64,000 bases of DNA, taken from contig JBGPFC010000008.1 of assembly GCA_041483195.1 (NCBI GenBank), forward strand, positions 32,001 to 96,000. Direction: 5' to 3'. Made by a program: the position numbers and the translations under genes. The notes beneath the pieces are model-generated. The model saw only the letters and a program-made list of their open reading frames with translations. It was not told the origin of the DNA and did not search any database. Each line of letters starts with the position of its first letter. Within the stretch, counting starts at the first letter, position 1. Origin of the DNA: Candidatus Eiseniibacteriota bacterium. GTDB lineage: Bacteria; Eisenbacteria; RBG-16-71-46. Below are positions 1-64,000 of the stretch, piece after piece.

Positions 1-2
1 CC

Positions 3-557
3 TATTGCGATCTCTCGCTCGACCCCTCCTATCGTGCTCGCTCGTTCCTCGAGTTCGACCGCGAGAAGGAGCGTACGCTGGAGTTCCACTCGTTCTCCAA
101 GTCCTACTCCATGCAGGGATGGCGGGTGGGCTTCGCGGCCGGGAACCCGGACGCCGTCGCGCACCTGCTGAAGATCAAGTCGAACATGGATTTCGGCGTG
201 TTCATGGGGATTCAACGCGCGGCGCTCGCCGTTCTGACCGGGCCGCAGGATTACTGCGCCCGCGTCGCGGACACCTATCGGTCGCGGCGGGACGCATTCG
301 TCTCGGCCATCCAGCCGCTCGGATATCCGCTGATCCCGCCGCGCGCGACGCTCTACGTCTGGCTGCCGATCCCGCGTCGCTACGCATCGTCGATGGAGTT
401 CACGCGCGACCTGCTCGACAAGACCGGGGTGGTGGTGTCGCCCGGCTCGGGTTTCGGAAAGGCGGGCGAAGGCTTCGTGCGGGTCGCGCTGTGCGTCGGC
501 GAAGATCGCCTGCGAGCGGCCGGCGATCGCATGCGGCAGGCCGGCCTCACCTACTGA
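3..557 (+). CDS. PLP-dependent class I/II aminotransferase (LL-DAP aminotransferase-like), 5'-truncated by window edge
   Basis: Frame open from position 3: YCDLSLDP...EFHSFSKSYSMQGWRVG (PLP-lysine motif); C-terminal PGSGFG..GEGFVR. Confidence 0.85.
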   Translation, partial: YCDLSLDPSYRARSFLEFDREKERTLEFHSFSKSYSMQGWRVGFAAGNPDAVAHLLKIKSNMDFGVFMGIQRAALAVLTGPQDYCARVADTYRSRRDAFVSAIQPLGYPLIPPRATLYVWLPIPRRYASSMEFTRDLLDKTGVVVSPGSGFGKAGEGFVRVALCVGEDRLRAAGDRMRQAGLTY

Positions 558-596
558 GCGAACAGCCCGGCGCACGGTCTCAACCGGGGCCGCGCG

Positions 597-3431
597 TCAG
601 CGCAGCAGCTTCGACTCGGGCGGCTCGCCTCCCCGCACCCGCGCCCAGAGCTGCGAGAGCATGGAATCGAGCCAGGCCGGGTGCTCGCCGGCGAGATTGC
701 GGCGCTCGCGATCATCGGTGTTCAAGTCGTAGGCCTCGAGCGTCTGAGCCCCGATGCGGAGGATGAGCTTGTGGCCGGCGATCGGATCCACGATCGACGC
801 CTGGCCCAGCTCGGGCCGGATCTCGGTCGCGTAGCGATGCGAGTACCCGCGCTGTGGAAGGAAGCTGTAGAAGTTCCGCGGCGCGAGCCGCGCCGCCGGG
901 TCCCGCAGCTGAGCCCATAGCGAGCGTCCCGCGCTCGGGCCCGCGCTCACCCCCGCCGCCTCGAGCAGCGTGGGATACAGGTCCTGCATCGCGACGATGC
1001 CGTGCCGCATGCCCGGCACGACACCCGGCCCGCTCACCCACAGCGGAACCCGGATCGCCGGCTCGTAGAGCGCGATGTTGTGATGATAGTGGCCGTGCCC
1101 GCCGAATTCCTCGCCGTGATCCGCGCTCACCACCACGAGCGTCCGGCTTGCGAGGCCGTTGCGGCGCAGCCCGTCGAGCAGCTCTCCCACGATGCGATCC
1201 GCCTGCGCCAGACCCGAAGCGTAGACTTCGAGATGGCTCCTGCGCAGATACGCGCGCGGCGAAAACGGGCTGAGCACGTTCGCGTGCATGTCCATGACGT
1301 GGATCCACGCGAAGCCGGGCGACCCCGGCGGAAGCGCGGCAAGAAACTCGGCCTCCGAGTCCGCCATCGCGAGGCCCTGGTCCACGCGCACGCCCTGCAC
1401 GCGCGGCCATCCCCACGGCGAGCCACCCAGGTCGGGATCGCTCATCATCGCCCGCAGTGCGTACCCCGCCCGCCCGAGCCGGTCGGGCAGGTAGCGCCAC
1501 CTGGGAACCCCGAGCAGGATCCCGGGCAGATCCTCCCCCGCGAACAGGCTCCCGAACGTGTCCTCGGTGCCGGCCGACGGCGTGTACGCCGCTTCGAAGA
1601 TGGCCGAGCGTGCCGCGAGCGAATCCAGCACCGGCGTCGGAGGCTGCAGCGATCCGAGCGGGGAATCCCGCAGGTCGGCCGGAGGGACCACGTCGGCCCG
1701 GCAGGCGTCGAGGGTGACCAGCAGGATGTGGGGGCGCCCGCCCGGGTGCGCGGCCGCCTCGAGCACCATGGGATCGGGCGATGCGGCGCCCGGATCCCGC
1801 CCCGCGTCGGCGAATATTCGGGGGCGCTTCGGATCCAGGATCGGCGGGGGCACCCTGGGATCGAACGGCCGCGGATCCCACCCGCCCACCAGCGCCGCCG
1901 GCGAACTCCCGTCGCGGTCCCAGTCGAGCAACGCGGCGACGGCGTCGACGATTCGCCCCGACGTCGAGGTCCGCGTCTTCATGAGCACCTCGAGCGCGGG
2001 ATCATGGCGCATGGCGTGATCGCACCATGGGAGCAGCGCGGCCAGCAGCAGGATGAGCGCGGCGAGTGCGCGGCGGCGAGGCGCCGGGTAGAGCGAGATC
2101 AGCGCGAGCCCGAGCCCCCCGACGATGGAATCGAGAATCACGTGCACCCCGTAGCTCGAATGGGGCGCGAAGGTCGCGTCCATGATGGACGCGAACAGCA
2201 TGCCGCCGAACAGCGGGACGGCGTGCCTCCGCGGCGCGCGCCGGGAATCGGGCCGGCCGCGCGCCGCGAGCCACGATCCCGCGAGCGCGCCAGCGACGGC
2301 CGCCGCTCCGGCCAGCCAGCGACCGCGCGCGATGAGCCAGTCGAAGCGTACCGTGAGCGTGAGCGCAAACAGGATCCACCCGGCGCCCGCGCCGCCCGCG
2401 AGCGCACCCCACAGTGCGCCGGCCGGGCGCGGCGCGAGGCGCAGCGCGGCGTTGGCCGTTCGCACCAAGGCGATCACGGTGGCGACCGCGAGTCCGAGCA
2501 GCACGCCCCCCAGCAGCAGCCACCCCATGATCAACAACGTGAAGCCGAGCCGCTCGCCTGACGAAGGCGCGAAATCGCGCAGCGCGAAGGTGCGCTGCGG
2601 TGCCGTGACCAAGCCCAGCACGAGACCGGTCGCGAGGCCGCGTCCCACCCAGTCCGCCGCTCCGGTCACGGCCGGCGCGGCGTGCGAGCCGTTCGCGCCG
2701 ACCGGCCGCGGCGAGGGCGCTGCGCCCTTCCTCGCGACCACGACGTAGAACCCCGCCCACCCGGCGAGCGGCGTGTGGCACAGCGCGCGCTCGAGCCCCC
2801 GCACCAGCGCGCCGATCAGCGGAATGCTGTGCACGAACGGATGCGGGGTGAGCAGCACGATGCCGCACGCTCCCTGTACGTCGAGATGGGCCGCGACCCG
2901 GCGGCGGGCCGCTTCGGGCGTGTGATAGGCGGTGTACACCTCGCGATCGTGCGAGGAGCGCCCGACGGCCGCGTTCCACCAGCGAATGCGCTTCCAGATC
3001 CCGCGCAGGCTGCGCGGATTGTAGAACTCGAGCAGCGCGATGCCGCCGTCGTCGAGCACGCGTGCGATTTCCGCGAGGCCGCGGTCGAGGTCCTGGACAT
3101 GCGGCAACACCTTGAACGAGCAGACCAGGTCGAAGCTGCGGTCCGGGTGCGGGATCGCGAGCACCGATCCCTGGCTCACCATCTGTCCGCGCTCGACCGC
3201 GCGACGCAGCATGCCACGCGAGAGATCCAGCCCGATCGCGACCGGCGCGAAGCGCCGCATGCGCGTCAGCACCAGGCCGGTGCCGCACCCCACCTCGAGG
3301 AGCTTCGAGCCACGCCACCACCGCCGAACGCATCCCGCCTCGAGGTCGTCGATGTGAGCGTGGTAGCCGGCGCGCCGGGCGTCGTCGTACGTGTGGCTGA
3401 AGTCGTCGTAATAGCTCTGGACGTCCTTCAC
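597..3431 (-). CDS. Fusion: class I SAM methyltransferase + multi-TM region + sulfatase/alkaline-phosphatase-superfamily domain
   Basis: LLEVGCGTG SAM motif at N-terminus; hydrophobic helices in the middle; ILLVTLDACRAD and VVSADHGEEF..HG motifs at C-terminus. Confidence 0.8.
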   Translation of the reverse strand: MKDVQSYYDDFSHTYDDARRAGYHAHIDDLEAGCVRRWWRGSKLLEVGCGTGLVLTRMRRFAPVAIGLDLSRGMLRRAVERGQMVSQGSVLAIPHPDRSFDLVCSFKVLPHVQDLDRGLAEIARVLDDGGIALLEFYNPRSLRGIWKRIRWWNAAVGRSSHDREVYTAYHTPEAARRRVAAHLDVQGACGIVLLTPHPFVHSIPLIGALVRGLERALCHTPLAGWAGFYVVVARKGAAPSPRPVGANGSHAAPAVTGAADWVGRGLATGLVLGLVTAPQRTFALRDFAPSSGERLGFTLLIMGWLLLGGVLLGLAVATVIALVRTANAALRLAPRPAGALWGALAGGAGAGWILFALTLTVRFDWLIARGRWLAGAAAVAGALAGSWLAARGRPDSRRAPRRHAVPLFGGMLFASIMDATFAPHSSYGVHVILDSIVGGLGLALISLYPAPRRRALAALILLLAALLPWCDHAMRHDPALEVLMKTRTSTSGRIVDAVAALLDWDRDGSSPAALVGGWDPRPFDPRVPPPILDPKRPRIFADAGRDPGAASPDPMVLEAAAHPGGRPHILLVTLDACRADVVPPADLRDSPLGSLQPPTPVLDSLAARSAIFEAAYTPSAGTEDTFGSLFAGEDLPGILLGVPRWRYLPDRLGRAGYALRAMMSDPDLGGSPWGWPRVQGVRVDQGLAMADSEAEFLAALPPGSPGFAWIHVMDMHANVLSPFSPRAYLRRSHLEVYASGLAQADRIVGELLDGLRRNGLASRTLVVVSADHGEEFGGHGHYHHNIALYEPAIRVPLWVSGPGVVPGMRHGIVAMQDLYPTLLEAAGVSAGPSAGRSLWAQLRDPAARLAPRNFYSFLPQRGYSHRYATEIRPELGQASIVDPIAGHKLILRIGAQTLEAYDLNTDDRERRNLAGEHPAWLDSMLSQLWARVRGGEPPESKLLR

Positions 3432-4540
3432 CGTGGGGGACCTTCCGGGTGGAGTTCGGACTCGAGCTCATCGTACAGGCTCTCGTACGCGGAGGCGGCG
3501 TGCCCAGCAGTATAGCGCTCCATCAGCCGCGCGCGCCCGGCTGCGCCGCGCGCATCGCGCTCCGACGCCAGCCGCCGCGCCGCCGCGGCCCAGGCCGGCG
3601 CGTCGTCCGGGATCACGGCGTCGAGCCCGCCCACGAGCTCGATGAGCGGTTCGAGATCGCTCACCAGCACCGGCCGCGACTCGCACCAGGCCTCGAGCAG
3701 CACGAGCGGCACGTCGGTCTTGCCATAGAGGGAGCGCGCCGGAAACAACACTCCGGCCGACGCCGCGATCAGGCCGCGCATGTCGCTCACCGTGCCCAGC
3801 AGCCTCACCCGCGACTCGAGGCCCAGCGCACGCGCTCGCTCGCCGATACGGGCGCGCGCCGCGGCGGCGGAGGGCGTCTTGTCGCGCCCGGCCAGCACCA
3901 GCTGAGGAAGATCGGCCACGGCCGCCCAGGCCGCGAGCAACAGCTCGTGGCCGCCCGAGAATTCGTAGTCACCGGGGTACAGCAGAAAGCCCGGCGATAG
4001 CGCGGCCGCGCGGCATGCGGCGGATGCGCGCGCCGCGGAGGCCGGGACCAACTCCGCGATCCCCGGCGGAATCACCCGCGGCGCTGTCACGCACGCCGGC
4101 GCCAGGCGGCGCGCGGTCGCGGACGAGAGCGTCACGACGCGCCGCGCGAACACCAGGCGCCCCGCCTCATGATCCGCGCGCGGCGCGCTGAGCGCGGTCT
4201 GGATCGCGGGCCGCGCGCAGACGCGCGACAGCATGCGCGCCGCGGCGCTCGCGGCCGGATGGGGCTGGAAGAAGAAGTGAAGCGCATCCGCCTGGTTCCG
4301 CAGTGACCACACCCGCCGCATGAGATCGAGCTGGTCGAGCCGGCCGATTCGAAACCCGCCCTGCCCGCGGACCGCATCGTGCCTGACGACGTGCGGGGGC
4401 CAGTCGGCGCCCTCGCCGCCCCGCCCCATCACATGCAGCGTGTGACGGCCCGAAGCGGCGAGCGCGATGTCGCGCGGCACCAGCTTGCCGCTGTCGTTCC
4501 ACGGCGGCTCGAGTGGTTTCGTCACGAGCAGCACTCTCAC
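3428..4540 (-). CDS. GT4-family glycosyltransferase
   Basis: MRVLLVTKP start; DVPLVLLEAW..RPVLVSD GT-B motif; GTGA overlaps with both neighbours. Confidence 0.8.
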   Translation of the reverse strand: MRVLLVTKPLEPPWNDSGKLVPRDIALAASGRHTLHVMGRGGEGADWPPHVVRHDAVRGQGGFRIGRLDQLDLMRRVWSLRNQADALHFFFQPHPAASAAARMLSRVCARPAIQTALSAPRADHEAGRLVFARRVVTLSSATARRLAPACVTAPRVIPPGIAELVPASAARASAACRAAALSPGFLLYPGDYEFSGGHELLLAAWAAVADLPQLVLAGRDKTPSAAAARARIGERARALGLESRVRLLGTVSDMRGLIAASAGVLFPARSLYGKTDVPLVLLEAWCESRPVLVSDLEPLIELVGGLDAVIPDDAPAWAAAARRLASERDARGAAGRARLMERYTAGHAASAYESLYDELESELHPEGPPR

Positions 4541-5316
4541 GCCGGCTCACCCGCGTGCCCGGGACCCATCGCCAACTCGCGGCGCCGCGGCCGGGCGAGG
4601 ACTGCGGAGCGCCGCCGTCTCCACCCCAACCACAGGATGCGCGCGGCGATCGCGGCCGGATCTCGCCATGGCCGGATCCCCGACCTCTCGCTGCCGTAGA
4701 TCGCGCGCACCGGAACTTCGACAACGCGCAACCCGATCCGGTGCGCTTCGAGACGAACGAACGCCGGAAACCCGTAGCCAGCGGGGAGGCGGCGCGCATC
4801 GAGCCGCCGCATGCACGCCGCGGACGCGGCCGTGTAGCCGCACTGACTGTCGCCCACTTCGGCCCCCGCCGCCCAGCGCGTGCAGGCGGTGAGCACGCGA
4901 TTGCCGAGCCACCGGGACCACGGCATCCGGCCGCGGGGCCGCCTGCGCGCATCGAAGCGGCAACCCTGCACGTAGTCGGCGGCTCCCCGCGATACCGGAG
5001 CGACGACGCGCGGCATCTCGGCCAGGTCCATCTGCGCGTCGGCGGCGACCACCACGGCGACCCGGGCGCCCGCATCGAGCGCGCGGCGGTAGCCGAGCAG
5101 GATCGCGCCCCCGACGCCGAGCGGACGCTTCGACCGGACGCACTCGCCGCGCGGATCGCCCCACTCGTGCATCACGTCCGATGTGCCATCGCGGCTCGCG
5201 TCGTCCACCAGGATCACCCGCCACGCCGCGTCCGGCACGTTCGCCAGCACGGCCGGCAGGAGCGCGGCCTCGTCGCGGGCGGGAATCACGATCGCGACCC
5301 GGTCCGATCGTCTCAT
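4537..5316 (-). CDS. GT2-family glycosyltransferase (DPM synthase-like)
   Basis: IVIPARDE, ILVDDASRDGT, DSQCGY motifs; ATG at 5316 overlaps the upstream stop (ATGA). Confidence 0.85.
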   Translation of the reverse strand: MRRSDRVAIVIPARDEAALLPAVLANVPDAAWRVILVDDASRDGTSDVMHEWGDPRGECVRSKRPLGVGGAILLGYRRALDAGARVAVVVAADAQMDLAEMPRVVAPVSRGAADYVQGCRFDARRRPRGRMPWSRWLGNRVLTACTRWAAGAEVGDSQCGYTAASAACMRRLDARRLPAGYGFPAFVRLEAHRIGLRVVEVPVRAIYGSERSGIRPWRDPAAIAARILWLGWRRRRSAVLARPRRRELAMGPGHAGEPA

Positions 5317-6524
5317 CGCGCGCCGGATCCCGCCGGAATCAGCTGCTCGCTCCAGCGCGCCACGGCGGAGCCGGCCCGGAATTCGAGCCCGGCCGCGCGG
5401 GCCTTCAGGCTGAGCGCCTCGCGCAGCGCGGGCTCCGAGGCGAATCGCAGAAGCGCACCGGCCAGACCGCGCACCCGCTCCGCATCGCAGCGCCCCGGAT
5501 CGAACGCGAGGCCGGCCCCGGAGCGCGCGAGCCACGCACCGAGCGCTCCTTCATCCGGCGCGATGACCGGCCGGCCGCACGCCAGGGCTTCCATCGCAGC
5601 GTGCGGAAATCCCTCGGTGCGTCCGTCCGCCATCCGTCGCGACGGGATCACGAGCGCGTCCGCCCGCGCGAAGGCCCGGGCCTTGTCGCCGGAATCGAGC
5701 ACGCCGGGAAAACGCGTGGGATGAGCGAGGCATGCCGCGCGCGCGCGCAATCCGGGCTCGAGACTGCCGCTTCCAGCGAGCGCGATCTCGCGCACCCGGC
5801 CGCTGGCGATCCGGGCACATGCCTCGAGCAGCAGGTCGGGGCCCTTGACCGGCTCGAACCGTCCGAGGAACAGCAGGCGCGGCGACGAATCCGGGGAGCC
5901 GGGCCGCTCCCCGATGCATGGCGCGACGGCCACCGGGAGCGGACAGACACCCACCTCCCGTCCTCCGAGCGCGGCCGACACACGATGCGCCGTGTGCGCG
6001 GCGGGCGCGACGATTCGCGTGTCCGCCCACGCCGCGCGGAGCAGCTGCCGAATTCCGGGGAGCCGCACCAGGCGCTCGAGCAGATGAACGTCGGCGCCGT
6101 GCGCGGTCGCGAGATGCGGGACGCGGCGGGACCCCGCGATTCGGGCGCCGATCAACCCGGATGGAAACAGCCAGTGGCTCCAGATCAGGTCGACGCTCCG
6201 AGTCGCGAGCGTGGCGCGCGCGCGCGCATCCAGCGCCGCGGTCAGTGACGGCGCGAGCATCCACTTCCATGGCTCGCTCGCGAGGGTCTCGGGGATCCCC
6301 CGCAGGTGAGCGAGTCCTCCGCTCCAATGGTCGCCCCAGTGCCGCGCCTCGCTCACGCGAATGCCGGCGTCGTGCAATCCTCCCCCGCGACCTGCGGCCC
6401 GGGGCGTCACGACCTCGAATCGCCAGCCGCTCGGACGCAACGCGAGCAGCAGGTCGCGCACGAACGATCCGCTCACGCTCCCCGCGCGCACCGGGTACGA
6501 GGTGGTCAGCACGAGCGCTCTCAC
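5313..6524 (-). CDS. GT4-family glycosyltransferase
   Basis: VLTTSYP, WSHWLFPSG, TAHGADV, GRFEPVKG, EGFPHAAMEALACGRPV; GTG start overlaps flippase stop. Confidence 0.88.
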   Translation of the reverse strand: MRALVLTTSYPVRAGSVSGSFVRDLLLALRPSGWRFEVVTPRAAGRGGGLHDAGIRVSEARHWGDHWSGGLAHLRGIPETLASEPWKWMLAPSLTAALDARARATLATRSVDLIWSHWLFPSGLIGARIAGSRRVPHLATAHGADVHLLERLVRLPGIRQLLRAAWADTRIVAPAAHTAHRVSAALGGREVGVCPLPVAVAPCIGERPGSPDSSPRLLFLGRFEPVKGPDLLLEACARIASGRVREIALAGSGSLEPGLRARAACLAHPTRFPGVLDSGDKARAFARADALVIPSRRMADGRTEGFPHAAMEALACGRPVIAPDEGALGAWLARSGAGLAFDPGRCDAERVRGLAGALLRFASEPALREALSLKARAAGLEFRAGSAVARWSEQLIPAGSGAR

Positions 6525-8029
6525 GCGGCGAGCGGTCTCCGCTTCCGCATCAGGCGCGACAGCGGGATCTCGCCGGCCGCCGCGAGCGCGGCGGCCGCCG
6601 CGAGCGCGAGCACCGCGCACTTCAAAGCGACCATGAGGCCGGTGGCCGGCCAGCGGCGCGCGAGCAGGAACAACCCAGCACCGAGCAGCAGTCCGCGCGC
6701 GGCGCTTGCCCATGGAATCACGTTTCCGAATTTCCGCCCGGCCAGCACCAGCCCCGCGATCAGCGCCGCCCCCATTCCGATCAGATCGCCCATCGCGGCC
6801 CCCGAGATTCCGGATCGCGGGAAGAGCAGCAGGCAGCCCGTGATCTGCGCGGCCAGCCCCACCGCCAGCACGCCCACCCCCGCGCGCGGATCGCCCGCCC
6901 CCGCAAGCGCCGTGGCCAGCACGTACGCGCAGGTCCACAGCGCATAGGCCGGGCCGAGGAACCGGAGCAGCGTTCCGCCTTCGAGGTAGGCCCGGCCATA
7001 GAGCAGGCCGATGAGCTCCGGGCCCATCGCGGCGAGCAGCGCCGCGCCCGGGAGCACGACCACCACGAGATAGCGGAGCGCCCCGCGCACCATCCCGCGC
7101 GCGGCCGCCGGATCGGGGCGGCGTCCGAGGTGCGACAGGCTGGGGAACAGCACCAGCGCGAGTGGGATGAGCAGCTGATAGAGCAATTGCGAAAGCGTGA
7201 GCGCGGCGCGGTAGATCCCGGCCGCCGCATTCGCCAGGGCTGGGTCGCTCAAACGCTTGACCGCCCACAGATCCACGGTGAGCACCAGGTTCGCCACGAG
7301 CGTGAGCAGCAGCAGCCAGCCGCCGAATCGCAGCAGCTCGCGCGTTTCGAACGGGCCATCGGGGCGCGGCGCGCGATGCACCAGCCACATCGAGAGCCCG
7401 AGGATGAAGCACGCAGCGGTCGCGAAGCCGCCCACCGCCCCGACGACCCCGAGCCCCAACGCCACGGCGCCGAGCGTGAGCGTGACGCGCAGCGTCGAGT
7501 AGAGGCAGTCCAGCCCGGCCTGCACGGTGAAGCGCCGCAGCCCGTTGAAGAACCCCACGTTTACCGCGTAGAGCGCGTACGCCGGCACCACCAGCGCCAC
7601 GACGCGCAGCGGGGTCACCAGCGACGGATCGCGGAGCAACCGGCCGATGGTTCCGCTCGCGGCCTCAAGCGCGATGAAGAGCCCGAGGCCGATCGCGGCC
7701 TGCACGCGGAGTCCGGCGCGCAGCACCGAGCCCGCGCGATCCGGATCGCGGGCGGTGAAGCGCGAGACCGCCTGGAGATTCGCGGCGATCAGGACGTTGT
7801 TGAGCACCGACACGATGGAGGTGACCACCGCGTAGAGCCCGAAGTCGCGCGGCCCGAGCAGCCGCGTCAGGCCCAGGTAGAGTGCGTAGCCCGCGACCAC
7901 GAACCACATCTTCGCGAAATTGATGATGAGGACGCCGCGCGTCATCCCGGTTGCGAGGGTTGGAGCGCCAGAATCCCCGGCGGGGGACGGGTCGTCACGG
8001 GGTTCACCGGCTGCGTCGGGGCGCGCCAT
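6521..8029 (-). CDS. Polysaccharide/O-antigen flippase (Wzx, MOP superfamily); alternative start 7945
   Basis: Hydrophobic multi-TM protein with LTRLLGPRDFGLY motif; first gene of glycosyltransferase operon. Confidence 0.85.
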   Translation of the reverse strand: MARPDAAGEPRDDPSPAGDSGAPTLATGMTRGVLIINFAKMWFVVAGYALYLGLTRLLGPRDFGLYAVVTSIVSVLNNVLIAANLQAVSRFTARDPDRAGSVLRAGLRVQAAIGLGLFIALEAASGTIGRLLRDPSLVTPLRVVALVVPAYALYAVNVGFFNGLRRFTVQAGLDCLYSTLRVTLTLGAVALGLGVVGAVGGFATAACFILGLSMWLVHRAPRPDGPFETRELLRFGGWLLLLTLVANLVLTVDLWAVKRLSDPALANAAAGIYRAALTLSQLLYQLLIPLALVLFPSLSHLGRRPDPAAARGMVRGALRYLVVVVLPGAALLAAMGPELIGLLYGRAYLEGGTLLRFLGPAYALWTCAYVLATALAGAGDPRAGVGVLAVGLAAQITGCLLLFPRSGISGAAMGDLIGMGAALIAGLVLAGRKFGNVIPWASAARGLLLGAGLFLLARRWPATGLMVALKCAVLALAAAAALAAAGEIPLSRLMRKRRPLAA

Positions 8030-8221
8030 GCGGCGTTACCTTTCGTCGTGGGATGGGGAGCCATCGCGGACGCACGATCGGGGGCGGACTCCGCCCCAGC
8101 CAGGCCCCGCGAGAGGCGGCGCGAGCAGCGCTCAGGTGCATTCCAACGAGCGCAATATTCTGACAGGTTTTCGGGGGGCCCGCGAACCGGGCGCGCCCGC
8201 CTCGCGCCGGGCCCGCGGGCC

Positions 8222-9505
8222 TCAGCTCGTGGATGCCGCCGGCCAGTCGCCCTCGCCGAGCGCCCCGCCGGGGGCGGGGCCGAGCGCGGCGAGGGTGAAT
8301 CGCGCGGGATCCAGGAATCGGCGAGCGGCCTCTCCCACCTGCTCGCGCGTGACGGCGAGCACGCGTGCGACCTGCTCCTCGGGGGAGGCGTAGCGCCCGC
8401 AGTAGAGTTCCTCGTGCGCGAGCTGATACATGCGGCTGGACACGCTCTCCTGTCCCATGATCACGCCGCCCTTGATCTGCGCGCGCGCCGCGTCGACTTC
8501 GGCCTCGGTGGGTCCGCTCTCGCAGAGCGCGAGCAGCTCCCGCCGCACCCGGGCCAGCGCCTCGCGCCCGCGCTCGGGGGAAACCCCGAGATGGATCGAG
8601 AGCATGCCCGAATCGCGGTGGAAATCGGCGGCGGAGTACACGGAGTACGCGAGCCCCGCGTCTTCCCGGACGCTCTGAAACAGCCGGGAGCTCATCCCTC
8701 CGCCGAGCAGCGTGTTCATCACGATCAGCGTGTAGCGGTCCTCGTCAGCGTAAGGCAGACCGCGCGTTCCCAGCGAGAGGTAGAGCTGCTGCAGATCGGC
8801 CCTCACCTCGTGCCGGGCCGCAGGAGCGAACGGCGGCGGCGGCGGCGAGAGCGGAAGCCGCTCGCCGTCGGGCGGGGCGAAGTGCCACTCGACCAGCTCG
8901 GAGACCCGCTCGTGGACGAGCGCCCCGGTCGCGACCACCAGCAGGTGATCGGACCGGTAGCGGTGCCGGAAATACTCTCGCAGCGCCTCGGGATCGAGCG
9001 CGTCGACGGTCTGCACCGTGCCCAGGATCGGGAGTCCGAGCGCGTGTCCGCCCCACACCTGCGAGACCAGCAGGTCGTTGATCTTGTCCTCCGGGCTGTC
9101 CTCGCAAGAGAAGATCTCCTCGCGTACCACCGACTTCTCGCGCTCGATCTCGGGGAGAGCGAACAGCGAGCGGCAGACGATGTCCGACAGGACATCGATG
9201 ACCTGCGGCAGGTGCTCGGTCAGCGCGCGCGCGAAGTAGCACACCTGCTCGCGCGCGGTGAAGGCATCGAGGTGACCGCCCAGCGATTCGAGGCTCTGCG
9301 CGATCGCGCGCGCATCGCGCCGCTCCGTGCCCTTGAACATCATGTGTTCGATGAAATGCGAGATGCCGAGCCGTTCCGGCGGCTCGTCGCGCGCGCCGTT
9401 GCGGACCCAGACGCCGAGGGCGACCGTGCGCCGGTCGGTCATGGTTTCCGTGATCAGCGTGATGCCCGAAGGGAGCAGCGACTTGCGATAGGTGCTCTGG
9501 CTCAT
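8222..9505 (-). CDS. M16 (pitrilysin) family zinc peptidase
   Basis: HFIEHMMFKGT (HxxEH), LGGGMSSRLFQSVRE; usual position after pnp; start MSQSTY. Confidence 0.93.
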   Translation of the reverse strand: MSQSTYRKSLLPSGITLITETMTDRRTVALGVWVRNGARDEPPERLGISHFIEHMMFKGTERRDARAIAQSLESLGGHLDAFTAREQVCYFARALTEHLPQVIDVLSDIVCRSLFALPEIEREKSVVREEIFSCEDSPEDKINDLLVSQVWGGHALGLPILGTVQTVDALDPEALREYFRHRYRSDHLLVVATGALVHERVSELVEWHFAPPDGERLPLSPPPPPFAPAARHEVRADLQQLYLSLGTRGLPYADEDRYTLIVMNTLLGGGMSSRLFQSVREDAGLAYSVYSAADFHRDSGMLSIHLGVSPERGREALARVRRELLALCESGPTEAEVDAARAQIKGGVIMGQESVSSRMYQLAHEELYCGRYASPEEQVARVLAVTREQVGEAARRFLDPARFTLAALGPAPGGALGEGDWPAASTS

Positions 9506-9677
9506 GGGCGATGGTCTTCGGGGAGGTGGGTCAGCCGCGGGGGTCCGTGAAGCCCGTCCGTCGCGTGCGCCTGGCACGCGCGGGTTGAAGCGGTGGAATC
9601 GCCGCGACCCGCAACGGCCGCGGTCGGCGGGGCCCGCCTGCGCGGGCTCCGCCCCACGATGGAAGGCCGGCGCGTGG

Positions 9678-11855
9678 CTAGCGCCGCCGTCCCCGGTCCC
9701 GGTCACGATCGCGGCCGCGATCGTGTTCCCGCTCGCGCCCGCCGCCCGCGCCGGCCCCGGCGGGGACGCCGCCCTCGGGCTCGGGCAGCAGCGCCTTGCG
9801 CGAGAGCTTGATCTTGCCGTCGCGGTCCACGCCGATCACCTTGACCATGACCATGTCGCCGACGTTCAGCACGTCTTCGGTACGGGCCACGCGATGGTGA
9901 TCGATCTCCGAGATGTGGAGCAGGCCGTCCCGGCCGGGCACGATCTCGACGAACGCGCCGAACGTCACGACGCTGCGCACCTTGCCCGTGTACACGCGGC
10001 CGGGCTCGGGATCTTCTGTGATGTTGCGGATCATCTCCTCGGCGCGACGGCCTCCCTCGCCGTTGACGGCCGCGATCCGCACCTCGCCGCTGTCCTCGAT
10101 GTCGATCTGGGTCCCGGTCTCCTCGGTGATGCGCTTGATGATCTTGCCGCCCGGGCCGATGACTTCGCGGATCTTGTCGGGGTTGATCTGCACGATGATG
10201 ATGCGCGGCGCGTACGGGGACATCTCGGCCCGCGGCTTCGGCAGCGCCTGTTCCATGAGCCCGAGGATGTGGAGACGGCCCTTGCGCGCCCGCTCCAGGG
10301 CGCTCGCGAGCACCTCGAACGAGATGCCACCGATCTTGGTGTCCATCTGGAACGCGGTCACGCCCTCCCGCGTGCCGGTGACCTTGAAGTCCATGTCGCC
10401 GAGATGGTCCTCGACGCCGAGGATGTCGGTCAGCACCGCGACGCGCTCGCCTTCCTTGATCAGGCCCATCGCGATCCCGGCCACCGGCGCCTTGATCGGC
10501 ACGCCGGCATCCATCAGCGACATGGAGCCCGCGCACACGGTCGCCATCGACGACGAGCCGTTCGACTCGAGGATGTCGCTCACGATGCGCAGGGTGTATG
10601 GGAAGTGGGTCTCCGCCGGGATGACCGGCTCGATCGAACGTTCCGCGAGCGCGCCGTGACCGATCTCACGCCGGCCCGGGCCCCGGATGGGCCGCACCTC
10701 GCCGACGCTGAACGGCGGGAAGTTGTAGTGCAGCATGTAGGACTTCCAGGACTGCCCCTCGAGTTCCTCGACGCGCTGCTCGTCGCTCTTGGTGCCGAGC
10801 GTGGCGACCGCTAGCGCCTGCGTCTCGCCGCGGGTGAAGAGACACGACCCGTGCGTGCGGGGCAGCACCCCGACCTCGACCGTGACCTTGCGGATGTCGT
10901 CGAGCCCGCGTCCGTCGGCGCGAATCCCCTCGCTCAACACCATGTTGCGCAACTCGTCGCGCTCGATGTCGTGCAGGAGCTTGCCGATGAACATCTCCTG
11001 CTCGGCGAAGCGTTCCTTGAGCGCGGCGATCGCCTCGACGGTGATGCGGTCCACTTCCTCCTGGCGCGCCTCCTTGCCGGGAATTCGGATCGCCTGCCCG
11101 AGCCGCTCGCGATAGCCCTGGGAGAGGGCGTCCTTGAGCGCGCCGGTGTCCGGAGGCGTGACGAGCGGGCGCTTGGGTTTGCCCGCCTTCGCGACCAGAT
11201 CCTTCTGGATCCCGACGATCGCGCGGATGTGGCCCGCTGCGAACTCGAGGGCCTCGATCAGCACGCTCTCCGGCAGCTCGCGCGTGCCGCCCTCCACCAT
11301 GATGATGTTGTCGGCCGTACCCGCCACTACCATGTCCATGTCGCTCTCGTCGAGCTGGCTGATGGTGGGGTTGACGACGAATGCCCCGTCCACGCGGCCG
11401 ACGCGCACGCCGGCGATGGGCTCTGGGAACGGAATGTCGGAAAGCGTCATGGCCGCCGAGGCCCCGATCAGCGCGAGCACGTCTGCGTCGTTCTGCTGGT
11501 CGGAGGAGACCACCGTCGCCATGATCTGCGTCTCGTACGGGAACTGCTTCGAGAACAGCGGGCGGATCGGGCGATCGATCAGCCGCGAGCTCAGCACTTC
11601 CTTCTCGGTCGGCCGGCCTTCCCGCTTGAAGAACCCGCCGGGGATCTTCCCGGCGGCGTACGTGCGCTCGCGGTAGTCCACGGTGAGCGGCACGAAATCG
11701 CGATTGGGGCTCGCCATCTTGGCCGCGCTCGCGGCCACCAGCACGACGGTTTCACCCAGTTGGACGACGGCGGATCCACCCGCCAGCTTGGCCAGCTTTC
11801 CAGTGCTGATACTGAGCGTCTGCCCACCGAGTTCCAGACTCACGTTTTGTTCCAT
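9678..11855 (-). CDS. pnp: Polyribonucleotide nucleotidyltransferase
   Basis: PGGFFKREGRP, RREIGHG, EDHLGDMDFKV, KH and S1 domains. Confidence 0.98.
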   Translation of the reverse strand: MEQNVSLELGGQTLSISTGKLAKLAGGSAVVQLGETVVLVAASAAKMASPNRDFVPLTVDYRERTYAAGKIPGGFFKREGRPTEKEVLSSRLIDRPIRPLFSKQFPYETQIMATVVSSDQQNDADVLALIGASAAMTLSDIPFPEPIAGVRVGRVDGAFVVNPTISQLDESDMDMVVAGTADNIIMVEGGTRELPESVLIEALEFAAGHIRAIVGIQKDLVAKAGKPKRPLVTPPDTGALKDALSQGYRERLGQAIRIPGKEARQEEVDRITVEAIAALKERFAEQEMFIGKLLHDIERDELRNMVLSEGIRADGRGLDDIRKVTVEVGVLPRTHGSCLFTRGETQALAVATLGTKSDEQRVEELEGQSWKSYMLHYNFPPFSVGEVRPIRGPGRREIGHGALAERSIEPVIPAETHFPYTLRIVSDILESNGSSSMATVCAGSMSLMDAGVPIKAPVAGIAMGLIKEGERVAVLTDILGVEDHLGDMDFKVTGTREGVTAFQMDTKIGGISFEVLASALERARKGRLHILGLMEQALPKPRAEMSPYAPRIIIVQINPDKIREVIGPGGKIIKRITEETGTQIDIEDSGEVRIAAVNGEGGRRAEEMIRNITEDPEPGRVYTGKVRSVVTFGAFVEIVPGRDGLLHISEIDHHRVARTEDVLNVGDMVMVKVIGVDRDGKIKLSRKALLPEPEGGVPAGAGAGGGREREHDRGRDRDRDRGRRR

Positions 11856-12041
11856 CTAGTCGTTCCTGTCCTCTCGCCTTCGGGTCCGGCCCTCGCCGGC
11901 CCCCTCCATCGGCCGCTCGCAGAAGCGAAGCAACGAGCGGCGTGTGCGGGAGATCTCCCCCCCGCGCGGTGGAACGCGACGTCTCCCGTGGAGGCGTCCC
12001 AGCGTTCCCTCGGTCCCGAGGTCGGGCCGAGATGGCCGGGC

Positions 12042-12106
12042 GCGGGACTCGAGCAGAATGCGGCATCGCACGCACGAGCGTGCTCCGCACCTCCTCGATG
12101 TCCCGC
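12042..12106 (-). promoter_or_regulatory. Long stem-loop in pnp 5' leader (candidate RNase III processing site)
   Basis: GCGGGAC-TCGAG..GAATGCGG pairs with CCGCACCTC-CTCGA-T-GTCCCGC within the 270-nt rpsO-pnp spacer. Confidence 0.5.
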
Positions 12107-12126
12107 CGCACGGCAAAAAACAGGAT

Positions 12127-12396
12127 CTAGCGCCGGAGGCCCAGATCCTTAACGACCTTGCGATAGCGATCGACCTTGGTGGCCTTCAGATAATCGAGCA
12201 GCCGGCGGCGCTGCCCCACCATGCGCAACAACCCACGACGCGAGGCGTGATCGCGCTTGTGCACCTTGAAGTGATCGGTGAGGTAATGGATCTTCTCGGT
12301 GAGCAGAGCGATCTGGACCTCGGGCGAACCCGAGTCCCCTTCGTGAATCTTGAACTTGCCGATGATCCCCTGCTTCTGCTCCTTGGAGAGCGTCAC
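12127..12396 (-). CDS. rpsO: 30S ribosomal protein S15
   Basis: [27 protein letters not shown] start after AGGAGG; 89 aa. Confidence 0.98.
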
Positions 12397-12508
12397 AGCG
12401 GTCACCTCCTGGCTGGTCGTGGGGATGCCATGCCGAGCCACCGAGTTCAGGCCCTCGGGTGGCCGAGCGTGATGGTCGTCAGTGCACCGATGTTCAGGGC
12501 GACGAAGG

Positions 12509-12517
12509 AATGTAGCA
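12509..12517 (-). promoter_or_regulatory. Extended -10 promoter element upstream of rpsO
   Basis: TGcTACATT on minus strand, ~110 nt upstream of rpsO start. Confidence 0.45.
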
Positions 12518-12580
12518 TCCGGGCGGGCGTGAAACCAAGCGGTTTCCCCTTGGGGCCCGCGGGGGCTCGCCGAACCGCGC

Positions 12581-13492
12581 TCAGCGCCGCGCCGCTTCCG
12601 CGCGCGAGAGAATGTTGCGCGCTTCGCTCACGTCCACCCGCATCGCGGCGACCAGCTGGGCCGTATCGTCGAAACGGCGCTCGGGGCGCAGCCACTCCAC
12701 GAACTCCACATCGAGATCGCGGCCCCGGAGGTCGCCGTTCCAATCGATCAGGTGCACCTCGAGCGTGCGCACCTGGCCCCCGAAGGTGGGGCGCACGCCG
12801 ACGCTCATAGCACCGGGCCGCCATTCCCGCTCGCCGCCGATGCGCGCGCGCACCGCGTAGATGCCGTAAGCGGGCACGAGTTTCTCATCGCTCAGCCGCA
12901 GATTCGCCGTGGGAAATCCCAGCGTGCGGCCGATCGCATCGCCGCTCACGACGGCACCCCCGAGCGAGTAGGGCCGGCCGAACAGCTTCGCGGCATCCGC
13001 GACCCGCCCCTCGCCGAGCAGCGCGCGGATGCGGGTGCTGCTCACGGCGGACCCGCCCATCTCGACCAGCGGCACCGCATCGACTTCGAACCCGCGCGTC
13101 GCTCCGATCTCGCGCAGTCGCTGGACGTTTCCCTCGCGCCTGCGTCCCAGCGCAAAGTTCTCGCCGACCACCAGCGCGAAGGGCCGGTACGGCGCCACCA
13201 GATGCCGTTCCACGAATTCTTCGGGACCGGTGGCCGCGAGCTCCCGGGTGAACGGCAGCACGACCAGCTCGTCGACTCCCAGCGCGCGCAGACGCTCGCG
13301 CTTCTCGGGCATGGGCGTGAGCGGAGGCTCCGCGCGGAAGTCCGGCCTGAGCACGAGGTCCGGATGCGGATCGAAGCTCAGGACGATGCAGCGCCCGCCC
13401 GCGGCGCGTGCCCGCGCGATCGCGCGCTCGAGGATCTGGCGGTGGCCGAGATGCACCCCGTCGAACACGCCGACCGAGAGGGCGGCGCTCAC
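12581..13492 (-). CDS. ribF: Bifunctional riboflavin kinase/FAD synthetase
   Basis: [29 protein letters not shown] overlaps truB stop. Confidence 0.96.
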
Positions 13493-14490
13493 GCCCGCCC
13501 CTCGCGCACCGTCCATGGAAAGACCACATGCGGGCAGAGACGGATCGCTCCCGGTTCGTCCGGATCGAGCTCGAGCTCGCCCAGCGCGAGCGCCTCGCCC
13601 TCCGGCCCCCGCACGACCACGCTGCGCGGGCCCGCGGAGAGCGGCGCGTCGCCAGAGGCCTCGCGAGCGATCCGCGGGCGGCCGCCGAAGCCGACGGCCC
13701 CCGCCTGCTCGGCGTCGAGCGTCACGTGCGGGAGCGTGGCGAGGGCCAGATCGAGCGCGATGCCGCAGCGCTCCCATACCTCGTACGGCGAGAGCGTGTC
13801 GAGCTCGCGCAGCGTCACCGAACGCTCGAGCCCGAACGGTTCGCTGCGCAGCCGCCGCAGCGCGGCGAGCGCGGCCCCGGTGCCGAGTCGCTGACCCAGA
13901 TCGTGCACCAGCGTACGCACGTAGGTCCCGCCCGCGCAGCGCACGCGAAAGCTCGCGTCGGGCAGGGCGAACGCCAGCCACTCCCACGATTCGACCCGCA
14001 CCCGCCGCGGCGCGCGATCGACCGTCTCCCCGCGTCGCGCGAGACGATAGAGGCGCTGGCCCTGGACCTTGATCGCCGAAACCATCGGGGGCACCTGCTC
14101 GATGTCGCCCGTCAGCGTCAGCGCCGCCTCCCGAACCGCGGACGCCTGCACCGTGACCTCGTGCCGCTCGAGGACGGCCCCCGTCAAGTCCTGGCTGTCG
14201 GTCACGATCCCGAGCCGGAGCCTGCCCTCGTAGGTCTTCTCGCCGCCCTGCCACACCGAAGCGCAGCGCGTGGCGGCCCCGATCGCGACCAGCAGCAGTC
14301 CGCTCGCGGCGGGATCGAGCGTGCCGAGATGCCCCGCCCCCTTCGCCCGCAGGCGGCGCCGCACGCGCTCCACCACGTCGTGCGACGTGACGCCGGTCGG
14401 CTTGTCGATCGCGAGCAGCCCGGAGCGCGGGCGCGGGGCGTCCCCGGGCGGCGCGTCCGAACCCGTCACGCGCGCGCCGGCGGGCCTCAC
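13489..14490 (-). CDS. truB: tRNA pseudouridine(55) synthase
   Basis: IDKPTGVTSHDVV, GHLGTLDPAASG, GTYVRTL; start inferred from GTGA overlap with rbfA. Confidence 0.93.
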   Translation of the reverse strand: MRPAGARVTGSDAPPGDAPRPRSGLLAIDKPTGVTSHDVVERVRRRLRAKGAGHLGTLDPAASGLLLVAIGAATRCASVWQGGEKTYEGRLRLGIVTDSQDLTGAVLERHEVTVQASAVREAALTLTGDIEQVPPMVSAIKVQGQRLYRLARRGETVDRAPRRVRVESWEWLAFALPDASFRVRCAGGTYVRTLVHDLGQRLGTGAALAALRRLRSEPFGLERSVTLRELDTLSPYEVWERCGIALDLALATLPHVTLDAEQAGAVGFGGRPRIAREASGDAPLSAGPRSVVVRGPEGEALALGELELDPDEPGAIRLCPHVVFPWTVREGRA

Positions 14491-14858
14491 CGCTCCTCCT
14501 CGTCCTCGAGCGGCTCGCCGTGCTCGAGCCGGCGGAGGATCTCGTCCACCCGCGCGCCGCGCTCGACCGATTCGTCCAGGATGAATCGGATCTCGGGCAC
14601 CTCGCGCAGGCCGAGCCGCGGGCGCAGCTCGTGGCGCACGAATCCGGCGGCGCTCTTCAGCGCATCGAGCACCCGTTCGCGCTCGGCGCCGCTCTTGAGC
14701 GTGCTCACGTACACGCGCGCGAACGAGAGATCCTGGGTCACCTCGACGTCGGTGATGCTCACCATGTCGTCGAGCCTCGGATCGCGCAGGCGGCGCTCGA
14801 GAATGTCCGCGACCTCGCGCCGCATGAGCTGGGCGATGCGCTCCGGACGGATTCTCAT
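14487..14858 (-). CDS. rbfA: Ribosome-binding factor A
   Basis: ITDVEVTQDLSFARVY, LREVPEIRFILD; synteny. Confidence 0.96.
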   Translation of the reverse strand: MRIRPERIAQLMRREVADILERRLRDPRLDDMVSITDVEVTQDLSFARVYVSTLKSGAERERVLDALKSAAGFVRHELRPRLGLREVPEIRFILDESVERGARVDEILRRLEHGEPLEDEEER

Positions 14859-15136
14859 TGGAGTTCCTCCTGCCAGTCGACGAGCTGGGCGCCGGGGGCG
14901 CCCTCGACCAGATTGCGCACGGACTGGAGCATCTCGCCAATCTGGCGGCGCTCGCCCGAGATCACCGCGACACCGAGTGCCGCGCGTTGCCACAGATCCT
15001 GGTGATCCACCTCGGCGACCGCCGCATGGACGCGCTGGCGGATGCGCTCCTTCAGGGAACGCACGACCGATCGCTTGTCCTTGAGCGATGCGCTCCCGGG
15101 AAGGTGAAGCTCGATGCGGACGATGCCCACGAACAT
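14855..15136 (-). CDS. DUF503 (YlxP-like) protein
   Basis: MFVGIVRIELHLPGSASLKDKRSVV, AEVDHQDLWQR; lies between infB and rbfA. Confidence 0.9.
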   Translation of the reverse strand: MFVGIVRIELHLPGSASLKDKRSVVRSLKERIRQRVHAAVAEVDHQDLWQRAALGVAVISGERRQIGEMLQSVRNLVEGAPGAQLVDWQEELQ

Positions 15137-15156
15137 CGGCGCATGGGCCCGCGCGG

Positions 15157-17448
15157 CTACCCCAGCGTGCGGGCCATCTCCTCGATGGTGAAGGCCTCGA
15201 TGACGTCTCCGGTCCGGATATCGTTCATGCCTTCGAGCGAGATTCCGCACTCGAATCCGGTCGCGACTTCGCGGACGTCGTCTTTGAAGCGCTTGAGCGT
15301 GCCGATCCGGCCGGTCCACACGACGTCGCCGTCGCGGCGCAGCCGGACCTTCGCGGTGCGCGGCATGTTGCCGGACATCACCATGCATCCCGCCACCATG
15401 CCGGCCTTCGAGAGCTTGAACAGCTGGCGCACTTCCGCGGTCCCGAGCACGACCTCCCTGAGCTCGGGCTTGAGCAGACCCTCGAGCGCCTGCTTCACGT
15501 CCTCGACCGCCTTGTAGATGATGTCGTAGAGACGGATCTCGACCTTCTCGCGCTCCGCGAGTTCGCGCGCGCGGCTGTCGGGCCGCGCATGGAATCCCAC
15601 GATGATCGCGCCGGACGCCGCGGCGAGGAGCACGTCGGACTCCGTGATCTGGCCCACCGCCTGCCGGATGATGTGGATCTGCACTTCCTCGTTGCTGAGC
15701 TTGGTGAGCGATTCGGAAAGCGCCTCGACCGAACCGTCGACGTCGCCCTTGATGACGAGCTTGAGCTCGTTGAGCTCGCCCTGCGTCATCTGCGCGTAGA
15801 CATCGGTGAGCGCGATCGCCTTGGCCGCGCGGAACTCGTGCTCGCGGTGCAGCGCCTGGCGCTTGGTCGCGATCTCGCGCGCCTCGCGCTCGTCCTCGAA
15901 CGCCGCGAAGATGTCGCCGGCGGCCGGCGTGCCGCTCCAGCCCAGCACCTCGACCGGGGTCGAAGGGCCGGCGTCGCGCACCTGGCGGCCGCGTTCGTCG
16001 AACATCGCCCGCACCCGGCCCGAATGCTGGCCGGCGACGAACGCGTCGCCGACGTGCAACGTGCCGTTCTGCACCAGCATGCTCGCGACCACGCCGCGCC
16101 CCTGCTCGACGCGCGCCTCGAGCACCACGCCCTTGGCGCGGCGGTCCGGATCGGCCTTGAGATCGAGCAGCTCCGCGGAGAGCAGGATCATCTCGAGCAG
16201 CCGCTCCAGGTTCGTGCCCTTCTTGGCCGAGATCTCGACGCACACGTACTTGCCGCCGAACTCCTCGACCACCACGCCGTGCGCCGCGAGCTCCTGTTTG
16301 ACCAGGTCGGGCCGCGCGGCGGGGAGATCGATCTTGTTGATCGCGACGACGATCGGCACGTTCGCGGCCTTGGCGTGATCGATGGCTTCGATCGTCTGCG
16401 GCATCACGCGATCGTCGGCGGCGACGACCAGCACGACGATGTCGGTGACCTGCGCCCCGCGTGCGCGCATCGCGGTAAACGCCTCGTGGCCGGGCGTGTC
16501 GAGGAAGCAGATCTTCTGGCCACCCGGCAACTCGACGTCGTACGCCCCGATATGCTGCGTGATGCCGCCCGCCTCTCCGGCGATGACGTTGGTCTTGCGG
16601 ATGTGGTCAAGCAGCGACGTCTTCCCGTGGTCGACGTGGCCCATGACCGTCACCACCGGGGCGCGCTTGGACAGGTGTTCTTCCGACGCCGTCTCCTCCG
16701 GCGTTTCCTCTTCGACCCCGCCGTACTCCGACTGGAACTCCACGCCGAACCCGAACTCGTCGGCCACCGTGAGGATCGAGTCCTTGTCGAGGCGCTTGTT
16801 GATGGTCGCCATCAGCCCGAGGCGCATGCAGGTCGCGATGACCTCCTGCGGCTTCACTTCCATCAGGTTCGCAAGCTCCGCGACGGTGATGAACTCGGTC
16901 GCGCGGATGACCTTGGCCTCCTCGGCGACGGCCTCCCCGTTCTCGTCCTCGCGCCGGCGATGGCGGCGCCGCGCGCTGCCCGCATCGAGGCTGGCGAGCG
17001 TCTTGCGCACGCTGTCGATCACGAGCTTCTCGTCGACGACCTTCTTCTTCTTCCGGTCCCTGCGCCGCATGCCCCGCGGCTCCGCGGAACGCGCCGGCGG
17101 CGGCGCGGGGCGCGAGGCCGAGGCGGTCGCAGCGGGCGCGGGCGCCGGGCGGGCGGCGGCGGCCGCGGCCTGGGCGGCGAGCGCGGCGGCCGCGGCGCGA
17201 GCGCGTTCCTCACGCGCGCGCTGCAGCTCCTGCTCGTGCTTGCGCGCCTGCTCCTCGCGGACCACCGTCTTTTCCTGGGCCATTTCGGCCTGGACCTTCT
17301 GGACGGTCTCCGGGAGCAGCGTGCTCATGTGATTCTTCACCTCGACGCCGAGGCGGCGCACGATCTGGAGCACGGCCTCGCTCGACATGCCCAGTTCCTT
17401 CGCCACCTCGTACACACGAGGCTTCTTCGATTCGGTGGCCCTAGGCAT
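15157..17448 (-). CDS. infB: Translation initiation factor IF-2
   Basis: [22 protein letters not shown]-terminal [12 protein letters not shown] 17448 after GGAGAGG. Confidence 0.97.
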
Positions 17449-18826
17449 TCGCCTCTCCATCGCTCGCCGCCGCGCTGCTCGCCGCCGGGGCGCCGGGCGC
17501 GTCCGCCGCCGGCCGCTCGGGCTCGGCGCCGGCTTCCATCTCCGGCGTGAACTCCATCTCGCCCGGCGCGTCGCTGGCGGGCGGGTGGGCGGCGACGTAC
17601 TCCTGGCCGACCGTCAGCAGCCGCTCGGCGGTCTTCTCGCCGATGCCCGGGATCTCGATCAGCTTCTCGAGCGGGGTCGCGAGCAGCTCCTGCACGGTCT
17701 CGATGCCGGCCGAGATCAGCTTCTCGGTGGTCGCCTCCCCGAGCTCGAGCTTCTCGACCTCGATGCGGCTGGCACGCTCGACGTCCTGGCGCTTCTTCTC
17801 GTCGCTCTTCGAGATCAGGTCGATCTTCCAGCCGGTGAGCCGCGCCGCGAGGCGCGCGTTCTGCCCGCCCTTGCCGATCGCGAGCGACAGCTGATCGTCG
17901 GCGACCACCAGCACCATGCGCTTGTCGGGTTCCGAGACGCGCACGTCCATGACGCGCGCCGGCGACAGCGCGCGCGACACGAACACCGCCGGATCCTGCG
18001 ACCACGGCACGATGTCGATGCGCTCGCCGCCAAGCTCGCGCACGATGCTCTGCACCCGCGAGCCCTTGAGCCCCACGCACGAGCCGACGGCGTCCACGCG
18101 CGGGTCGGTCGAGTACACCGAGATCTTCGAGCGGGATCCCGCCTCGCGCGCCACCGCCTTGATCTCGACGATGCTGTCTGCGATCTCGGGCACCTCGCCC
18201 TCGAACAGGCGGCGCAGGAAATCGGGATGGGTGCGCGAGAGGATGACCTGCGGACCCTTGACCGACTTGTCGACAGCGATCACAACGGCCCGGACGTAGT
18301 CCCCCTGGCGGTGGTACGACCGCGGAATCTGTTCGCGCGCGGGGAGGAAGCCCTCGGAGTGGTCGAGCTTCACGATCACGTTGCCGCGATCCACCTGCTG
18401 GACGACGCCGCGCACCAGCGTTCCGATCTTGTCGGAGTACTCGCGGAACACCCGCTCGCGCTCCGCCTCGCGCACGCGCTGGATCAGCACCTGCTTCGCG
18501 GTCTGCACGGCGTTGCGGCCGAATTCGGCGATCGCCAGCGGGAAGGTGAGCACCTCGCCGACCCGGACGTCGGACTTGTAGGCGCGCGCCTCTTCGACGG
18601 TCATCTGCACGGCGGAGTCCTCGACGGTCTCGACCACAACGCGCCGGATCGCGACGCTGATCGCGCCGGTCTCGTTCGCGAACTTGACCTCGACGTCCGC
18701 GGTGGGCCCGTACTTCTTCCGCACCGCGCTCGCGAGCCCGGCTTCGAGGGTCTCCACGAGCAGCGCCCGATCCACGCTCTTCTCGCGCGTGATCTGGCTC
18801 AGGGCGTCCAGGATTTCGTTGTTCAT
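17441..18826 (-). CDS. nusA: Transcription termination/antitermination factor NusA
   Basis: ILSRTHP, AREAGSRSKI, LSLAIGKGGQNARLA; ATG overlaps rimP stop. Confidence 0.97.
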   Translation of the reverse strand: MNNEILDALSQITREKSVDRALLVETLEAGLASAVRKKYGPTADVEVKFANETGAISVAIRRVVVETVEDSAVQMTVEEARAYKSDVRVGEVLTFPLAIAEFGRNAVQTAKQVLIQRVREAERERVFREYSDKIGTLVRGVVQQVDRGNVIVKLDHSEGFLPAREQIPRSYHRQGDYVRAVVIAVDKSVKGPQVILSRTHPDFLRRLFEGEVPEIADSIVEIKAVAREAGSRSKISVYSTDPRVDAVGSCVGLKGSRVQSIVRELGGERIDIVPWSQDPAVFVSRALSPARVMDVRVSEPDKRMVLVVADDQLSLAIGKGGQNARLAARLTGWKIDLISKSDEKKRQDVERASRIEVEKLELGEATTEKLISAGIETVQELLATPLEKLIEIPGIGEKTAERLLTVGQEYVAAHPPASDAPGEMEFTPEMEAGAEPERPAADAPGAPAASSAAASDGEANA

Positions 18827-19311
18827 CGAGCTCTCCCCCGCGAGCGCACGGCGCTCCACGGATCCACGACCAGGCGTGCCGACTTGACCTCGGCCCACTC
18901 GAACCACGTCACGATGCCGTCTTCCATCCGGATTCCGGCGCGACTGTCGTCGGGCGCGAGCAATTCGCCTTCGAAATTGCGCCGCCCGCCGCGCGCCTCG
19001 CGCAGCTCCACCGCCGCACGCTGTCCAGCAAACCGTGCGATCGCATCGAGCGTCCGCAACGGCCGATCCATACCGGGAGAGCTGACCTCCAGATCGTAGC
19101 TCCCCGGCATGGTCTGGTTCATTTCCAGACAATCCGACAGCCGCCGGCTGAACGCCGCGCAGTCGCCGACCGTAACCCCTCCGGGCTTATCGAGCAGCAC
19201 CCGGATGACCCGGCGCGAACCGCGGACGGCGAACTCGACGTCGACGAGCTCGATCCCCGACTCTTCGGCCAGCGGTCCCGCCAGCTGGCGAACCTCTTCT
19301 CGGACTTCCAA
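18823..19311 (-). CDS. rimP: Ribosome maturation factor RimP
   Basis: YDLEVSSPGMDRPL; TTG start; first gene of the nusA operon. Confidence 0.95.
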   Translation of the reverse strand: MEVREEVRQLAGPLAEESGIELVDVEFAVRGSRRVIRVLLDKPGGVTVGDCAAFSRRLSDCLEMNQTMPGSYDLEVSSPGMDRPLRTLDAIARFAGQRAAVELREARGGRRNFEGELLAPDDSRAGIRMEDGIVTWFEWAEVKSARLVVDPWSAVRSRGRAR

Positions 19312-19329
19312 TTTCGCTCCCGCACCGAC

Positions 19330-19361
19330 AAAAAACGGAGTGGTCGCGCCAGCCCCACTCC
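19330..19361 (-). terminator. rimP-leader-type attenuator hairpin with U tract
   Basis: Minus strand GGAGTGG-N11-CCACTCC-GTTTTTT just upstream of rimP. Confidence 0.7.
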
Positions 19362-19428
19362 TGGCGGCCAGAGTACATGAATCTGGCCAGGAACGGCAAG
19401 TGCCAACCCCCCTGGGCCGGGGAGGCCC

Positions 19429-20340
19429 CTAGCGGCGCGCCAGCGCGCTACGGTAGACGAGCCAGATCGCCACCCGGGACACTTCGGCGAGGCTCGCCGC
19501 CGAGGTCTGGTCGGGCAGATCCAGGTGCGTGTGCCAGGCGGGGTAATCGAAGTCGATGATGTCGACGGCGGGCAGCCCGCGCTCCAGCAGCGGGATATGG
19601 TCGTCGGTCAGCGCGTGCCGGGGCTCCGCATGGAAGTCGTGCGCGGCCGTCGCGCGTGCCCCTTCCAGCACCAGTGCCACCAGATTCGACGCGCGCTCGG
19701 CCGACTGCACCTCGGGGTAGATGGCCAGGTCGCGGTCCCCGACCATGTCGAACAGGAACGCGGCGAGCGGCCGGCCGGCGGCGCCGGCTGCTGGGAGCCG
19801 GGCCGCGTAGCCGCGCGCGCCGAGGCAGAATGCCTGCGGCTTCGTCGCCTCGCCCTGATCCTCGCCATCGAAGAACACCAGGTCGACGCCCCGCGCGGGT
19901 GGACGAAGGTGCATCGCCTCCGCGACCTCGAGGAGAACGGCGACGCCCGATCCGCCGTCGTTCGCTCCGGGCAGCGGGTCACGCCGATGCCCGGGGTCCG
20001 GATCCTGATCGCACCACGGCCGCGTGTCGTAGTGCGCGCACAGCGCGACGCGTCGACCGGCATCGGGTCCGAAGCGCGCGATGAGATTGCAGAGCTCGAT
20101 CGGCCGTCCGAGCGTCGAGTCGATGAACGCCTGCCGCTCGATCCGCCCGCCGAGGCGCTGAAGCTCGCCCACCAGCCATTCGACGGCGGCCGCGTGCCCC
20201 GCGCTTCCCGGAACGCGCGGCCCCATCTCGACCTGGTGCACGATCCGGCCCTGCGCTCGCGCGCCGTCCGCGACGATGGGGGCCGAGCACGAGCCGAGCG
20301 TGAGCGGGATCAGCGTGAGGCACAGCAGGATCGATCTCAT
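19429..20340 (-). CDS. M28-family lipoprotein, glutaminyl cyclase-like
   Basis: Lipobox LTLGSC; AHYDTRP, GANDGGSG, FFDGED, DMVGD, DDH, WHT motifs. Confidence 0.8.
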   Translation of the reverse strand: MRSILLCLTLIPLTLGSCSAPIVADGARAQGRIVHQVEMGPRVPGSAGHAAAVEWLVGELQRLGGRIERQAFIDSTLGRPIELCNLIARFGPDAGRRVALCAHYDTRPWCDQDPDPGHRRDPLPGANDGGSGVAVLLEVAEAMHLRPPARGVDLVFFDGEDQGEATKPQAFCLGARGYAARLPAAGAAGRPLAAFLFDMVGDRDLAIYPEVQSAERASNLVALVLEGARATAAHDFHAEPRHALTDDHIPLLERGLPAVDIIDFDYPAWHTHLDLPDQTSAASLAEVSRVAIWLVYRSALARR

Positions 20341-20346
20341 GGGACC

Positions 20347-23300
20347 TCAGAAGCTGAAGGAAGCGCGGAATTCGACGCGCACGTTGCGCGAGGTGATCTG
20401 CCGCTGGAGATCGCGATTCTGTCCGAAGCCCAGCACCAGCCCGCCGGTGACGCTGTTGCTGAAGGAGTAGTCGCCGCGGCCGTTCAAGGAGAGCCGGTCC
20501 TGGTCGATCGGAAGCTGCGCGCGCCTCGATCCGACGGTCACCGTCTCGCCGCTGGTTCGCGAGTACACGCCGGTGAGCCCGAGCGACACCGCGCTCTTCA
20601 CGGTTTTTTCCCGGCCCAGGATCTTGACCTTCTGCCCTCGCGAGTAGGAGCGGCTCAGGCTCAGGTTCACGTCGGTGTTGCGGTCGGTGCGCGTCGAGCG
20701 AAAGAACTGGAAGTTGTCTCGCACCGTGACTCTGCGCTCGATCTTGAGCTCGGCGCGCGTGGCGTTCTTGAAATCGCCAGAGAGGCTGAGCAGCGGCTGC
20801 CACTGGCTGCTGGTCGAGACGCTGGTGGGGGTCTGGTCGCCGGTTCGATAATCGGTGAGGGTCGAGCGGCTGAACGCGGTCCTGATCCGCGGGCTGGCCA
20901 GCACGCGGTCGATGCGAAGCAGGTTGGGAATCCGACCGTATTCGAAATCCAGGTCCGGGAAGCGCGACGTCACCGAGCGCGTGGAAACGCCATTCATCTG
21001 AGTGCGGCGCGTCGTGTACTCGCCGCGAGTCATCACCGTCGCGTCGAGCACGAGACCAAGGCGGGTCCGCGCCGAGGCGCGCCAGTCCATCGAACGGTTC
21101 GAGCTGTTGCCGAACTGGGCATGCATGCCGCTGCCGGACCCGGTCGAGAGGCCGGGGTCGTCCGAGAGTCCCGCGAGATAGCCGACGCTGGGGATCCCGG
21201 TCAGTCGCGAGTAGCCGCTCGACTTGTTGTACGCGGCCTCGGTGCTGATCGCGCCCAGCCGCGCGAGCATGCTCCGCCAGGAGATCGCCGGCGCGCGGGG
21301 CACCTTCCGCGAGGTGTCACCGAGCGCCGGCCGCCCCGCGCGCGCTCCGCCGAACCGGTCGAAGGGAACCGCCCAGGTTCCCGAGATCGACTGGTTGTTT
21401 CCGATCGAGCGCACGCTCAGGTCGGGCGACAGCTCGGGGCGATTGTCCTGCGAGTAGTTCGATCCCCAGCCGAACGACGGACTGAGCCATGGACCCTTGT
21501 TCACGACGTAACGCGCGTCCATGTTCTGCCGCCAGGTCACGACGCGGCCGAAGTTGATGGGCCCGATCTTCTCGCGCAGCGCCGGCGCGAGCATGAGATT
21601 GCGCAGTGCCTCGAAGTGATGGTGGAGGAACTCGAAGGGGCGGGTGTCCGCGCCGAAGTTGACGGAGGCCGCGCGCCCTGCGACGGAATTTCGCAGCAGG
21701 AGACCGCCGTCGCGGGTCCGGTCGAACGCGCGACTCTGGCTGCTGGAGACGGCGTAGTTCCAGTAGAAACGCTCGGGCAGTGGATAGAATCGGGCCTTGG
21801 TGAGCGGCAGCGGGATCGCGAGCAGGCTCCGGGGCGCGATCCCGTAGTTCACAGCAGACGACTTCGACGTCGAGGTTCCCACCGAGGTGGGATTGCGGCT
21901 GTCGGTCTGCGACCGGCTATGGCTGACGGTGACGCCGCCCAGGGTGTAACGCAGGATGGGATTCGCGCGATCGCTCCACTGCCGGCGATAGCTGGTCGCG
22001 AGGCTGCGCGTCTCTCCGCGGGTCTCGCTCGCGGCCTCGAATGCCCCGGTGCGCAGGATGTCGTCGCCCGCGTTGAAGCGCGGCTTCGATGAGCTGCGCG
22101 CGTAGTTGAGCGCGAGCGGCAGCACGATGCCGGTGGCCTCGAAGAACCGGTGAAGGTCGATGCTGGTCCCCATGTTGAGCTGGTCGGAGGAGCTGCCGCT
22201 GCCGCGGCTCTCTCCCACGCTCTGGAAATTGGCATCGCGCGCGTTCCACGACAGGTTGTAGCTGGCCAGGTTGGCGAGGCGGCCGTTCACCTGCATGCGC
22301 TTCGCGTAGCCCGCGTCCTTCGCGACATCCGTCGCCCGCAGCTCGTCGAACAGCACGCGGCCTCCCGGCATGACGTGGAGCGGGCTCCGGTTCGCGTTGA
22401 TGATCCCGAACGAAACGCGGCGCAGGCGTGTGAACGAAGGGCGCCCCTTGATGATGATCGAGTCGTTCCCGGCGGGACCGGGCACGCGATACATCGGGTC
22501 GGTCGTCGGGAAGCCGAGCTTGAGGTTCGAGAGATCGGTGAGCTTGAGTCGCACCTCCTGCCACGGAATGCGGGTCGAATCGGGATCGATCGGCAGCCGG
22601 GCCTTGTACTCGTAGTAGTTGCGACCCAGCTCGTCCGACGCGAAGCGCACGAAGTACTGGATGTTCTCCAGCGAGTCCGCGAGCGCCGCATAGTCTTCGA
22701 AGCGCGAGCCCCCGATCCAGAAATTGAGCGAGCCGTAGCGGCTGTAGTTCTCGTCGATCGAAAACGTCTTGAAGACCTCGAGCGTGTCGTCGGGGGCCAG
22801 CTGGGTGAACTCCAGGCCCAGCGACTGTTCGCGCCGGCTGAGCGGCAGGCCGCCGCTGCGATCGGTGCCGGGATCGAAGGGCGCCGTGTATTCGTCAGCG
22901 TTGTCCACGTTGTTCAGCGAGTTGAGCGTCAGCGTGGTTTCGAACTGCTCCTGGTCGGGCGTGAGCGGTGTGCCCTGCCAGCGGCTGCCGACGATCTCGA
23001 GACCGCCCAGCATGAGCAGCGGGCGGGCCGCGGGATCGGGATCCACCAGCGAGTCCACCCACACCCGCACGTGGCGCGCGAGGGTGAGATCGGGGGCGCC
23101 GAACTTGACTCGCAACGCGTCGTTGATCGGGATCCGGTAGCGCCGCCACCCGTTGTCGGCCCGCACCGGATTGCGCGGGGGCGGGGACACGAAGTCGCGC
23201 CTCACGTCGGTCTCGAGATAGGTGTCGCACGTGTCGCACAGGTCCACGGAGTACTCGAAGTAATCCTCGGCGGTGTCGATGTTGTTGTTGAGGTTGAGGT

Positions 23301-26300
23301 CCTCGGTGTCGGGAACCGGATTCAGCGTGTGATTGTTCTCGGTGCCGTTCGCGAAGCGGAACCGCGCCGGATCCATGTCCTCGGGCGGACCTTCGGGGAC
23401 CGCGCGAAAATCATCGCCTTCGGGATCGGAGGACCCCGCGGTGCTCAGATCCCGGATCGGGACGCCCTTCGCGATCTCCTCGCTGTCGAGCTTGCCATCG
23501 AGCCCGGTGTCCTCGTCGTTGCGGTCCGTCACCGTCAGCTGGTGGTCGGGCGGCGAACCCTGGTCTTCGGTCTCGAGCCGGCCGTCGGGCAGCACGTCGG
23601 GCGAAGGCATCTGGTCTTCGCTCACCACGCCCAGGTCGATGTGGAGCTTCACGTGCCGGTTGCGCACGCGGGTGAGGTCGTCGAAATCGTTGACCCAGAG
23701 CTCGATGAACTGGGAGCGCGACAGATCCAGGCCGACCTGGTCGAGCGGAAAGGTGAGCCCGGCCCACAGGAAGTCCGTCGACTGGGACGTGAGCGGCCGC
23801 CGCGGAATGGACAACGCGAGCACCTGATGCGCGGTCTGAGCGCCCTGGGCGTCCGAGAGATTGGGCTTGAGGTCGCGTTCCTTGATCGCGGCCGGGGGCG
23901 AGAACCAGTGGATCTCGGCCTTCCGGCGGCGCGGCACGAGCAGGGTGTCGGTGAGCGGAATCTCGAACCCGCCGCTCTTGAGGCTCGGCACGCTCGACAA
24001 TTCCCAGCGCTCCGGGCTCATCGAGACCGTGACGGCGTCGCGCACGCCTTCCATGTCGTCGATGTAGACCACGTTGCGCGTGTTGGGATTGGGGTACGAA
24101 GCGCCCATCTCCGCCTGCACGCTCAGATCGGAGGGCGCCGTCGTTCGCACGCCCGGCAGCCGGTCCACCAGCCGCGTCACCCACTCGGGATGAAAACCCC
24201 AGGCGGTGTTGAGATCGCCGATCAGGCTGCGCGACGGCTCCTCGCCGAGCCGCGGCCGCAGGTCCTGCGCGCCCTTGCTCTCGTACATGAACGCGCCGCC
24301 GAAGCTCTTGTCCCGGCCCTCGAGCCGGAACGCGTTCCCGACCAGCGTGCGCCCCGCCTGCTGGAAGAGCGGGGCGTACGAGTAGTCGATGTTGAGCTGG
24401 TCGGCCGGACCGAGCTGTCGCTTCAGGACGACGCGACCCAGGTCGTAGTCGATGGTGTAGTCGCGATCCCGGACCAGCGCCTGGCCGTTGATCGTCACGA
24501 CGTCCGAGCCCTCGATCAGGGTGCCGCGGCCCAGGTTGATCTCGCCCTGCGCGCGCGCCGCCGTGAACTCCGCGTCGATGTAGTAGCGGGTATCGAGCGA
24601 GCGCTGCAGGTAATACTGATCGTAGATCGCGGCGTTCGCCCCGTTCGAGCTGTCCGGCGGCCCCACCAGCGAGTCCCGACGGTTCAGCGCGTTGCTGACG
24701 AACTGGTCGAACGGATACCGCGGGTGAACACGGCCGTCGGTCCCCAGGAAATTGTGCCCCACGCGCGGGGCGAACGGGCGGAGATCGAAGAAGAACAGCG
24801 TCCCGTTCTCGAAGTCCACGAACAGCTGCCGGCTGTCGGTGGTGGCCGCGGCGCCGTCCACCTTGCCGTCGTGCCCGGGATCGAGCGTCCCGCGCGTCTG
24901 GTCGAAATTATCGAGACCCAGCACCTCGATGTACGGCACCGCGCTGTCGCCGCGCGAGCGGATGAACGTCACCGGCGGGTCGTCGACGCCCTTGCGGATG
25001 GTGAGCGTGAAGCTGGCCGGGTCGATCCGCTGGCCGGCCAGCTGGTAGAAATTGTGAAGCTCGAGATCGCGGGTCGAGACGAAGACGTTCGTGGTGTCGA
25101 AGTTCCCGGAGTCGTCGGGCCGGATGACGCTGGCGGGCGCACGCAGCAGCTTCATGAAGCGGCGCTGGGCTCCGTCCGCCTCCACCGAGTCCTGTCCTCC
25201 GACCGGAAACTCCGGGCCGGGCGTGCCGCCGGGCCCGATGCGCCGCGCGTTGTAGGTGATGGCCAGACGCTGCTCGCCGGTCACGGCGCGGTGCATGCGG
25301 ATGATCTTGTAGAACGGGTTGTAGACGTTGTCGAGAATCTCGTAGTCCTGATCGGCGCCGGGATGGAGCGGCGCAAAGACGCCGCGCACCGAGGTCGAGT
25401 CGTTGCAGCCCGGGCAGGTGAGACCGAGATCGACGAAGGCCCGCCCCGCGACCGAGTTCTGGTCGTTGCTGTAGTTGTAGTCGTCGAGGTAGAGCTGCAC
25501 GCTGGTGTTCGGGATGTCGAGCAGATCGAGGTTGGGATCGTAGAGAAAGAAGTAGACGCCCTTCATGTAGTCGAGGTCGGCGAGCGTCTGGGTCTGCCGG
25601 GACGCTCCCCCCGAGTACGCCGCGCGCTCGCTCTTCCCCTCCTGCTTGCTGGCGAGCACCGTGAAGTCGAGCGGCCCGAGACGCATCGCGGTCTTCACCC
25701 CGAACAATCCCTCGTTCTTGCCGCTGTAGGAGACGTATTGCGTGCCCGGCAGCGAGAGGTTCGTGTTCCCGAGGTCGAGCGCCTGCACGACGTCGTCCTC
25801 GTCGCCCTTGTAATTGATCGCGATGCGGTTCGCGAGCGGGATCTGAATGCCCGAATTCTGAAGCAGGTTGACGCGAATGCGGTCGGAGAGCTGGCCCTCG
25901 AGCTGAATGTTGAGGTCCTGCTGCATGTCGAGCGATGGGAACAGCGATGGCTTGCGCCCGAGCGGACCGAGCTGCTGGTTCGTCCAGTTGCTCTGCCCGG
26001 AGAGCCGGATGTTCTCCGATCCCGACACGTTGAGCGCGGGGCCCCCGGGGCCCAGCAGGCTCTGCACCTTTCGCGGGAGCGGCGAGGGGAGCTTGAACGA
26101 GAGCCCCCCCGGCGCGGCGGAGGCGGCCGCGGTGGGCGCCAGGCTCGAGGTGCGGATCGCCAGAGCGGAGCGTTCCAGCCATTGTCGCTGGAAGCTGCGC
26201 TGGGTGAGATCGGCGCTGTAGAACTGCAGCGGCTCGCGCATCCCGTCTCCGATCCGCGCCGAGCCCACCTCGGAGAACGCGTTCACCGTCCCAGAGTCGG

Positions 26301-26559
26301 GATCGAAACCGATGCGGAGCTGGCGCGGGTCGTACTTCAACTTGAGCCCCCGCGGCGACGGCTGGAGCGACGGCAGCGTCGGCCGCACCAGGTGGTCCTC
26401 CAGTGCCAGGCGGGATGAGGTCTTCCACTGCGGCGGCAGGGTGTCGGCCGGCGCCGGGGGCGTTCGCTTGAGCTTGATCCCGTGAAGCCAGGGCAGGCCC
26501 GGCACGCCCGACAGCCCCAGAATCAGCGTGACGGCCGGCAGCGTCAGGGAGGTCAGCAT
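20347..26559 (-). CDS. sprA: SprA/Sov-like large outer-membrane beta-barrel protein (T9SS translocon homolog)
   Basis: 2070 aa; YKGDEDDVVQALDLGNTNLSLP and GLFGVKT..LGPL motifs, YIDDMEG, PDTEDLN; beta-strand-rich C-terminus ending in Phe. Confidence 0.8.
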   Translation of the reverse strand: MLTSLTLPAVTLILGLSGVPGLPWLHGIKLKRTPPAPADTLPPQWKTSSRLALEDHLVRPTLPSLQPSPRGLKLKYDPRQLRIGFDPDSGTVNAFSEVGSARIGDGMREPLQFYSADLTQRSFQRQWLERSALAIRTSSLAPTAAASAAPGGLSFKLPSPLPRKVQSLLGPGGPALNVSGSENIRLSGQSNWTNQQLGPLGRKPSLFPSLDMQQDLNIQLEGQLSDRIRVNLLQNSGIQIPLANRIAINYKGDEDDVVQALDLGNTNLSLPGTQYVSYSGKNEGLFGVKTAMRLGPLDFTVLASKQEGKSERAAYSGGASRQTQTLADLDYMKGVYFFLYDPNLDLLDIPNTSVQLYLDDYNYSNDQNSVAGRAFVDLGLTCPGCNDSTSVRGVFAPLHPGADQDYEILDNVYNPFYKIIRMHRAVTGEQRLAITYNARRIGPGGTPGPEFPVGGQDSVEADGAQRRFMKLLRAPASVIRPDDSGNFDTTNVFVSTRDLELHNFYQLAGQRIDPASFTLTIRKGVDDPPVTFIRSRGDSAVPYIEVLGLDNFDQTRGTLDPGHDGKVDGAAATTDSRQLFVDFENGTLFFFDLRPFAPRVGHNFLGTDGRVHPRYPFDQFVSNALNRRDSLVGPPDSSNGANAAIYDQYYLQRSLDTRYYIDAEFTAARAQGEINLGRGTLIEGSDVVTINGQALVRDRDYTIDYDLGRVVLKRQLGPADQLNIDYSYAPLFQQAGRTLVGNAFRLEGRDKSFGGAFMYESKGAQDLRPRLGEEPSRSLIGDLNTAWGFHPEWVTRLVDRLPGVRTTAPSDLSVQAEMGASYPNPNTRNVVYIDDMEGVRDAVTVSMSPERWELSSVPSLKSGGFEIPLTDTLLVPRRRKAEIHWFSPPAAIKERDLKPNLSDAQGAQTAHQVLALSIPRRPLTSQSTDFLWAGLTFPLDQVGLDLSRSQFIELWVNDFDDLTRVRNRHVKLHIDLGVVSEDQMPSPDVLPDGRLETEDQGSPPDHQLTVTDRNDEDTGLDGKLDSEEIAKGVPIRDLSTAGSSDPEGDDFRAVPEGPPEDMDPARFRFANGTENNHTLNPVPDTEDLNLNNNIDTAEDYFEYSVDLCDTCDTYLETDVRRDFVSPPPRNPVRADNGWRRYRIPINDALRVKFGAPDLTLARHVRVWVDSLVDPDPAARPLLMLGGLEIVGSRWQGTPLTPDQEQFETTLTLNSLNNVDNADEYTAPFDPGTDRSGGLPLSRREQSLGLEFTQLAPDDTLEVFKTFSIDENYSRYGSLNFWIGGSRFEDYAALADSLENIQYFVRFASDELGRNYYEYKARLPIDPDSTRIPWQEVRLKLTDLSNLKLGFPTTDPMYRVPGPAGNDSIIIKGRPSFTRLRRVSFGIINANRSPLHVMPGGRVLFDELRATDVAKDAGYAKRMQVNGRLANLASYNLSWNARDANFQSVGESRGSGSSSDQLNMGTSIDLHRFFEATGIVLPLALNYARSSSKPRFNAGDDILRTGAFEAASETRGETRSLATSYRRQWSDRANPILRYTLGGVTVSHSRSQTDSRNPTSVGTSTSKSSAVNYGIAPRSLLAIPLPLTKARFYPLPERFYWNYAVSSSQSRAFDRTRDGGLLLRNSVAGRAASVNFGADTRPFEFLHHHFEALRNLMLAPALREKIGPINFGRVVTWRQNMDARYVVNKGPWLSPSFGWGSNYSQDNRPELSPDLSVRSIGNNQSISGTWAVPFDRFGGARAGRPALGDTSRKVPRAPAISWRSMLARLGAISTEAAYNKSSGYSRLTGIPSVGYLAGLSDDPGLSTGSGSGMHAQFGNSSNRSMDWRASARTRLGLVLDATVMTRGEYTTRRTQMNGVSTRSVTSRFPDLDFEYGRIPNLLRIDRVLASPRIRTAFSRSTLTDYRTGDQTPTSVSTSSQWQPLLSLSGDFKNATRAELKIERRVTVRDNFQFFRSTRTDRNTDVNLSLSRSYSRGQKVKILGREKTVKSAVSLGLTGVYSRTSGETVTVGSRRAQLPIDQDRLSLNGRGDYSFSNSVTGGLVLGFGQNRDLQRQITSRNVRVEFRASFSF

Positions 26560-26695
26560 GGAAGCCCCAAACTATACGCGCCTCCGAGGATGGAGGCGCA
26601 GGGGGCGACCGTAGCAGGCCAAGCTTCAGCGGTCAAAGCCTTTACGGGCAAATGTGTTCGCTCCAGAGCCGGCCGATGGGGTAGTGTGCGCGATC

Positions 26696-28063
26696 GTGCG
26701 CATCCTTCGTACCTACATACTCCGACTGCATCTGGTTCCCTTCCTGCTCGGGTTCGGCGTCGTCACGTTCATCCTCGAGATGGACGTGATGTTCGACTAC
26801 CTCGACCTCGTGGTAAACCGGGGGGTCGCGCTGGGTGTGGTGGCCCAGTTGTTCCTGCTTTCGCTCGGCTACATCATCGCGCTCTCGGCGCCGTGCGCGG
26901 TGCTGATCGCCGTCCTGATGACCTTCGGCCGCCTGTCGCAGGACAACGAGATCACCGCGCTGCGAGCCAGCGGCGTCAACCTGGCGCAGGTGCTGATCGG
27001 CCCGCTGCTCGCTGCGGTCGCCCTCCAGTTCGGGCTCACCTACTTCAACAACCGCGTGCTGCCCGAGACCAATCACGCGTTCGCCAATCTGCTGATCGAC
27101 ATCGGGCGCATGCGCCCCACCGTTCGCCTGCAGGAGGGCGTGTTCATCACCGACTTTCCCGGTTACAACCTGCTGGTGCAATCCGTGAACGGCCGCACCA
27201 ACGAGATGAGCGGGGTGACGATCTACAAGCTCAATCCCGGTGTGCCGCCCACCACGATCCTCGCGAAGCACGGCACGCTCGAGTACACGCCGGACGGAAA
27301 GACCGCGGTGCTGCGGCTGCGTGACGGCGAGATCCACGAGATCCCGTCGGAAGAGGGTGGATCGCGACGCTACCGGCGGATGGTGTTCAAGACCCACGTC
27401 ATCTACATCTCCGGCGCCGGCGGGCTGCTGGAGCACACGGTGCGCGACTCGCGCAGCGACCGCGAGATGACGACCGATGCGCTGATCGATGAACGCGCCA
27501 GCATGCGCGAGCAGTACGATCGGGCGATCGCGCTCCGTCGCGACCGGCTTCGGCAGATGGGCGCGCCCGGACCCGTGATCGACGCGCTCGCGCCGGAGCG
27601 GCTTCCGTGGAGCGGACAGGTGCGCGCGACCTGGGCGGCGCTGGTCTCGCGCGAAGACCCGCTCGAGCGGTTCGCGAGCGCGCAGCCGGCGCTCCGTACC
27701 GAGATCGACCTGTGGCGGGTGGAACGCTCCGCGCTGAGACGCCGGATCGCATCGCTCTCGGTGGAGATCCAGAAGAAGTACTCGCTGCCGGCGGCGTGCG
27801 TGGTGTTCGTGTTGCTCGGGGCGCCGCTCGGGATGCGCGTGCGGCGCGCCGGCCCGGCCGTGGCGTTCGTATCGATCGCGTTCTTCCTGTTCTACTACCT
27901 GTGTCTGATCGGCGGCGAGGAGCTCGCCAACCGGCTGTTGCTGCCGCCCTGGCTCTCGATGTGGCTCCCCAACCTGGTGCTCGGCGCGTGGGGCCTGGTC
28001 GCGACCCTGCGCACCTGCGAACTGTGGCGCCCGCGCGCGCGCCCGGCGGCACGGCCCGCTTGA
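26696..28063 (+). CDS. lptF: LPS export permease LptF family
   Basis: RILRTYILR, TFGRLSQDNEITALRASG, EIQKKYSLP; tandem with lptG; GTG start inferred. Confidence 0.88.
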   Translation: MRILRTYILRLHLVPFLLGFGVVTFILEMDVMFDYLDLVVNRGVALGVVAQLFLLSLGYIIALSAPCAVLIAVLMTFGRLSQDNEITALRASGVNLAQVLIGPLLAAVALQFGLTYFNNRVLPETNHAFANLLIDIGRMRPTVRLQEGVFITDFPGYNLLVQSVNGRTNEMSGVTIYKLNPGVPPTTILAKHGTLEYTPDGKTAVLRLRDGEIHEIPSEEGGSRRYRRMVFKTHVIYISGAGGLLEHTVRDSRSDREMTTDALIDERASMREQYDRAIALRRDRLRQMGAPGPVIDALAPERLPWSGQVRATWAALVSREDPLERFASAQPALRTEIDLWRVERSALRRRIASLSVEIQKKYSLPAACVVFVLLGAPLGMRVRRAGPAVAFVSIAFFLFYYLCLIGGEELANRLLLPPWLSMWLPNLVLGAWGLVATLRTCELWRPRARPAARPA

Positions 28064-29139
28064 AGATCCTCGACCGCTACGTGCTCCGCGAGTTCATGGG
28101 CTACGTCGCGCTCGGGCTGGCGGGCTTCATCGTCATCTTCGTGGTGGTGGATCTCTTCGAGAAGATCGACGTCTTCCTGGATCATCGCGCGCCGTTCGAG
28201 TTGATCGCGCGCTTCTACCTGTACCGCGCGCCGGAGGTGGTGGTGCAGGTGCTGCCGGTCGCGCTGCTGCTCGCCACCTTTCTCGCGCTCGGCCAGCTCA
28301 ACAAGTTCGGTGAGCTCACGGCGATGCGCTCGGCGGGCCTGCCGCTCATGCGCATCCTCACCACGGTGTTCGCGAGCGCGCTCGCCGCGGCCGCGATCTC
28401 GCTCCTGCTCGGCGAACTGGTGGTGCCGGCCGCGAACCGCGAACGCGACCGCATCTACGACGAGCAGATCCAGCGCCTCAAGCGCGATCTGGTGACCGAG
28501 CGCGCCGACGTGACCTACCTGGGGAACGGCGGTCGGATCTTCTACATCCGCCTCTACCTCGTGCTCGAGAAGCGCATGCACGAGGTCGCGCTCCAGGAGT
28601 TCGCGCACGGGGACCTGGTACGGCGCATCGACGCGGCCGAGGCGACCTGGGACGGACATCAGTGGGTGTTCGCATCGGGCTACATCCGCCGCTTCGAGGC
28701 GGGCCGGGAGATCGCGACCCCGTTCCAGCGCCTTCCGGCCCCCGATCTGGGCGAGACGCCGGACGATTTCGCCAAGGAGAGCCTCAAGCCCGCCGAGATG
28801 AACTACCTCCAGCTGCGCCGCTACATCGTGCGGCTGCGCGCGAGCGGTTTGCGGGTCGCAAACTACCTGGTGGACCTCCATCTCAAGCTCGCGTTCCCGC
28901 TCTTCAACATCATCGTGGTCATGATCGGAGCGTCGGTGGCCACCCGGCTCCGGCTCCAGAGCCCCGCGCTCGGCTTCGGGCTCTCGGTGTGCATCGCGTT
29001 CGTGTTCTGGGGCAGCATGCAGCTCGGCAAGGCGCTCGGCCACAGCGGCATGATGCCGCCGTACGTCGCGGCCTGGTTCAGCGACGTGTTGTTCGGCGCG
29101 GTGGGCGTTGGGCTGCTCGCGGACGCGCAGCGGAACTGA
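28060..29139 (+). CDS. lptG: LPS export permease LptG family
   Basis: KILDRYVLRE, GELTAMRSAG, HLKLAFP; TTG start overlaps lptF stop (TTGA). Confidence 0.88.
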   Translation: MKILDRYVLREFMGYVALGLAGFIVIFVVVDLFEKIDVFLDHRAPFELIARFYLYRAPEVVVQVLPVALLLATFLALGQLNKFGELTAMRSAGLPLMRILTTVFASALAAAAISLLLGELVVPAANRERDRIYDEQIQRLKRDLVTERADVTYLGNGGRIFYIRLYLVLEKRMHEVALQEFAHGDLVRRIDAAEATWDGHQWVFASGYIRRFEAGREIATPFQRLPAPDLGETPDDFAKESLKPAEMNYLQLRRYIVRLRASGLRVANYLVDLHLKLAFPLFNIIVVMIGASVATRLRLQSPALGFGLSVCIAFVFWGSMQLGKALGHSGMMPPYVAAWFSDVLFGAVGVGLLADAQRN

Positions 29140-29151
29140 GCGCTGCCGCGT

Positions 29152-29868
29152 TCAGATCTCGAAGGCGCGATCGATCCCATCGAGCGTCGCGCAGCGCTGG
29201 ACGTCCCCGGCGAATGACGCATGGAGCGCACGCAGCGTGCGCGCGTGAGACGCGCCCTGCACCAGCGTGCGCACCGCCGTCGCGTCCCGCGGAGCGAGCG
29301 CGAGCGCCGCGCGCGCCGCCCCGCCCTCGATCGATGCCCCCCGGGCGGCGAGCGCGGCCGCGATCATCCCGGCGCACGCCGCATCCTCGATCGCGAACCG
29401 TCCCTCCTTGCCGGCACAGAGCAGCAGCACGAAGCGCTCGCCCGCGAGCGCGCGCAACACGGCCGCCACGTTCACGAACGCCGCCAGCAGCCGCCGCCTG
29501 CATCCCGCCGCAGCGAGCAGCGCGAGCGAGCCGTTGGTCGACGCGAAGATCAGCGTGCGGTTCGCGACGACCTCGGCCGCGTACTCGGCCGGAGAGTTCC
29601 CGAGATCGAATCCCGGGATGCGCAGGCCCTGGCGTTCGCCGCACAGCAGCGCCCCGGGCTCGCGCGCCCGGATCGCGAGCGCGGCCTCCGGGCTCGCGAC
29701 CGGAATCACGGCCCGCGCGCCGTTGTCGAGTGCCACGCTCAGCGTGGTGGTCGCGCGCAGGACGTCGATGACAACGGCCGTCGTGGTGCGCGGATCGCGC
29801 GGCCAGTCCCGAGGCGGCGCGGCGCGACGGGGTAAGGGTCCCGGCGCGAATTCGGCCCGGACGCGCAC
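29152..29868 (-). CDS. comB: 2-phosphosulfolactate phosphatase family
   Basis: VVIDVLRATTT, GER.G..IPGFDLGNSP, STNGS, EDAACAG; GTG start inferred. Confidence 0.88.
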   Translation of the reverse strand: MRVRAEFAPGPLPRRAAPPRDWPRDPRTTTAVVIDVLRATTTLSVALDNGARAVIPVASPEAALAIRAREPGALLCGERQGLRIPGFDLGNSPAEYAAEVVANRTLIFASTNGSLALLAAAGCRRRLLAAFVNVAAVLRALAGERFVLLLCAGKEGRFAIEDAACAGMIAAALAARGASIEGGAARAALALAPRDATAVRTLVQGASHARTLRALHASFAGDVQRCATLDGIDRAFEI

Positions 29869-29876
29869 CGCGCCGC

Positions 29877-31244
<1,368 letters not shown>

Positions 31245-31254
31245 TCGCCCCCGG

Positions 31255-32454
31255 TCAGCCCATCCGGCCGGGACGAGACGCCCCGGCCGGCGTGGCCAGA
31301 CCCGGGGACGCAGGCGAGGCGCCGCCCTTGTCGCGCTCGCCGCCGGTGGTCGCGGCGTCCACGGGCTGCCACATGCGATCGGAGGTGGCCGAGATGCCCT
31401 TGAGCTTGAGTCCGAGCTCGTTCGGATTCGAGCAGTTCTTGAGCGCCTCTTCCTCGGTGATCAGCCCCTCGCGCAGCAGGTGCAGCACCGATTGATCGAA
31501 GGTCTGCATTCCATACTGGGTGACGCCCTCGGCGACCAGGGCCCCGAGCAGCGAGACCTTGTCCGCATCGAGAATGTACTCGCGAATGGTGGGCGTGTTC
31601 ACCATGACCTCGACCGCCGGCACGCGTCCCGCGCCGTCCGCGCGCGGGATCAGTCGCTGCGAGATCACGGCGCGCAGATTCGAGGCGATCGACAGGCGCA
31701 CCTCGTCGTGCTGGTGGGGCGGGTAGAACGAGACGACGCGCTGGAGCGTCTGGACCACGTCGGTGGTGTGGAGCGTCGACATCACGAGGTGGCCGGTGTC
31801 GGCCGCCATCAGCGCGCTGCTCATGGTCTCGAGATCGCGGATCTCACCGACCAGGATGATGTCGGGGTCCTGGCGCAGCACGTACTTGAGACCGGCATGG
31901 AACGAGTGGGTGTCGAGCCCGACCTCGCGCTGGTGAATGAACGACAGGCGATCGCGGTGGAGGAACTCGATCGGGTCCTCGACCGTGATGATGTTGCGGT
32001 TGGTGACCTTGTTGATCGAGTCGATCATCGCGGCGAGCGTGGTGGACTTGCCGGACCCGGTGCGGCCGGTGACCAGGATCAGGCCGCGCGGCGTGAACGC
32101 CAGCTCGCTCACCACTGCCGGCAGATGCAGGTCCTCGAGGGTCGGCACGTCGACCGGCACGTGGCGCAGCGCGAGGGCCGGCGTGCCGCGCTGCATGAAG
32201 ATGTTCGCGCGGAAGCGCGCGAGACCCGAGACTCCGAACGCGAAATCGATCTCGCTGTGGGTCGTGAAGTGCTGCCGCTGCTCTTCGTTGAGCAGCTGAT
32301 TGCAGACATCGCGGAGATCCGCAGCGTTCGGGGGCGGCTCGTCGAGCGTGTAGAGTACGCCGTCGACGCGCACCACCGGGGGCGTGCCGGTCTTGAGATG
32401 GAGATCGCTGGCCCGGGCGGCGATCATCTTTTCGAGCACGCTGCGGATGTTCAT
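31255..32454 (-). CDS. pilT: Type IV pilus retraction ATPase PilT/PilU family
   Basis: [52 protein letters not shown]. Confidence 0.9.
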
Positions 32455-32485
32455 CCCGATCTCCCTGCCAGCCGGCTCGTCCCGA

Positions 32486-32971
32486 TCAGGCCGGGTCGAC
32501 CAGGAACAGCTTCTGGCCGAACTCCACCGGATGGGCGTTCTCCACCAGGATCTCGACCACCCGTCCGCGCACTTCCGACTCGATCTCGTTCATGAGCTTC
32601 ATGGCTTCGATGATGCAGACCGTCTGGCCCACCTCGACCATGCTGCCCACTTCTGCATAGAGATCGGCGTCGGGCGCGGGCGCCCGGTAGAAAGTCCCGA
32701 CCATCGGAGACGTGATCGCGACGAGCCGCTCGCTTTTCGCGGGAGCCGCGGGGGCGTTCGCGCCCGGGGCGTGCCCCGCTCCTGCCGTCACCGGAGCGGG
32801 GGATTGACCGGCCGCGCCCGCGGCCGGAAACGCCACGGATACCGGAGCGCCTGGTTGGGCGGAGATTCGAACCGCCCTGCCGCCGGAACTGACCTCGATC
32901 TCACCGATGCCGGTGCGCTGAACCAGGCGGATGAGCCGACGAAGCTCCGCGAAATCGATGCCGCCTGGCAT
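32486..32971 (-). CDS. accB: Biotin carboxyl carrier protein; possible upstream GTG start at 33067
   Basis: SPMVGTFYRAP, EAMKLMNEI biotinylation motif. Confidence 0.93.
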   Translation of the reverse strand: MPGGIDFAELRRLIRLVQRTGIGEIEVSSGGRAVRISAQPGAPVSVAFPAAGAAGQSPAPVTAGAGHAPGANAPAAPAKSERLVAITSPMVGTFYRAPAPDADLYAEVGSMVEVGQTVCIIEAMKLMNEIESEVRGRVVEILVENAHPVEFGQKLFLVDPA

Positions 32972-33047
32972 CGCGCTTCCGGCGTTATCGTCGCGGTTGG
33001 GAGTCGACTTGACCGGTTTGCTGGTGCGCGCGGCGCGGCGCGCGCGC

Positions 33048-33500
33048 TTAGGTCTCGCGGGCGGCACGGGTGAGGTGCCCCGCCAGCGCCCGAAGCGCCA
33101 GCCGGTAGCTGTCGGCGCCGAACCCCTGGATCACGCCCAGGGCGACACCCGACACGGTGGATGCATGACGGAAGCTCTCTCTCGATTGGGGATTCGACAC
33201 GTGCACCTCGACCACCGGCAGACCGGCCGCCGCGACCGCATCGCGCAGCGCGACGCTGCCGTGGGTGAGCCCTCCCGGGTTGAGCAGGACGCCGTCGGCG
33301 TGCGTCCTGGCATCGTGGAGCGCGTCGATCAACACACCCTCATGGTTGGACTGGCGACAGGTGACCTCGCAGCCGAGCTCCGCGCCGAGACTCTGAAGTC
33401 CGCGATCGATGCTCTCCAGCGTGGTGTGGCCGTACACTTCCGGCTCGCGGGTACCCAAGGCGTTGAGATTGGGGCCGTGCAGGACGAGGATGCGGGGCAT
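33048..33500 (-). CDS. aroQ: Type II 3-dehydroquinate dehydratase
   Basis: [34 protein letters not shown]. Confidence 0.97.
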
Positions 33501-33526
33501 CGAGCCTCGACGATCGCCGCGCCCGC

Positions 33527-34630
33527 TCAGGCGCAGGCGCCAGCTTCAAGCAGCGCCGCCTGCACGAGGCGGCCGGATATCAGGCGCGGCACGCTAGCAT
33601 GGCCCACCCGAGGCGTCAACACCCAGCGCACTCCCGAAGCGCTTCGCTTCTTGTCCTGTCGCATCGCGGCCAGCAGGCGGGACAGCGGCGTCGGCGGCAT
33701 GCGGCGTGGAAGCCCGAGCGCATCGAGCACAGCTTCGAGCCTCGCACGCGCGGCGGGATCGAGGCCGGCCACGCGCACCGAGAGTGCGGCGGCGACTCGC
33801 ATCCCGATCGCGACCGCCTCGCCGTGCAGCGGTCCGCGGTAGTCCCGGCTGGCTTCGATGGCGTGTCCCAGCGTGTGCCCGAAGTTCAAGGCCGTCCGCC
33901 CGCCGCGCCGGCGTTCGTGCTCGTCCCGCCGCACGACGCGGGCCTTCGCGCGGATGGCGCGTTCGATCGCGCCAGCGAGCGCGTCGGGCTCTCCCGCCGC
34001 GAGCGCGACGAGATGCCGCTCGATCCAGGCGAACAGGCGCGGGTCCACCGCCATGCCGGCCTTCACGACCTCCGCGAGACCCGCGCGGCGCTGCCGCGCC
34101 GGTAGCGTGGCGAGCAGGTGCGGATCCACCAGCACCCCGACCGGCTGGTGAAACGCGCCCGCCAGATTCTTCCCGGCGGGGAGATCGACCGCGGTCTTCC
34201 CCCCGACGCTGCTGTCCACCTGTGCGAGCAGGGTGGTCGGCAGGGCGATCCAGTCCACGCCCCGCAGGTAGGTCGCGGCCGCGAACCCGGCGAGATCGCC
34301 GATCACGCCGCCGCCGAGCGCGACGATCGCGTCCTCGCGATCGAGACCCAGCTCCGTGAGGCGGTCCCAGAGGCGCGCCAGCTGCGCCGATCCCTTGGTG
34401 CGCTCCCCGGGCGCGAGCACGATCGCGGTCGCCGTGAGTCCCGCGCCCCGGAGCGACCGCAGCGCCCGCCCCGCGTGGAGCCGCGCGACGTTGCGATCGC
34501 TCACCACCGCGAATCTCCGCGCGCGCGTGACGAGTCGCGCGAACGACCCGAGCCGGACGAGCCCGCCGGGATCGATGCGCAGACGCGAACGCCGGGACGC
34601 GGACGGATATCGGATGACGAGATCGGCCAT
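33527..34630 (-). CDS. aroB: 3-dehydroquinate synthase
   Basis: [41 protein letters not shown]. Confidence 0.96.
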
Positions 34631-34671
34631 CGGCGCACTATACACAACCGGTTGCCGCGCGGGATCGCGCG

Positions 34672-35883
34672 CTACGGGCGCGACGGCGGAGCGGGCGGGG
34701 TCTTGAGTTGCTGGAGCTCCCGGTGGAGGCGCTGGATCTGCCGCTCGATCTCGGCGATGCGGCTCGGAGTGGGCTTCGAGTCGGCGGGAGCCACCGCCTC
34801 CGCCGCCCACTGCGGCATGGAATGCGGGGACTCGCCGAGCACGGCGCGGCCGACGTGCTGGATTTCGTCCCGCACCCAGACGAGATCGACGGTCGTGCCG
34901 GGCGGCGTGGATGCGACCCAGCGCGCGAGCTGGCCCGGGTACTCGACGCGCTCCCGGTCGAATCCCACGATGAGGTCGCCGCGCCGGAGCGCGAGCCGGG
35001 CGGCAGGCCCCGCGGGTTCGACGGTCTCGACGAGCGCGCCGATCGGCACGCTCAGGCCCGCCTCGGTCTCGCTCTGGACGCTCGCGCCACTGGTGCTCAC
35101 GCCCAGGTATCCGTGGTGCACGCGTCCGTCGCGCCTGAGGCTCTCGTACACCGGACGCACGTTCTCGACGGGCAGCACGAAGCTCATGCCCGCGGGGCGT
35201 CGCTCGCCATCGGGCGCGGCGCCGGCGCCGGGCACGCCGAGCTCGCCCTGGATGATGCCGACCAGCTCGCCCCGCGTGTTGAGCGCGGCGCCCCCGCTAT
35301 TGCCCGGATAGACGGTGTTGGTGAGCTGCAGCAGCGCCATCCGCGGCTCGGGATAGCGATACGCGACGTACCCGACGGACTGCGTGGGCTGCGCGCGGTA
35401 CGAGGTCCCGAGCGCGATCGCCCAGTCACCCACCTGGGGCGGGCGCTCCTCCGCGAACCGAATCGGCGGAAGGCGGAGCTGGGGCACGCGGAGCAGCGCG
35501 AGATTGAACACCGGATCGACCCCGACGATGTCGGCGTCCACCTGAAGCCCGTTCACGCTGCGCACCAGGACCCGATCCGCGCCCAGCACCACGCTCGCGG
35601 TGGTGAGGATCAGGTTCTCGTCGACGGCGACGCCCGATCCGACGCGGGTGTGCAACCGTTGCTCGGCACCGTGGGTGCGCGAGGCGGCCACCGCGACCGC
35701 CCGTTGCGCGAAGACGGAGACCACCGAGGCGCGTGCGGCGAGGGTGATCTGATCGACGTCGGTCTGAAGCGCGGAAAGAGCGCCCTGCGCGAATCCGGGC
35801 GCGGCATACACCAGCCCGATCCCGAGGCACAGAGACGCCAGCGTGCGGCGCACCGGCGTCACCCAGCGGAACCGGCGTCGCAT
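34672..35883 (-). CDS. HtrA/DegS-like S1C trypsin-fold + PDZ protein with degenerate catalytic triad
   Basis: Signal peptide; GSGV, PGNSGG, GYLGV (PDZ); TTASVV replaces TNxHVV and FNLAL replaces xDLAL. Confidence 0.8.
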   Translation of the reverse strand: MRRRFRWVTPVRRTLASLCLGIGLVYAAPGFAQGALSALQTDVDQITLAARASVVSVFAQRAVAVAASRTHGAEQRLHTRVGSGVAVDENLILTTASVVLGADRVLVRSVNGLQVDADIVGVDPVFNLALLRVPQLRLPPIRFAEERPPQVGDWAIALGTSYRAQPTQSVGYVAYRYPEPRMALLQLTNTVYPGNSGGAALNTRGELVGIIQGELGVPGAGAAPDGERRPAGMSFVLPVENVRPVYESLRRDGRVHHGYLGVSTSGASVQSETEAGLSVPIGALVETVEPAGPAARLALRRGDLIVGFDRERVEYPGQLARWVASTPPGTTVDLVWVRDEIQHVGRAVLGESPHSMPQWAAEAVAPADSKPTPSRIAEIERQIQRLHRELQQLKTPPAPPSRP

Positions 35884-35894
35884 GCGATGGCTCC

Positions 35895-36518
35895 TCAGAA
35901 CGAGATCACGGCCTTCTCGCCCTGCACGCCATTCGGCGATCGCGACACCGTCGCACGGCCGCGATGAAGCGTCACGGGGTCGAGGATGAATTCGACGTCC
36001 TCGCTGTGATCGAAGAGGCTGTCGGAGATTGCGGCGCCCGACGCGTTCGCCAACAGCTGGCGGCCGGCCGCGGGCGCGCTCTGATCAAGCCGCGCGGAAC
36101 CACGCGCGGCGACCGGGCTCACGATCTCGGGCTCGCGCAGCGCCCGCACGGAATTCCCGGTGGGGAGGGTGCGGTGGCCACGCGGCAACGCGCCGAGCCA
36201 TGGGAGGACGAGCGACACCACGAGGGCCGCGAGCGCGGCGGCCGCCGTGATCGAGACCCAGTGCGGGCTCGCGGCCGGGAAGCGATCGGGCGCCGGAGCC
36301 ACGCGCCGCGTGCGCGCCAGCACCCGGTCGAGCAGATCGGGGGCGGCTTCGAGGCGGGGCAGTGCGCCCGCGATCTCGACCGCCCGCGAGAATTCCTCGT
36401 ACTCCTGCCGGCACGGGACGCATGCGCCGAGGTGCGCTTCCAGCCACTCGCGCTCGGCCTGCGTGGTCTCGTCGTCCCAGTAGGATCCAAACAGCCGCCG
36501 GGCCTGCCCGCATTTCAT
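35895..36518 (-). CDS. Anti-sigma factor with zf-HC2 (ZAS) domain and one TM helix
   Basis: MKC...HLGACVPC (HxxxCxxC); ATGA overlap with sigma factor gene. Confidence 0.88.
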   Translation of the reverse strand: MKCGQARRLFGSYWDDETTQAEREWLEAHLGACVPCRQEYEEFSRAVEIAGALPRLEAAPDLLDRVLARTRRVAPAPDRFPAASPHWVSITAAAALAALVVSLVLPWLGALPRGHRTLPTGNSVRALREPEIVSPVAARGSARLDQSAPAAGRQLLANASGAAISDSLFDHSEDVEFILDPVTLHRGRATVSRSPNGVQGEKAVISF

Positions 36519-37150
36519 GAGGAACCTTCCCGTCGAAGCAGCGGTTGAAGTTTTCGCTTCAGCATGCTCCGCGCACGGTTGATGCGCGAGCGCACCGTGC
36601 CGCCCGGAATGCTGAGCACCTGTGCAATCTCCTCGTACGGCAACCCCTCGATATCGCGCAGCACCAGCGCCAGCCGGTATTTCTCCGGCACCGTCGCGAT
36701 CGCGAGCCCCATCGCCTCCTGCAGCTGCTCGCGCTCCATCCGGCTCTCGCGGCCCTCGGTCGGATCCGCCAGCTGAATCGCGCTGTCCTTGAGCGCCTCC
36801 TGGAGTGCGTCCAGGCTGAACCAGTTGCGTCTTCGTACTCGCCGGCGAATCTCGTTCTTCGCGAGGTTCGCCGCGATCGTGAAGAGCCACGTCGAGAACT
36901 TGGAGCCGCGCCGGTAGTTTCTCCGGTGGACGAACACACGCACGAACACCTCCTGCGTGATGTCGTCTCCGCATTCGCGATCGTTCAGCACCCGGCCCAC
37001 CAGGTTGATGACGCGACCTTGAAAGCGGCGGACCAACTCCGAGAACGCGCGCTCGTCATCCTCCGCGACGCGTCCCATGAGATCCTCGTCGGAGAGGCTC
37101 AGGATGGTCGGTGCGGCGGTATCACGATCGGGCGCCACGGGCTCAGTCAC
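36515..37150 (-). CDS. ECF sigma factor (RpoE/SigW-like)
   Basis: DITQEVF, KFSTWLFTIAAN, YEEIAQVLSIPGGTVRSRINRAR. Confidence 0.93.
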   Translation of the reverse strand: MTEPVAPDRDTAAPTILSLSDEDLMGRVAEDDERAFSELVRRFQGRVINLVGRVLNDRECGDDITQEVFVRVFVHRRNYRRGSKFSTWLFTIAANLAKNEIRRRVRRRNWFSLDALQEALKDSAIQLADPTEGRESRMEREQLQEAMGLAIATVPEKYRLALVLRDIEGLPYEEIAQVLSIPGGTVRSRINRARSMLKRKLQPLLRREGSS

Positions 37151-37159
37151 CCTCGTGTG

Positions 37160-37185
37160 CTACCCCGGGGAGCGGGGGCAGTTCC
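37160..37185 (-). promoter_or_regulatory. Candidate ECF autoregulatory promoter
   Basis: GGAACT-N16-GTAG on minus strand, ending 10 nt before the sigma start codon. Confidence 0.6.
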
Positions 37186-37191
37186 ACGGCG

Positions 37192-38862
37192 TTAGGGAAG
37201 GCCATCGAGCTTCGATCTCACCCGGAGATTGCCGTGATCCGCGGCCAGGCTCCGGCGGTACTGATCGCGGGCCAACTCGATGAGGCGCATGTCTTTGTAG
37301 ACATCTCCCAGGTGCTCGTACACGACCGGGTCTCCCCCGCTCAGTCGGATCGCGCGCTCCAGCTCGCGCCGCGCGTCCTCGAGACGACCGAGCCGATAGT
37401 AGACCCATCCCATCGAGTCCACGTATGCCCCGTTGTCCGGCTCCCGCTCCACGGCCCGCCGGATGAGCGCCTCGGCCTCGGGAAGATCGCGATCGTGATC
37501 GGCGAGCAGGTAGCCGAGAAAATTGAGCGCAGAGGGACTGTCGGGCCTGGCTGCGAGCACATCGCGCGCCGCCCGCTCCGCACCCGCGAGGTCACCGAGT
37601 TGCTCGCGACAGTACGAGAGATCGAGCCCGATCTCGACTTCGGCGGGAAAACGGCGCAAAGTTTCGCTCCAGATCTGGGACGCCTCGGGGAAGTGCTTCT
37701 GCGTCTGCTCGATCCGCCCGAGCAGCAGCCGTGGCCCGAGCGAGTCGGGGGCCATCTCGATCGCGCGTCGCGCCGCCGCCAGTGCCGGCTCATTCTCTGC
37801 CGCCACCGCATGGGCCCGCGCCAGGAGCATCGGCCCCCGGTAGTCGTTCGGATGGCGTCGCGACCAGCCGTCGGCGAGCTGGACCGACTCGCGATTCCGC
37901 CGGTTCCGGGCCAGCACGTCGAGACGCCGGTCCAGATTCTCGGGATCGTCCGGCCCCAGCCGCGCGATGCGGTCGAGCAGCTGAAATCCCTCGGTCGATC
38001 GACCGAGCCTGAGCGCGAGATCGGCCTCGACGGCCAGTGCGTCAGCATCCTCGGGTCGCGCGCGCGTCACCCGCTGGGACTCCCGGTAGGCGTCCGCGAA
38101 GCGCTTCTCGTCGATCAGGAGCGCCACGAGCCGCTGGCGCGTCGCATCATCGCCATCGTGGATCTTCAGGTGGCGCTGATACAGATCGATCGCCTCGCGC
38201 GGATGGCCGAGGCCCTCTTCGATCCAGCCCTGCAGGAAGAGAACCCCGGGACGGAGCGGATTGCCTGCGGCCGCCTGGGTGAGCGCCGACTTCGCGGCCG
38301 CGAAACGCCCCAGGCGCGCCTCGGCCGCCGCGAGTTGGAACCAGGACTCGCCGTCCTCCTCGTCGAGCGCGACGATGCGACGGTAGGCCCTGGCCACCAC
38401 GTCGAATCGATCCAGTTCTTCGCCAATCCGGCCGAGCGTCTTGAGATATTCGACGTGATCGGAGTCGGCGGCGACCGCGGCTTCCAGCGCGTCCAGCGCC
38501 TCAGCCGAACGGCCCAGATTGAAGAGCGCGGAGCCTTCGAGCCACAGCGCGCGCGGGTCTCGCGCATCGATCGTCAGCGCTCGCTGTGCGAACTCGAGCG
38601 AACCCGACGCGTCACCCAGCCGCGCGGCCGTCTCGCTCAATCGTCGCGCAGTCGCGATGGATCGCGGGTCGAGAGAGAGGGCACGATAGTACTCGCCCAG
38701 CGCATCGGTCCCGGCGCCACGCTCTTCGAGCAGCCGGCCCTGCGCGTATCGGCGCAGGGCCTCCTCGCTCGGAAACTGTGACGCCGCGGCGGCGGTGTCG
38801 CCGCCGGGCGCGGGGCTGGTGGTCGCGGCGCTGACCAACAGGCTGAGTGCGATATGCCACAT
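37192..38862 (-). CDS. Exported tetratricopeptide-repeat protein
   Basis: Signal peptide MWHIALSLLVSA; multiple TPRs; C-terminal ALNFLGYLLAD...YVDSMGWVYYRLG...EHLGD. Confidence 0.85.
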   Translation of the reverse strand: MWHIALSLLVSAATTSPAPGGDTAAAASQFPSEEALRRYAQGRLLEERGAGTDALGEYYRALSLDPRSIATARRLSETAARLGDASGSLEFAQRALTIDARDPRALWLEGSALFNLGRSAEALDALEAAVAADSDHVEYLKTLGRIGEELDRFDVVARAYRRIVALDEEDGESWFQLAAAEARLGRFAAAKSALTQAAAGNPLRPGVLFLQGWIEEGLGHPREAIDLYQRHLKIHDGDDATRQRLVALLIDEKRFADAYRESQRVTRARPEDADALAVEADLALRLGRSTEGFQLLDRIARLGPDDPENLDRRLDVLARNRRNRESVQLADGWSRRHPNDYRGPMLLARAHAVAAENEPALAAARRAIEMAPDSLGPRLLLGRIEQTQKHFPEASQIWSETLRRFPAEVEIGLDLSYCREQLGDLAGAERAARDVLAARPDSPSALNFLGYLLADHDRDLPEAEALIRRAVEREPDNGAYVDSMGWVYYRLGRLEDARRELERAIRLSGGDPVVYEHLGDVYKDMRLIELARDQYRRSLAADHGNLRVRSKLDGLP

Positions 38863-39018
38863 CGCATCGAGGGTAACACGCGCCGCGTTCGCGCCGGAAG
38901 CGGCACGGCTGGTTCGCGCGCCCGAGACTCTGATGAGTGGAAAAGTTCTGCCATGACGAGAATTCGCGAAGGTGGTATGAATGGACGGGACGTCCCCTCG
39001 GGTCGCAGGCAGGTGGCC

Positions 39019-40425
39019 ATGCAAACCTCAGAGCCCCAGGCGCGCATTCTCGTCGTCGACGACGAGCCGCAGACCGCGGTCGCCATCGAGCGGATGGTCG
39101 CGCACTTCGGTCACGATGTGGTGGGAGCCGACTCCGCGGAAGCCGCGATCCGTCACTTCACCGGGTCGTCGATCGACGTCGTGCTCACCGATCTCAACCT
39201 GGGACGAACCGACGGACTCGAATTGCTCCGCCGCATGCAGGAGCACGATCCCACCGTCCCGGTCGTGCTCATTACGGGGTACGCCACCGCGAATTCGGCC
39301 ATGGAGGCGATTCAGGCCGGCGCCTACGACTACCTTCCCAAGCCCCCCACGCTCGAAGCGATTGGCGCGCTGCTCCGGCGTGCGATCGAGAAGAAACGAA
39401 ACACCGAGGCGAATCGGCGGAGCGAGCTGGTTCCCGAAGTGCCCGGTCTGCTCGACGAGATCGTCTCGGGCAAGTCATCCCGCATGCTCGACGTCTACAA
39501 GGTGGTCGCGCGGGTTGCCATGGCCCGAAGCAGCGTGCTCATCCTCGGGGAAAGCGGAACCGGGAAGGAGCTGGTCGCGCGCGCCCTCCATCGCAGGAGC
39601 CCGCGCGCCGACCGCGACTTCGTCCCGGTCAACGTCTCGGCGATCCCGGAAGGGCTGCTGGAGAGTGAACTGTTCGGACACGTGCGGGGAGCCTTCACCG
39701 GCGCATCGTCCTCGCGCCGCGGCCTCTTCGATCAGGCCCACCTCGGCACGCTGTTCCTGGACGAGATCGGCGATCTCACCATCACGTTGCAGGCCAAGCT
39801 GCTGCGCGTGCTCCAGGAGCATCGCTTCAAGCCGGTCGGCAGCAACGAGGAAACGGAAGTGGACGTGCGCGTGGTCGGCGCGACCCATCGCAATCTCGAG
39901 GAGATGGTGCGGCTGGGGCGGTTTCGCGAGGATCTCTATTACCGGCTCAACGTGGTGTCGGTCTCGCTCCCGCCGCTGCGCGAACGGCGCGAGGACATTC
40001 CGATCCTGATCGAGCATTTCCTGCGCAAGTACTCGCAACAGACCGGGCGGCCCGCACCCGGAGTGTCGCCCGAGGCGATGCGCCGCGCGATGGACTTCCC
40101 ATGGCCCGGCAACGTCCGCCAACTCGAAAACGTGATCGAGCGCGCGGTGGTGCTCTCCACACAGGGAGTGATCGGACCCGAGGCCATGCCGCCGCGCCTG
40201 CCCTGGAGCGGCGGAGCGATCGCGGTGGATCGGGCCGAATTTCCGAGCCTCGACGAGATCATCCAGCGCTACGTCGAGGAGGTGCTCGCTCACACCGGGG
40301 GCAATCGTACGCGCGCGGCCATGATTCTCGGCATCTCCCGGCGCACGCTCCACAGGATGGCAGAGCGCGAGCGTCAGGGGGCCACGCGTGGCAGCGACGA
40401 CTTGACCCACATCGGGCAAGACTGA
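39019..40425 (+). CDS. Sigma54-dependent response regulator (REC-AAA+-Fis HTH, NtrC/AtoC family)
   Basis: ILVVDDE, GESGTGKE, ESELFGHVRGAFTGA, FREDLYYRLNV, WPGNVRQL, C-terminal HTH. Confidence 0.95.
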   Translation: MQTSEPQARILVVDDEPQTAVAIERMVAHFGHDVVGADSAEAAIRHFTGSSIDVVLTDLNLGRTDGLELLRRMQEHDPTVPVVLITGYATANSAMEAIQAGAYDYLPKPPTLEAIGALLRRAIEKKRNTEANRRSELVPEVPGLLDEIVSGKSSRMLDVYKVVARVAMARSSVLILGESGTGKELVARALHRRSPRADRDFVPVNVSAIPEGLLESELFGHVRGAFTGASSSRRGLFDQAHLGTLFLDEIGDLTITLQAKLLRVLQEHRFKPVGSNEETEVDVRVVGATHRNLEEMVRLGRFREDLYYRLNVVSVSLPPLRERREDIPILIEHFLRKYSQQTGRPAPGVSPEAMRRAMDFPWPGNVRQLENVIERAVVLSTQGVIGPEAMPPRLPWSGGAIAVDRAEFPSLDEIIQRYVEEVLAHTGGNRTRAAMILGISRRTLHRMAERERQGATRGSDDLTHIGQD

Positions 40426-40606
40426 CGCTCAAGTTCCAACACTCTCCTGCTACCCAAGTTGTAGCGGCACCCGCGCCGGGCTGGGACATTTCGGCGCTGC
40501 GACGCCAGACGACACGGCCCGCCCGGGAATAGATTGGCCGAGCGCGAGTCCCGCAACCCTTTACCATACGAAACGATGAGAACTACGGCCTGCGATTCTC
40601 CATCGC

Positions 40607-40621
40607 TGGCATGTGAGTTGC
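40607..40621 (+). promoter_or_regulatory. Sigma54 (-24/-12) promoter
   Basis: TGGCAT-GTGAG-TTGC fits TGGCAY-N5-TTGC with correct spacing; directly downstream of a bEBP gene. Confidence 0.75.
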
Positions 40622-40632
40622 GGCTATCTTCT

Positions 40633-40853
40633 CTATGGGGTGGACAGTCTTCCCCGCATGGACGCGGGTACGTTTGGCAACCGAGCAGACGCCGCATGAG
40701 AAGTTGGGGCCACAGACCGAGGCGCGGCGGCGCGCAGGTTGCGATTGTCTGTCGTCACCGTGTGAGGGGCACGGAGAATCCGAGGGGCCTGTCCCGATCG
40801 CGTGTGGCGGCAGTTTGGGAGCGGGGGGCGAGTGCCCCCCGCTTCATTTTCTT
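40633..40853 (+). ncRNA. Candidate sigma54-dependent small RNA (~220 nt)
   Basis: Bounded by sigma54 promoter and a +strand intrinsic terminator; several hairpins; no credible ORF. Confidence 0.5.
40818..40853 (+). terminator. Rho-independent terminator
   Basis: GAGCGGGGGGC-GAGT-GCCCCCCGCTT followed by CATTTTCTT. Confidence 0.8.
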
Positions 40854-40876
40854 GTGACCCTCGGCCGCTCCGCGAG

Positions 40877-42595
40877 CTAGTCGTTCCGGGGCGCGCGTCG
40901 GGCCCGGCCGGGTCGGCGACCGTATGCCCCGGGCGCCGGTTTCGCGATCGCGGGTGGCGCTTCGCGCATGGCGGGCGCGGCCGGCTCATGCGCCGGCGAG
41001 TCCTCGTGCTCGTCCACGTCCTCGGGCGCTTCCGATCCGGTCGATTCTTCCGGCGTGGCCTCCGGCGCGTCCTCGAACCTGACGGGTTCCGACAGGTCGG
41101 GCACGGCCTCGGGATGAAACTCCTCCTCGACTGGGGACGGCTCGATCGCATACGGATCGACGTGACGCTCCTCGATCGGGCCCTCCGGTCTGCCCACTTC
41201 TTCGAGCTCGTCCTCCTCGTAAGCCGGCGGAACAGGTTCGATCTCGCGCGGCTCGACTTCCGGCGGCTCGATCGCGCGCCGACGCGGAGCCACCGGCGCC
41301 CGTAGCGGCGCCCGCAGCGGCGCACGTTCGACCACCGCCTCGCGCTCGACCACCGGCGCACGCTCGACTACCGGCGCGCGCTCGACCACCGGCTCCGCGC
41401 TCTCCACCATCGGAGCTTCGTCGCCACGCGGCCTCCGACCGCGACCGCCGCGTCGTCCGCGGCGCCGGCGCCGGCGCATCTCATCGCTCTCATCTTCGGT
41501 CACGACCTCGGCCTGCGATTCGACGGCAGGCGCGGGCGTGGTCACGTGCCCTTCCCGCGATTCACGGACGCGCGGCTCACGCTCGCGAGGTTCGCGCTCG
41601 CCTCCCTCTCGGGCCGGCCGCTCGCCCCGCTCGCTGCCCACGCGATCGAGCGCGTCGCGTGCCGCGGCCTGCTCCGCCTCCTTCTTGTTGTTGCCCTTGC
41701 CCTCGCCGAGCGCCCGCCGCCCGACCAGCACCTCGACCATGAAGTGCTTCGAATGATCGGGGCCCATCTCACTGCGGATCCGATAGACCGGATGCGTGCG
41801 GAACGTGCTCTGCACGTACTCCTGCAGGTGGCTCTTGTAGTTCGTGTGCCGCTTGTCCGCGACGATCTCAGGCGCGTCGCGCAGCAACCACCGCTGGATG
41901 AAGGCCCGAGCTGCCTCGAACCCCTGATCCAGGTAGATCGCGCCGATCACGGATTCGAATGCGTCGGCCAGGATCGAGAGACGCTGCCTCCCGCCCGATT
42001 CGATCTCGGAGTGGCTCATCAGCACGAAACGCCCGAGGCCCATCGCCAGCGCGCGTCGCGAGAGGATGGCCTTCGACACCAGCAGCGACTTGGTCTTCGT
42101 GAGCTGGCCTTCGTGCTCCGTGGGATGTTGCCGGTACAACGACTCGCTGGTCACCAGTCCCAGCACCGAGTCGCCCAGGAACTCCAGACGCTCGTTGGAT
42201 TCGCGGGGACCCTGCCCCGTCACGCTCAGGTAGGAGCGGTGGGTGAGCGCGAGCTTGAGCAGCTCGAGCCGATTGAAGGTGATGCCGTAGTGGCGCCCGA
42301 ACTCGGCGAGGATGCGGGCTTCCTGCTCGCTGGTCCCGATTCTCGCGGCGCGCTGCTCAGGGGCGCGGCGCGGCGGCGCGAACAGCGACCGCAGCCAGCT
42401 CCATAGCGAGAATCCCCGGCGGGGCGGCGGCGGTTGCGGTCCGCGCGGCCGGCGCCTGCCCCCGCGGCGGCGGCGTCCTACGTCGCGGCCTTCATGGCCA
42501 GAGTCACGTTGTGTCCCCCGAACCCGAACGAGTTCGAGAGAGCGGCCCTCACGCGCAGCGCGCGGGCCTGGTTGGGAACGAAATCGAGGTCGCAT
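40877..42595 (-). CDS. rnc: Ribonuclease III with N-terminal extension and long disordered C-terminal tail (start uncertain)
   Basis: ALTHRS, NERLEFLGDSVL, LADAFESVIGAIYLD, dsRBD (NYKSHLQE...KKEAEQAAA); follows fabF. Confidence 0.9.
   Translation of the reverse strand: MRPRFRSQPGPRAAREGRSLELVRVRGTQRDSGHEGRDVGRRRRGGRRRPRGPQPPPPRRGFSLWSWLRSLFAPPRRAPEQRAARIGTSEQEARILAEFGRHYGITFNRLELLKLALTHRSYLSVTGQGPRESNERLEFLGDSVLGLVTSESLYRQHPTEHEGQLTKTKSLLVSKAILSRRALAMGLGRFVLMSHSEIESGGRQRLSILADAFESVIGAIYLDQGFEAARAFIQRWLLRDAPEIVADKRHTNYKSHLQEYVQSTFRTHPVYRIRSEMGPDHSKHFMVEVLVGRRALGEGKGNNKKEAEQAAARDALDRVGSERGERPAREGGEREPREREPRVRESREGHVTTPAPAVESQAEVVTEDESDEMRRRRRRGRRGGRGRRPRGDEAPMVESAEPVVERAPVVERAPVVEREAVVERAPLRAPLRAPVAPRRRAIEPPEVEPREIEPVPPAYEEDELEEVGRPEGPIEERHVDPYAIEPSPVEEEFHPEAVPDLSEPVRFEDAPEATPEESTGSEAPEDVDEHEDSPAHEPAAPAMREAPPAIAKPAPGAYGRRPGRARRAPRND
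41295..41410 (-). repeat. Coding tandem repeats in the rnc tail (18-bp PVVERA units, 12-bp RAPL units)
   Basis: Repeated cgctcgaccaccggcgc units; translation EPVVERAPVVERAPVVEREAVVERAPLRAPLRAP. Confidence 0.8.
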
Positions 42596-43725
42596 TGAGG
42601 ATCCAGTTGTTCGAGGTTGGTCGTCGGAGGGACGATCCCGCGCGCCAGGGTCAGCGCCGTCACCACGGCTTCGAGTCCGCCGGCGGCACCCAGCAGGTGG
42701 CCGGTCATGGACTTGGTCGAGCTCATCATCAGCTTGCGCGCGTGCTCGCCGAACACCCGCTTCACCGCCACGACCTCGATGGGGTCGCCGGTGGGAGTCG
42801 AGGTGCCATGGGCGTTGATGTAGAGCACGTCTTCCGCCGGGATGCCGGCGTCTGCCAGCGCGCGCTGCATCGCGCGCGCCGCGCCGTCACCATCCGCGCT
42901 GGGCGCGGTGATGTGGAATGCATCCGCGGATGCGCCGTAGCCGCTGAGCTCGCAGAGAACCGTCGCGTTGCGGCGCCGGGCGTGGTCCTCGGTCTCGAGG
43001 ACGATCACGCCCGCGCCTTCGCCGATGACGAAGCCGTCACGATCCTTGTCGAACGGACGGCTGGCTCGCTGCGGGTCGTCGTTTCGTGTTGAGAGTGTGC
43101 GCGCATTGCCGAATCCAGCCAGCGCCATCGGCGTGATGGTGGATTCGCTGCCGCCCGCGAGGATCACGTCGGCATCCCCGGCGCGCAAGAGGCGCAGCGC
43201 TTCGCCGATCGCGTGTGCGCCCGATGCGCACGCCGAGACCGTACAGAAGTTGGGTCCCTTGAGACCGAACTGGATGGACACCTGCCCGGCGCCCATGTCC
43301 GAGATCATCATCGGGATGAAGAACGGGCTGACCCGGCCCGGACCGCGTTCGACCAGAATGCGGTGCTGGGTCTCGAAGGTTTCCATTCCGCCGATCCCCG
43401 AGCCCACGATGACGCCGATGCGATCGCGGTTCTCGGCATCCAGATCGAGCCCGGAGTTCCGGATCGCTTCATGGCAGGCGACCACCGCGTACTGAACGAA
43501 GCGGTCCATGCGCTTCGCGTCCTTGCGGTCGATCACCCCTTCCGTCGAGAACCCCTTCACTTCGCACCCAAAGCGGGTGCCGTACTCCGAGGTGTCGAAT
43601 CGAGTGATCGGACCGGCGCCGGACACTCCGGCGATCAGCTGCTTCCAGAACGATTCGGTGTCGTTCCCGAGCGGGGAAATCACACCCGCCCCGGTGACGA
43701 ACACCCGCCGCTCATGACTGGACAT
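42478..43725 (-). CDS. fabF: 3-oxoacyl-ACP synthase II
   Basis: SACASGAHAIG, INAHGTST, KSMTGHLLGAAG, NSFGFGG. Confidence 0.97.
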   Translation of the reverse strand: MSSHERRVFVTGAGVISPLGNDTESFWKQLIAGVSGAGPITRFDTSEYGTRFGCEVKGFSTEGVIDRKDAKRMDRFVQYAVVACHEAIRNSGLDLDAENRDRIGVIVGSGIGGMETFETQHRILVERGPGRVSPFFIPMMISDMGAGQVSIQFGLKGPNFCTVSACASGAHAIGEALRLLRAGDADVILAGGSESTITPMALAGFGNARTLSTRNDDPQRASRPFDKDRDGFVIGEGAGVIVLETEDHARRRNATVLCELSGYGASADAFHITAPSADGDGAARAMQRALADAGIPAEDVLYINAHGTSTPTGDPIEVVAVKRVFGEHARKLMMSSTKSMTGHLLGAAGGLEAVVTALTLARGIVPPTTNLEQLDPQCDLDFVPNQARALRVRAALSNSFGFGGHNVTLAMKAAT

Positions 43726-43821
43726 TGATGGTCGGCTCTCCGTTGCCTCGAGTTCCGCCCGCGCGCGGCGCAGCCACTACACGTTGCCGGAACGCGCGGC
43801 GCTCGCTGCGGATCTCCCGCC

Positions 43822-44070
43822 CTAGGACTGGGCGGCGGCGTGTGACTTCAAGTAGTTCATCGCGTCGCCGACGGTCTTGAGCTTGTCGGCGTCCTCGTCC
43901 GGAATATCGATCCCGAACTCTTCCTCGAGCGCCATCACCAGCTCGACGATGTCGAGCGAATCGGCGCCCAGGTCTTCGATGAACTTCGCGTCCGGGGTCA
44001 ACTGCTTGGCCTCGACTTCGAGTTCCTTGGCGATGATCTCCTTCACCCGGTCTTCACTGAATGTCGCCAC
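43822..44070 (-). CDS. acpP: Acyl carrier protein
   Basis: [17 protein letters not shown] start after AGGAGG. Confidence 0.97.
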
Positions 44071-44115
44071 CTGATTCACCTCCTGTTGTGGTTCGAGAAG
44101 TGCCATTCCATTCGA

Positions 44116-44895
44116 CTACATCACCATTCCGCCGTCCACCGTCCACACCTGCCCGGTGACGTACGAAGCGCGCGGCGAAGCGAGAAACCCGACCACCTCC
44201 GCGACTTCCTCGGGCCGGCCCAGTCGCCCGAGCGGAATGCGTCCCAGCAAGGCGGTCTTCACCGGTTCGGGAAGCGAGGCGGTCATCTCGGTCTCGATGA
44301 AGCCGGGACACACCGCGTTCACCGTGATCGCGCGCCCGCTCAGTTCCCGGGCCAGCGACACCGTGAGGCCCAGCAGCCCCGCCTTCGAGGCCGCGTAGTT
44401 GGCCTGCCCGGGGTTTCCGATCAGGCCGACGACCGACGAGACGTTCACGATGCGGCCGTAGCGCGCCTTCATCATGGGGCGCACCACCTCGCGACAGCAA
44501 CGGAAGGCGCCGGTGAGGTTGGTCTCGAGCACCTCGTGCCACTGCGCGTCGGCCATGCGCATGAACGCGCCGTCGCGCGCGAGGCCCGCGTTGTTCACGA
44601 GCACGTCGACCCGCCGCAGCTCGGCGAGCGCGGTTCCGAACGCCGATTCGACCGAGGCGGTATCGGAGACATCGGCCGCGAACGCGCGCGCCGGGTGCCC
44701 CGCGGCCCGCAGGCTCTCGACCGCGGCGCCCGCACGCTCCTGATTGCGGCCGAAGATCGCGACCGTCGCGCCGCGCGCGCCCAGCGTCCGGGCGATGGCG
44801 AGCCCGATCCCGGTCGCGCCGCCGGTGACGAACGCCACCTGCCCCGCGAGCTCCCGGCCGGCCACGGTCGCGGCGGCGCCGAGCGTTTCGGACAT
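44116..44895 (-). CDS. fabG: 3-oxoacyl-ACP reductase
   Basis: [26 protein letters not shown]. Confidence 0.95.
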
Positions 44896-45851
44896 CAGGC
44901 CCTCCCCGCGGCCGGAAGCGCGGCGTTGAGCGCCGCCAGCGTCGCGCTCAGCGACTCCGGGTCGTCGACGTTCCACGAGGCTGCATCGCGGTCCAGCGTG
45001 CGCAACAGGCCGCGCAGCACGCGGCCGGTGCCGACCTCGACGAAACCCTGCGCCCCGCCCGCGAGCACCAGGCGCATCGATTCCTCCCAGCGCACGGCGC
45101 CCAGCAACTGGCGCTCGAGCGCCGAGCGGATCTCGTCGGCGCGGCGCACCGGCGCGGCATCCACGTTCGTGATGACGGGGCAGCGCGCGTCGCGCAGCGG
45201 CGTGTCGGCGAGCGCGGCGGCCAGCCCCAGGGCGGCGGACGCCATCAGCGGCGAATGGAACGCTCCGCTCACCTCGAGCCGAATCGCGCGCTTCGCGCCC
45301 CGCGCGCGCGCGATCTCGCACGCGCGCTCCACGCCCGCGACTTCCCCCGAAATCACGATCTGCCCGGGAGCGTTGAGGTTCGCCGCCTGCACGACTCCGG
45401 CCGCCGACGCTTCCAGGCACAACGCGTCCACCGCCGTGCGATCGAGCCCCAGGATGGCCGCCATGGTGCCGGGGCGCTCGATTCCTGCGCGCTGCATGAG
45501 CTCGCCGCGACGACGCGTGAGGCGCAGCGCGTCCTCGAAGGCAATCGCACCCGCCGCGACGCATGCCGAATACTCGCCGAGACTGTGACCCGCCACCCAG
45601 TCGGGCCTGAGCCCCGCGGCCTCCAGCAGCCTGAACGCCGCGACGCTGTGCGCGAGGAGCGCGGGCTGTGCGTTCACCGTCATGCGCAGCTCGGCTTCCG
45701 GGCCTTCCCAGCACAGGCGCGACAGCGGGAAGCCGAGCGCGCGGTCGGCCACTTCGAACGCCTCGCGAGCGAGCGCGTACTGCGTGGCGAGCGCGCGACC
45801 CATTCCGACGGCCTGCGCGCCCTGGCCCGGAAACACGAACGCGAGCTTCAC
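44895..45851 (-). CDS. fabD: Malonyl-CoA:ACP transacylase
   Basis: [23 protein letters not shown]. Confidence 0.96.
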
Positions 45852-46915
45852 TCGCCCGCCCCTCGCGCCGCGGTGGCGGGCTCGGCGAGCCGGGATGCGA
45901 TCCGGGTCCTGGGGGTCCAGCGCGCCACCGAGGCACCCCAGGTCACGCCGCCCCCGAACGCCATGAAACCCACGAGATCGCCCTGCTTGAGCCGGCCTTC
46001 GCGCACCACCTCGTCGAGACTGATCGGGATCGACGCAGAGGACGTGTTGCCGTAGCGGTCGATGTTGACGATCACTTTCTCGGGCGGCGTGCCCAGCCGT
46101 TCGCGCACCGCGTCGATGATTCTCAGGTTGGCCTGATGCGGGATGATGAGGTCCAGCTCGTCTGGCGCGAGCCCCGCCACATCGAGCGCGCGGCGCATGC
46201 TGTCTTCCATGGCGCGCACCGCCACCTTGAACAGCTCCCTGCCGCGCATGTGAATGAAATGATCCCGCGCCTCGACGGTCGCCGCCGAGGCCGGCGTGCG
46301 TGATCCCCCCGCCGGCACCTCGAGCACGCCGCCGAGTTCCCCGTCGCTCTGGATCACGATCGCGAGCAGCCCGTCGCCGGGGGCGCACGGACGCAGCACC
46401 GCCGCCCCGGCCCCGTCGCCGAACAGCACGCAGGTATTGCGGTCGGTGTAGTCCGTGATGCGCGACAGCGTCTCGACCCCGATGACTAGCACGGTCTCGG
46501 CCTGCCCGGTGCCGATCATCCCGCGCCCGATCGAGAGCCCGTACATGAACCCGGTGCACGCCGCGAACACGTCGTAGGCCGCGGCGCGGCGCGCGCCCAG
46601 CGCGGCCTGCACCGTGCACGCGCAGGATGGCAGGACGCGGTCCGGGGTCGTGGTCGCGAGCACGATCTGATCGACGTCCATCGGCGTCAGCCCCGCGCTC
46701 TCGAGCGCGCGCCGCGCCGCGATCAGGGCGAGGTCGGAGGACGCCTGCTCGGGGGCCGCGATGCGCCGCTCGCGAATCCCGGTGCGCTCGAGGATCCACT
46801 CGTCGGAGGTCTCGACCATTTGTTCCAGCTCGCGATTCGTGAGCACGCGATCGGGCACGTACATGCCGGTCCCCGCGATGGTCACCCCGCGCAGCGCGTC
46901 AGGCCGCGGTGTCAT
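45848..46915 (-). CDS. fabH: 3-oxoacyl-ACP synthase III
   Basis: AACTGF, HQAN, GNTSSAS. Confidence 0.96.
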
Positions 46916-47924
46916 GGTCCGCCTCGATCTCTTCCCGGATGTGCTCGTTCACGCGCTGGTCGACGAAGCGCGTCAGCGTGCGAATGGCGCTGCGAAACGC
47001 CCGCGCGCCGCTGCGGCCGTGACCGATGAAGCAGACGCCGTTGACGCCCAGCAGCGGCGCGGCGCCGAACTCTTCCCAGTCGATCTGCGCGCGGAGCCGG
47101 CGCAGCGCCGGCATCATGAACAGCGCGCCCACCCGGGCGAGGAGGTCGCGGCGCAGTTCCTCGCGCACCTTGTGCGTGAGCAGACCGACCACGCTCTCCG
47201 CGGTCTTCAGCACGACGTTGCCCGTGAATCCGTCCGTCACGACCACGTCGCAGCTGCCCTTGAACACGTCGCGGCCTTCGACGTTGCCGATGAAGTTGAG
47301 GTGCTGTGCGCGGCGCAGGAGCGGCAGCGTTTCCTGGACCAGACCATTGCCCTTCGAGTCTTCTTCGCCGATCGAGAGCAACCCGACCCGCGGGTTCTCA
47401 CGCCCCAGCAGGTAGCGCGCGTAGACCGATCCCATGTGGGCGAACTGCACCAGGTAGGACGCCTTGCACTCGGCGTTGGCTCCGACGTCGAGCACCACCG
47501 TGCCGCCGGCGGGATTCGGCATGAAGGCGGCGAGCGCGGGGCGCGTCACCGATTCGAGCCGGCCGAGACCGAGCAGCGCGGTCGCGACCACCGCGCCGGT
47601 ATTGCCCGCGCTGAAGATCGCATCCACGCGGCCTTCCTTGTGGAGTTGTGTGAGCATGCCGAGCGAGGTGCGGCTCTTGCGGCGCGCAGCCGCCACGGCT
47701 TTCTCGTCCATCTCGATCCGCTCGGGGGCGTGCACGACCTCGATGGGAAAGCCGCCGGCGCGCGCGTGGCTGAGCGCGGGGCGGATCTCGCTTTCGTCGC
47801 CGACCAGCGTGACGCGAAAACGGCCCGGCATCTGGCGAAACGCCAGGACCGTGCCCTCCGCCACCACCGAGGGGCCGAAGTCCCCCCCCATCGCGTCAAT
47901 GCCGATGTGCGGGAGGTTGGCCAT
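46899..47924 (-). CDS. plsX: Phosphate acyltransferase
   Basis: IDAMGGD, SAGNTGA, DGFTGNVVLK. Confidence 0.96.
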   Translation of the reverse strand: MANLPHIGIDAMGGDFGPSVVAEGTVLAFRQMPGRFRVTLVGDESEIRPALSHARAGGFPIEVVHAPERIEMDEKAVAAARRKSRTSLGMLTQLHKEGRVDAIFSAGNTGAVVATALLGLGRLESVTRPALAAFMPNPAGGTVVLDVGANAECKASYLVQFAHMGSVYARYLLGRENPRVGLLSIGEEDSKGNGLVQETLPLLRRAQHLNFIGNVEGRDVFKGSCDVVVTDGFTGNVVLKTAESVVGLLTHKVREELRRDLLARVGALFMMPALRRLRAQIDWEEFGAAPLLGVNGVCFIGHGRSGARAFRSAIRTLTRFVDQRVNEHIREEIEADHDTAA

Positions 47925-47941
47925 GGATGGCGCCGGTCACC

Positions 47942-48124
47942 CTACTCTTCGCGCGGCGGTGTGATCTCTTCGCCGTCGTAGTAGCCGCAGTTGGCACAGA
48001 TGCGGTGCGGCTGCTTGGGGCTGCTGCAGTGGCTGCAGGCATTGAGGCCCGGAGCCTTGAGCTTCCAGTGCGTGCGCCGCTTCTTGCCGCGCGTGCTCGA
48101 ATGCCGCCGCTTCGGTACCGCCAT
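47942..48124 (-). CDS. rpmF: 50S ribosomal protein L32 (Zn-ribbon type)
   Basis: MAVPKRR, two CxxC motifs. Confidence 0.96.
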   Translation of the reverse strand: MAVPKRRHSSTRGKKRRTHWKLKAPGLNACSHCSSPKQPHRICANCGYYDGEEITPPREE

Positions 48125-48172
48125 GAATTCATCCTCCCTCGCGCCGCGCGGTCACCCGCCGCTCTCCGGCGC

Positions 48173-48640
48173 TCAGCTGTGTGCGCAGGGCTCCAGGTTG
48201 CGGTCCGCCCCACAGACGGGGCACAGACCCCGGCAATCCTCGCGACAGTGGGGCGCGAGCGGTAGCTCGAGCAGCAACGTCTCGCGCGCCTCGTCGCTCA
48301 TGTCCAGGTGCCGGCCGTCGTGGAACTTCATGTAGTGATCCCGTTCGAGCGCCTCTTCCTCGAAGCGCCGGCCCGAACTGGATCGCTCGGCGTAGAGATC
48401 GAGCTGCGGCGTCACATGCAGCTCGAACCCACGCAGGCAGCGCACGCACTCGAGCGCGGCCACGGCATCCAGCCGGCCCCGTACCGAGACCTGCTCGCCG
48501 TTCTTTTCGACCTCGAACGTACCCCGGACCCGACCCGACCACTCCGCTTGCGGGAGGCCCAATTCGGCGGCCTCGCACTCGAGACCCAGCCGATGCCAGC
48601 CGGGGGAGAGTGCCGCGAGGTCAATCGAAAATGCGGACAT
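48173..48640 (-). CDS. YceD/DUF177 protein
   Basis: CVRCL and CREDCRGLCPVCGADRN; upstream of rpmF. Confidence 0.92.
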   Translation of the reverse strand: MSAFSIDLAALSPGWHRLGLECEAAELGLPQAEWSGRVRGTFEVEKNGEQVSVRGRLDAVAALECVRCLRGFELHVTPQLDLYAERSSSGRRFEEEALERDHYMKFHDGRHLDMSDEARETLLLELPLAPHCREDCRGLCPVCGADRNLEPCAHS

Positions 48641-48745
48641 ACAAAATGAGCCCGCCAGAGCGGGGCCCGGAATGTGGGCAACCTAACACAGCCCCCGGCT
48701 TTCGTCTAGACGAGCGGGCCCGCCAAGCTGACCGCCGCGAGCGCA

Positions 48746-49168
48746 TCAGCGCGAGAGCGCGGCGACCCCGAAAAACAGCTTCACCTCGCGCTCGCCGCTC
48801 GCGGGACCGTCCGAGGCGTGCACCGAATTGCGCCCCTTGCTCTCGGCGTACAGCTTGCGGATGGTGCCCGCCGCCGCTTGCTCCGGATCGGTCGCGCCGA
48901 TGACCTCACGCAGGAAGGCGACCGCGCTCTCGCGCTCGAGGCAGGTCAGCATCACGGGGCCAGAGGTCATGAAGTCGACCAGCTCGTTGAAGAACGGCTT
49001 TCCCAGGTGTTCGGCGTAGAAGGTCTGGGCCTCCTCGCGGGTCATGCGGCCGAAGCGCGCTTCGACGATGCGGAACCCGCGCTCCTCGACATGGGCGAGG
49101 ATCTTCCCAATCAGGTTTCGCTGGACCGCATCGGGTTTGACGATGAACAGGGTGCGCTCGACTGCCAA
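48746..49168 (-). CDS. ndk: Nucleoside diphosphate kinase
   Basis: ERTLFIVKPD, NSVHASD; TTG start after AGGAG. Confidence 0.96.
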   Translation of the reverse strand: MAVERTLFIVKPDAVQRNLIGKILAHVEERGFRIVEARFGRMTREEAQTFYAEHLGKPFFNELVDFMTSGPVMLTCLERESAVAFLREVIGATDPEQAAAGTIRKLYAESKGRNSVHASDGPASGEREVKLFFGVAALSR

Positions 49169-49211
49169 GGTGCTCTCCTTCGGGTTGTGGGACTCCGTTC
49201 GGAGTCCCGTA

Positions 49212-50294
49212 TCAGGGCGTGCCGGGGCGTCTCCGGGGACGGCGCTTGCGGGCCGCGGCCGCTTTGGTGCGCGCGCCGCGCGCGGTGGCCCCCACGCGCC
49301 CGCGCCGCGAAGCCGACCGCGGACCCGACGCGCGTGGCCGGGTGGCGGACGCTCGCCGCGCTGGCGCGCCGGGCTTCGCGGCGACGCGCGCGCGATGACG
49401 CCGTCGCTCCAGCGCTTCCGCGATCAGCGATGGGATTTCGGATGGAATGCGGGCGACCGGGACGCCGGCGGCCGCGAAGGCCGCCATCTTCTCCGCCGCC
49501 GTGCCGGTCCCGCCCGAGATGATGGCGCCCGCGTGACCCATGCGCTTGCCGGCCGGGGCCGTCTGCCCGGCGATGAAGGCGACCACCGGCTTCTTCACGT
49601 GGCGGCGGATGAAGAGCGCGGCCTCTTCCTCATCGGTTCCGCCGATCTCCCCCATCAGTACGATCGCCTCGGTGTGCGGGTCGGCTTCGAACAACGCGAG
49701 CGAGTCGATGAAGTTCGTGCCGATCACCGGATCGCCGCCGATGCCGAGGCAGGTGCTCTGTCCGAGCCCGGCGCGGGTGAGCTGGTGGACGACCTCGTAC
49801 GTGAGCGTTCCGCTGCGCGACACCACGCCCACCGGCCCGGGCTTCGCGATGTGCCCGGGCATGATGCCGACCTTCGACAACCCGGGCGAGAGCAGCCCCG
49901 GACAGTTCGGTCCCACCAGCCGCGGCCGCCCGTTGCCGTTGCGCTCGCGCAGCCGTGCGATGTGGTGATAGGCCGCCGTCGCGTCGCGCACCGGAACCCC
50001 CTCGGTGATGCACACGATCAGCGCGAGTCCGGCGTCGGCGGCCTCGAAGATGGCGTCGGCCGCGAACGGGGCGGGCACGTAGATGACCGACGCGTTCGCG
50101 CGCGTCGCGGCGACGGCCTCGGCGACGCTGTCGTACACCGGGACGCCGTGCACGCGCTCGCCCCCCTTGCCGGGCGTGACCCCGGCCACGACGCGCGTGC
50201 CGTATGCGAGCATCTGCTCCGTGTGGAACGCGCCGTCGCGGCCGGTGATGCCCTGCACCACGAGTCGCGTGCTCTTGTCGACGAGGATGCTCAC
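49212..50294 (-). CDS. sucD: Succinyl-CoA synthetase alpha subunit with basic C-terminal extension
   Basis: [30 protein letters not shown] overlaps sucC stop. Confidence 0.95.
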
Positions 50295-51451
50295 GCGCCC
50301 ACCTCCTGCGCCTTCGCGATCACGGCGCGCACACCCTCGTCCATGCTGGTCGTGGCCGAGAGTCCGTGATCCGCGAGGATCTTGCGCGCCAGCTCCTCGT
50401 TGGTGCCGGTGAGGCGGATGACCAGCGGCACCTCGAGCGGAGATTCGGCGAGCGACTGGACGATGCCGTTGGCGACGTCGTCGCAACGCGTGATGCCGCC
50501 GAAGATGTTGAAGAGGATCGCCCGCACCCGCGAGCCCCGCTCGCCGTCGCGCGCGTCGGTGGTGATGATCCGGAGCGCGGCCGTCACCTTGTCCGGGTTC
50601 GACGAGCCGCCGATGTCGAGGAAATTGGCGGGCTCGCCCCCGTAGTGCTTGACCAGGTCCATGGTCGCCATGGCCAGACCCGCCCCGTTCACGACGCAGC
50701 CGATGTCGCCGTCGAGCTTCACGTAGGAGAGTCCCTTCTCGCGGGCGAGCCGCGCGCCCGCCGTCTCCTCGTCCGGATCGCGCCAGGTGGCCCAGTCGCG
50801 ATGCCGGAAGTCGGCGTTGTCGTCGAGGATCACCTTGGCGTCGAGGGCGACGACCCTGCCCTCCGGCGTGATCGCGAGTGGATTGATCTCGGCGAGCTGG
50901 CAGTCGGCCTCCTGGTACACGCGCCACAGCTTGAGCAGCACGTCGGCCGCCTGCTGCACCAGCTTGCCGTCCTTCAGCACCGGCTGAAACAGGGCGCGCG
51001 CCTCGTAGGGCCTGAGGCCCTCGAGCGGAATCGGGCGCCTGAGGATCTTCTCGGGAGCGGTGCGCGCGACCTCCTCGATCTCGACTCCGCCCTCCGCCGA
51101 CAGCATGATGAGCGGCAGCTTGCGGCTGCGATCGAGCACGATCGAGAGGTAGAGCTCGCGCGCGATCTCGGCGGCCTGCGCCACCAGCACCTTCCGCACC
51201 CTGAGCCCCTTGATGGTGAGCGCGAGGATGTCGCGAGCCTTCTCGAACGCCTCATCGGGCGAGTGCGCGAGCTTCACGCCGCCCGCCTTGCCGCGCCCTC
51301 CCACCAGAACCTGGGCCTTGATCACGACCGTCCCGCCGATCGAGGCCGCCACGTCGCGCGCCTCCTCGGGAGTGCTCGCGACCTGCCCGGGCAGCACCGG
51401 CAGGCCGAAGCGGGCGAACAACTCCTTTGCCTGGTACTCGTGAAGGTTCAT
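50291..51451 (-). CDS. sucC: Succinyl-CoA synthetase beta subunit
   Basis: [39 protein letters not shown]. Confidence 0.96.
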
Positions 51452-51485
51452 GTCTCCCTCGGTCCGCGGGCCGCCCGCCTGGCGA

Positions 51486-52970
51486 TCAGTTGTTGTCGAT
51501 CTGGGCCCGCTGCAGGCGGCCGCTGAAATCCACGTAGATGCTCTTCCACTCGGTGAAGGGGTCGAGCATGGTGTGACCCGCTTCGCGATGGCCGTTTCCG
51601 GTGCCGCGCGTCCCGCCGAACGGCAGATGGGTCTCGGCGCCGGTGGTGCCGTGATTGACGTAGACGATGCCGGTGTCGAGATCCCGCATCGCGGTGAATG
51701 CGCGATTGACGTCGGCCGTGAAGATCGAGGACGAGAGCCCGTAGGCCGATGCGTTGTTGACCTCGACCGCATGCTCGAGCCCGCGCACCTTCACCATCGC
51801 CAGCACCGGGCCGAAGATCTCTTCGACGGCGATGCGCGCGTCGGGCGCGACGCCGGTGAAGACGGTCGGACGGTAGAAGTGACCCTTCGCGAGCGCGGCG
51901 TCCGATGGACGCTCGCCGCCGGCCTCGATCCGCCCGCCCTCGGCGAGCCCGATCCGCACGTAGCTCTCCACCGTCTGCACCTGCCCCGCGTTGATGAGCG
52001 GGCCCACCTCGGTCGCGGGATCGAGTCCGTCTCCCAGCCGCAGCTGTTTCGCGCGCGCGGCCACCCGCTGCGCCAGCTCGTCGTGCACGCGCTCGTGCAC
52101 CAGCACCCGGCTGCACGCCGTGCACCGCTGGCCGGTGGTCCCGAACGCGCTCCAGACGATGGCGTCGGTCGCGAGTCCGAGATCGGCGTCCTCCATCACG
52201 ATCACCGCGTTCTTGCCGCCCATCTCGAGCGAGACCCGCTTGCCCAGCTTCCCGGCGCGCTCGTTGATCGAGAGCCCGACCTCGGTCGAACCGGTGAAGG
52301 AGATCACGTGGATCCCGCGATGCTCGACCATGGGATGGCCGACCTGCGATCCGCTGCCGAACACGAGATTGAGCACGCCCGACGGGAGCCCGGCCTCCTC
52401 GAAGATCTTCGTGAAGTGGAATGCCATCTCGGGCGTGTCCCCGGCGGGCTTGAACACCGCGGTATTGCCCGCCACCAGCGCCGGCATCAGCTTCCACGAG
52501 GGAATCGCGAATGGAAAATTCCAGGGGGTGATGATCCCGGCGACGCCGACCGGCGCGCGGACCGACATCGCCCACTTGTTCGGCATCTCGCTCGGGGTGG
52601 TGACGCCGTACATGCGACGCCCCTCGCCGGCCGCGAGGTAGGCCATGTCGATGCCCTCCTGCACGTCGCCGCGGGTCTCGGCGAGCACCTTGCCCATCTC
52701 GCGCGTCATCGCGCGAGCCAGCTCTTCCTTGCGCGCGCGGATGATCTCGCCCGCGCGGTAGACGATCTCCGCGCGCTTGGGCGCCGGCGTGAGGCGCCAT
52801 CCGCGGTAGGCGGCGGCGGCAGCCTGCACGGCGTCGTCCACGTCTTCGGGACCGGACGCCGGAAAGCTCCCCAGCGCCTCGCCGGTGGCCGGGTTGTGAT
52901 TCACGAAGGTCTTGCCGGAGCGCGCGGAAATCCAGCGCCCCCCGAGATAATTCAGGAAGGTGTCAGGCAT
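51486..52970 (-). CDS. NAD(P)-dependent aldehyde dehydrogenase
   Basis: ITPWNFP, FTGS, LEMGGKN, GQRCT, EEIFGP. Confidence 0.95.
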   Translation of the reverse strand: MPDTFLNYLGGRWISARSGKTFVNHNPATGEALGSFPASGPEDVDDAVQAAAAAYRGWRLTPAPKRAEIVYRAGEIIRARKEELARAMTREMGKVLAETRGDVQEGIDMAYLAAGEGRRMYGVTTPSEMPNKWAMSVRAPVGVAGIITPWNFPFAIPSWKLMPALVAGNTAVFKPAGDTPEMAFHFTKIFEEAGLPSGVLNLVFGSGSQVGHPMVEHRGIHVISFTGSTEVGLSINERAGKLGKRVSLEMGGKNAVIVMEDADLGLATDAIVWSAFGTTGQRCTACSRVLVHERVHDELAQRVAARAKQLRLGDGLDPATEVGPLINAGQVQTVESYVRIGLAEGGRIEAGGERPSDAALAKGHFYRPTVFTGVAPDARIAVEEIFGPVLAMVKVRGLEHAVEVNNASAYGLSSSIFTADVNRAFTAMRDLDTGIVYVNHGTTGAETHLPFGGTRGTGNGHREAGHTMLDPFTEWKSIYVDFSGRLQRAQIDNN

Positions 52971-53185
52971 GGGTCTTCTCCAGGGCGGGGCGCGCGGCCG
53001 CGGTCAGGGCTCGATCGGGAGACCGCTTCAGGAAGGCGTGCATGCACCCAGCCAAAAGGACGGGATAAGGTACTGGCGCGCCACGCGCGACGCAAGCATG
53101 AACGGTCCACCTATCCGTCCGCTACGCAGGCTCGCGCCTCTACGTGCCCCCGAAGACAGCGTACGCGGTAAAGATTCCCCGGGCT

Positions 53186-53395
53186 CTACTTCTTGTCCGC
53201 GTCGGCGGTCTTCTCGGACGACGGACCCGCCGCCGAGCCGTCGGTCCTCCCAGGCGATGGACCGGTGGCCGAGCCGCCTTTCGGTGGGCGCGGATCTCTT
53301 GGTCCGGATGTCGGCTGATATCCGAATCTTCCATGCCGTGGAGCCGTCGGTGCCGGTCTCGGACCTTTGTCCTTGCGATTGATCTTGTCGCTCAT
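53186..53395 (-). CDS. Small Pro/Gly-rich peptide (GYQP...PPKGGS)
   Basis: 69 aa; GGAGG RBS; ATG 1 nt after the upstream stop. Confidence 0.6.
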   Translation of the reverse strand: MSDKINRKDKGPRPAPTAPRHGRFGYQPTSGPRDPRPPKGGSATGPSPGRTDGSAAGPSSEKTADADKK

Positions 53396-53396
53396 C

Positions 53397-53990
53397 TCAG
53401 TCCTCCGCTTCGAAGAACTCCATGAACTGGCAGTCCTCCATTCTCAAGACCATCCCAAAGTTCCCTTCAACTCTCTCCACAAACTGGCGTTGCGTGTTCA
53501 CCCGCCAAACATCTTCGACGTAGACCTCTTGCGGCACGGGATAGGACGAGGCGAATGACCGCACGCCAAAGTAACCGCCGAATCGTTCACCATTCTTCAT
53601 GTGGAAGAGCATCCAGCACGCCCGCCTCTTCGAGAAGAAGTAGTCCCACGCGGATCGGAAGGGGTGCTGAATCCAGCGGGTTGCGAATCGGGACATTCGA
53701 ATGTGAAACACGAGAATGGCAAGTGTGGCTGGCGAAAGCACAAGAATTAGTAGCGTGGCGATAGCGAATCGAACCGGGTGTTCAGTCAGCGCGCGACTCG
53801 CAACAAGCCATGCGACAAGCCAGAACCACAGCCCTAAATTGAGCATGCTGAAGGTGATCGCCTCGAGGATCGCGGCGCCAGGGTCTCTCGACTCTGAGGG
53901 CACGAGGAGGTCGTAGGTCTTGAGCGCTACGAACCCCGGCACAACGAAGGCGACGAAGAGTTGGAGGCTCTTGAAGGTAAGCTCGGGCAT
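53397..53990 (-). CDS. DUF6338-like membrane protein
   Basis: FVVPGFV, three TM helices, SAWDYFF, GGYFG..SFASSYP..EVYVE..W; GGAGG RBS; AT-richer than flanks; family assigned from recalled motifs. Confidence 0.75.
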   Translation of the reverse strand: MPELTFKSLQLFVAFVVPGFVALKTYDLLVPSESRDPGAAILEAITFSMLNLGLWFWLVAWLVASRALTEHPVRFAIATLLILVLSPATLAILVFHIRMSRFATRWIQHPFRSAWDYFFSKRRACWMLFHMKNGERFGGYFGVRSFASSYPVPQEVYVEDVWRVNTQRQFVERVEGNFGMVLRMEDCQFMEFFEAED

Positions 53991-54087
53991 GATCCCTCCC
54001 TACACGGGGGGCGAAGTATCTACTCAACGTCCCGAGGGAGCAGGATACACGAACGGCGAATGAATCAGATCTGGCTCGCCGAGTGCT

Positions 54088-54576
54088 CTACTCCTCCAGC
54101 GCCGACTTGCCTTCGACGATGCGCCGCACCAGCGCGGAAGTGCTGAGGCCCTCGCGCAGCGGGACGCTCACCACCCGGCCGCCGCGCGACTCCACGAATT
54201 CGCGGCCCACGATCTGTTCCACCGCCCAGTCGCCGCCCTTCGCGAGCACGTCGGGCGCGACCTCGCGGATCAGGCGCTCGGGAGTGTCGTCATCGAAGAT
54301 CACCGCCAGATCCACGCACGCGAGCGCCTCGAGCAGCCGGGCGCGCTCGCCCTGCGGCTGAAGCGGCCGAGTCGGCCCCTTCAGCCGCCGCACCGAGGCA
54401 TCGGAGTTGACTCCCACCACCAGCCGGTCGCCCAGCGCGCGCGCCGCTTCGAGGTACTCGACGTGGCCGACGTGGAGCAGATCGAAGACGCCGTTCGTGA
54501 AGACGATGCGCTCGCCAGACAGGCGCCAGCGCTCGATCGCCTCGCGCGCCTCGCGCGGCAGGACCGGCTCGGTCAC
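54088..54576 (-). CDS. rfaE2: D-glycero-beta-D-manno-heptose 1-phosphate adenylyltransferase
   Basis: FTNGVFDLLHVGH, NSDASVRRLKG, KGGDW. Confidence 0.93.
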   Translation of the reverse strand: MTEPVLPREAREAIERWRLSGERIVFTNGVFDLLHVGHVEYLEAARALGDRLVVGVNSDASVRRLKGPTRPLQPQGERARLLEALACVDLAVIFDDDTPERLIREVAPDVLAKGGDWAVEQIVGREFVESRGGRVVSVPLREGLSTSALVRRIVEGKSALEE

Positions 54577-55580
54577 CCGGCGCGCTCCGCCAGCGAGCGC
54601 AGCAGCTCGTCGCGCGTGCATGACGCCGTGCCGACCTCGCGGATCACGACGCCGGCGGCGTGGTTCGCGAGGAAGCACGCGGCGGGCAGTTCGGCGCCCG
54701 ATGCGAGCCCGAGCGCGACCACGCTCACCACGGTGTCGCCCGCCCCGGTCACGTCGAACACCTCGCGCGCGACCGTCGGGAGATGCGTGATCCGCCCGCC
54801 CCGCTCGAAGAGGCTCATGCCTTCCGGGCCGCGCGTCACCAGCACCGCGCCCGCGTCGAGCCGCCGCTGCAACCCCCAGCCGACTTCGAGCAGGCTCGCC
54901 TCGTCCACGATGCGGCGGCCCTGGACGTAGCCCGCCTCGTACTGGTTCGGGGTGAGAATGCTCGCGCCGCGATAGGCGTCGATGTGGCTCTCCTTGGGAT
55001 CGACGCACACCGGGAAGTCGTGGCTCCGCGCCAGCGAGAGCGCTGGATCGAGCGTGCCCGGATGGATCAGGCCCTTGCCGTAATCGCTCACCACCAGCGC
55101 CTCGCAGCCCGGAAGCTCGTCCGCCAGCGCGCCGATCGCGCGCGCCAGCGCCTCGCCGCCGAGTTCGGCCCGCGATTCGCGATCCGCGCGCACCACCTGC
55201 TGAGAGTGCGCGATGATGCGGGTCTTGACCGTGGTCGGCCTCGTGGCATCGACCACGACCCCGCGCGGATCCACCCCGCGCGCGGCGAGCGCGCGAGCGA
55301 GCGCGCGCCCGTCGTCGTCGTCTCCGACAACCGCGATCAGGATCGGCTCCGCGCCGAGCGCGCGGAGGTTGGCTGCGACGTTGCCGGCGCCGCCCAGCGT
55401 GAAGCTCTCCTTCTCGATCTCGACCACCGGCACCGGGGCTTCCGGCGAGATGCGTTCGACTCGCCCCCACAGGTAGCGGTCGAGCATCAGGTCACCGAGC
55501 ACCGCGACGCGGCGTCCGGCAAAGCGGTCGACGGTGGCGCGGAGCGCGCCGAGATCGAAGTGCGTCGAGGTCTCTGGCAT
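54573..55580 (-). CDS. rfaE1: D-glycero-beta-D-manno-heptose 7-phosphate kinase
   Basis: RISPEAPVPV, GGAGNVA, SDYGKG, DVTGAGDT. Confidence 0.93.
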   Translation of the reverse strand: MPETSTHFDLGALRATVDRFAGRRVAVLGDLMLDRYLWGRVERISPEAPVPVVEIEKESFTLGGAGNVAANLRALGAEPILIAVVGDDDDGRALARALAARGVDPRGVVVDATRPTTVKTRIIAHSQQVVRADRESRAELGGEALARAIGALADELPGCEALVVSDYGKGLIHPGTLDPALSLARSHDFPVCVDPKESHIDAYRGASILTPNQYEAGYVQGRRIVDEASLLEVGWGLQRRLDAGAVLVTRGPEGMSLFERGGRITHLPTVAREVFDVTGAGDTVVSVVALGLASGAELPAACFLANHAAGVVIREVGTASCTRDELLRSLAERAG

Positions 55581-55589
55581 GGGCGGCGG

Positions 55590-55618
55590 ACGCTACACCG
55601 CGCGCGAAACGCGGTCAA
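55590..55618 (-). promoter_or_regulatory. Sigma70-type promoter for rfaE1
   Basis: TTGACC-N17-TAGCGT, ending 9 nt before ATG. Confidence 0.65.
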
Positions 55619-55644
55619 AATGCGCGGCACCGCGCGCGCGCGGC

Positions 55645-55673
55645 TTGACGCTCGCGGTCCCCGCCCCTAGCGT
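55645..55673 (+). promoter_or_regulatory. Sigma70-type promoter for the GNAT gene (leaderless geometry)
   Basis: TTGACG-N17-TAGCGT, ending 7 nt before ATG at 55681. Confidence 0.65.
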
Positions 55674-55680
55674 CGGCGCC

Positions 55681-56607
55681 ATGTCCATCATGCTCGAATC
55701 CTGTCGCGGCGCCGACCTCGGCGCGCTGCGCGCGCTGATCGCGGAACCCTCGATCGAGAGCGAGTTCGCCTTCGTGCAGGCGCCCGGCGAGCTCGAGCAC
55801 AAGCTGACTTCGAACTTCTGCGTCCCGGAGGCTTCGCTGCTCGCGCGCGCCGCGGGCGAGCCGGCGGGGATCTGCGTGACCTACCTCCTCCCGCGCGCGA
55901 ACGGCGGCTCGTGGGCCGCGCTGCGCGTGGCGGTCGCCGCGCGGCATCGGCGGCGGGGCATCGGCCGCGCGCTGTTCGACGCCGCGCGCGCGGCGCTCGC
56001 CGCGCGCGAGATCCCGGGCGGGCTGCGCGAGCTCGCGCTCGGCGCGTGGCGCCCGAACGCCGAGGGCACCGCGTTCGCGGCGTCGCTGGGCTTCCGCCAC
56101 GCGCGCTGCTTCTGGCGCATGGAGCGCGCGCTCGAGCCGGTGCCCGATGCGCGCTGGCCGGAGGGCGTCACGCTGCGCGTCTTCGACGGGAGCGAGCGTG
56201 CGATGGAAGATTGGACCGAGGCGTACAACGATTCGTTCGCGGAACACTATCACTTCGTTCCGGGCACCATGGAGCACTGCCGCGAGATCGTCTCAGATCC
56301 GACGTTCCTTCACGACGGGGTCGCCTTCGCGTACCGCGACCGGCGCTGCGTGGGGTTCTGCCGCAACCAGCGTGAGGGGCGCGCCGGCGTGATCGGCGCG
56401 CTCGGCACGGTGCGGGCCGCGCGCGGGATCGGCCTCGGCCGCGCGCTGTTGCGATGGGGCGTCGGCTATTTCGCGGCCCGCGACTACGACCGCGTGGAGC
56501 TGCTCGTGGACGGCGAGAACGAATCCGCGCTCGCGCTCTATCGCTCGGAGGCGTTCGCCGTCGCGCGCACCCGCGACATCTGGACGCTCGAGCCGCTACC
56601 GCGCTGA
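55681..56607 (+). CDS. Tandem-GNAT acetyltransferase (MshD-like architecture)
   Basis: Two acetyl-CoA motifs RRRGIGRAL and ARGIGLGRAL; VDGENESALALY. Confidence 0.85.
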   Translation: MSIMLESCRGADLGALRALIAEPSIESEFAFVQAPGELEHKLTSNFCVPEASLLARAAGEPAGICVTYLLPRANGGSWAALRVAVAARHRRRGIGRALFDAARAALAAREIPGGLRELALGAWRPNAEGTAFAASLGFRHARCFWRMERALEPVPDARWPEGVTLRVFDGSERAMEDWTEAYNDSFAEHYHFVPGTMEHCREIVSDPTFLHDGVAFAYRDRRCVGFCRNQREGRAGVIGALGTVRAARGIGLGRALLRWGVGYFAARDYDRVELLVDGENESALALYRSEAFAVARTRDIWTLEPLPR

Positions 56608-57183
56608 TCCGAAATCGAAGCGCTGCCGGCACCACACGGCGATCGGCTTTCCATCCTTGAGCGCGGGATAGAACCGCATGGCGAGCGCGCAATCGCGGGC
56701 GGCCGCGACCAGTGCAGGAGATTCGCTCCCGCCGGCCCAGCGCGCGTCGGTCACGGCGCCGTCCTCGCCGACGCGCACGTCGAGATCGACCGAGGCCGGC
56801 CCACCCTCCTCGGTGCGGGCGATCCGCGCGCGCGTGCGCGGGATGGGCGGCTTGAGTCCCTCGTCCACCACCAGCGCCGGCGCCGGCAGCGGCTCTGCGC
56901 TCACGGTGTCCGGCTCCGCGGCGGGAAGGCCGACGGCGATCGCGGCGGGAGGCGCCGGGGTCACGCGCTGCATCCACACGCGCACGGTTCGCGGCGGAGC
57001 GACATGGAGCGGGACGCCCCGTCCGCTGTCGCTCATCACCTCCACCGGGAGCGACATGGAGCGCGCCTCGGGGATGCGATGCCGGTCGCAACCGGCGATC
57101 GCAGCCGGCGCGAGCCAGAGCCCGATGGCGAGCCCTAAGCGAATCGCGATCGCGGGCGGCGCGGGTGATGGAATCTGTCGCAT
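56596..57183 (-). CDS. TonB C-terminal domain protein, possible lipoprotein
   Basis: AAIAGC lipobox-like; Pro-rich linker; VRVGEDGAVTD...RFYPALKDGKPIAVW. Confidence 0.65.
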   Translation of the reverse strand: MRQIPSPAPPAIAIRLGLAIGLWLAPAAIAGCDRHRIPEARSMSLPVEVMSDSGRGVPLHVAPPRTVRVWMQRVTPAPPAAIAVGLPAAEPDTVSAEPLPAPALVVDEGLKPPIPRTRARIARTEEGGPASVDLDVRVGEDGAVTDARWAGGSESPALVAAARDCALAMRFYPALKDGKPIAVWCRQRFDFGSAR

Positions 57184-57294
57184 CCCGTCACGCTAGGCGC
57201 GGCGGAACGCCGGGGCAAGGCGACGCGCGGCAGGCACGGCGGGCCGCTTGTTTCGCGGGCTCGGACTGTTCTAGAGTGCGTGAGGAGTCGAGCC

Positions 57295-57420
57295 ATGAAG
57301 AACTCGCCGCTCACCCCCCGTCCCGGCACCGCGTGCGAGACGTGCGCGCCGGCCCGGGTCTGCCGCACGCGCCCCGGCGCCGGGTGCCGTGCGCCGCGCG
57401 CCGAATCGAGTGGCGCATGA
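57295..57420 (+). CDS. Small Cys-rich peptide (41 aa), absent from ORF track
   Basis: GAGGAG RBS; MKNSPLTPRPGTACETCAPARVCRTRPGAGCRAPRAESSGA; stop overlaps next ATG (ATGA). Confidence 0.5.
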   Translation: MKNSPLTPRPGTACETCAPARVCRTRPGAGCRAPRAESSGA

Positions 57421-58430
57421 CGCCCCGCGAGCGGGTATGGGCCGCGTTGCGCGGCGAATGGGTGGATCGCCCGCCGATCTCGTTCTGGGGTCACGTCTAC
57501 CACCGCGAATCGTCGGCGGACGAGCTGGTGGCCGCGACGCTCGAGCGCCAGGCCACGTACCTCTGGGATTGGGTGAAGCTCAACCCGCGCAAGCACTATC
57601 ACGTCGAGCCGTGGGGGGTGCGCTACCGCTACAGCGGGCGCCCCGACGAAAAGCCCGTGCTCGACGCATGGCCGGTGCGCGAGCCCGGAGACTGGTCCGC
57701 GATCACGCGCCGGGCGCACGATCAGGGCGCGCTCGGCGAGCAGATCGAGGCGGTGCGCCTGCTGCGCCGCTCGCTTCCCGCGGACGTTCCGCTGGTCGCG
57801 ACCGTGTTCACCCCGCTCGCGATCCTGGGCGAGATGGTCGAGCATCCCGCGACGCTCTCCGCGCACATGAGCAGCCACCCGGAGCGGGTGCGCGCGGCAC
57901 TGGACGCCGTGACCGAGACGTTCGAGCCGCTGGTGCGCGCGCTGTTGCGGGCGGGCGCGGACGGCATCTACTTCGCGACCGTGGACTGGGGCTCGCGCGA
58001 CCTCATGACGCCCGAGCGCTACCGCGAATGGGCGCGGCCCTCGGATCTGCGGCTGATCGGCGCGGCCGCCGGGGCGCCATTCAACGTCCTGCACGTCTGC
58101 AAGCGCAACAATCTGCTGTTCGAGGTCGCCGACTACCCGGTGAGCGCGCTGTCGTGGGCCGCGACCGATCCCACCAACCCCTCGCTCGCCGCGGCGCTGC
58201 AGCGGACGCGTGCGGCGGTGATGGGCGGGATCTCGCACGACGACGCTTTGCTGGCGCCCGGTCCCGAGCGCGCGCTGGACGAATTTCGCGCGGCGCTCGC
58301 GGCGACCGGCGGACGCCGCTGGCTCGCGGCCCCGAGCTGTTCGATCCTGCCATCGACCGCGCCGGGCCATCTGGCCGCGCTGCGCGCCGCGGCCGAGGAA
58401 GCGCTCGCGCCCGCCCGAGGCACGGCATGA
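57417..58430 (+). CDS. Uroporphyrinogen decarboxylase (URO-D/CIMS-like) family protein
   Basis: MTPRERVWAAL..DRPPISFW, TVFTP, GADGIYF, LHVCK, APSCSI. Confidence 0.8.
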   Translation: MTPRERVWAALRGEWVDRPPISFWGHVYHRESSADELVAATLERQATYLWDWVKLNPRKHYHVEPWGVRYRYSGRPDEKPVLDAWPVREPGDWSAITRRAHDQGALGEQIEAVRLLRRSLPADVPLVATVFTPLAILGEMVEHPATLSAHMSSHPERVRAALDAVTETFEPLVRALLRAGADGIYFATVDWGSRDLMTPERYREWARPSDLRLIGAAAGAPFNVLHVCKRNNLLFEVADYPVSALSWAATDPTNPSLAAALQRTRAAVMGGISHDDALLAPGPERALDEFRAALAATGGRRWLAAPSCSILPSTAPGHLAALRAAAEEALAPARGTA

Positions 58431-59041
58431 ACGCCGCGCTCCCGCTCCGGCTCCGGGCGGCGCTAGCCCTCGCGCTCTGCCTCGCGGCGACTTTCGTGTC
58501 GTCCGGGGTCGCGCGCGCGCAGTCCGGCGAAAAGACTCCGCCGCCGCCGGCGCCGCGTGCGCCGGAGATCGTGGCGCGCACGCCGCAGCCGCACGTTCAT
58601 GTCTACGGACAGGTGATCATCGGCGAGCGGGCGCCGGATTTCAGCCTCGACGGCGCGGACGGACGGATCATCCGGCTCGCGCGCTTCAAGGGCGACTGGG
58701 TGCTGATCGTGTTCGCGGATCGCAAGGAGACGCTCGCGCCGCTCGGATCGATCGACGAGGAGCTGCGCGGGCTCGGGGTGCGCCTCCTCGGGGTGTGTCA
58801 CGAGAAGTCGCATACCCTGCAGACCTTCGCGGCGCGTGACAGCCTGCACTTCGCGCTCGGCGCCGATTTCAGCACCGAGGTCTCCGCGCTCTACGGGCTC
58901 TTCGATACGCAGCGCTCCGTGATCAGCCCCGGATTTCTCCTGATCGATCGGGAGGGCATCGTGCGAATGGCCCTGCTCGGTCAGAATCTGCCTCCCGATC
59001 ACATCGCGCGCCTCGCGCGCTACGCGGTCACCGGGCTCTAG
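58427..59041 (+). CDS. Exported AhpC/TSA (redoxin-fold) protein lacking peroxidatic Cys
   Basis: Signal peptide; IGERAPDFSL, FLLIDREGIVR; no TxxC loop. Confidence 0.7.
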   Translation: MNAALPLRLRAALALALCLAATFVSSGVARAQSGEKTPPPPAPRAPEIVARTPQPHVHVYGQVIIGERAPDFSLDGADGRIIRLARFKGDWVLIVFADRKETLAPLGSIDEELRGLGVRLLGVCHEKSHTLQTFAARDSLHFALGADFSTEVSALYGLFDTQRSVISPGFLLIDREGIVRMALLGQNLPPDHIARLARYAVTGL

Positions 59042-59264
59042 CGTCTCGGCATCGTCGGGCCACCCGCGCCCGACACGGCGGAATGCACGCCGCGACCCGC
59101 GCATCATGTAATTCGCCACGCGCGAGACCGCGCCGCGCGTGCGACGCGCTCATGCTCGCGCGATTCCGGCCGCGCCATCTCAAGTCGTCTCCCTCCCGCG
59201 CCGATAATTCCCGCACGCGCGACCCTGAGGTCTCGGGTCGACACCCAACGACTTGGAGGGATTC

Positions 59265-59879
59265 ATGAGGTTTCCGGGCTTCCTGCTGGCCACCGCCGTG
59301 GCCACCACCATTTCAGTGCAAGGGGGGGACAACGTCGGCAATGAACCGGCCCCCACGGTCGAGCCGCCGGCCGCTCAGAGCCTGCGGCTCAAGCCGCCCG
59401 AGCCGCCGAGCGCCGACATCGATGTCGGAGACGCTGCGCCCAACTTTTCGTTTCAGACCGAGGACAATCGCTGGCGGAGACTGCGCGAGCTGTTGCTGCA
59501 GAATCCGGTCGTCATCGTGTTCGGCGCAGACGACGCGGAGCTGCGCGCGCTCGACCGCCAGCGCGACGCGCTGCTCAAGCTCGGGGTGCTGCCGGTCGCG
59601 GTGCTCGACGTTCGCAACGGCAGCGCATGGTCCGCCGCGCATCGCCTCGCGCTGCGCTACCCGGTGATTCCCGATCCGCGTCGCGTGATCGCCGGACAGT
59701 TCAACACCCTCGATCCCGACGACCAGAGCACCCTGCCCGCGTGGTTCGTGATCGATCGTCGCGGACTCGTGCGGGCCGTGCGGCGCGGGGCGATCTCCGT
59801 CGAGCGCTTTCCCCGGCTCGTCGCCGGCGCCCTCGGCCTGCCGGCGCCCGACGCCAGCCTGCCGACCCACTCACGCTGA
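59265..59879 (+). CDS. Second exported AhpC/TSA (redoxin-fold) protein, no Cys
   Basis: GGAGG RBS; VGDAAPNFSF, PAWFVIDRRGLVR. Confidence 0.7.
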   Translation: MRFPGFLLATAVATTISVQGGDNVGNEPAPTVEPPAAQSLRLKPPEPPSADIDVGDAAPNFSFQTEDNRWRRLRELLLQNPVVIVFGADDAELRALDRQRDALLKLGVLPVAVLDVRNGSAWSAAHRLALRYPVIPDPRRVIAGQFNTLDPDDQSTLPAWFVIDRRGLVRAVRRGAISVERFPRLVAGALGLPAPDASLPTHSR

Positions 59880-59896
59880 GCGCAGGACCCTTTCGA

Positions 59897-59931
59897 CGAA
59901 CGCCCGCCCCCGACATGGGAGCGGGCGTTCG
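59897..59931. terminator. Hairpin between convergent genes
   Basis: GAACGCCCGC-CCCC-GACAT-GGGA-GCGGGCGTTC inverted repeat; no clear U tract. Confidence 0.5.
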
Positions 59932-59959
59932 TGTGCGGGCGCCGGACTCGGATTCGCGT

Positions 59960-62314
59960 TCAGGCGGCGCGGCCCCGCGCGCGGAGGGTGTCTCCGAGCT
60001 GACGGAGCACGCGGTCGAGGTCCTCCATCGAGAACGGCTTGGCCATCACCATGTCCACGCCATGGGCCTGGGTCGTGACCTCCTCGAGCTGGAAACCCCA
60101 GCCGGTCACCATCACCACCGCGACGTCCGGGCGCCGCGATTTCACGGCGAGCGCGAGATCCCAGCCGTTCACCTCGGGCATGCCGAGGTCGGAGAACACG
60201 GCGTCGAATTCCATGCCCGCGAAGCGCTCGAGCCCGGCCGCTCCGCCCAGCGCCACCTCGACGTCCTGACCCATCAGCCTCAACAGGTCGGCGGTCACCG
60301 AGAGCACCGGTTCCTCGTCGTCGACCACCAGCACCCGCAGTCGTGGTAGCGGACCGCGGGGCGGCGGCGGCGCCTCGGTCTCGGCCGGCGCGCCGGCCGG
60401 GAAGCGCAGCGTGAATTCGGTGCCGAGGTGGCGCTCGGACTCGACCGTGATCGATCCGTGGTGCCGCGTCACGATCCCGTATGCGACCGAGAGCCCGAGG
60501 CCGGTACCCTGCACGGTCTTGGTCGTGAAGAACGGATCGAAGATCTTCCCGCGGGTCTCGTCGTCCATGCCGATGCCGGTGTCGCGAATGCTCACCCGCA
60601 CTTCGCCACCCTCGGACTCGGTGGCGATCCGGATCTCGCCGCCCCACGGCATCGCGTCCACCGCGTTGAGGACGAGGTTGGTGAACACCTCTCGCAGCTC
60701 TGAGCCGTTGCCAGCGATCGGCTGGCTCGCCGCCAGATCCAGCTCGACGTCGAGCGTCACGCCGTTGCGCTTCGCCCCCGCCTCCCACGCGGGGCGGGTC
60801 AGCTCGACCACCTCGCGCAGCACCTCGTTCACGTCGAGCGCCTCGAAGCGCTCGTCGTGGCGCACCCGCGTGAACTCCTGGACGCGCCGCACGGTGTGGG
60901 CCCCGTCGAGCGCCGCCTGCTCGACCACCTGCAACTGCCGGCGCGATTCCGGCTCGTTCGCGGTCTGGAGCAGGAGCTGGGTGCGGCCGAGGATCGCCGC
61001 CAGGATGTTGTTGAAATCGTGCGCCACGCCGCCCGCCATCTCGCCCAGCGCGTTGAGCTTCGCGGACTGCACCAGCTGAGCCTGGGTCTCGCGCAGCTCG
61101 ACGAACGCCGCGCGCATGTCCTCGTAGAGCCGGGCGTTCGCGATCGCCGCGCTGCACTGCCCCGCGAACAGCGTCGCCAGCTCGAGATCCTCGCCGACGA
61201 ACGAGCGTCCGCCGGTGCGCACCAGGGTGATGACGCCCACGACCTTCTCGCGGGTGACGAGCGGCGCACACAGCAGCGACGAGCGCTCTTCCGGCGTGCC
61301 CGGCACCTGGACCGCGCGGGGATCCTGCTCCGCCCCGTTCACGATCTCGCCGCGCCCGGCGAGCGCGACCGCGCCGGTGATCCCCTCGCCCATCCGCAAC
61401 CGCACCGCCATCATCTCGTCGCGGTAGCGTTCGACGTCGCACACCACGGGCCGCAGCATCTGCTCGGCTTCGTCGAACAGGAACACCGTGCACTCGTCGG
61501 TCTGGATCACCTCGCGGACCTGTTGCGCGATGGTCTCCAGAATCGTGTTCAACTCGAGCGAGTTGACGACCGCGTGGCTCACGGTGAGGAGCGCTCCGAA
61601 TTTCTCCTTCTGGCGCTTCTCGTGCTGGAGCAGCTCCGCCATCGAAGGATCGGCGAAGGCCTGCTCCGGCTTCCGGGCAAGCACCAGGTACCAGCCCGCG
61701 AGCGCGCCCGCGTGGACCAGCTGCACTCCGGTCGCGAGCAGCTCGTCGGCGGGCGCGAGCGCGAGCCGCACGCGGCCCAGCTGGACGCGAGCGCCCAGCG
61801 GGCTGTCCGCGCGCAGCTGGCGCTCCACCCAGTCGCGGCACTCGGCGTGCAAGAGATCGTTCAGCGCCCGGCCGCGCAGCGCCTCGGGCGCGGCCCCGTA
61901 GCTCGCGGTGAACGCCTGATTCGAGAACCGCACGTGGCGCTCGCGGTCGAGAATGAGCAGCGGCGCGGGAACCGTGTCGATGAGCGGCGCGAGCGAGTGC
62001 TCCAGCACGGGCCAGGGGTCGGTCGCGGCAGGCAGGCCGCGCGAGATCTCGGGTGGGAGGATCAGGGTGAGCATCGCGCGCCCGATCACGCAGGGGTCAG
62101 CCCCCATTCCCGCCCAGCGGCGGGCCGCCTCGAGAATGACGGTGCGAGCTGGCCGCGCGCGGCTGCTCGCGAGGGCGCCCGATAAAGCCGAGAGCAGCGC
62201 CTCGCTCTCGGCCTGCGCCCGGTCAGGCCCCAACGCGAGCGCAAGCTCACGCGCCAGGCCGTGCTCCAGGGCGTTCCGGTGCCGGCGAATGAGACGGACG
62301 AGTGAGGGGGTCAA
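59960..62314 (-). CDS. Cytoplasmic hybrid histidine kinase (PAS-GAF-HisKA-HATPase-REC)
   Basis: GGVAHDFNN H-box, NAVDAM, DTGIG, FFTTK, GTGLGL, C-terminal VLVVDDE...SDLGMP; TTG start. Confidence 0.92.
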   Translation of the reverse strand: MTPSLVRLIRRHRNALEHGLARELALALGPDRAQAESEALLSALSGALASSRARPARTVILEAARRWAGMGADPCVIGRAMLTLILPPEISRGLPAATDPWPVLEHSLAPLIDTVPAPLLILDRERHVRFSNQAFTASYGAAPEALRGRALNDLLHAECRDWVERQLRADSPLGARVQLGRVRLALAPADELLATGVQLVHAGALAGWYLVLARKPEQAFADPSMAELLQHEKRQKEKFGALLTVSHAVVNSLELNTILETIAQQVREVIQTDECTVFLFDEAEQMLRPVVCDVERYRDEMMAVRLRMGEGITGAVALAGRGEIVNGAEQDPRAVQVPGTPEERSSLLCAPLVTREKVVGVITLVRTGGRSFVGEDLELATLFAGQCSAAIANARLYEDMRAAFVELRETQAQLVQSAKLNALGEMAGGVAHDFNNILAAILGRTQLLLQTANEPESRRQLQVVEQAALDGAHTVRRVQEFTRVRHDERFEALDVNEVLREVVELTRPAWEAGAKRNGVTLDVELDLAASQPIAGNGSELREVFTNLVLNAVDAMPWGGEIRIATESEGGEVRVSIRDTGIGMDDETRGKIFDPFFTTKTVQGTGLGLSVAYGIVTRHHGSITVESERHLGTEFTLRFPAGAPAETEAPPPPRGPLPRLRVLVVDDEEPVLSVTADLLRLMGQDVEVALGGAAGLERFAGMEFDAVFSDLGMPEVNGWDLALAVKSRRPDVAVVMVTGWGFQLEEVTTQAHGVDMVMAKPFSMEDLDRVLRQLGDTLRARGRAA

Positions 62315-62599
62315 CGAGACTCTCCGCGGGCCGAAGGTGGGTCGTCGGTGCGAGGTATCGTCAGGAGCCGCCGGGGGCTTGATCGCTTTGGGTGTTCGCG
62401 GGCGCCGGAACCGGGCCGTTGGGCGACCGCCATGCGGTCCCCTGGGCGCATGAAATGATCTCTTGCGAATGACGGCCCCGCACGCCTAACGTCATCGACG
62501 TGAGCAGGGCGGGACCGGGCCGACCCGGTTCCGCCCTGCTCTCTTTTCTCCGCAACGACCGGGGCAATCTCGACACGAAGGCCCCTGGGAGAAGATGCG

Positions 62600-64000
62600 A
62601 TGAAGCTCGATCGTCGGGCGGCCGCGGTTCTCGCGGTCGCGGTCATGTTGCTCGCGGCGGCGTGCGCCCGCCGTGCGAAAACCATCGTTGTCGCGAATCG
62701 ACCCCCCGAGATCAGTCTGAAGAGCAGCTCGCTCCCACCCGCGCGCGCGGGCGAGGTCAGCCGCCTGATGCGCTGGACCGCGAGCGATCCCGAAGGGCGG
62801 ATCGATCATTACCTGTACGCGGTCGATCCGCGTGCGATGGATCGCGCGGACGACGGATGGACGCGGACCGACGAGACCTCGTACGTGATGAGCGTGCCGG
62901 CGCACGACGCCGCGACCCTGCCCTCGGGACGCAGCGGCCACCTGTTCGCGGTGCGCGCCGTGGACGCGGGGGGCGCGCTCTCGGCGCCAGCGTGGGTGGC
63001 GTTCGGGGATTCGTCGGCGACCATCCCGCCGACGGTCCAGATCCTCTGCCCGCGACCCAGCGACTTGGCTCGCGCGTACCTGCCGCCGTCGTTTCGAATC
63101 AACTGGGACGGCATCGACCCGGATGGAGTCTTCACTCAGAAACCGGTGAAGTACAAGTACCGGCTCTTCACCGACAACGGCCCGGACTTCAATCTCTCGA
63201 CGATTCGGGCGCGACCCGACTCGGTCCGGCGCTTCTACGCTCCCCAGTTCGCGGACTGGGACTCGGTCGGGGGTGATTCGACCTCGGTCAGTTACTCCAA
63301 TCTGACCATCGATGCTGAGTACATCTTCGTGGTCGTGGCGTTCGACGAGGCGGGCGCCTATTCGCCGGTGTTCTCGTTCAGCACCAACATGCTCTACTTC
63401 CGTGTGATCCAACCGAATTCGCTCGGCCCCCCGCTCACCATGTTCGGCTCGGGGTTCTCCTACACGTATGCCACCGGAAGCATTCCGCCGAATCCGGCCC
63501 CGGCACTCACCGTCGATGAGCCGGCCGACCAGCCGCTGACGTTCAGCTGGTTCGCGATGCCGTTTCCCTCTTCGTGCGACGGACTGCTCCGGTATCGCTG
63601 GGCGCTCGACATCGCCGACATCGGTGACGAGACCCCGCGCTCGAACGAGGCCACGGACTGGATGCACTGGAGTCAGTGGAGCGACGCCGCGACCTCCGCC
63701 ACGGTCGGCCCGTTCAATCCGCCGGGCTTCAAGCGGCAGAGTCATCAGTTCTACATCGAGGCCGATGACCCGGTGGGATTGCGCAGCCTCGGCACGTTCG
63801 GGTTTCGCGTGAGCCGCGCTCCGTTCGACGACGATCTCCTGATCGTGGACGACACGCGCTATCTGCCGGATCAACGGACATTCCCCACCCCGTGCATGAA
63901 CGCGCCGATCGGAGCGTGGCCCACCGCGGCGGAGCTCGACACCTTCCTCTATGCCCGCGGCGCATTCCCCTGGCGCTGCTATCCCGCGGGCACGATGAGC
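62600..64000 (+). CDS. Large lipoprotein with Ig/FN3-like repeats, 3'-truncated by window edge (absent from ORF track)
   Basis: MKLDRRAAAVLAVAVMLLAAAC lipobox; repeated W...DPEG/DPDG and F.V.A.D..G motifs; frame appears open to the window end. Confidence 0.8.
   Translation, partial: MKLDRRAAAVLAVAVMLLAAACARRAKTIVVANRPPEISLKSSSLPPARAGEVSRLMRWTASDPEGRIDHYLYAVDPRAMDRADDGWTRTDETSYVMSVPAHDAATLPSGRSGHLFAVRAVDAGGALSAPAWVAFGDSSATIPPTVQILCPRPSDLARAYLPPSFRINWDGIDPDGVFTQKPVKYKYRLFTDNGPDFNLSTIRARPDSVRRFYAPQFADWDSVGGDSTSVSYSNLTIDAEYIFVVVAFDEAGAYSPVFSFSTNMLYFRVIQPNSLGPPLTMFGSGFSYTYATGSIPPNPAPALTVDEPADQPLTFSWFAMPFPSSCDGLLRYRWALDIADIGDETPRSNEATDWMHWSQWSDAATSATVGPFNPPGFKRQSHQFYIEADDPVGLRSLGTFGFRVSRAPFDDDLLIVDDTRYLPDQRTFPTPCMNAPIGAWPTAAELDTFLYARGAFPWRCYPAGTMS

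Follow-up and report, generated by a model that had tools for sequence, protein, structure and literature searches.

Several described systems resemble parts of the locus analysed here. In Myxococcus, Pxr is an sRNA encoded directly downstream of the sigma54 response regulator PxrR/Nla19, and the available portions of two reports describe its own sigma54 promoter, a function that resides in a conserved loop and a host without hfq (PMC5568312, PMC5684412). GlmZ activates glmS by pairing with its leader and opening a structure that hides the ribosome-binding site (RBS); the same source, as far as its accessible text goes, lists SroC and the chb intergenic decoy for ChiX as sponges made from mRNAs, and CsrB and CrcZ as multi-site sponges of proteins (PMC13501541). 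G-rich and C-rich RNAs pair independently of Hfq in Bacillus subtilis, according to the part consulted on RosA and its partners RoxS and FsrA (PMC8216469), and the cuckoo RNAs of Alphaproteobacteria are described, in the section available, as modular hairpins with anti-SD-like CCUCCUCCC loops (PMC4615179).

We analysed a 64,000-nt stretch of DNA (the window; G000:C8:32001-96000) from a Candidatus Eisenbacteria genome (G000; 4.17 Mb, 96.8% complete), in which an original prediction, made from the sequence alone, had placed an unannotated module of an activator and a sigma54-dependent sRNA. Conservation of promoter, enhancer sites and structure bears the module out, no Rfam family matches it, and by these comparisons the RNA is a real new sRNA family. 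The comparative evidence is also good for a candidate seed, one putative target class and a predicted multi-loop partner RNA. From sequence we infer that the sRNA is transcribed, that it pairs and in which direction it would regulate. On balance we consider it probable that this is a trans-acting, base-pairing sRNA, that one class of its targets is the leader of a pilus-subunit-like mRNA and that some lineages possess a multi-site sponge derived from that mRNA.

Locus layout and the conserved hairpin

The predicted RNA lies in a 451-nt gap between the activator open reading frame (ending at 40425) and rnc (40877), and all coordinates of the original prediction were confirmed on the sequence (Table 1). 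The regulator noted for its GAFTGA motif is, by Pfam, a sigma54 activator of REC–AAA+–HTH type; it stays under all NCBIfam equivalog cut-offs among the best 25 families listed, a kinase gene is absent beside it, and 40 of 43 loci have an orthologue no farther than 900 nt upstream of the hairpin. The -24/-12 box is correctly placed and recurs 68–235 nt upstream of the loop in 39 of the 43 located loci (of the other four, a contig end truncates one and the box is degenerate in two), and the whole 4.17-Mb genome contains 13 matches to the strict pattern TGGCAY-N5-TTGC. Of the genes to which the prediction had pointed elsewhere in the genome, rpoN and csrA are present and hfq was not found in this 96.8% complete assembly; the 16S 3′ end was not found there either.

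Table 1 Features of the activator–sRNA cassette and its neighbours (window positions)
Feature	Position	Strand	Basis
TPR protein gene, divergent left neighbour	37192..38862	-	Pfam
CCCCTCGG, exactly complementary to the sRNA loop, in the leader of the activator itself	38994..39001	+	
Sigma54 enhancer-binding response regulator, probable activator	39019..40425	+	Pfam: REC, AAA+ with GAFTGA, Fis HTH
Palindromic enhancer-like site 1, about -214 from the -24 box	40394..40408	.	Consensus GSGACA-N3-TGTCSC
Weaker enhancer-like site 2, about -194	40414..40428	.	Read from window
Enhancer-like site 3, about -125	40483..40497	.	Enhancer motif scan
Sigma54 -24/-12 promoter, predicted start near 40633	40607..40621	+	Sequence; box in 39/43 loci
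Variable 5′ part of the RNA, includes ANGGA hairpin 40653-40668	40633..40745	+	Comparison across loci
Conserved core, long bulged hairpin (65 nt)	40749..40813	+	Covariance model R1, covariation
Invariant apical loop CCGAGGGG, proposed SD-like seed	40780..40787	+	Comparison
Intrinsic terminator hairpin and U tract	40818..40853	+	Sequence; 8/11 pairs with two-sided change
Convergent rnc (RNase III, long C-terminal tail), fixed right neighbour	40877..42595	-	Pfam

A palindrome (GSGACA-N3-TGTCSC; motif learnt on 16 genera and scored over 39 loci) recurs at about -214, -194 and -125 from the -24 box. The first position is kept in most of the 39 loci, and the second is among the two best sites in several relatives and outside the two best scores of G000. 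The sRNA promoter ranks first for this motif among 49 sigma54-like sites of G000, a ranking in which it belonged to the training set. The palindrome is likely to be the activator's binding site, and the observed layout suggests that the upstream response regulator would bind these enhancers and drive transcription by sigma54. The loop complement in the activator's own leader is a possible feedback site, only weakly suggested: of 24 other readable activator orthologues, 7 have the 6-mer CCCTCG between -30 and +16 relative to the start, versus 80 of 3121 G000 genes, at positions that do not align between orthologues.

The predicted RNA measures 221 nt in G000 and about 120–290 nt across the Ca. 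Eisenbacteria family, and 40633-40853 folds with z = -2.7. Its 5′ part spans 6–135 nt in single-domain relatives, and the + strand terminator of the prediction is confirmed on the sequence, with two-sided change in 8 of its 11 pairs and a U tract that is weak in some relatives. The absence of a convincing ORF also held: a 53-aa ORF at 40696-40857 has no Pfam match and is unconserved, SD-led ORFs of at least 15 aa occur in 7 of 39 predicted transcripts with none in common, and no small ORF is conserved over the 39.

Downstream of the variable part, the core forms a hairpin whose basal helix pairs 40749-40758 with 40804-40813 and whose middle helices covary. The original prediction called for comparison with relatives, and there promoter and structure are kept. 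An alignment of 16 sequences, terminator included, had 93.9% of cells paired and two-sided changes in 14 of 32 pairs (8 in the terminator, 6 in the core), a level of pairing that 0 of 500 shuffles reached and that lay above every slid control. The + strand is favoured by G-U pairs and by model score (80 versus 15 bits). The apical loop is identical in 18 of 18 cassette-holding spacers picked by synteny and in 43 of 43 located loci, and the sRNA is predicted by comparison to fold as a long hairpin that presents this invariant, SD-like loop; in folding predictions the loop is partly closed, and 8-bp seed pairing is computed at -16 kcal/mol. Two hairpins of the original prediction fared less well. 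One (40653-40668, with ANGGA) exists in G000 but is not conserved, lying in the variable 5′ part; the letters of the other (40758-40774) are present, but its arms pair elsewhere within the covarying 40749-40813.

Half of the basal-helix pairs (5 of 10) never vary, more sequence conservation than pairing alone requires, and the helix resembles a half-site of the activator's enhancer; it may serve recognition by a protein or by RNase III, or preserve a vestige of how the hairpin arose. Two relatives have tandem core hairpins under one promoter with the loop in each (L024:3866-4056 in G013, L025:4046-4216 in G017), the second hairpin having a compensated closing pair. In G013 the activator gene is reduced to a fragment, with the RNA, its promoter and the enhancers kept. 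A divergent single hairpin in G012 (L039; 21 bits) has the invariant loop and an activator gene, and no recognisable sigma54 box.

The cassette has a fixed genomic address. Among 40 relatives whose rnc-downstream DNA was compared by synteny, 17, in addition to G000, have the CCGAGGGG hairpin in the rnc-side spacer; in 12, the DNA of which was read, the TPR gene directly follows rnc and the activator–RNA cassette is cleanly missing, and the remainder are cut by contig ends or arranged otherwise. Across loci, rnc lies downstream of the hairpin in 38 of 43. On the other side of the cassette, the minus strand of 34672-38862 encodes the TPR protein, an ECF sigma factor, a putative anti-sigma factor and DegP/HtrA, an rpoE-like envelope-stress cluster; RNase III itself (40877-42595) has a long, charged, low-complexity C-terminal tail beyond its dsRBD.

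A covariance model of 73 positions built from 16 cores matched 44 of 89 genomes of the family at E 0.1, 43 of them strongly (36–93 bits) and one by chance in coding DNA, which places the core at one locus per genome in 43 of 89; G012 is an additional, divergent copy found by synteny. The four weakest family matches (22–24 bits) were dropped for want of the promoter–hairpin layout in the DNA seen. None of 91 genomes from other families of the phylum matched. Activator gene and RNA are mostly co-present or co-absent, and on an RNase III tree of 41 rows cassette presence needs 9 changes, at least 4 of them forced by well-supported branches; given these changes and the single fixed location, the history reads best as ancestral presence with repeated loss of the whole cassette. 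In the sister family f2, the three closest activator homologues examined lead to protein-coding genes and not to an sRNA; there (L183-L185) the homologues follow a kinase-like ORF, with similar palindromes downstream and then small secreted-looking proteins.

Searches beyond the phylum's genomes gave little. A loose pattern scan of genome contigs returned at least 120 loci, mostly chance, two of which the model recognised as genuine, one of them on a contig labelled Ca. Eisenbacteria (80.5 bits), and 29 viral contigs sharing a loop-region 15-mer gave no convincing model match (best 15.9 bits). As the prediction had it, the RNA belongs to no recognised family: Rfam cmscan returned nothing at gathering for the window (best by E-value asX1, 25.9 bits versus a cut-off of 70), nothing for six related loci and two weak unrelated matches for five arrays. 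Our literature search found no published description of this sRNA, which subscription papers or supplementary tables of RNA-motif surveys could contain, and no sRNA work on the Ca. Eisenbacteria phylum.

Complementary sites in pilus-subunit-like leaders

In several RNA-bearing genomes, hairpin loops immediately ahead of the RBS of pilus-subunit-like genes display the loop complement CCCCUC(GG). In G003 the leader precedes an intact four-gene run, encoding a 176-aa secreted subunit, a 277-aa chaperone-like protein, a 689-aa protein and a 181-aa putative outer-membrane protein (OMP, a label we assigned from sequence), and it carries CCCCUCGG around -50 and CCCCUC around -24, the latter looped out on a hairpin that has the SD as its 3′ strand. 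The motif precedes subunit genes in RNA-bearing G003, G005 (two genes), G013, G048 and G099 and in the G000 remnant; it is absent from the subunit leaders of RNA-less G009, G014 and G018, and also from those of RNA-bearing G019, G044, G098 and G102. In G101 (54% complete) motif and module are weakened and the RNA was not found, and the g21 leader reads CACCUCGG while the sRNA loop is unchanged. No compensatory change between loop and sites was seen, both being invariant. Among 79 distinct metagenomic subunit leaders, 6 have the 7-mer and 12 the 6-mer, leaving 67 without even the latter; the background in G000 genes is 30 and 84 of 3118 (about 1% and 3%). The SD hairpin, aligned over 17 sequences, had 82% of cells paired and 10 two-sided changes (1 of 500 shuffles as high), with only 4 of 13 pairs covarying, not above shuffles (182 of 500).

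The subunit has no Pfam or NCBIfam match above cut-off and no significant Foldseek match. A UniRef homologue, itself from Ca. Eisenbacteria, is named spore coat protein U domain, and a structure model (pLDDT 87, its last 23 residues missing) compared best with VIA (Z 6.6, rmsd 6.3, 127 aligned), Fim/Csu subunits scoring Z 4.6–4.8; on this weak evidence it is probably a fibre protein of the chaperone-usher/spore-coat-U type.

G000 itself retains a decayed pilus-like operon (G000:C3 81350-82000, L234:1950-2600) with a sigma54 box, an intact two-site leader, a 41-codon subunit remnant and a chaperone fragment, and a nearly identical leader precedes an intact 176-aa gene on metagenome contig L426. 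The segment at about 81350-81900 holds the sigma54 box and three CCCCTCG, a cluster that alone is not rarer than chance (three shuffled 7-mers gave one cluster each); the leader ranks third of 3299 for duplex energy with the loop. Because the G000 pilus locus is a decayed remnant, the sRNA must have other targets there, and the main ones are expected beyond the subunit operon, since most RNA-bearing genomes are without it: the chaperone gene was found in 18 of 89 genomes, and many RNA-bearing genomes have neither array nor subunit gene. A looser site–SD–start pattern gave 134 matches versus 76 for controls in five RNA-bearing genomes and 85 versus 95 in five RNA-less ones, and was dropped as too noisy for naming further targets. 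Within the coding sequence of the chaperone gene, a CCCCTCG kept at the aligned position in 2 of 15 did not qualify as a conserved site. A single CCCCTCG stands shortly before a glycosyltransferase gene upstream of the OMP locus in G011, G049 and G005 (L336, L325 and L385), and is present in RNA-less G076 too; another lies in a type IV major pilin leader of G045 (L418), and none was found in the seven type IV pilin-like genes of G000.

Taken as a mechanism, the complementarity computed for the seed suggests that the sRNA loop would pair with the CCCCUC(GG) loops of other RNAs, loop to loop and independently of Hfq. One target class would be the leader of the pilus-subunit-like gene, with its sites at about -50 and -24, and sRNA binding would loosen the SD-bearing hairpin and turn translation on. 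In folding predictions, occupancy of the upstream site lowers the RBS opening cost by 1–10 kcal/mol overall (10.4 to 7.9 in G000, 10.7 to 5.3 in G003, 10.7 to 5.2 in G099 and 14.1 to 4.4 in G072), little in G005 and not at all for the second G013 domain or G048; opening the targets costs 10–22 kcal/mol.

The downstream site could equally block the ribosome. An sRNA lying at -25..-12 beside the SD would then repress the subunit mRNA, with the rest of our reading unchanged, and predicted duplexes can extend into the SD. The 30S footprint covers the position of this second site, which thus falls inside the region a ribosome usually occupies. Against this, the SD is already paired in the free leader (mean unpaired 0.15–0.44, versus 0.37–0.53 in three motif-free leaders from RNA-less genomes), which favours an activating role, and pairing at the upstream site can take the anti-SD strand. 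We place activation slightly ahead of repression of the subunit mRNA in these models; as a full account, repression seems unlikely to us.

Multi-loop arrays and alternative readings

In 16 relatives (G004, G017, G023, G042, G061-G067, G070-G072, G074 and G105), the subunit and chaperone genes are missing at the locus, and an array follows what is retained of it: the leader, in most cases a start codon, and the sigma54 box (degenerate in G042 and cut off in G070). Arrays total 3–9 CCCCUCG sites, mostly 57–82 nt apart, in a predicted RNA of about 600–800 nt. In a count made upstream of the OMP gene, for which 70 of the 84 genomes having that gene were examined and five were excluded for less than 900 nt of upstream DNA, at least three sites were present in 13 of 38 RNA-bearing genomes (G000 included) versus 1 of 27 others; the single exception, G042, has its activator and promoter cut by a contig end, and at the OMP locus arrays were found only in cassette-carrying genomes. 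The 7-mer had 83 matches versus 7, 25, 8 and 6 for its antisense and shuffled counterparts, and 104 array sites (not independent of one another) were unpaired at 0.91 versus 0.46 for 250 genomic copies. The arrays are non-coding: 99 of 110 indels in five array pairs (G066-G067 excluded) are not multiples of three. Genome-wide, the three-site pattern occurs in 20 of 89 genomes (control 1), 13 of which are OMP-locus arrays; the other 7 were set aside as tandem repeats or coding DNA without a sigma54 box, as were 10 three-site loci in other families, likewise, as far as checked, with no promoter within 900 nt.

The last array site sits on a long hairpin, behind which several genomes have a U-rich tail, and no OMP gene follows the array in G004 or in one G105 copy; the array therefore reads as a transcript of its own, and others may be long OMP leaders. 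G105 has two different arrays, of 8 and 4 sites (L351, L344), one of them followed by an apparent transposase start. On the RNase III tree the arrays of three genera fall in one clade and G017 stands apart, which argues for one or two origins. We propose that loss of the pilus genes in several lineages left a leader that expanded into a separate sigma54-driven non-coding RNA with 3–9 loops, which as a multi-site sponge would set a threshold for the sRNA. That a target mRNA stripped of its genes was rebuilt as a dedicated sigma54-driven sponge, with up to nine identical kissing loops, is a tentative claim to which we give slightly less than even confidence. If true, the sponge would match CsrB in a base-pairing form and would parallel, among bacteria, the multi-site sponges of miRNAs; the intermediates of its evolution would be visible as intact operon, decayed operon and array; and in some species the sRNA's own activator would switch the sponge on, forming a threshold or pulse generator.

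The polarity could also run the other way, with the C-rich multi-loop RNA as a regulator that represses mRNAs with a GAGGGG SD and the G-rich RNA as its SD-mimicking sponge. RosA, whose G-rich regions pair with C-rich ones in RoxS and FsrA in the available account (PMC8216469), is a precedent, as are the cuckoo RNAs, described in the accessible text as having an anti-SD motif in 2–4 loops (PMC4615179). CGAGGGG stands at the SD position of 19 of 3119 G000 genes versus 5 further upstream, and some array promoters (those of genus g2 and one G105 copy) score for the sRNA enhancer motif, which intact subunit promoters do not. Set against these points, the array is missing at the OMP locus in 25 of 38 RNA-bearing genomes with the sRNA intact, and the genome-wide three-site pattern revealed no other array in them. 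Array-less RNA-bearing genomes are thus common and cassette-less arrays were not found at the locus, which fits a primary role of the sRNA; and since the former subunit leader and start codon stand at the head of the arrays, the array sites were first mRNA targets. We regard reversed polarity as doubtful.

Doubt is stronger still for a protein decoy, in which the RNA would titrate CsrA or another RNA-binding protein and the complementarity would be incidental or due to a protein that recognises one of the motifs. The original prediction had raised CsrA with the ANGGA hairpin and had counted four GGA triplets. csrA is indeed present in G000 (134976-135230 of C2, where it adjoins a PAS/kinase-like gene and another sigma54 activator, with no obvious flagellar cluster), A-N-GGA occurs beside the loop in many orthologues, and the basal helix is over-conserved in sequence. 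The count of four triplets stands, but it is no enrichment (mean 5.8 in 1000 dinucleotide shuffles); ANGGA occurs in the variable 5′ part of 10 of 39 loci at no fixed place; the conserved GGA near the loop is mostly paired (unpaired 0.03–0.37) and missing in several domains; and csrA, found in 55 of 61 relatives with or without the RNA, does not track it. With the hairpin unconserved and GGA at chance, CsrA sponging is unlikely, and any protein decoy would leave unexplained why complementary loops are confined to cassette-bearing genomes; the CsrA lead does not stand. Least credible of all is an element that does not act in trans, whether it serves the 3′ end of rnc in cis, is a repeat acting at the DNA level or encodes a small protein: its frequent rnc neighbour and enhancer-like basal helix would fit, against which it has its own promoter, enhancers and + strand terminator, a clear strand preference and no conserved ORF, and where an insertion separates rnc in G006 the hairpin remains with the activator.

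Comparison with described systems

What characterizes trans-acting sRNAs was found here: an own promoter and terminator, conserved structure without a conserved ORF, and a conserved seed with conserved complementary sites in other transcripts (without compensatory change). Rfam holds a Pxr model, and cmscan gave no match to it at gathering or at E up to 10, only weak unrelated families. As in the Pxr system as far as its sources describe it, the Eisenbacteria sRNA lies downstream of a sigma54 response regulator, has a sigma54 promoter and a conserved loop, and no hfq was found; unlike the three stem-loops described for Pxr, it is one long hairpin with a G-rich loop in a different phylum, and its candidate partners are visible.

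GlmY is driven by sigma54 and GlrR. No Rfam model of GlmY/GlmZ or Qrr matched, and hfq was not found in G000. Leader opening of the GlmZ type, as outlined in the accessible source, is what we propose for the Eisenbacteria sRNA; the decoys differ, being a complementary RNA here and a protein-titrating homologue in the GlmY case. The many conserved GGA/ANGGA loops of Csr/Rsm sponges (CsrB, RsmY/Z) are lacking in a genome that has csrA, and the A-rich, Hfq-binding repeats of CrcZ/CrcY, which the prediction had reported missing, are absent from all 39 predicted transcripts. What is conserved is the G-rich loop together with its C-rich complements on the loops of other transcripts, a feature invisible to single-sequence reading.

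Like RosA in the portion of its report available, the Eisenbacteria pair is predicted to join a G-rich to a C-rich stretch. RosA has three G-rich regions and is the sponge, whereas here the G-rich RNA shows a single loop and occurs more widely than its C-rich partner, which descends from an mRNA leader and displays as many as nine loops. The array shares with the cuckoo RNAs, as their accessible description runs, repeated hairpins each with an anti-SD-like loop; it differs in its CCCCUC loop and in having 3–9 spaced hairpins over 600–800 nt instead of 2–4 adjacent ones, and the five arrays searched had no Rfam match to that family. By the tests run, sRNA and array belong to none of the compared systems.

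For an uncultured phylum, the locus adds a regulatory RNA family with a proposed seed, a target class and a candidate antagonist, and it points to Hfq-independent, loop–loop recognition by an SD-like seed. If confirmed, the array would be a sponge existing in nature that pairs at many sites and was made from a target mRNA once its genes had gone, and a direct record of sponge evolution. It would resemble SroC, the chb decoy, CsrB and CrcZ, as presented in the consulted part of their source, in being a target-mRNA-derived sponge of repeated binding loops; the multi-site sponges described there bind proteins and the pairing ones are fragments of working mRNAs, whereas the Eisenbacteria array would pair at many sites and persists after its genes are lost.

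Follow-up and report, generated by a model that had tools for sequence, protein, structure and literature searches.

The RNase III of bacteria passes for a small, soluble and invariant enzyme, and the spatial organisation of RNA decay is credited either to RNase E, with its helix and disordered scaffold, or to RNase Y, with its transmembrane helix. The rnc gene found in the window (the whole stretch of 64,000 nucleotides analysed here) encodes a much longer protein, and raises the question of what an RNase III does with long sequences on both sides of its nuclease core. The original prediction was that the protein is tethered to the membrane by an RNase E-like helix and may scaffold an RNA-decay complex through its tail. 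The host is an uncultured soil-type bacterium, Candidatus Eisenbacteria. In the literature we found neither a description of a disordered tail or a membrane helix on any bacterial RNase III nor any work on the ribonucleases of Eisenbacteria.

The rnc product is composed of a 95-aa N-terminal extension, a class-1 RNase III core at about aa 96-320 and a 250-aa disordered tail (Table 1). As first described, the nuclease and dsRBD core and the low-complexity elements on its two sides all lie inside 40877-42477 of the minus strand. The core is matched by Pfam PF14622 (aa 111-240, 7.1e-37), PF00636 (aa 135-225, 9.2e-23) and, for the single dsRBD, PF00035 (aa 253-317, 2.3e-15), and the whole-protein equivalog TIGR02191 scores 247 bits against a curated cut-off of 166.25. 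The catalytic-signature acids E135, E138, D142, D211 and E214 are invariant in a 50-sequence alignment, and the core is intact as judged by sequence. PF10150, the catalytic domain of RNase E/G, has no match in this protein, and Rfam gave no match over 40000-44500.

Like the solved class-1 enzymes of Thermotoga (1o0w, the best solved relative of the core, E 1.4e-43), Mycobacterium (2a11) and Aquifex (1yyk and 2ez6), the protein has one catalytic domain and one dsRBD. It also shares with the class the invariant signature acids, the equivalog score above cut-off, the single genome copy and the position of rnc next to fatty-acid synthesis genes. The compact size of about 220-250 aa is not shared (572 aa versus 221-252 aa in the solved bacterial chains); as size is a descriptive and not a defining feature, membership of the class stands. 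What is extra is the N-terminal extension with an amphipathic helix and the motif-bearing disordered tail, and what is different is a start codon 118 nt inside the upstream gene. A genome search returned this rnc as the single RNase III match; it is the sole housekeeping class-1 RNase III of the genome, elaborated at both ends. As the only RNase III, the enzyme must still reach pre-rRNA. The search for structural relatives also detected similarity of the core to Drosha, the eukaryotic class-2 RNase III, whose core is likewise preceded by Pro-rich and Arg-rich (Arg/Ser-rich) low-complexity regions at the N-terminus. Drosha has two catalytic domains per chain and its N-terminal regions serve nuclear functions; homology of the extensions was not detected and is not claimed.

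Table 1. Features of the rnc locus (positions in the window; aa, residues of the rnc product).
Feature	Position	Strand	Basis or remark
rnc CDS, 572 aa + stop	40877..42595	-	ORF listing; TIGR02191, 247 bits
fabF (beta-ketoacyl-ACP synthase II), upstream gene holding the rnc start	42478..43725	-	TIGR03150, 635 bits
fabF/rnc overlap, 118 nt, covering rnc aa 1-39 (+2 frame relative to fabF)	42478..42595	-	
ATG start codon embedded in fabF	42593..42595	-	sole ATG/GTG/TTG before the core
Arg/Gly-rich stretch, aa 41-52	42440..42475	-	conserved in orthologues
Pro-rich spacer, aa 53-60	42416..42439	-	
Conserved cationic amphipathic helix (predicted), aa 61-72	42380..42415	-	muH, AlphaFold2, conservation
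Pro/Arg/Ala linker, aa 73-95	42311..42379	-	pLDDT <50 at 76-78 and 80-86
Class-1 RNase III core (catalytic domain + dsRBD), aa 96-320	41636..42310	-	Pfam and NCBIfam matches
Arg/Glu(/Pro) repeat region, aa 321-348	41552..41635	-	length and sequence vary among orthologues
Conserved Arg/Gly island, aa 374-391	41423..41476	-	alignment conservation
6-aa tandem repeats, aa 402-434	41294..41392	-	TRF; orthologue tails differ here
Conserved acidic short linear motif, candidate protein-docking site, aa 451-483	41147..41245	-	
Variable acidic Glu/Pro block, aa 484-540	40976..41146	-	sequence not conserved
Conserved basic C-terminal end, aa 558-572	40880..40924	-	

The start of the gene had been placed at 42477, a position that does not fall on a codon boundary and is no start codon. 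From the ATG at 42595 down to a GTG inside the catalytic domain the rnc frame contains no ATG, GTG or TTG. As no other start is on offer before the catalytic domain the CDS was set to 40877-42595, and translation must, as far as the reading frame tells, begin inside fabF, whose stop lies at 42478-42480. The fabF gene is found upstream of rnc on the same strand in 55 of 55 loci examined, and the overlap measures 118 nt among the 14 loci listed, except for L013 with 121 nt. The embedded ATG is made up of the last base of the codon preceding a conserved fabF cysteine and the TG of the cysteine codon, and it is kept in all 29 long-form loci. The codon supplying the A is CAA in 14 of these, GAA in seven, ACA in four, GCA in two and AAA and CGA in one each; the amino acid varies accordingly (Q, E, T, A, K, R) and the third base is always A, versus 7.3% A at third positions elsewhere in fabF. 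Such a conserved start represents a clean case of synonymous sites of one gene being selected to initiate the next. It also settles the worry that the helix might lie upstream of the true start codon, since the helix is downstream of the only available, and conserved, start. A conserved GGATCC, which might pair with the tail of the rRNA, is present upstream of the embedded ATG; a search of the assembly showed that the 3' end of 16S rRNA is not present in it.

These data bear on whether the extensions are functional at all. They could be the outcome of repeat expansion and GC-driven drift, with translation of the enzyme beginning at a non-canonical codon inside the frame, near aa 90, and there are features which would suit this: repeat units vary in kind and number among orthologues, and in seven of these (L007, L010, L014, L017, L021, L023 and L024) an ATG or GTG stands where the canonical start would be. 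We nevertheless consider it very improbable, as the window gene and 14 other long-form loci out of the 29 have no alternative ATG, GTG or TTG before the core, and the embedded ATG, the helix and three islands of the tail are under selection across two families. An internal or non-canonical start was rejected on these grounds. GC3 amounts to 0.84 in the N-terminal extension and 0.83 in the tail, against 0.92 in the core; the value of 0.48 in the overlap is due to fabF setting the phase there. From these GC3 values, from the helix, which is kept while its leucine codons vary synonymously at conserved positions (28 loci), and from the islands, which are conserved amid divergence, we conclude that both extensions are translated and under selection.

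An assembly error or a stop-codon loss peculiar to this contig, in which case close orthologues should lack tail and helix, deserves practically no credence. Both elements are kept in all close orthologues. All 29 orthologous loci examined, which belong to two families, share the long architecture, and so do the 120 database homologues listed (325-658 aa). An artefact is refuted by this recurrence, which extends over 29 independent genomes and hundreds of proteins in the databases.

The amphipathic segment noticed before the core proved to be real and conserved. Its 11-mer, with a hydrophobic moment (muH) of 0.63, a mean hydrophobicity of 0.56 and a net charge of +3, ranks first among the 561 windows of the protein, and AlphaFold2 predicts a helix at residues 64-72 (block pLDDT 81). 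The net charge over aa 41-60 is +10. Tryptophan 66 and leucine 70 are present in 28 of 28 loci, F71 in 26, L67 in 24 and W64 in 22, and muH ranges from 0.56 to 0.83 in orthologues. Of 55 loci from 16 families of the phylum, 44 have a similar basic and amphipathic segment 19-41 residues ahead of the core, the remaining 11 being below an amphipathicity threshold which is arbitrary. When each locus was shuffled 500 times, a moment as high as the observed one turned up between 0 and 268 times, and 41 times for the window protein, so that part of the signal is due to composition alone. In most of the 26 short forms the segment is placed immediately behind the probable start codon or a few residues further on; in the long forms, including the window protein, it is internal.

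Comparison with known membrane-targeting helices was made within the genome. The FtsA helix binds the membrane, and when the rnc helix is set in register against the C-terminal membrane-targeting segment of the genome's own FtsA, six of its 12 residues are the same; MinD gave no match above cut-off in the genome, and FtsA was used as comparator. The helices of FtsA and MinD are similar to the window helix in length, in their aromatic/leucine face and in their basic flanks, and the short helix with a hydrophobic face, a basic polar face and flexible flanks is recognised here at residues 64-72 between Pro-rich flanks. FtsA and MinD, however, carry it at the extreme C-terminus, and RNase III near the N-terminus or internally. 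In PMC13657362, the MinD helix is given as membrane-binding (refs 23 and 24 therein), and the membrane-targeting sequence (MTS) of RNase E is described as an amphipathic helix of about 15 residues, which an unrelated positively charged helix can substitute. The predicted window helix is shorter, with about 9-12 residues. A further ribonuclease, RNase II of E. coli, reportedly has an N-terminal amphipathic helix for membrane association; it belongs to an unrelated family (3'-5' exonuclease) and is without a disordered tail. In families f1 and f3 of the RNase III loci the helix face consists of Trp, Leu and Phe, with a net charge of 0 to +3, which is typical of lipid-binding helices. We infer that the helix may dock on the membrane.

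The segment is of a different kind in families f7, f14 and f15, where it is dominated by arginine (net +3 to +5, mean hydrophobicity 0.06-0.39) and resembles an arginine-rich RNA-binding peptide rather than a lipid anchor. A rival reading, which we hold to be less likely than not, is that the enzyme is not a membrane protein, and that the N-terminal segment and the Arg/Gly islands bind RNA, the ribosome or pre-rRNA, or the nuclease dimer, raising affinity or changing substrate choice, with a tail that is a common charged appendage and scaffolds nothing. The fairly constant distance between segment and core would fit such a role, as would two near-identical Arg/Gly islands flanking the core and the need of a sole RNase III for access to pre-rRNA. 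The lipid-type face in f1 and f3 and the resemblance to FtsA argue against it, and so does a strongly conserved acidic motif of 33 aa in the tail, for which an RNA-binding tail would have no need.

The tail itself agrees with its first description, with RE repeats, tandem repeats, a Glu/Pro acidic block and a basic end following the core, and the proposed check on disorder gave a pLDDT below 50 across most of aa 326-569. In the AlphaFold2 model of the full protein no docking of the tail on the core is predicted with confidence. It is composed of 20% E, 16% R, 16% P and 12% A, and forms six alternating blocks, each with at least 3 net charges per 10 residues; over the acidic Glu/Pro region (aa 441-540) the net charge is -5 to -8 per 20 residues. 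TRF detects a period of 15 at 41569-41601 and, at aa 402-434, a period of 18 nt with 4.7 copies and 82% matches. Tails of 200-430 aa with three conserved islands are found in two families. In the Arg/Gly island R377, R378, R379, R381, R382, G383, G384, R385 and R387 are conserved to at least 90% in the 50-sequence alignment, and a similar island occurs in the tails of family f10. In the acidic island, of about 33 aa, P470 is invariant and E466, G468, R469, G472, P473 and P481 are at least 90% conserved; it is the only part of the tail with raised pLDDT (54-69). In the basic end G559 and R560 are invariant and R561 and R564 at least 90% conserved, and the stop follows directly after this last island.

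Such tails are lineage-specific; within the same order, the sister families represented by L030, L034 and L035 have a tail-less RNase III. The acidic motif is present in 19 of 22 complete tails of family f1, being absent from L019, L022 and L023 and from families f3 and f10 (tails end differently). A profile search with this motif over 1.84 billion representatives gave 59 matches, all apparently the same RNase III tail as whole proteins or fragments (56 end with the aromatic-Gly-Arg C-terminal motif, 13 include the dsRBD end and three the catalytic signature), and found the motif in no other protein family; with all matches apparently this tail, shared use of the motif does not point to any partner. 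When degenerate patterns for the four motifs were searched in the own genome, rnc was the only long open frame to contain them; the other matches are short or apparently out-of-frame Arg-rich readings.

The similarity to the C-terminal half of RNase E (the MTS of E. coli and Pseudomonas, the BR-bodies of Caulobacter) is one of design. Both proteins combine a short, cationic and amphipathic helix within flexible surroundings (a predicted helix in the window protein) with Arg-rich segments, alternating charge blocks, such as are described in bioRxiv 10.1101/272286 for the C-terminal domain of Caulobacter RNase E, and short conserved islands amid poorly conserved disorder. There is no homology between the two, and the catalytic engine is a dsRNA-specific dimer here and an ssRNA-specific tetramer in RNase E. 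RNase E carries both helix and disorder in one tail, whereas in the window protein the helix is N-terminal and the tail C-terminal to the core; RNase E has partner sites, whereas the window tail has none that is recognisable, and instead one conserved acidic motif and a basic end.

The full analogy would make RNase III a membrane-tethered hub which recruits PNPase, a helicase, RNase Y/G and enolase, its degradosome-like foci or condensates replacing a missing RNase E scaffold. The charge blocks and the three islands, one of them an acidic motif exclusive to this tail, are in its favour. So is the remaining RNase inventory: the check proposed at the outset, whether the RNase E/G of the genome has a tail of its own, gave a sole homologue (PF10150, at G000:C2) of 510 aa, RNase G-like and tail-less, and RNase J was not found in the genome, which is 96.8% complete. 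We consider this analogy unlikely, since the gaps in the distribution of the acidic motif would make any partner clade-specific, no partner was found, the sister families do without a tail, and the transmembrane RNase Y is present. RNase Y is the usual hub in bacteria without RNase E, and could already serve as the membrane RNase. Co-folding of PNPase (9678-11855, minus strand) with aa 440-572 of the tail gave a score of 0.00; as it was run without controls, this counts neither way.

Charged disordered regions rich in Arg, Asp and Glu are also found on the genome's own PNPase, Jag/KhpB homologue and RluB-like pseudouridine synthase, which agrees with a mere RNA-binding role, and the tail may be a generic habit of RNA-binding proteins in this lineage. 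In a genome-wide scan for long charged disordered regions, run without a gene caller and therefore noisy, GC-rich alternative frames made up most of the matches; the two that were checked were both real RNA-binding proteins. The RNase E-like reading is kept in part. Helix amphipathicity, the AlphaFold2 model, the FtsA match, the charge blocks, the motifs and the tail-less RNase E/G support its membrane and scaffold-like features; the step to an RNA-decay scaffold is unproven and stays conjectural, as no partner was found, RNase Y is present and similar regions occur on other RNA-binding proteins.

The explanation which we tentatively put forward, with slightly less than even confidence, is an RNase III elaborated at both ends that combines a membrane-lying helix, RNA-binding islands, charge-patterned association and a docking motif. 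The helix (aa 61-72), between Pro-rich flexible spacers, would lay the enzyme peripherally on the cytoplasmic membrane, in the way of the membrane-targeting helices of RNase E, FtsA and MinD. Non-specific RNA binding would fall to the two Arg/Gly islands (aa 41-52 and aa 374-391) and the basic C-terminus, which together with the acidic blocks would allow multivalent, charge-patterned association of the dimer with itself and with RNA, the acidic motif (aa 451-483) being a candidate site for protein docking. As a result the dsRNA nuclease would be concentrated at the membrane, or in an assembly rich in RNA, and not be free in the cytoplasm. A bolder version, which we regard as improbable, is that RNase III has convergently acquired the full organiser toolkit of RNase E and become a membrane-associated, condensate-forming hub of RNA processing and decay, its synthesis coupled to FabF through the embedded start; were this true, the dosage of a membrane-bound RNase would be linked to a gene for membrane lipid synthesis.

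If a whole phylum equips its RNase III with a conserved amphipathic helix, this would amount to a third way, independent of the other two, of organising RNA processing. The two families which combine a long motif-bearing RNase III tail with a tail-less RNase E/G offer a natural test of the general principles of the RNase E tail. In the databases the long RNase III is often truncated by automatic annotation, many entries starting at internal codons.

The rnc gene encodes a protein of 572 aa in which residues from about 96 to 320 form a complete class-1 RNase III. The protein scores 247 bits against the NCBIfam model TIGR02191 (cut-off 166), the nearest solved chain to its core is Thermotoga 1o0w (E 1.4e-43), and the signature acids E135, E138, D142, D211 and E214 show no variation in an alignment of 50 sequences. 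On all defining tests the product is a member of class 1, and it lies outside the RNase E/G family. The sequence elements which the original prediction had described around the core are all found, at aa 41-72 and aa 321-572. The N-extension is rich in Arg (27%) and has a net charge of +18. The tail is composed mainly of Glu (20%), Arg (16%), Pro (16%) and Ala (12%), has a net charge of -19 and carries six alternating blocks, each with 3 or more net charges per 10 residues.

Positions of features in the rnc product, in the window and elsewhere in the same genome
Feature	Located on	Position	Strand
Arg/Gly, then Pro stretch	rnc product	aa 41-60	
Amphipathic segment (helix)	rnc product	aa 61-72	
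Ribonucleas_3_3 (Pfam)	rnc product	aa 111-240	
Ribonuclease_3 (Pfam)	rnc product	aa 135-225	
dsrm (Pfam)	rnc product	aa 253-317	
Arg/Glu repeats	rnc product	aa 321-348	
Long Arg/Gly island	rnc product	aa 374-391	
18-nt tandem repeat	rnc product	aa 402-434	
Acidic block	rnc product	aa 441-540	
Acidic motif	rnc product	aa 451-483	
Basic end	rnc product	aa 558-572	
rnc, 572 codons counted from ATG	window	40877-42595	-
fabF stretch with GGATCC	window	42596-42610	
Intergenic region 3' of rnc	window	40426-40876	
Hairpin	window	40818-40845	
PNPase gene	window	9678-11855	-
L036, locus of the RNase G-like gene	G000	C2:206010-209816	
L064, Jag/KhpB homologue	G000	C43:23843-25108	+
L065, RluB-like protein	G000	C5:132191-133804	-

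The gene had at first been bounded at 42477, a position off the codon boundary and just beyond the fabF stop codon (42478-42480). Its start must lie 118 nt within fabF, because from the ATG at 42595 to a GTG within the catalytic domain the frame holds no ATG, GTG or TTG. Within the same class we compared 35 orthologous loci: 29 of the long form, with N-extension and long tail (24 from family f1 and 5 from f3), and 6 of the short form. An in-frame ATG is present at the same site in 29/29 long-form loci, and in 15 of them it is the sole canonical start before the core. It is formed by the final base of the fabF codon preceding a conserved Cys and the TG of the Cys codon. The A is supplied by CAA (14 loci), GAA (7), ACA (4), GCA (2), AAA (1) or CGA (1), and elsewhere in these fabF genes A fills 512 of 6969 third positions (7.3%). 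The long-form loci are relatives, so that counts at start and synonymous sites are not independent events, and the strongest part of the argument is that six different codons, for six amino acids, every one end in A. At the same fabF codon the short-form relatives have GAG (three), GAA with the ATG either in another frame or shut off by a stop codon (two) and, in L030, GAA with the ATG in frame and open.

The Asp codon just upstream of the embedded ATG is GAT in 26/29 long-form loci, versus 135 of 657 Asp codons (21%) elsewhere in fabF, and the base preceding it is G, also in 26/29. Together they make a GGATCC 4-9 nt 5' of the ATG, kept through unusual synonymous choices in fabF, which may be a ribosome-binding element. 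The 3' end of the 16S rRNA is not present in the genome assembly.

The possibilities that the extensions result from stop-loss or assembly error, or that the helix is untranslated, are excluded by GC3, by conservation of the helix with varying Leu codons and by the conserved tail islands; the helix also lies downstream of the sole ATG before the core. The core has a GC3 of 0.92, compared with 0.84 for the part of the N-extension outside fabF and 0.83 for the tail. In the 39 rnc codons overlapping fabF the value is 0.48, since fabF sets the phase there, and conservation of these codons says nothing about rnc. Across 28 loci the helix keeps W66 (28/28), L70 (28/28), F71 (26/28), L67 (24/28) and W64 (22/28), with its Leu codons varying among CTG, CTC, CTA and TTG. 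The long-form tails, 201-432 aa in every locus not running off its contig, diverge strongly, yet have three islands in common. In the Arg/Gly island, nine positions reach 90% conservation or more. An acidic motif spanning about 33 aa has an invariant P470, and conservation is likewise 90% or higher at E466, G468, R469, G472, P473 and P481. At the C-terminal end G559 and R560 are invariant and the stop follows immediately. Of 22 complete f1 tails, 19 carry the acidic motif; it is absent from the f3 tails and from the f1 loci L019, L022 and L023. These three form an f1 subclade and share a different short conserved stretch immediately ahead of the basic C-terminal end. The gene, its start and its intact core are established, and so is selection acting on the helix and the three tail islands.

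A core-only search found a match in 79/81 genomes sampled from the phylum, and a first search in 38/41, the three misses being f3 genomes 76-90% complete; the unpublished genome G026 is counted in both, and nothing else claimed here rests on it. Named database homologues are nearly all assigned to 'Candidatus Eisenbacteria', and the few under other names are probably mis-binned. Many public annotations among the database proteins P0019-P0120 start at an internal ATG, GTG or TTG and are thus missing the helix and/or the Arg-rich N-extension.

We compared 55 loci from 16 families, and in every one of them fabF lies immediately upstream of rnc and shares its strand. Long tails are found in f1 and f3, while f2, f7, f8, f9 and others have an essentially tail-less RNase III. 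Family f10 has tails of 67-183 aa with an Arg/Gly island of the same kind and a different conserved end, and one genome of f12 and one of f13 have tails of 266 aa and 117 aa, respectively. The C-terminal motif of the f10 loci L049-L053 (genomes G046, G050, G053, G055 and G076) is common to four of the five and looser in the fifth; the conserved end of the f3 tails differs again from those of f1 and f10. A basic amphipathic 11-mer, by our own threshold (helical moment ≥0.5, mean hydrophobicity ≥0.4, net charge ≥0), lies 19-41 residues upstream of the core in 44/55 loci, and in most short forms such a segment directly follows the likely start codon. On this distribution the helix is old in the phylum, and the long N-extension and tail were added later.

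In the rnc protein the helix is the top-ranked of 561 11-mers (helical moment 0.63, net charge +3). AlphaFold2, run on the 50-sequence alignment, gives a confident core and a helix at 64-72 (block pLDDT 81). The predicted disorder of the tail is borne out by pLDDT below 50 for nearly all of aa 326-569, as for aa 1-51, with a slight rise to 54-69 at aa 441-460, adjoining the acidic motif. Aligned in register, the helix is identical at 6 of 12 residues, including five hydrophobic positions, to the C-terminal amphipathic segment of FtsA from the same genome. The helix would dock RNase III at the membrane, RNA binding would fall to the Arg/Gly islands together with the basic end, the acidic motif would bind a protein, or possibly the basic surfaces of RNase III itself, and the charge pattern of the tail would promote multivalent assembly. 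That the protein is a membrane-peripheral, RNA-binding RNase III is a tentative reading, to which we give a little under an even chance. A non-membrane reading, in which the extensions bind RNA or the ribosome, is plausible, if on balance rather doubtful; in f7, f14 and f15 the equivalent segment is far richer in Arg and less hydrophobic. Charged appendages on RNA-binding proteins also look like a habit of this lineage: in the Jag/KhpB homologue, Jag_N and KH/R3H are separated by about 220 aa of disordered, charged sequence rich in Arg/Asp/Gly, and the RluB-like protein (S4 and pseudouridine-synthase domains) has a C-terminal stretch of about 240 aa of charged, disordered tandem Arg/Glu/Pro repeats.

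A stronger form of the membrane-peripheral reading, in which RNase III is a full degradosome hub, appears unlikely. To the C-terminal half of RNase E the rnc product is alike in architecture only. One report describes the membrane-targeting sequence of RNase E as an amphipathic helix that is conserved, spans about 15 residues and can be replaced by the unrelated MinD helix (PMC13657362), and a preprint on the Caulobacter RNase E C-terminal domain, to which the rnc tail is alike in the alternation of charge blocks, reports such blocks as necessary for self-assembly (bioRxiv 10.1101/272286). In the literature available without subscription, no description of an RNase III with such extensions was found. 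The genomic context cuts both ways: there is no RNase E scaffold, but the genome already has a membrane RNase, and charged appendages are common on its RNA-binding proteins. The sole RNase E/G homologue (TIGR00757, 517 bits; best alignment to RNase G) is a tail-less protein of 510 aa, ending with the catalytic and small domains. The genome encodes RNase Y, whose N-terminus has a hydrophobic helix; RNase J was not found in the genome, which is 96.8% complete. PNPase (725 aa; TIGR03591, 1005 bits) has after its S1 domain a short tail, first Gly-rich and then rich in Arg/Asp/Glu. On the same strand, the RNase G-like gene is preceded by a 347-aa ORF, judged from its sequence to be a putative radical-SAM-associated protein.

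Between rnc and a convergent sigma-54 response-regulator gene, which ends at 40425, is a 450-nt intergenic region of lower GC (0.61-0.63). It has no match in Rfam and may represent a long 3' UTR or, on the + strand, a small RNA that lacks annotation. At its end is a strong GC hairpin of 12 bp with a T-run after it on the + strand.
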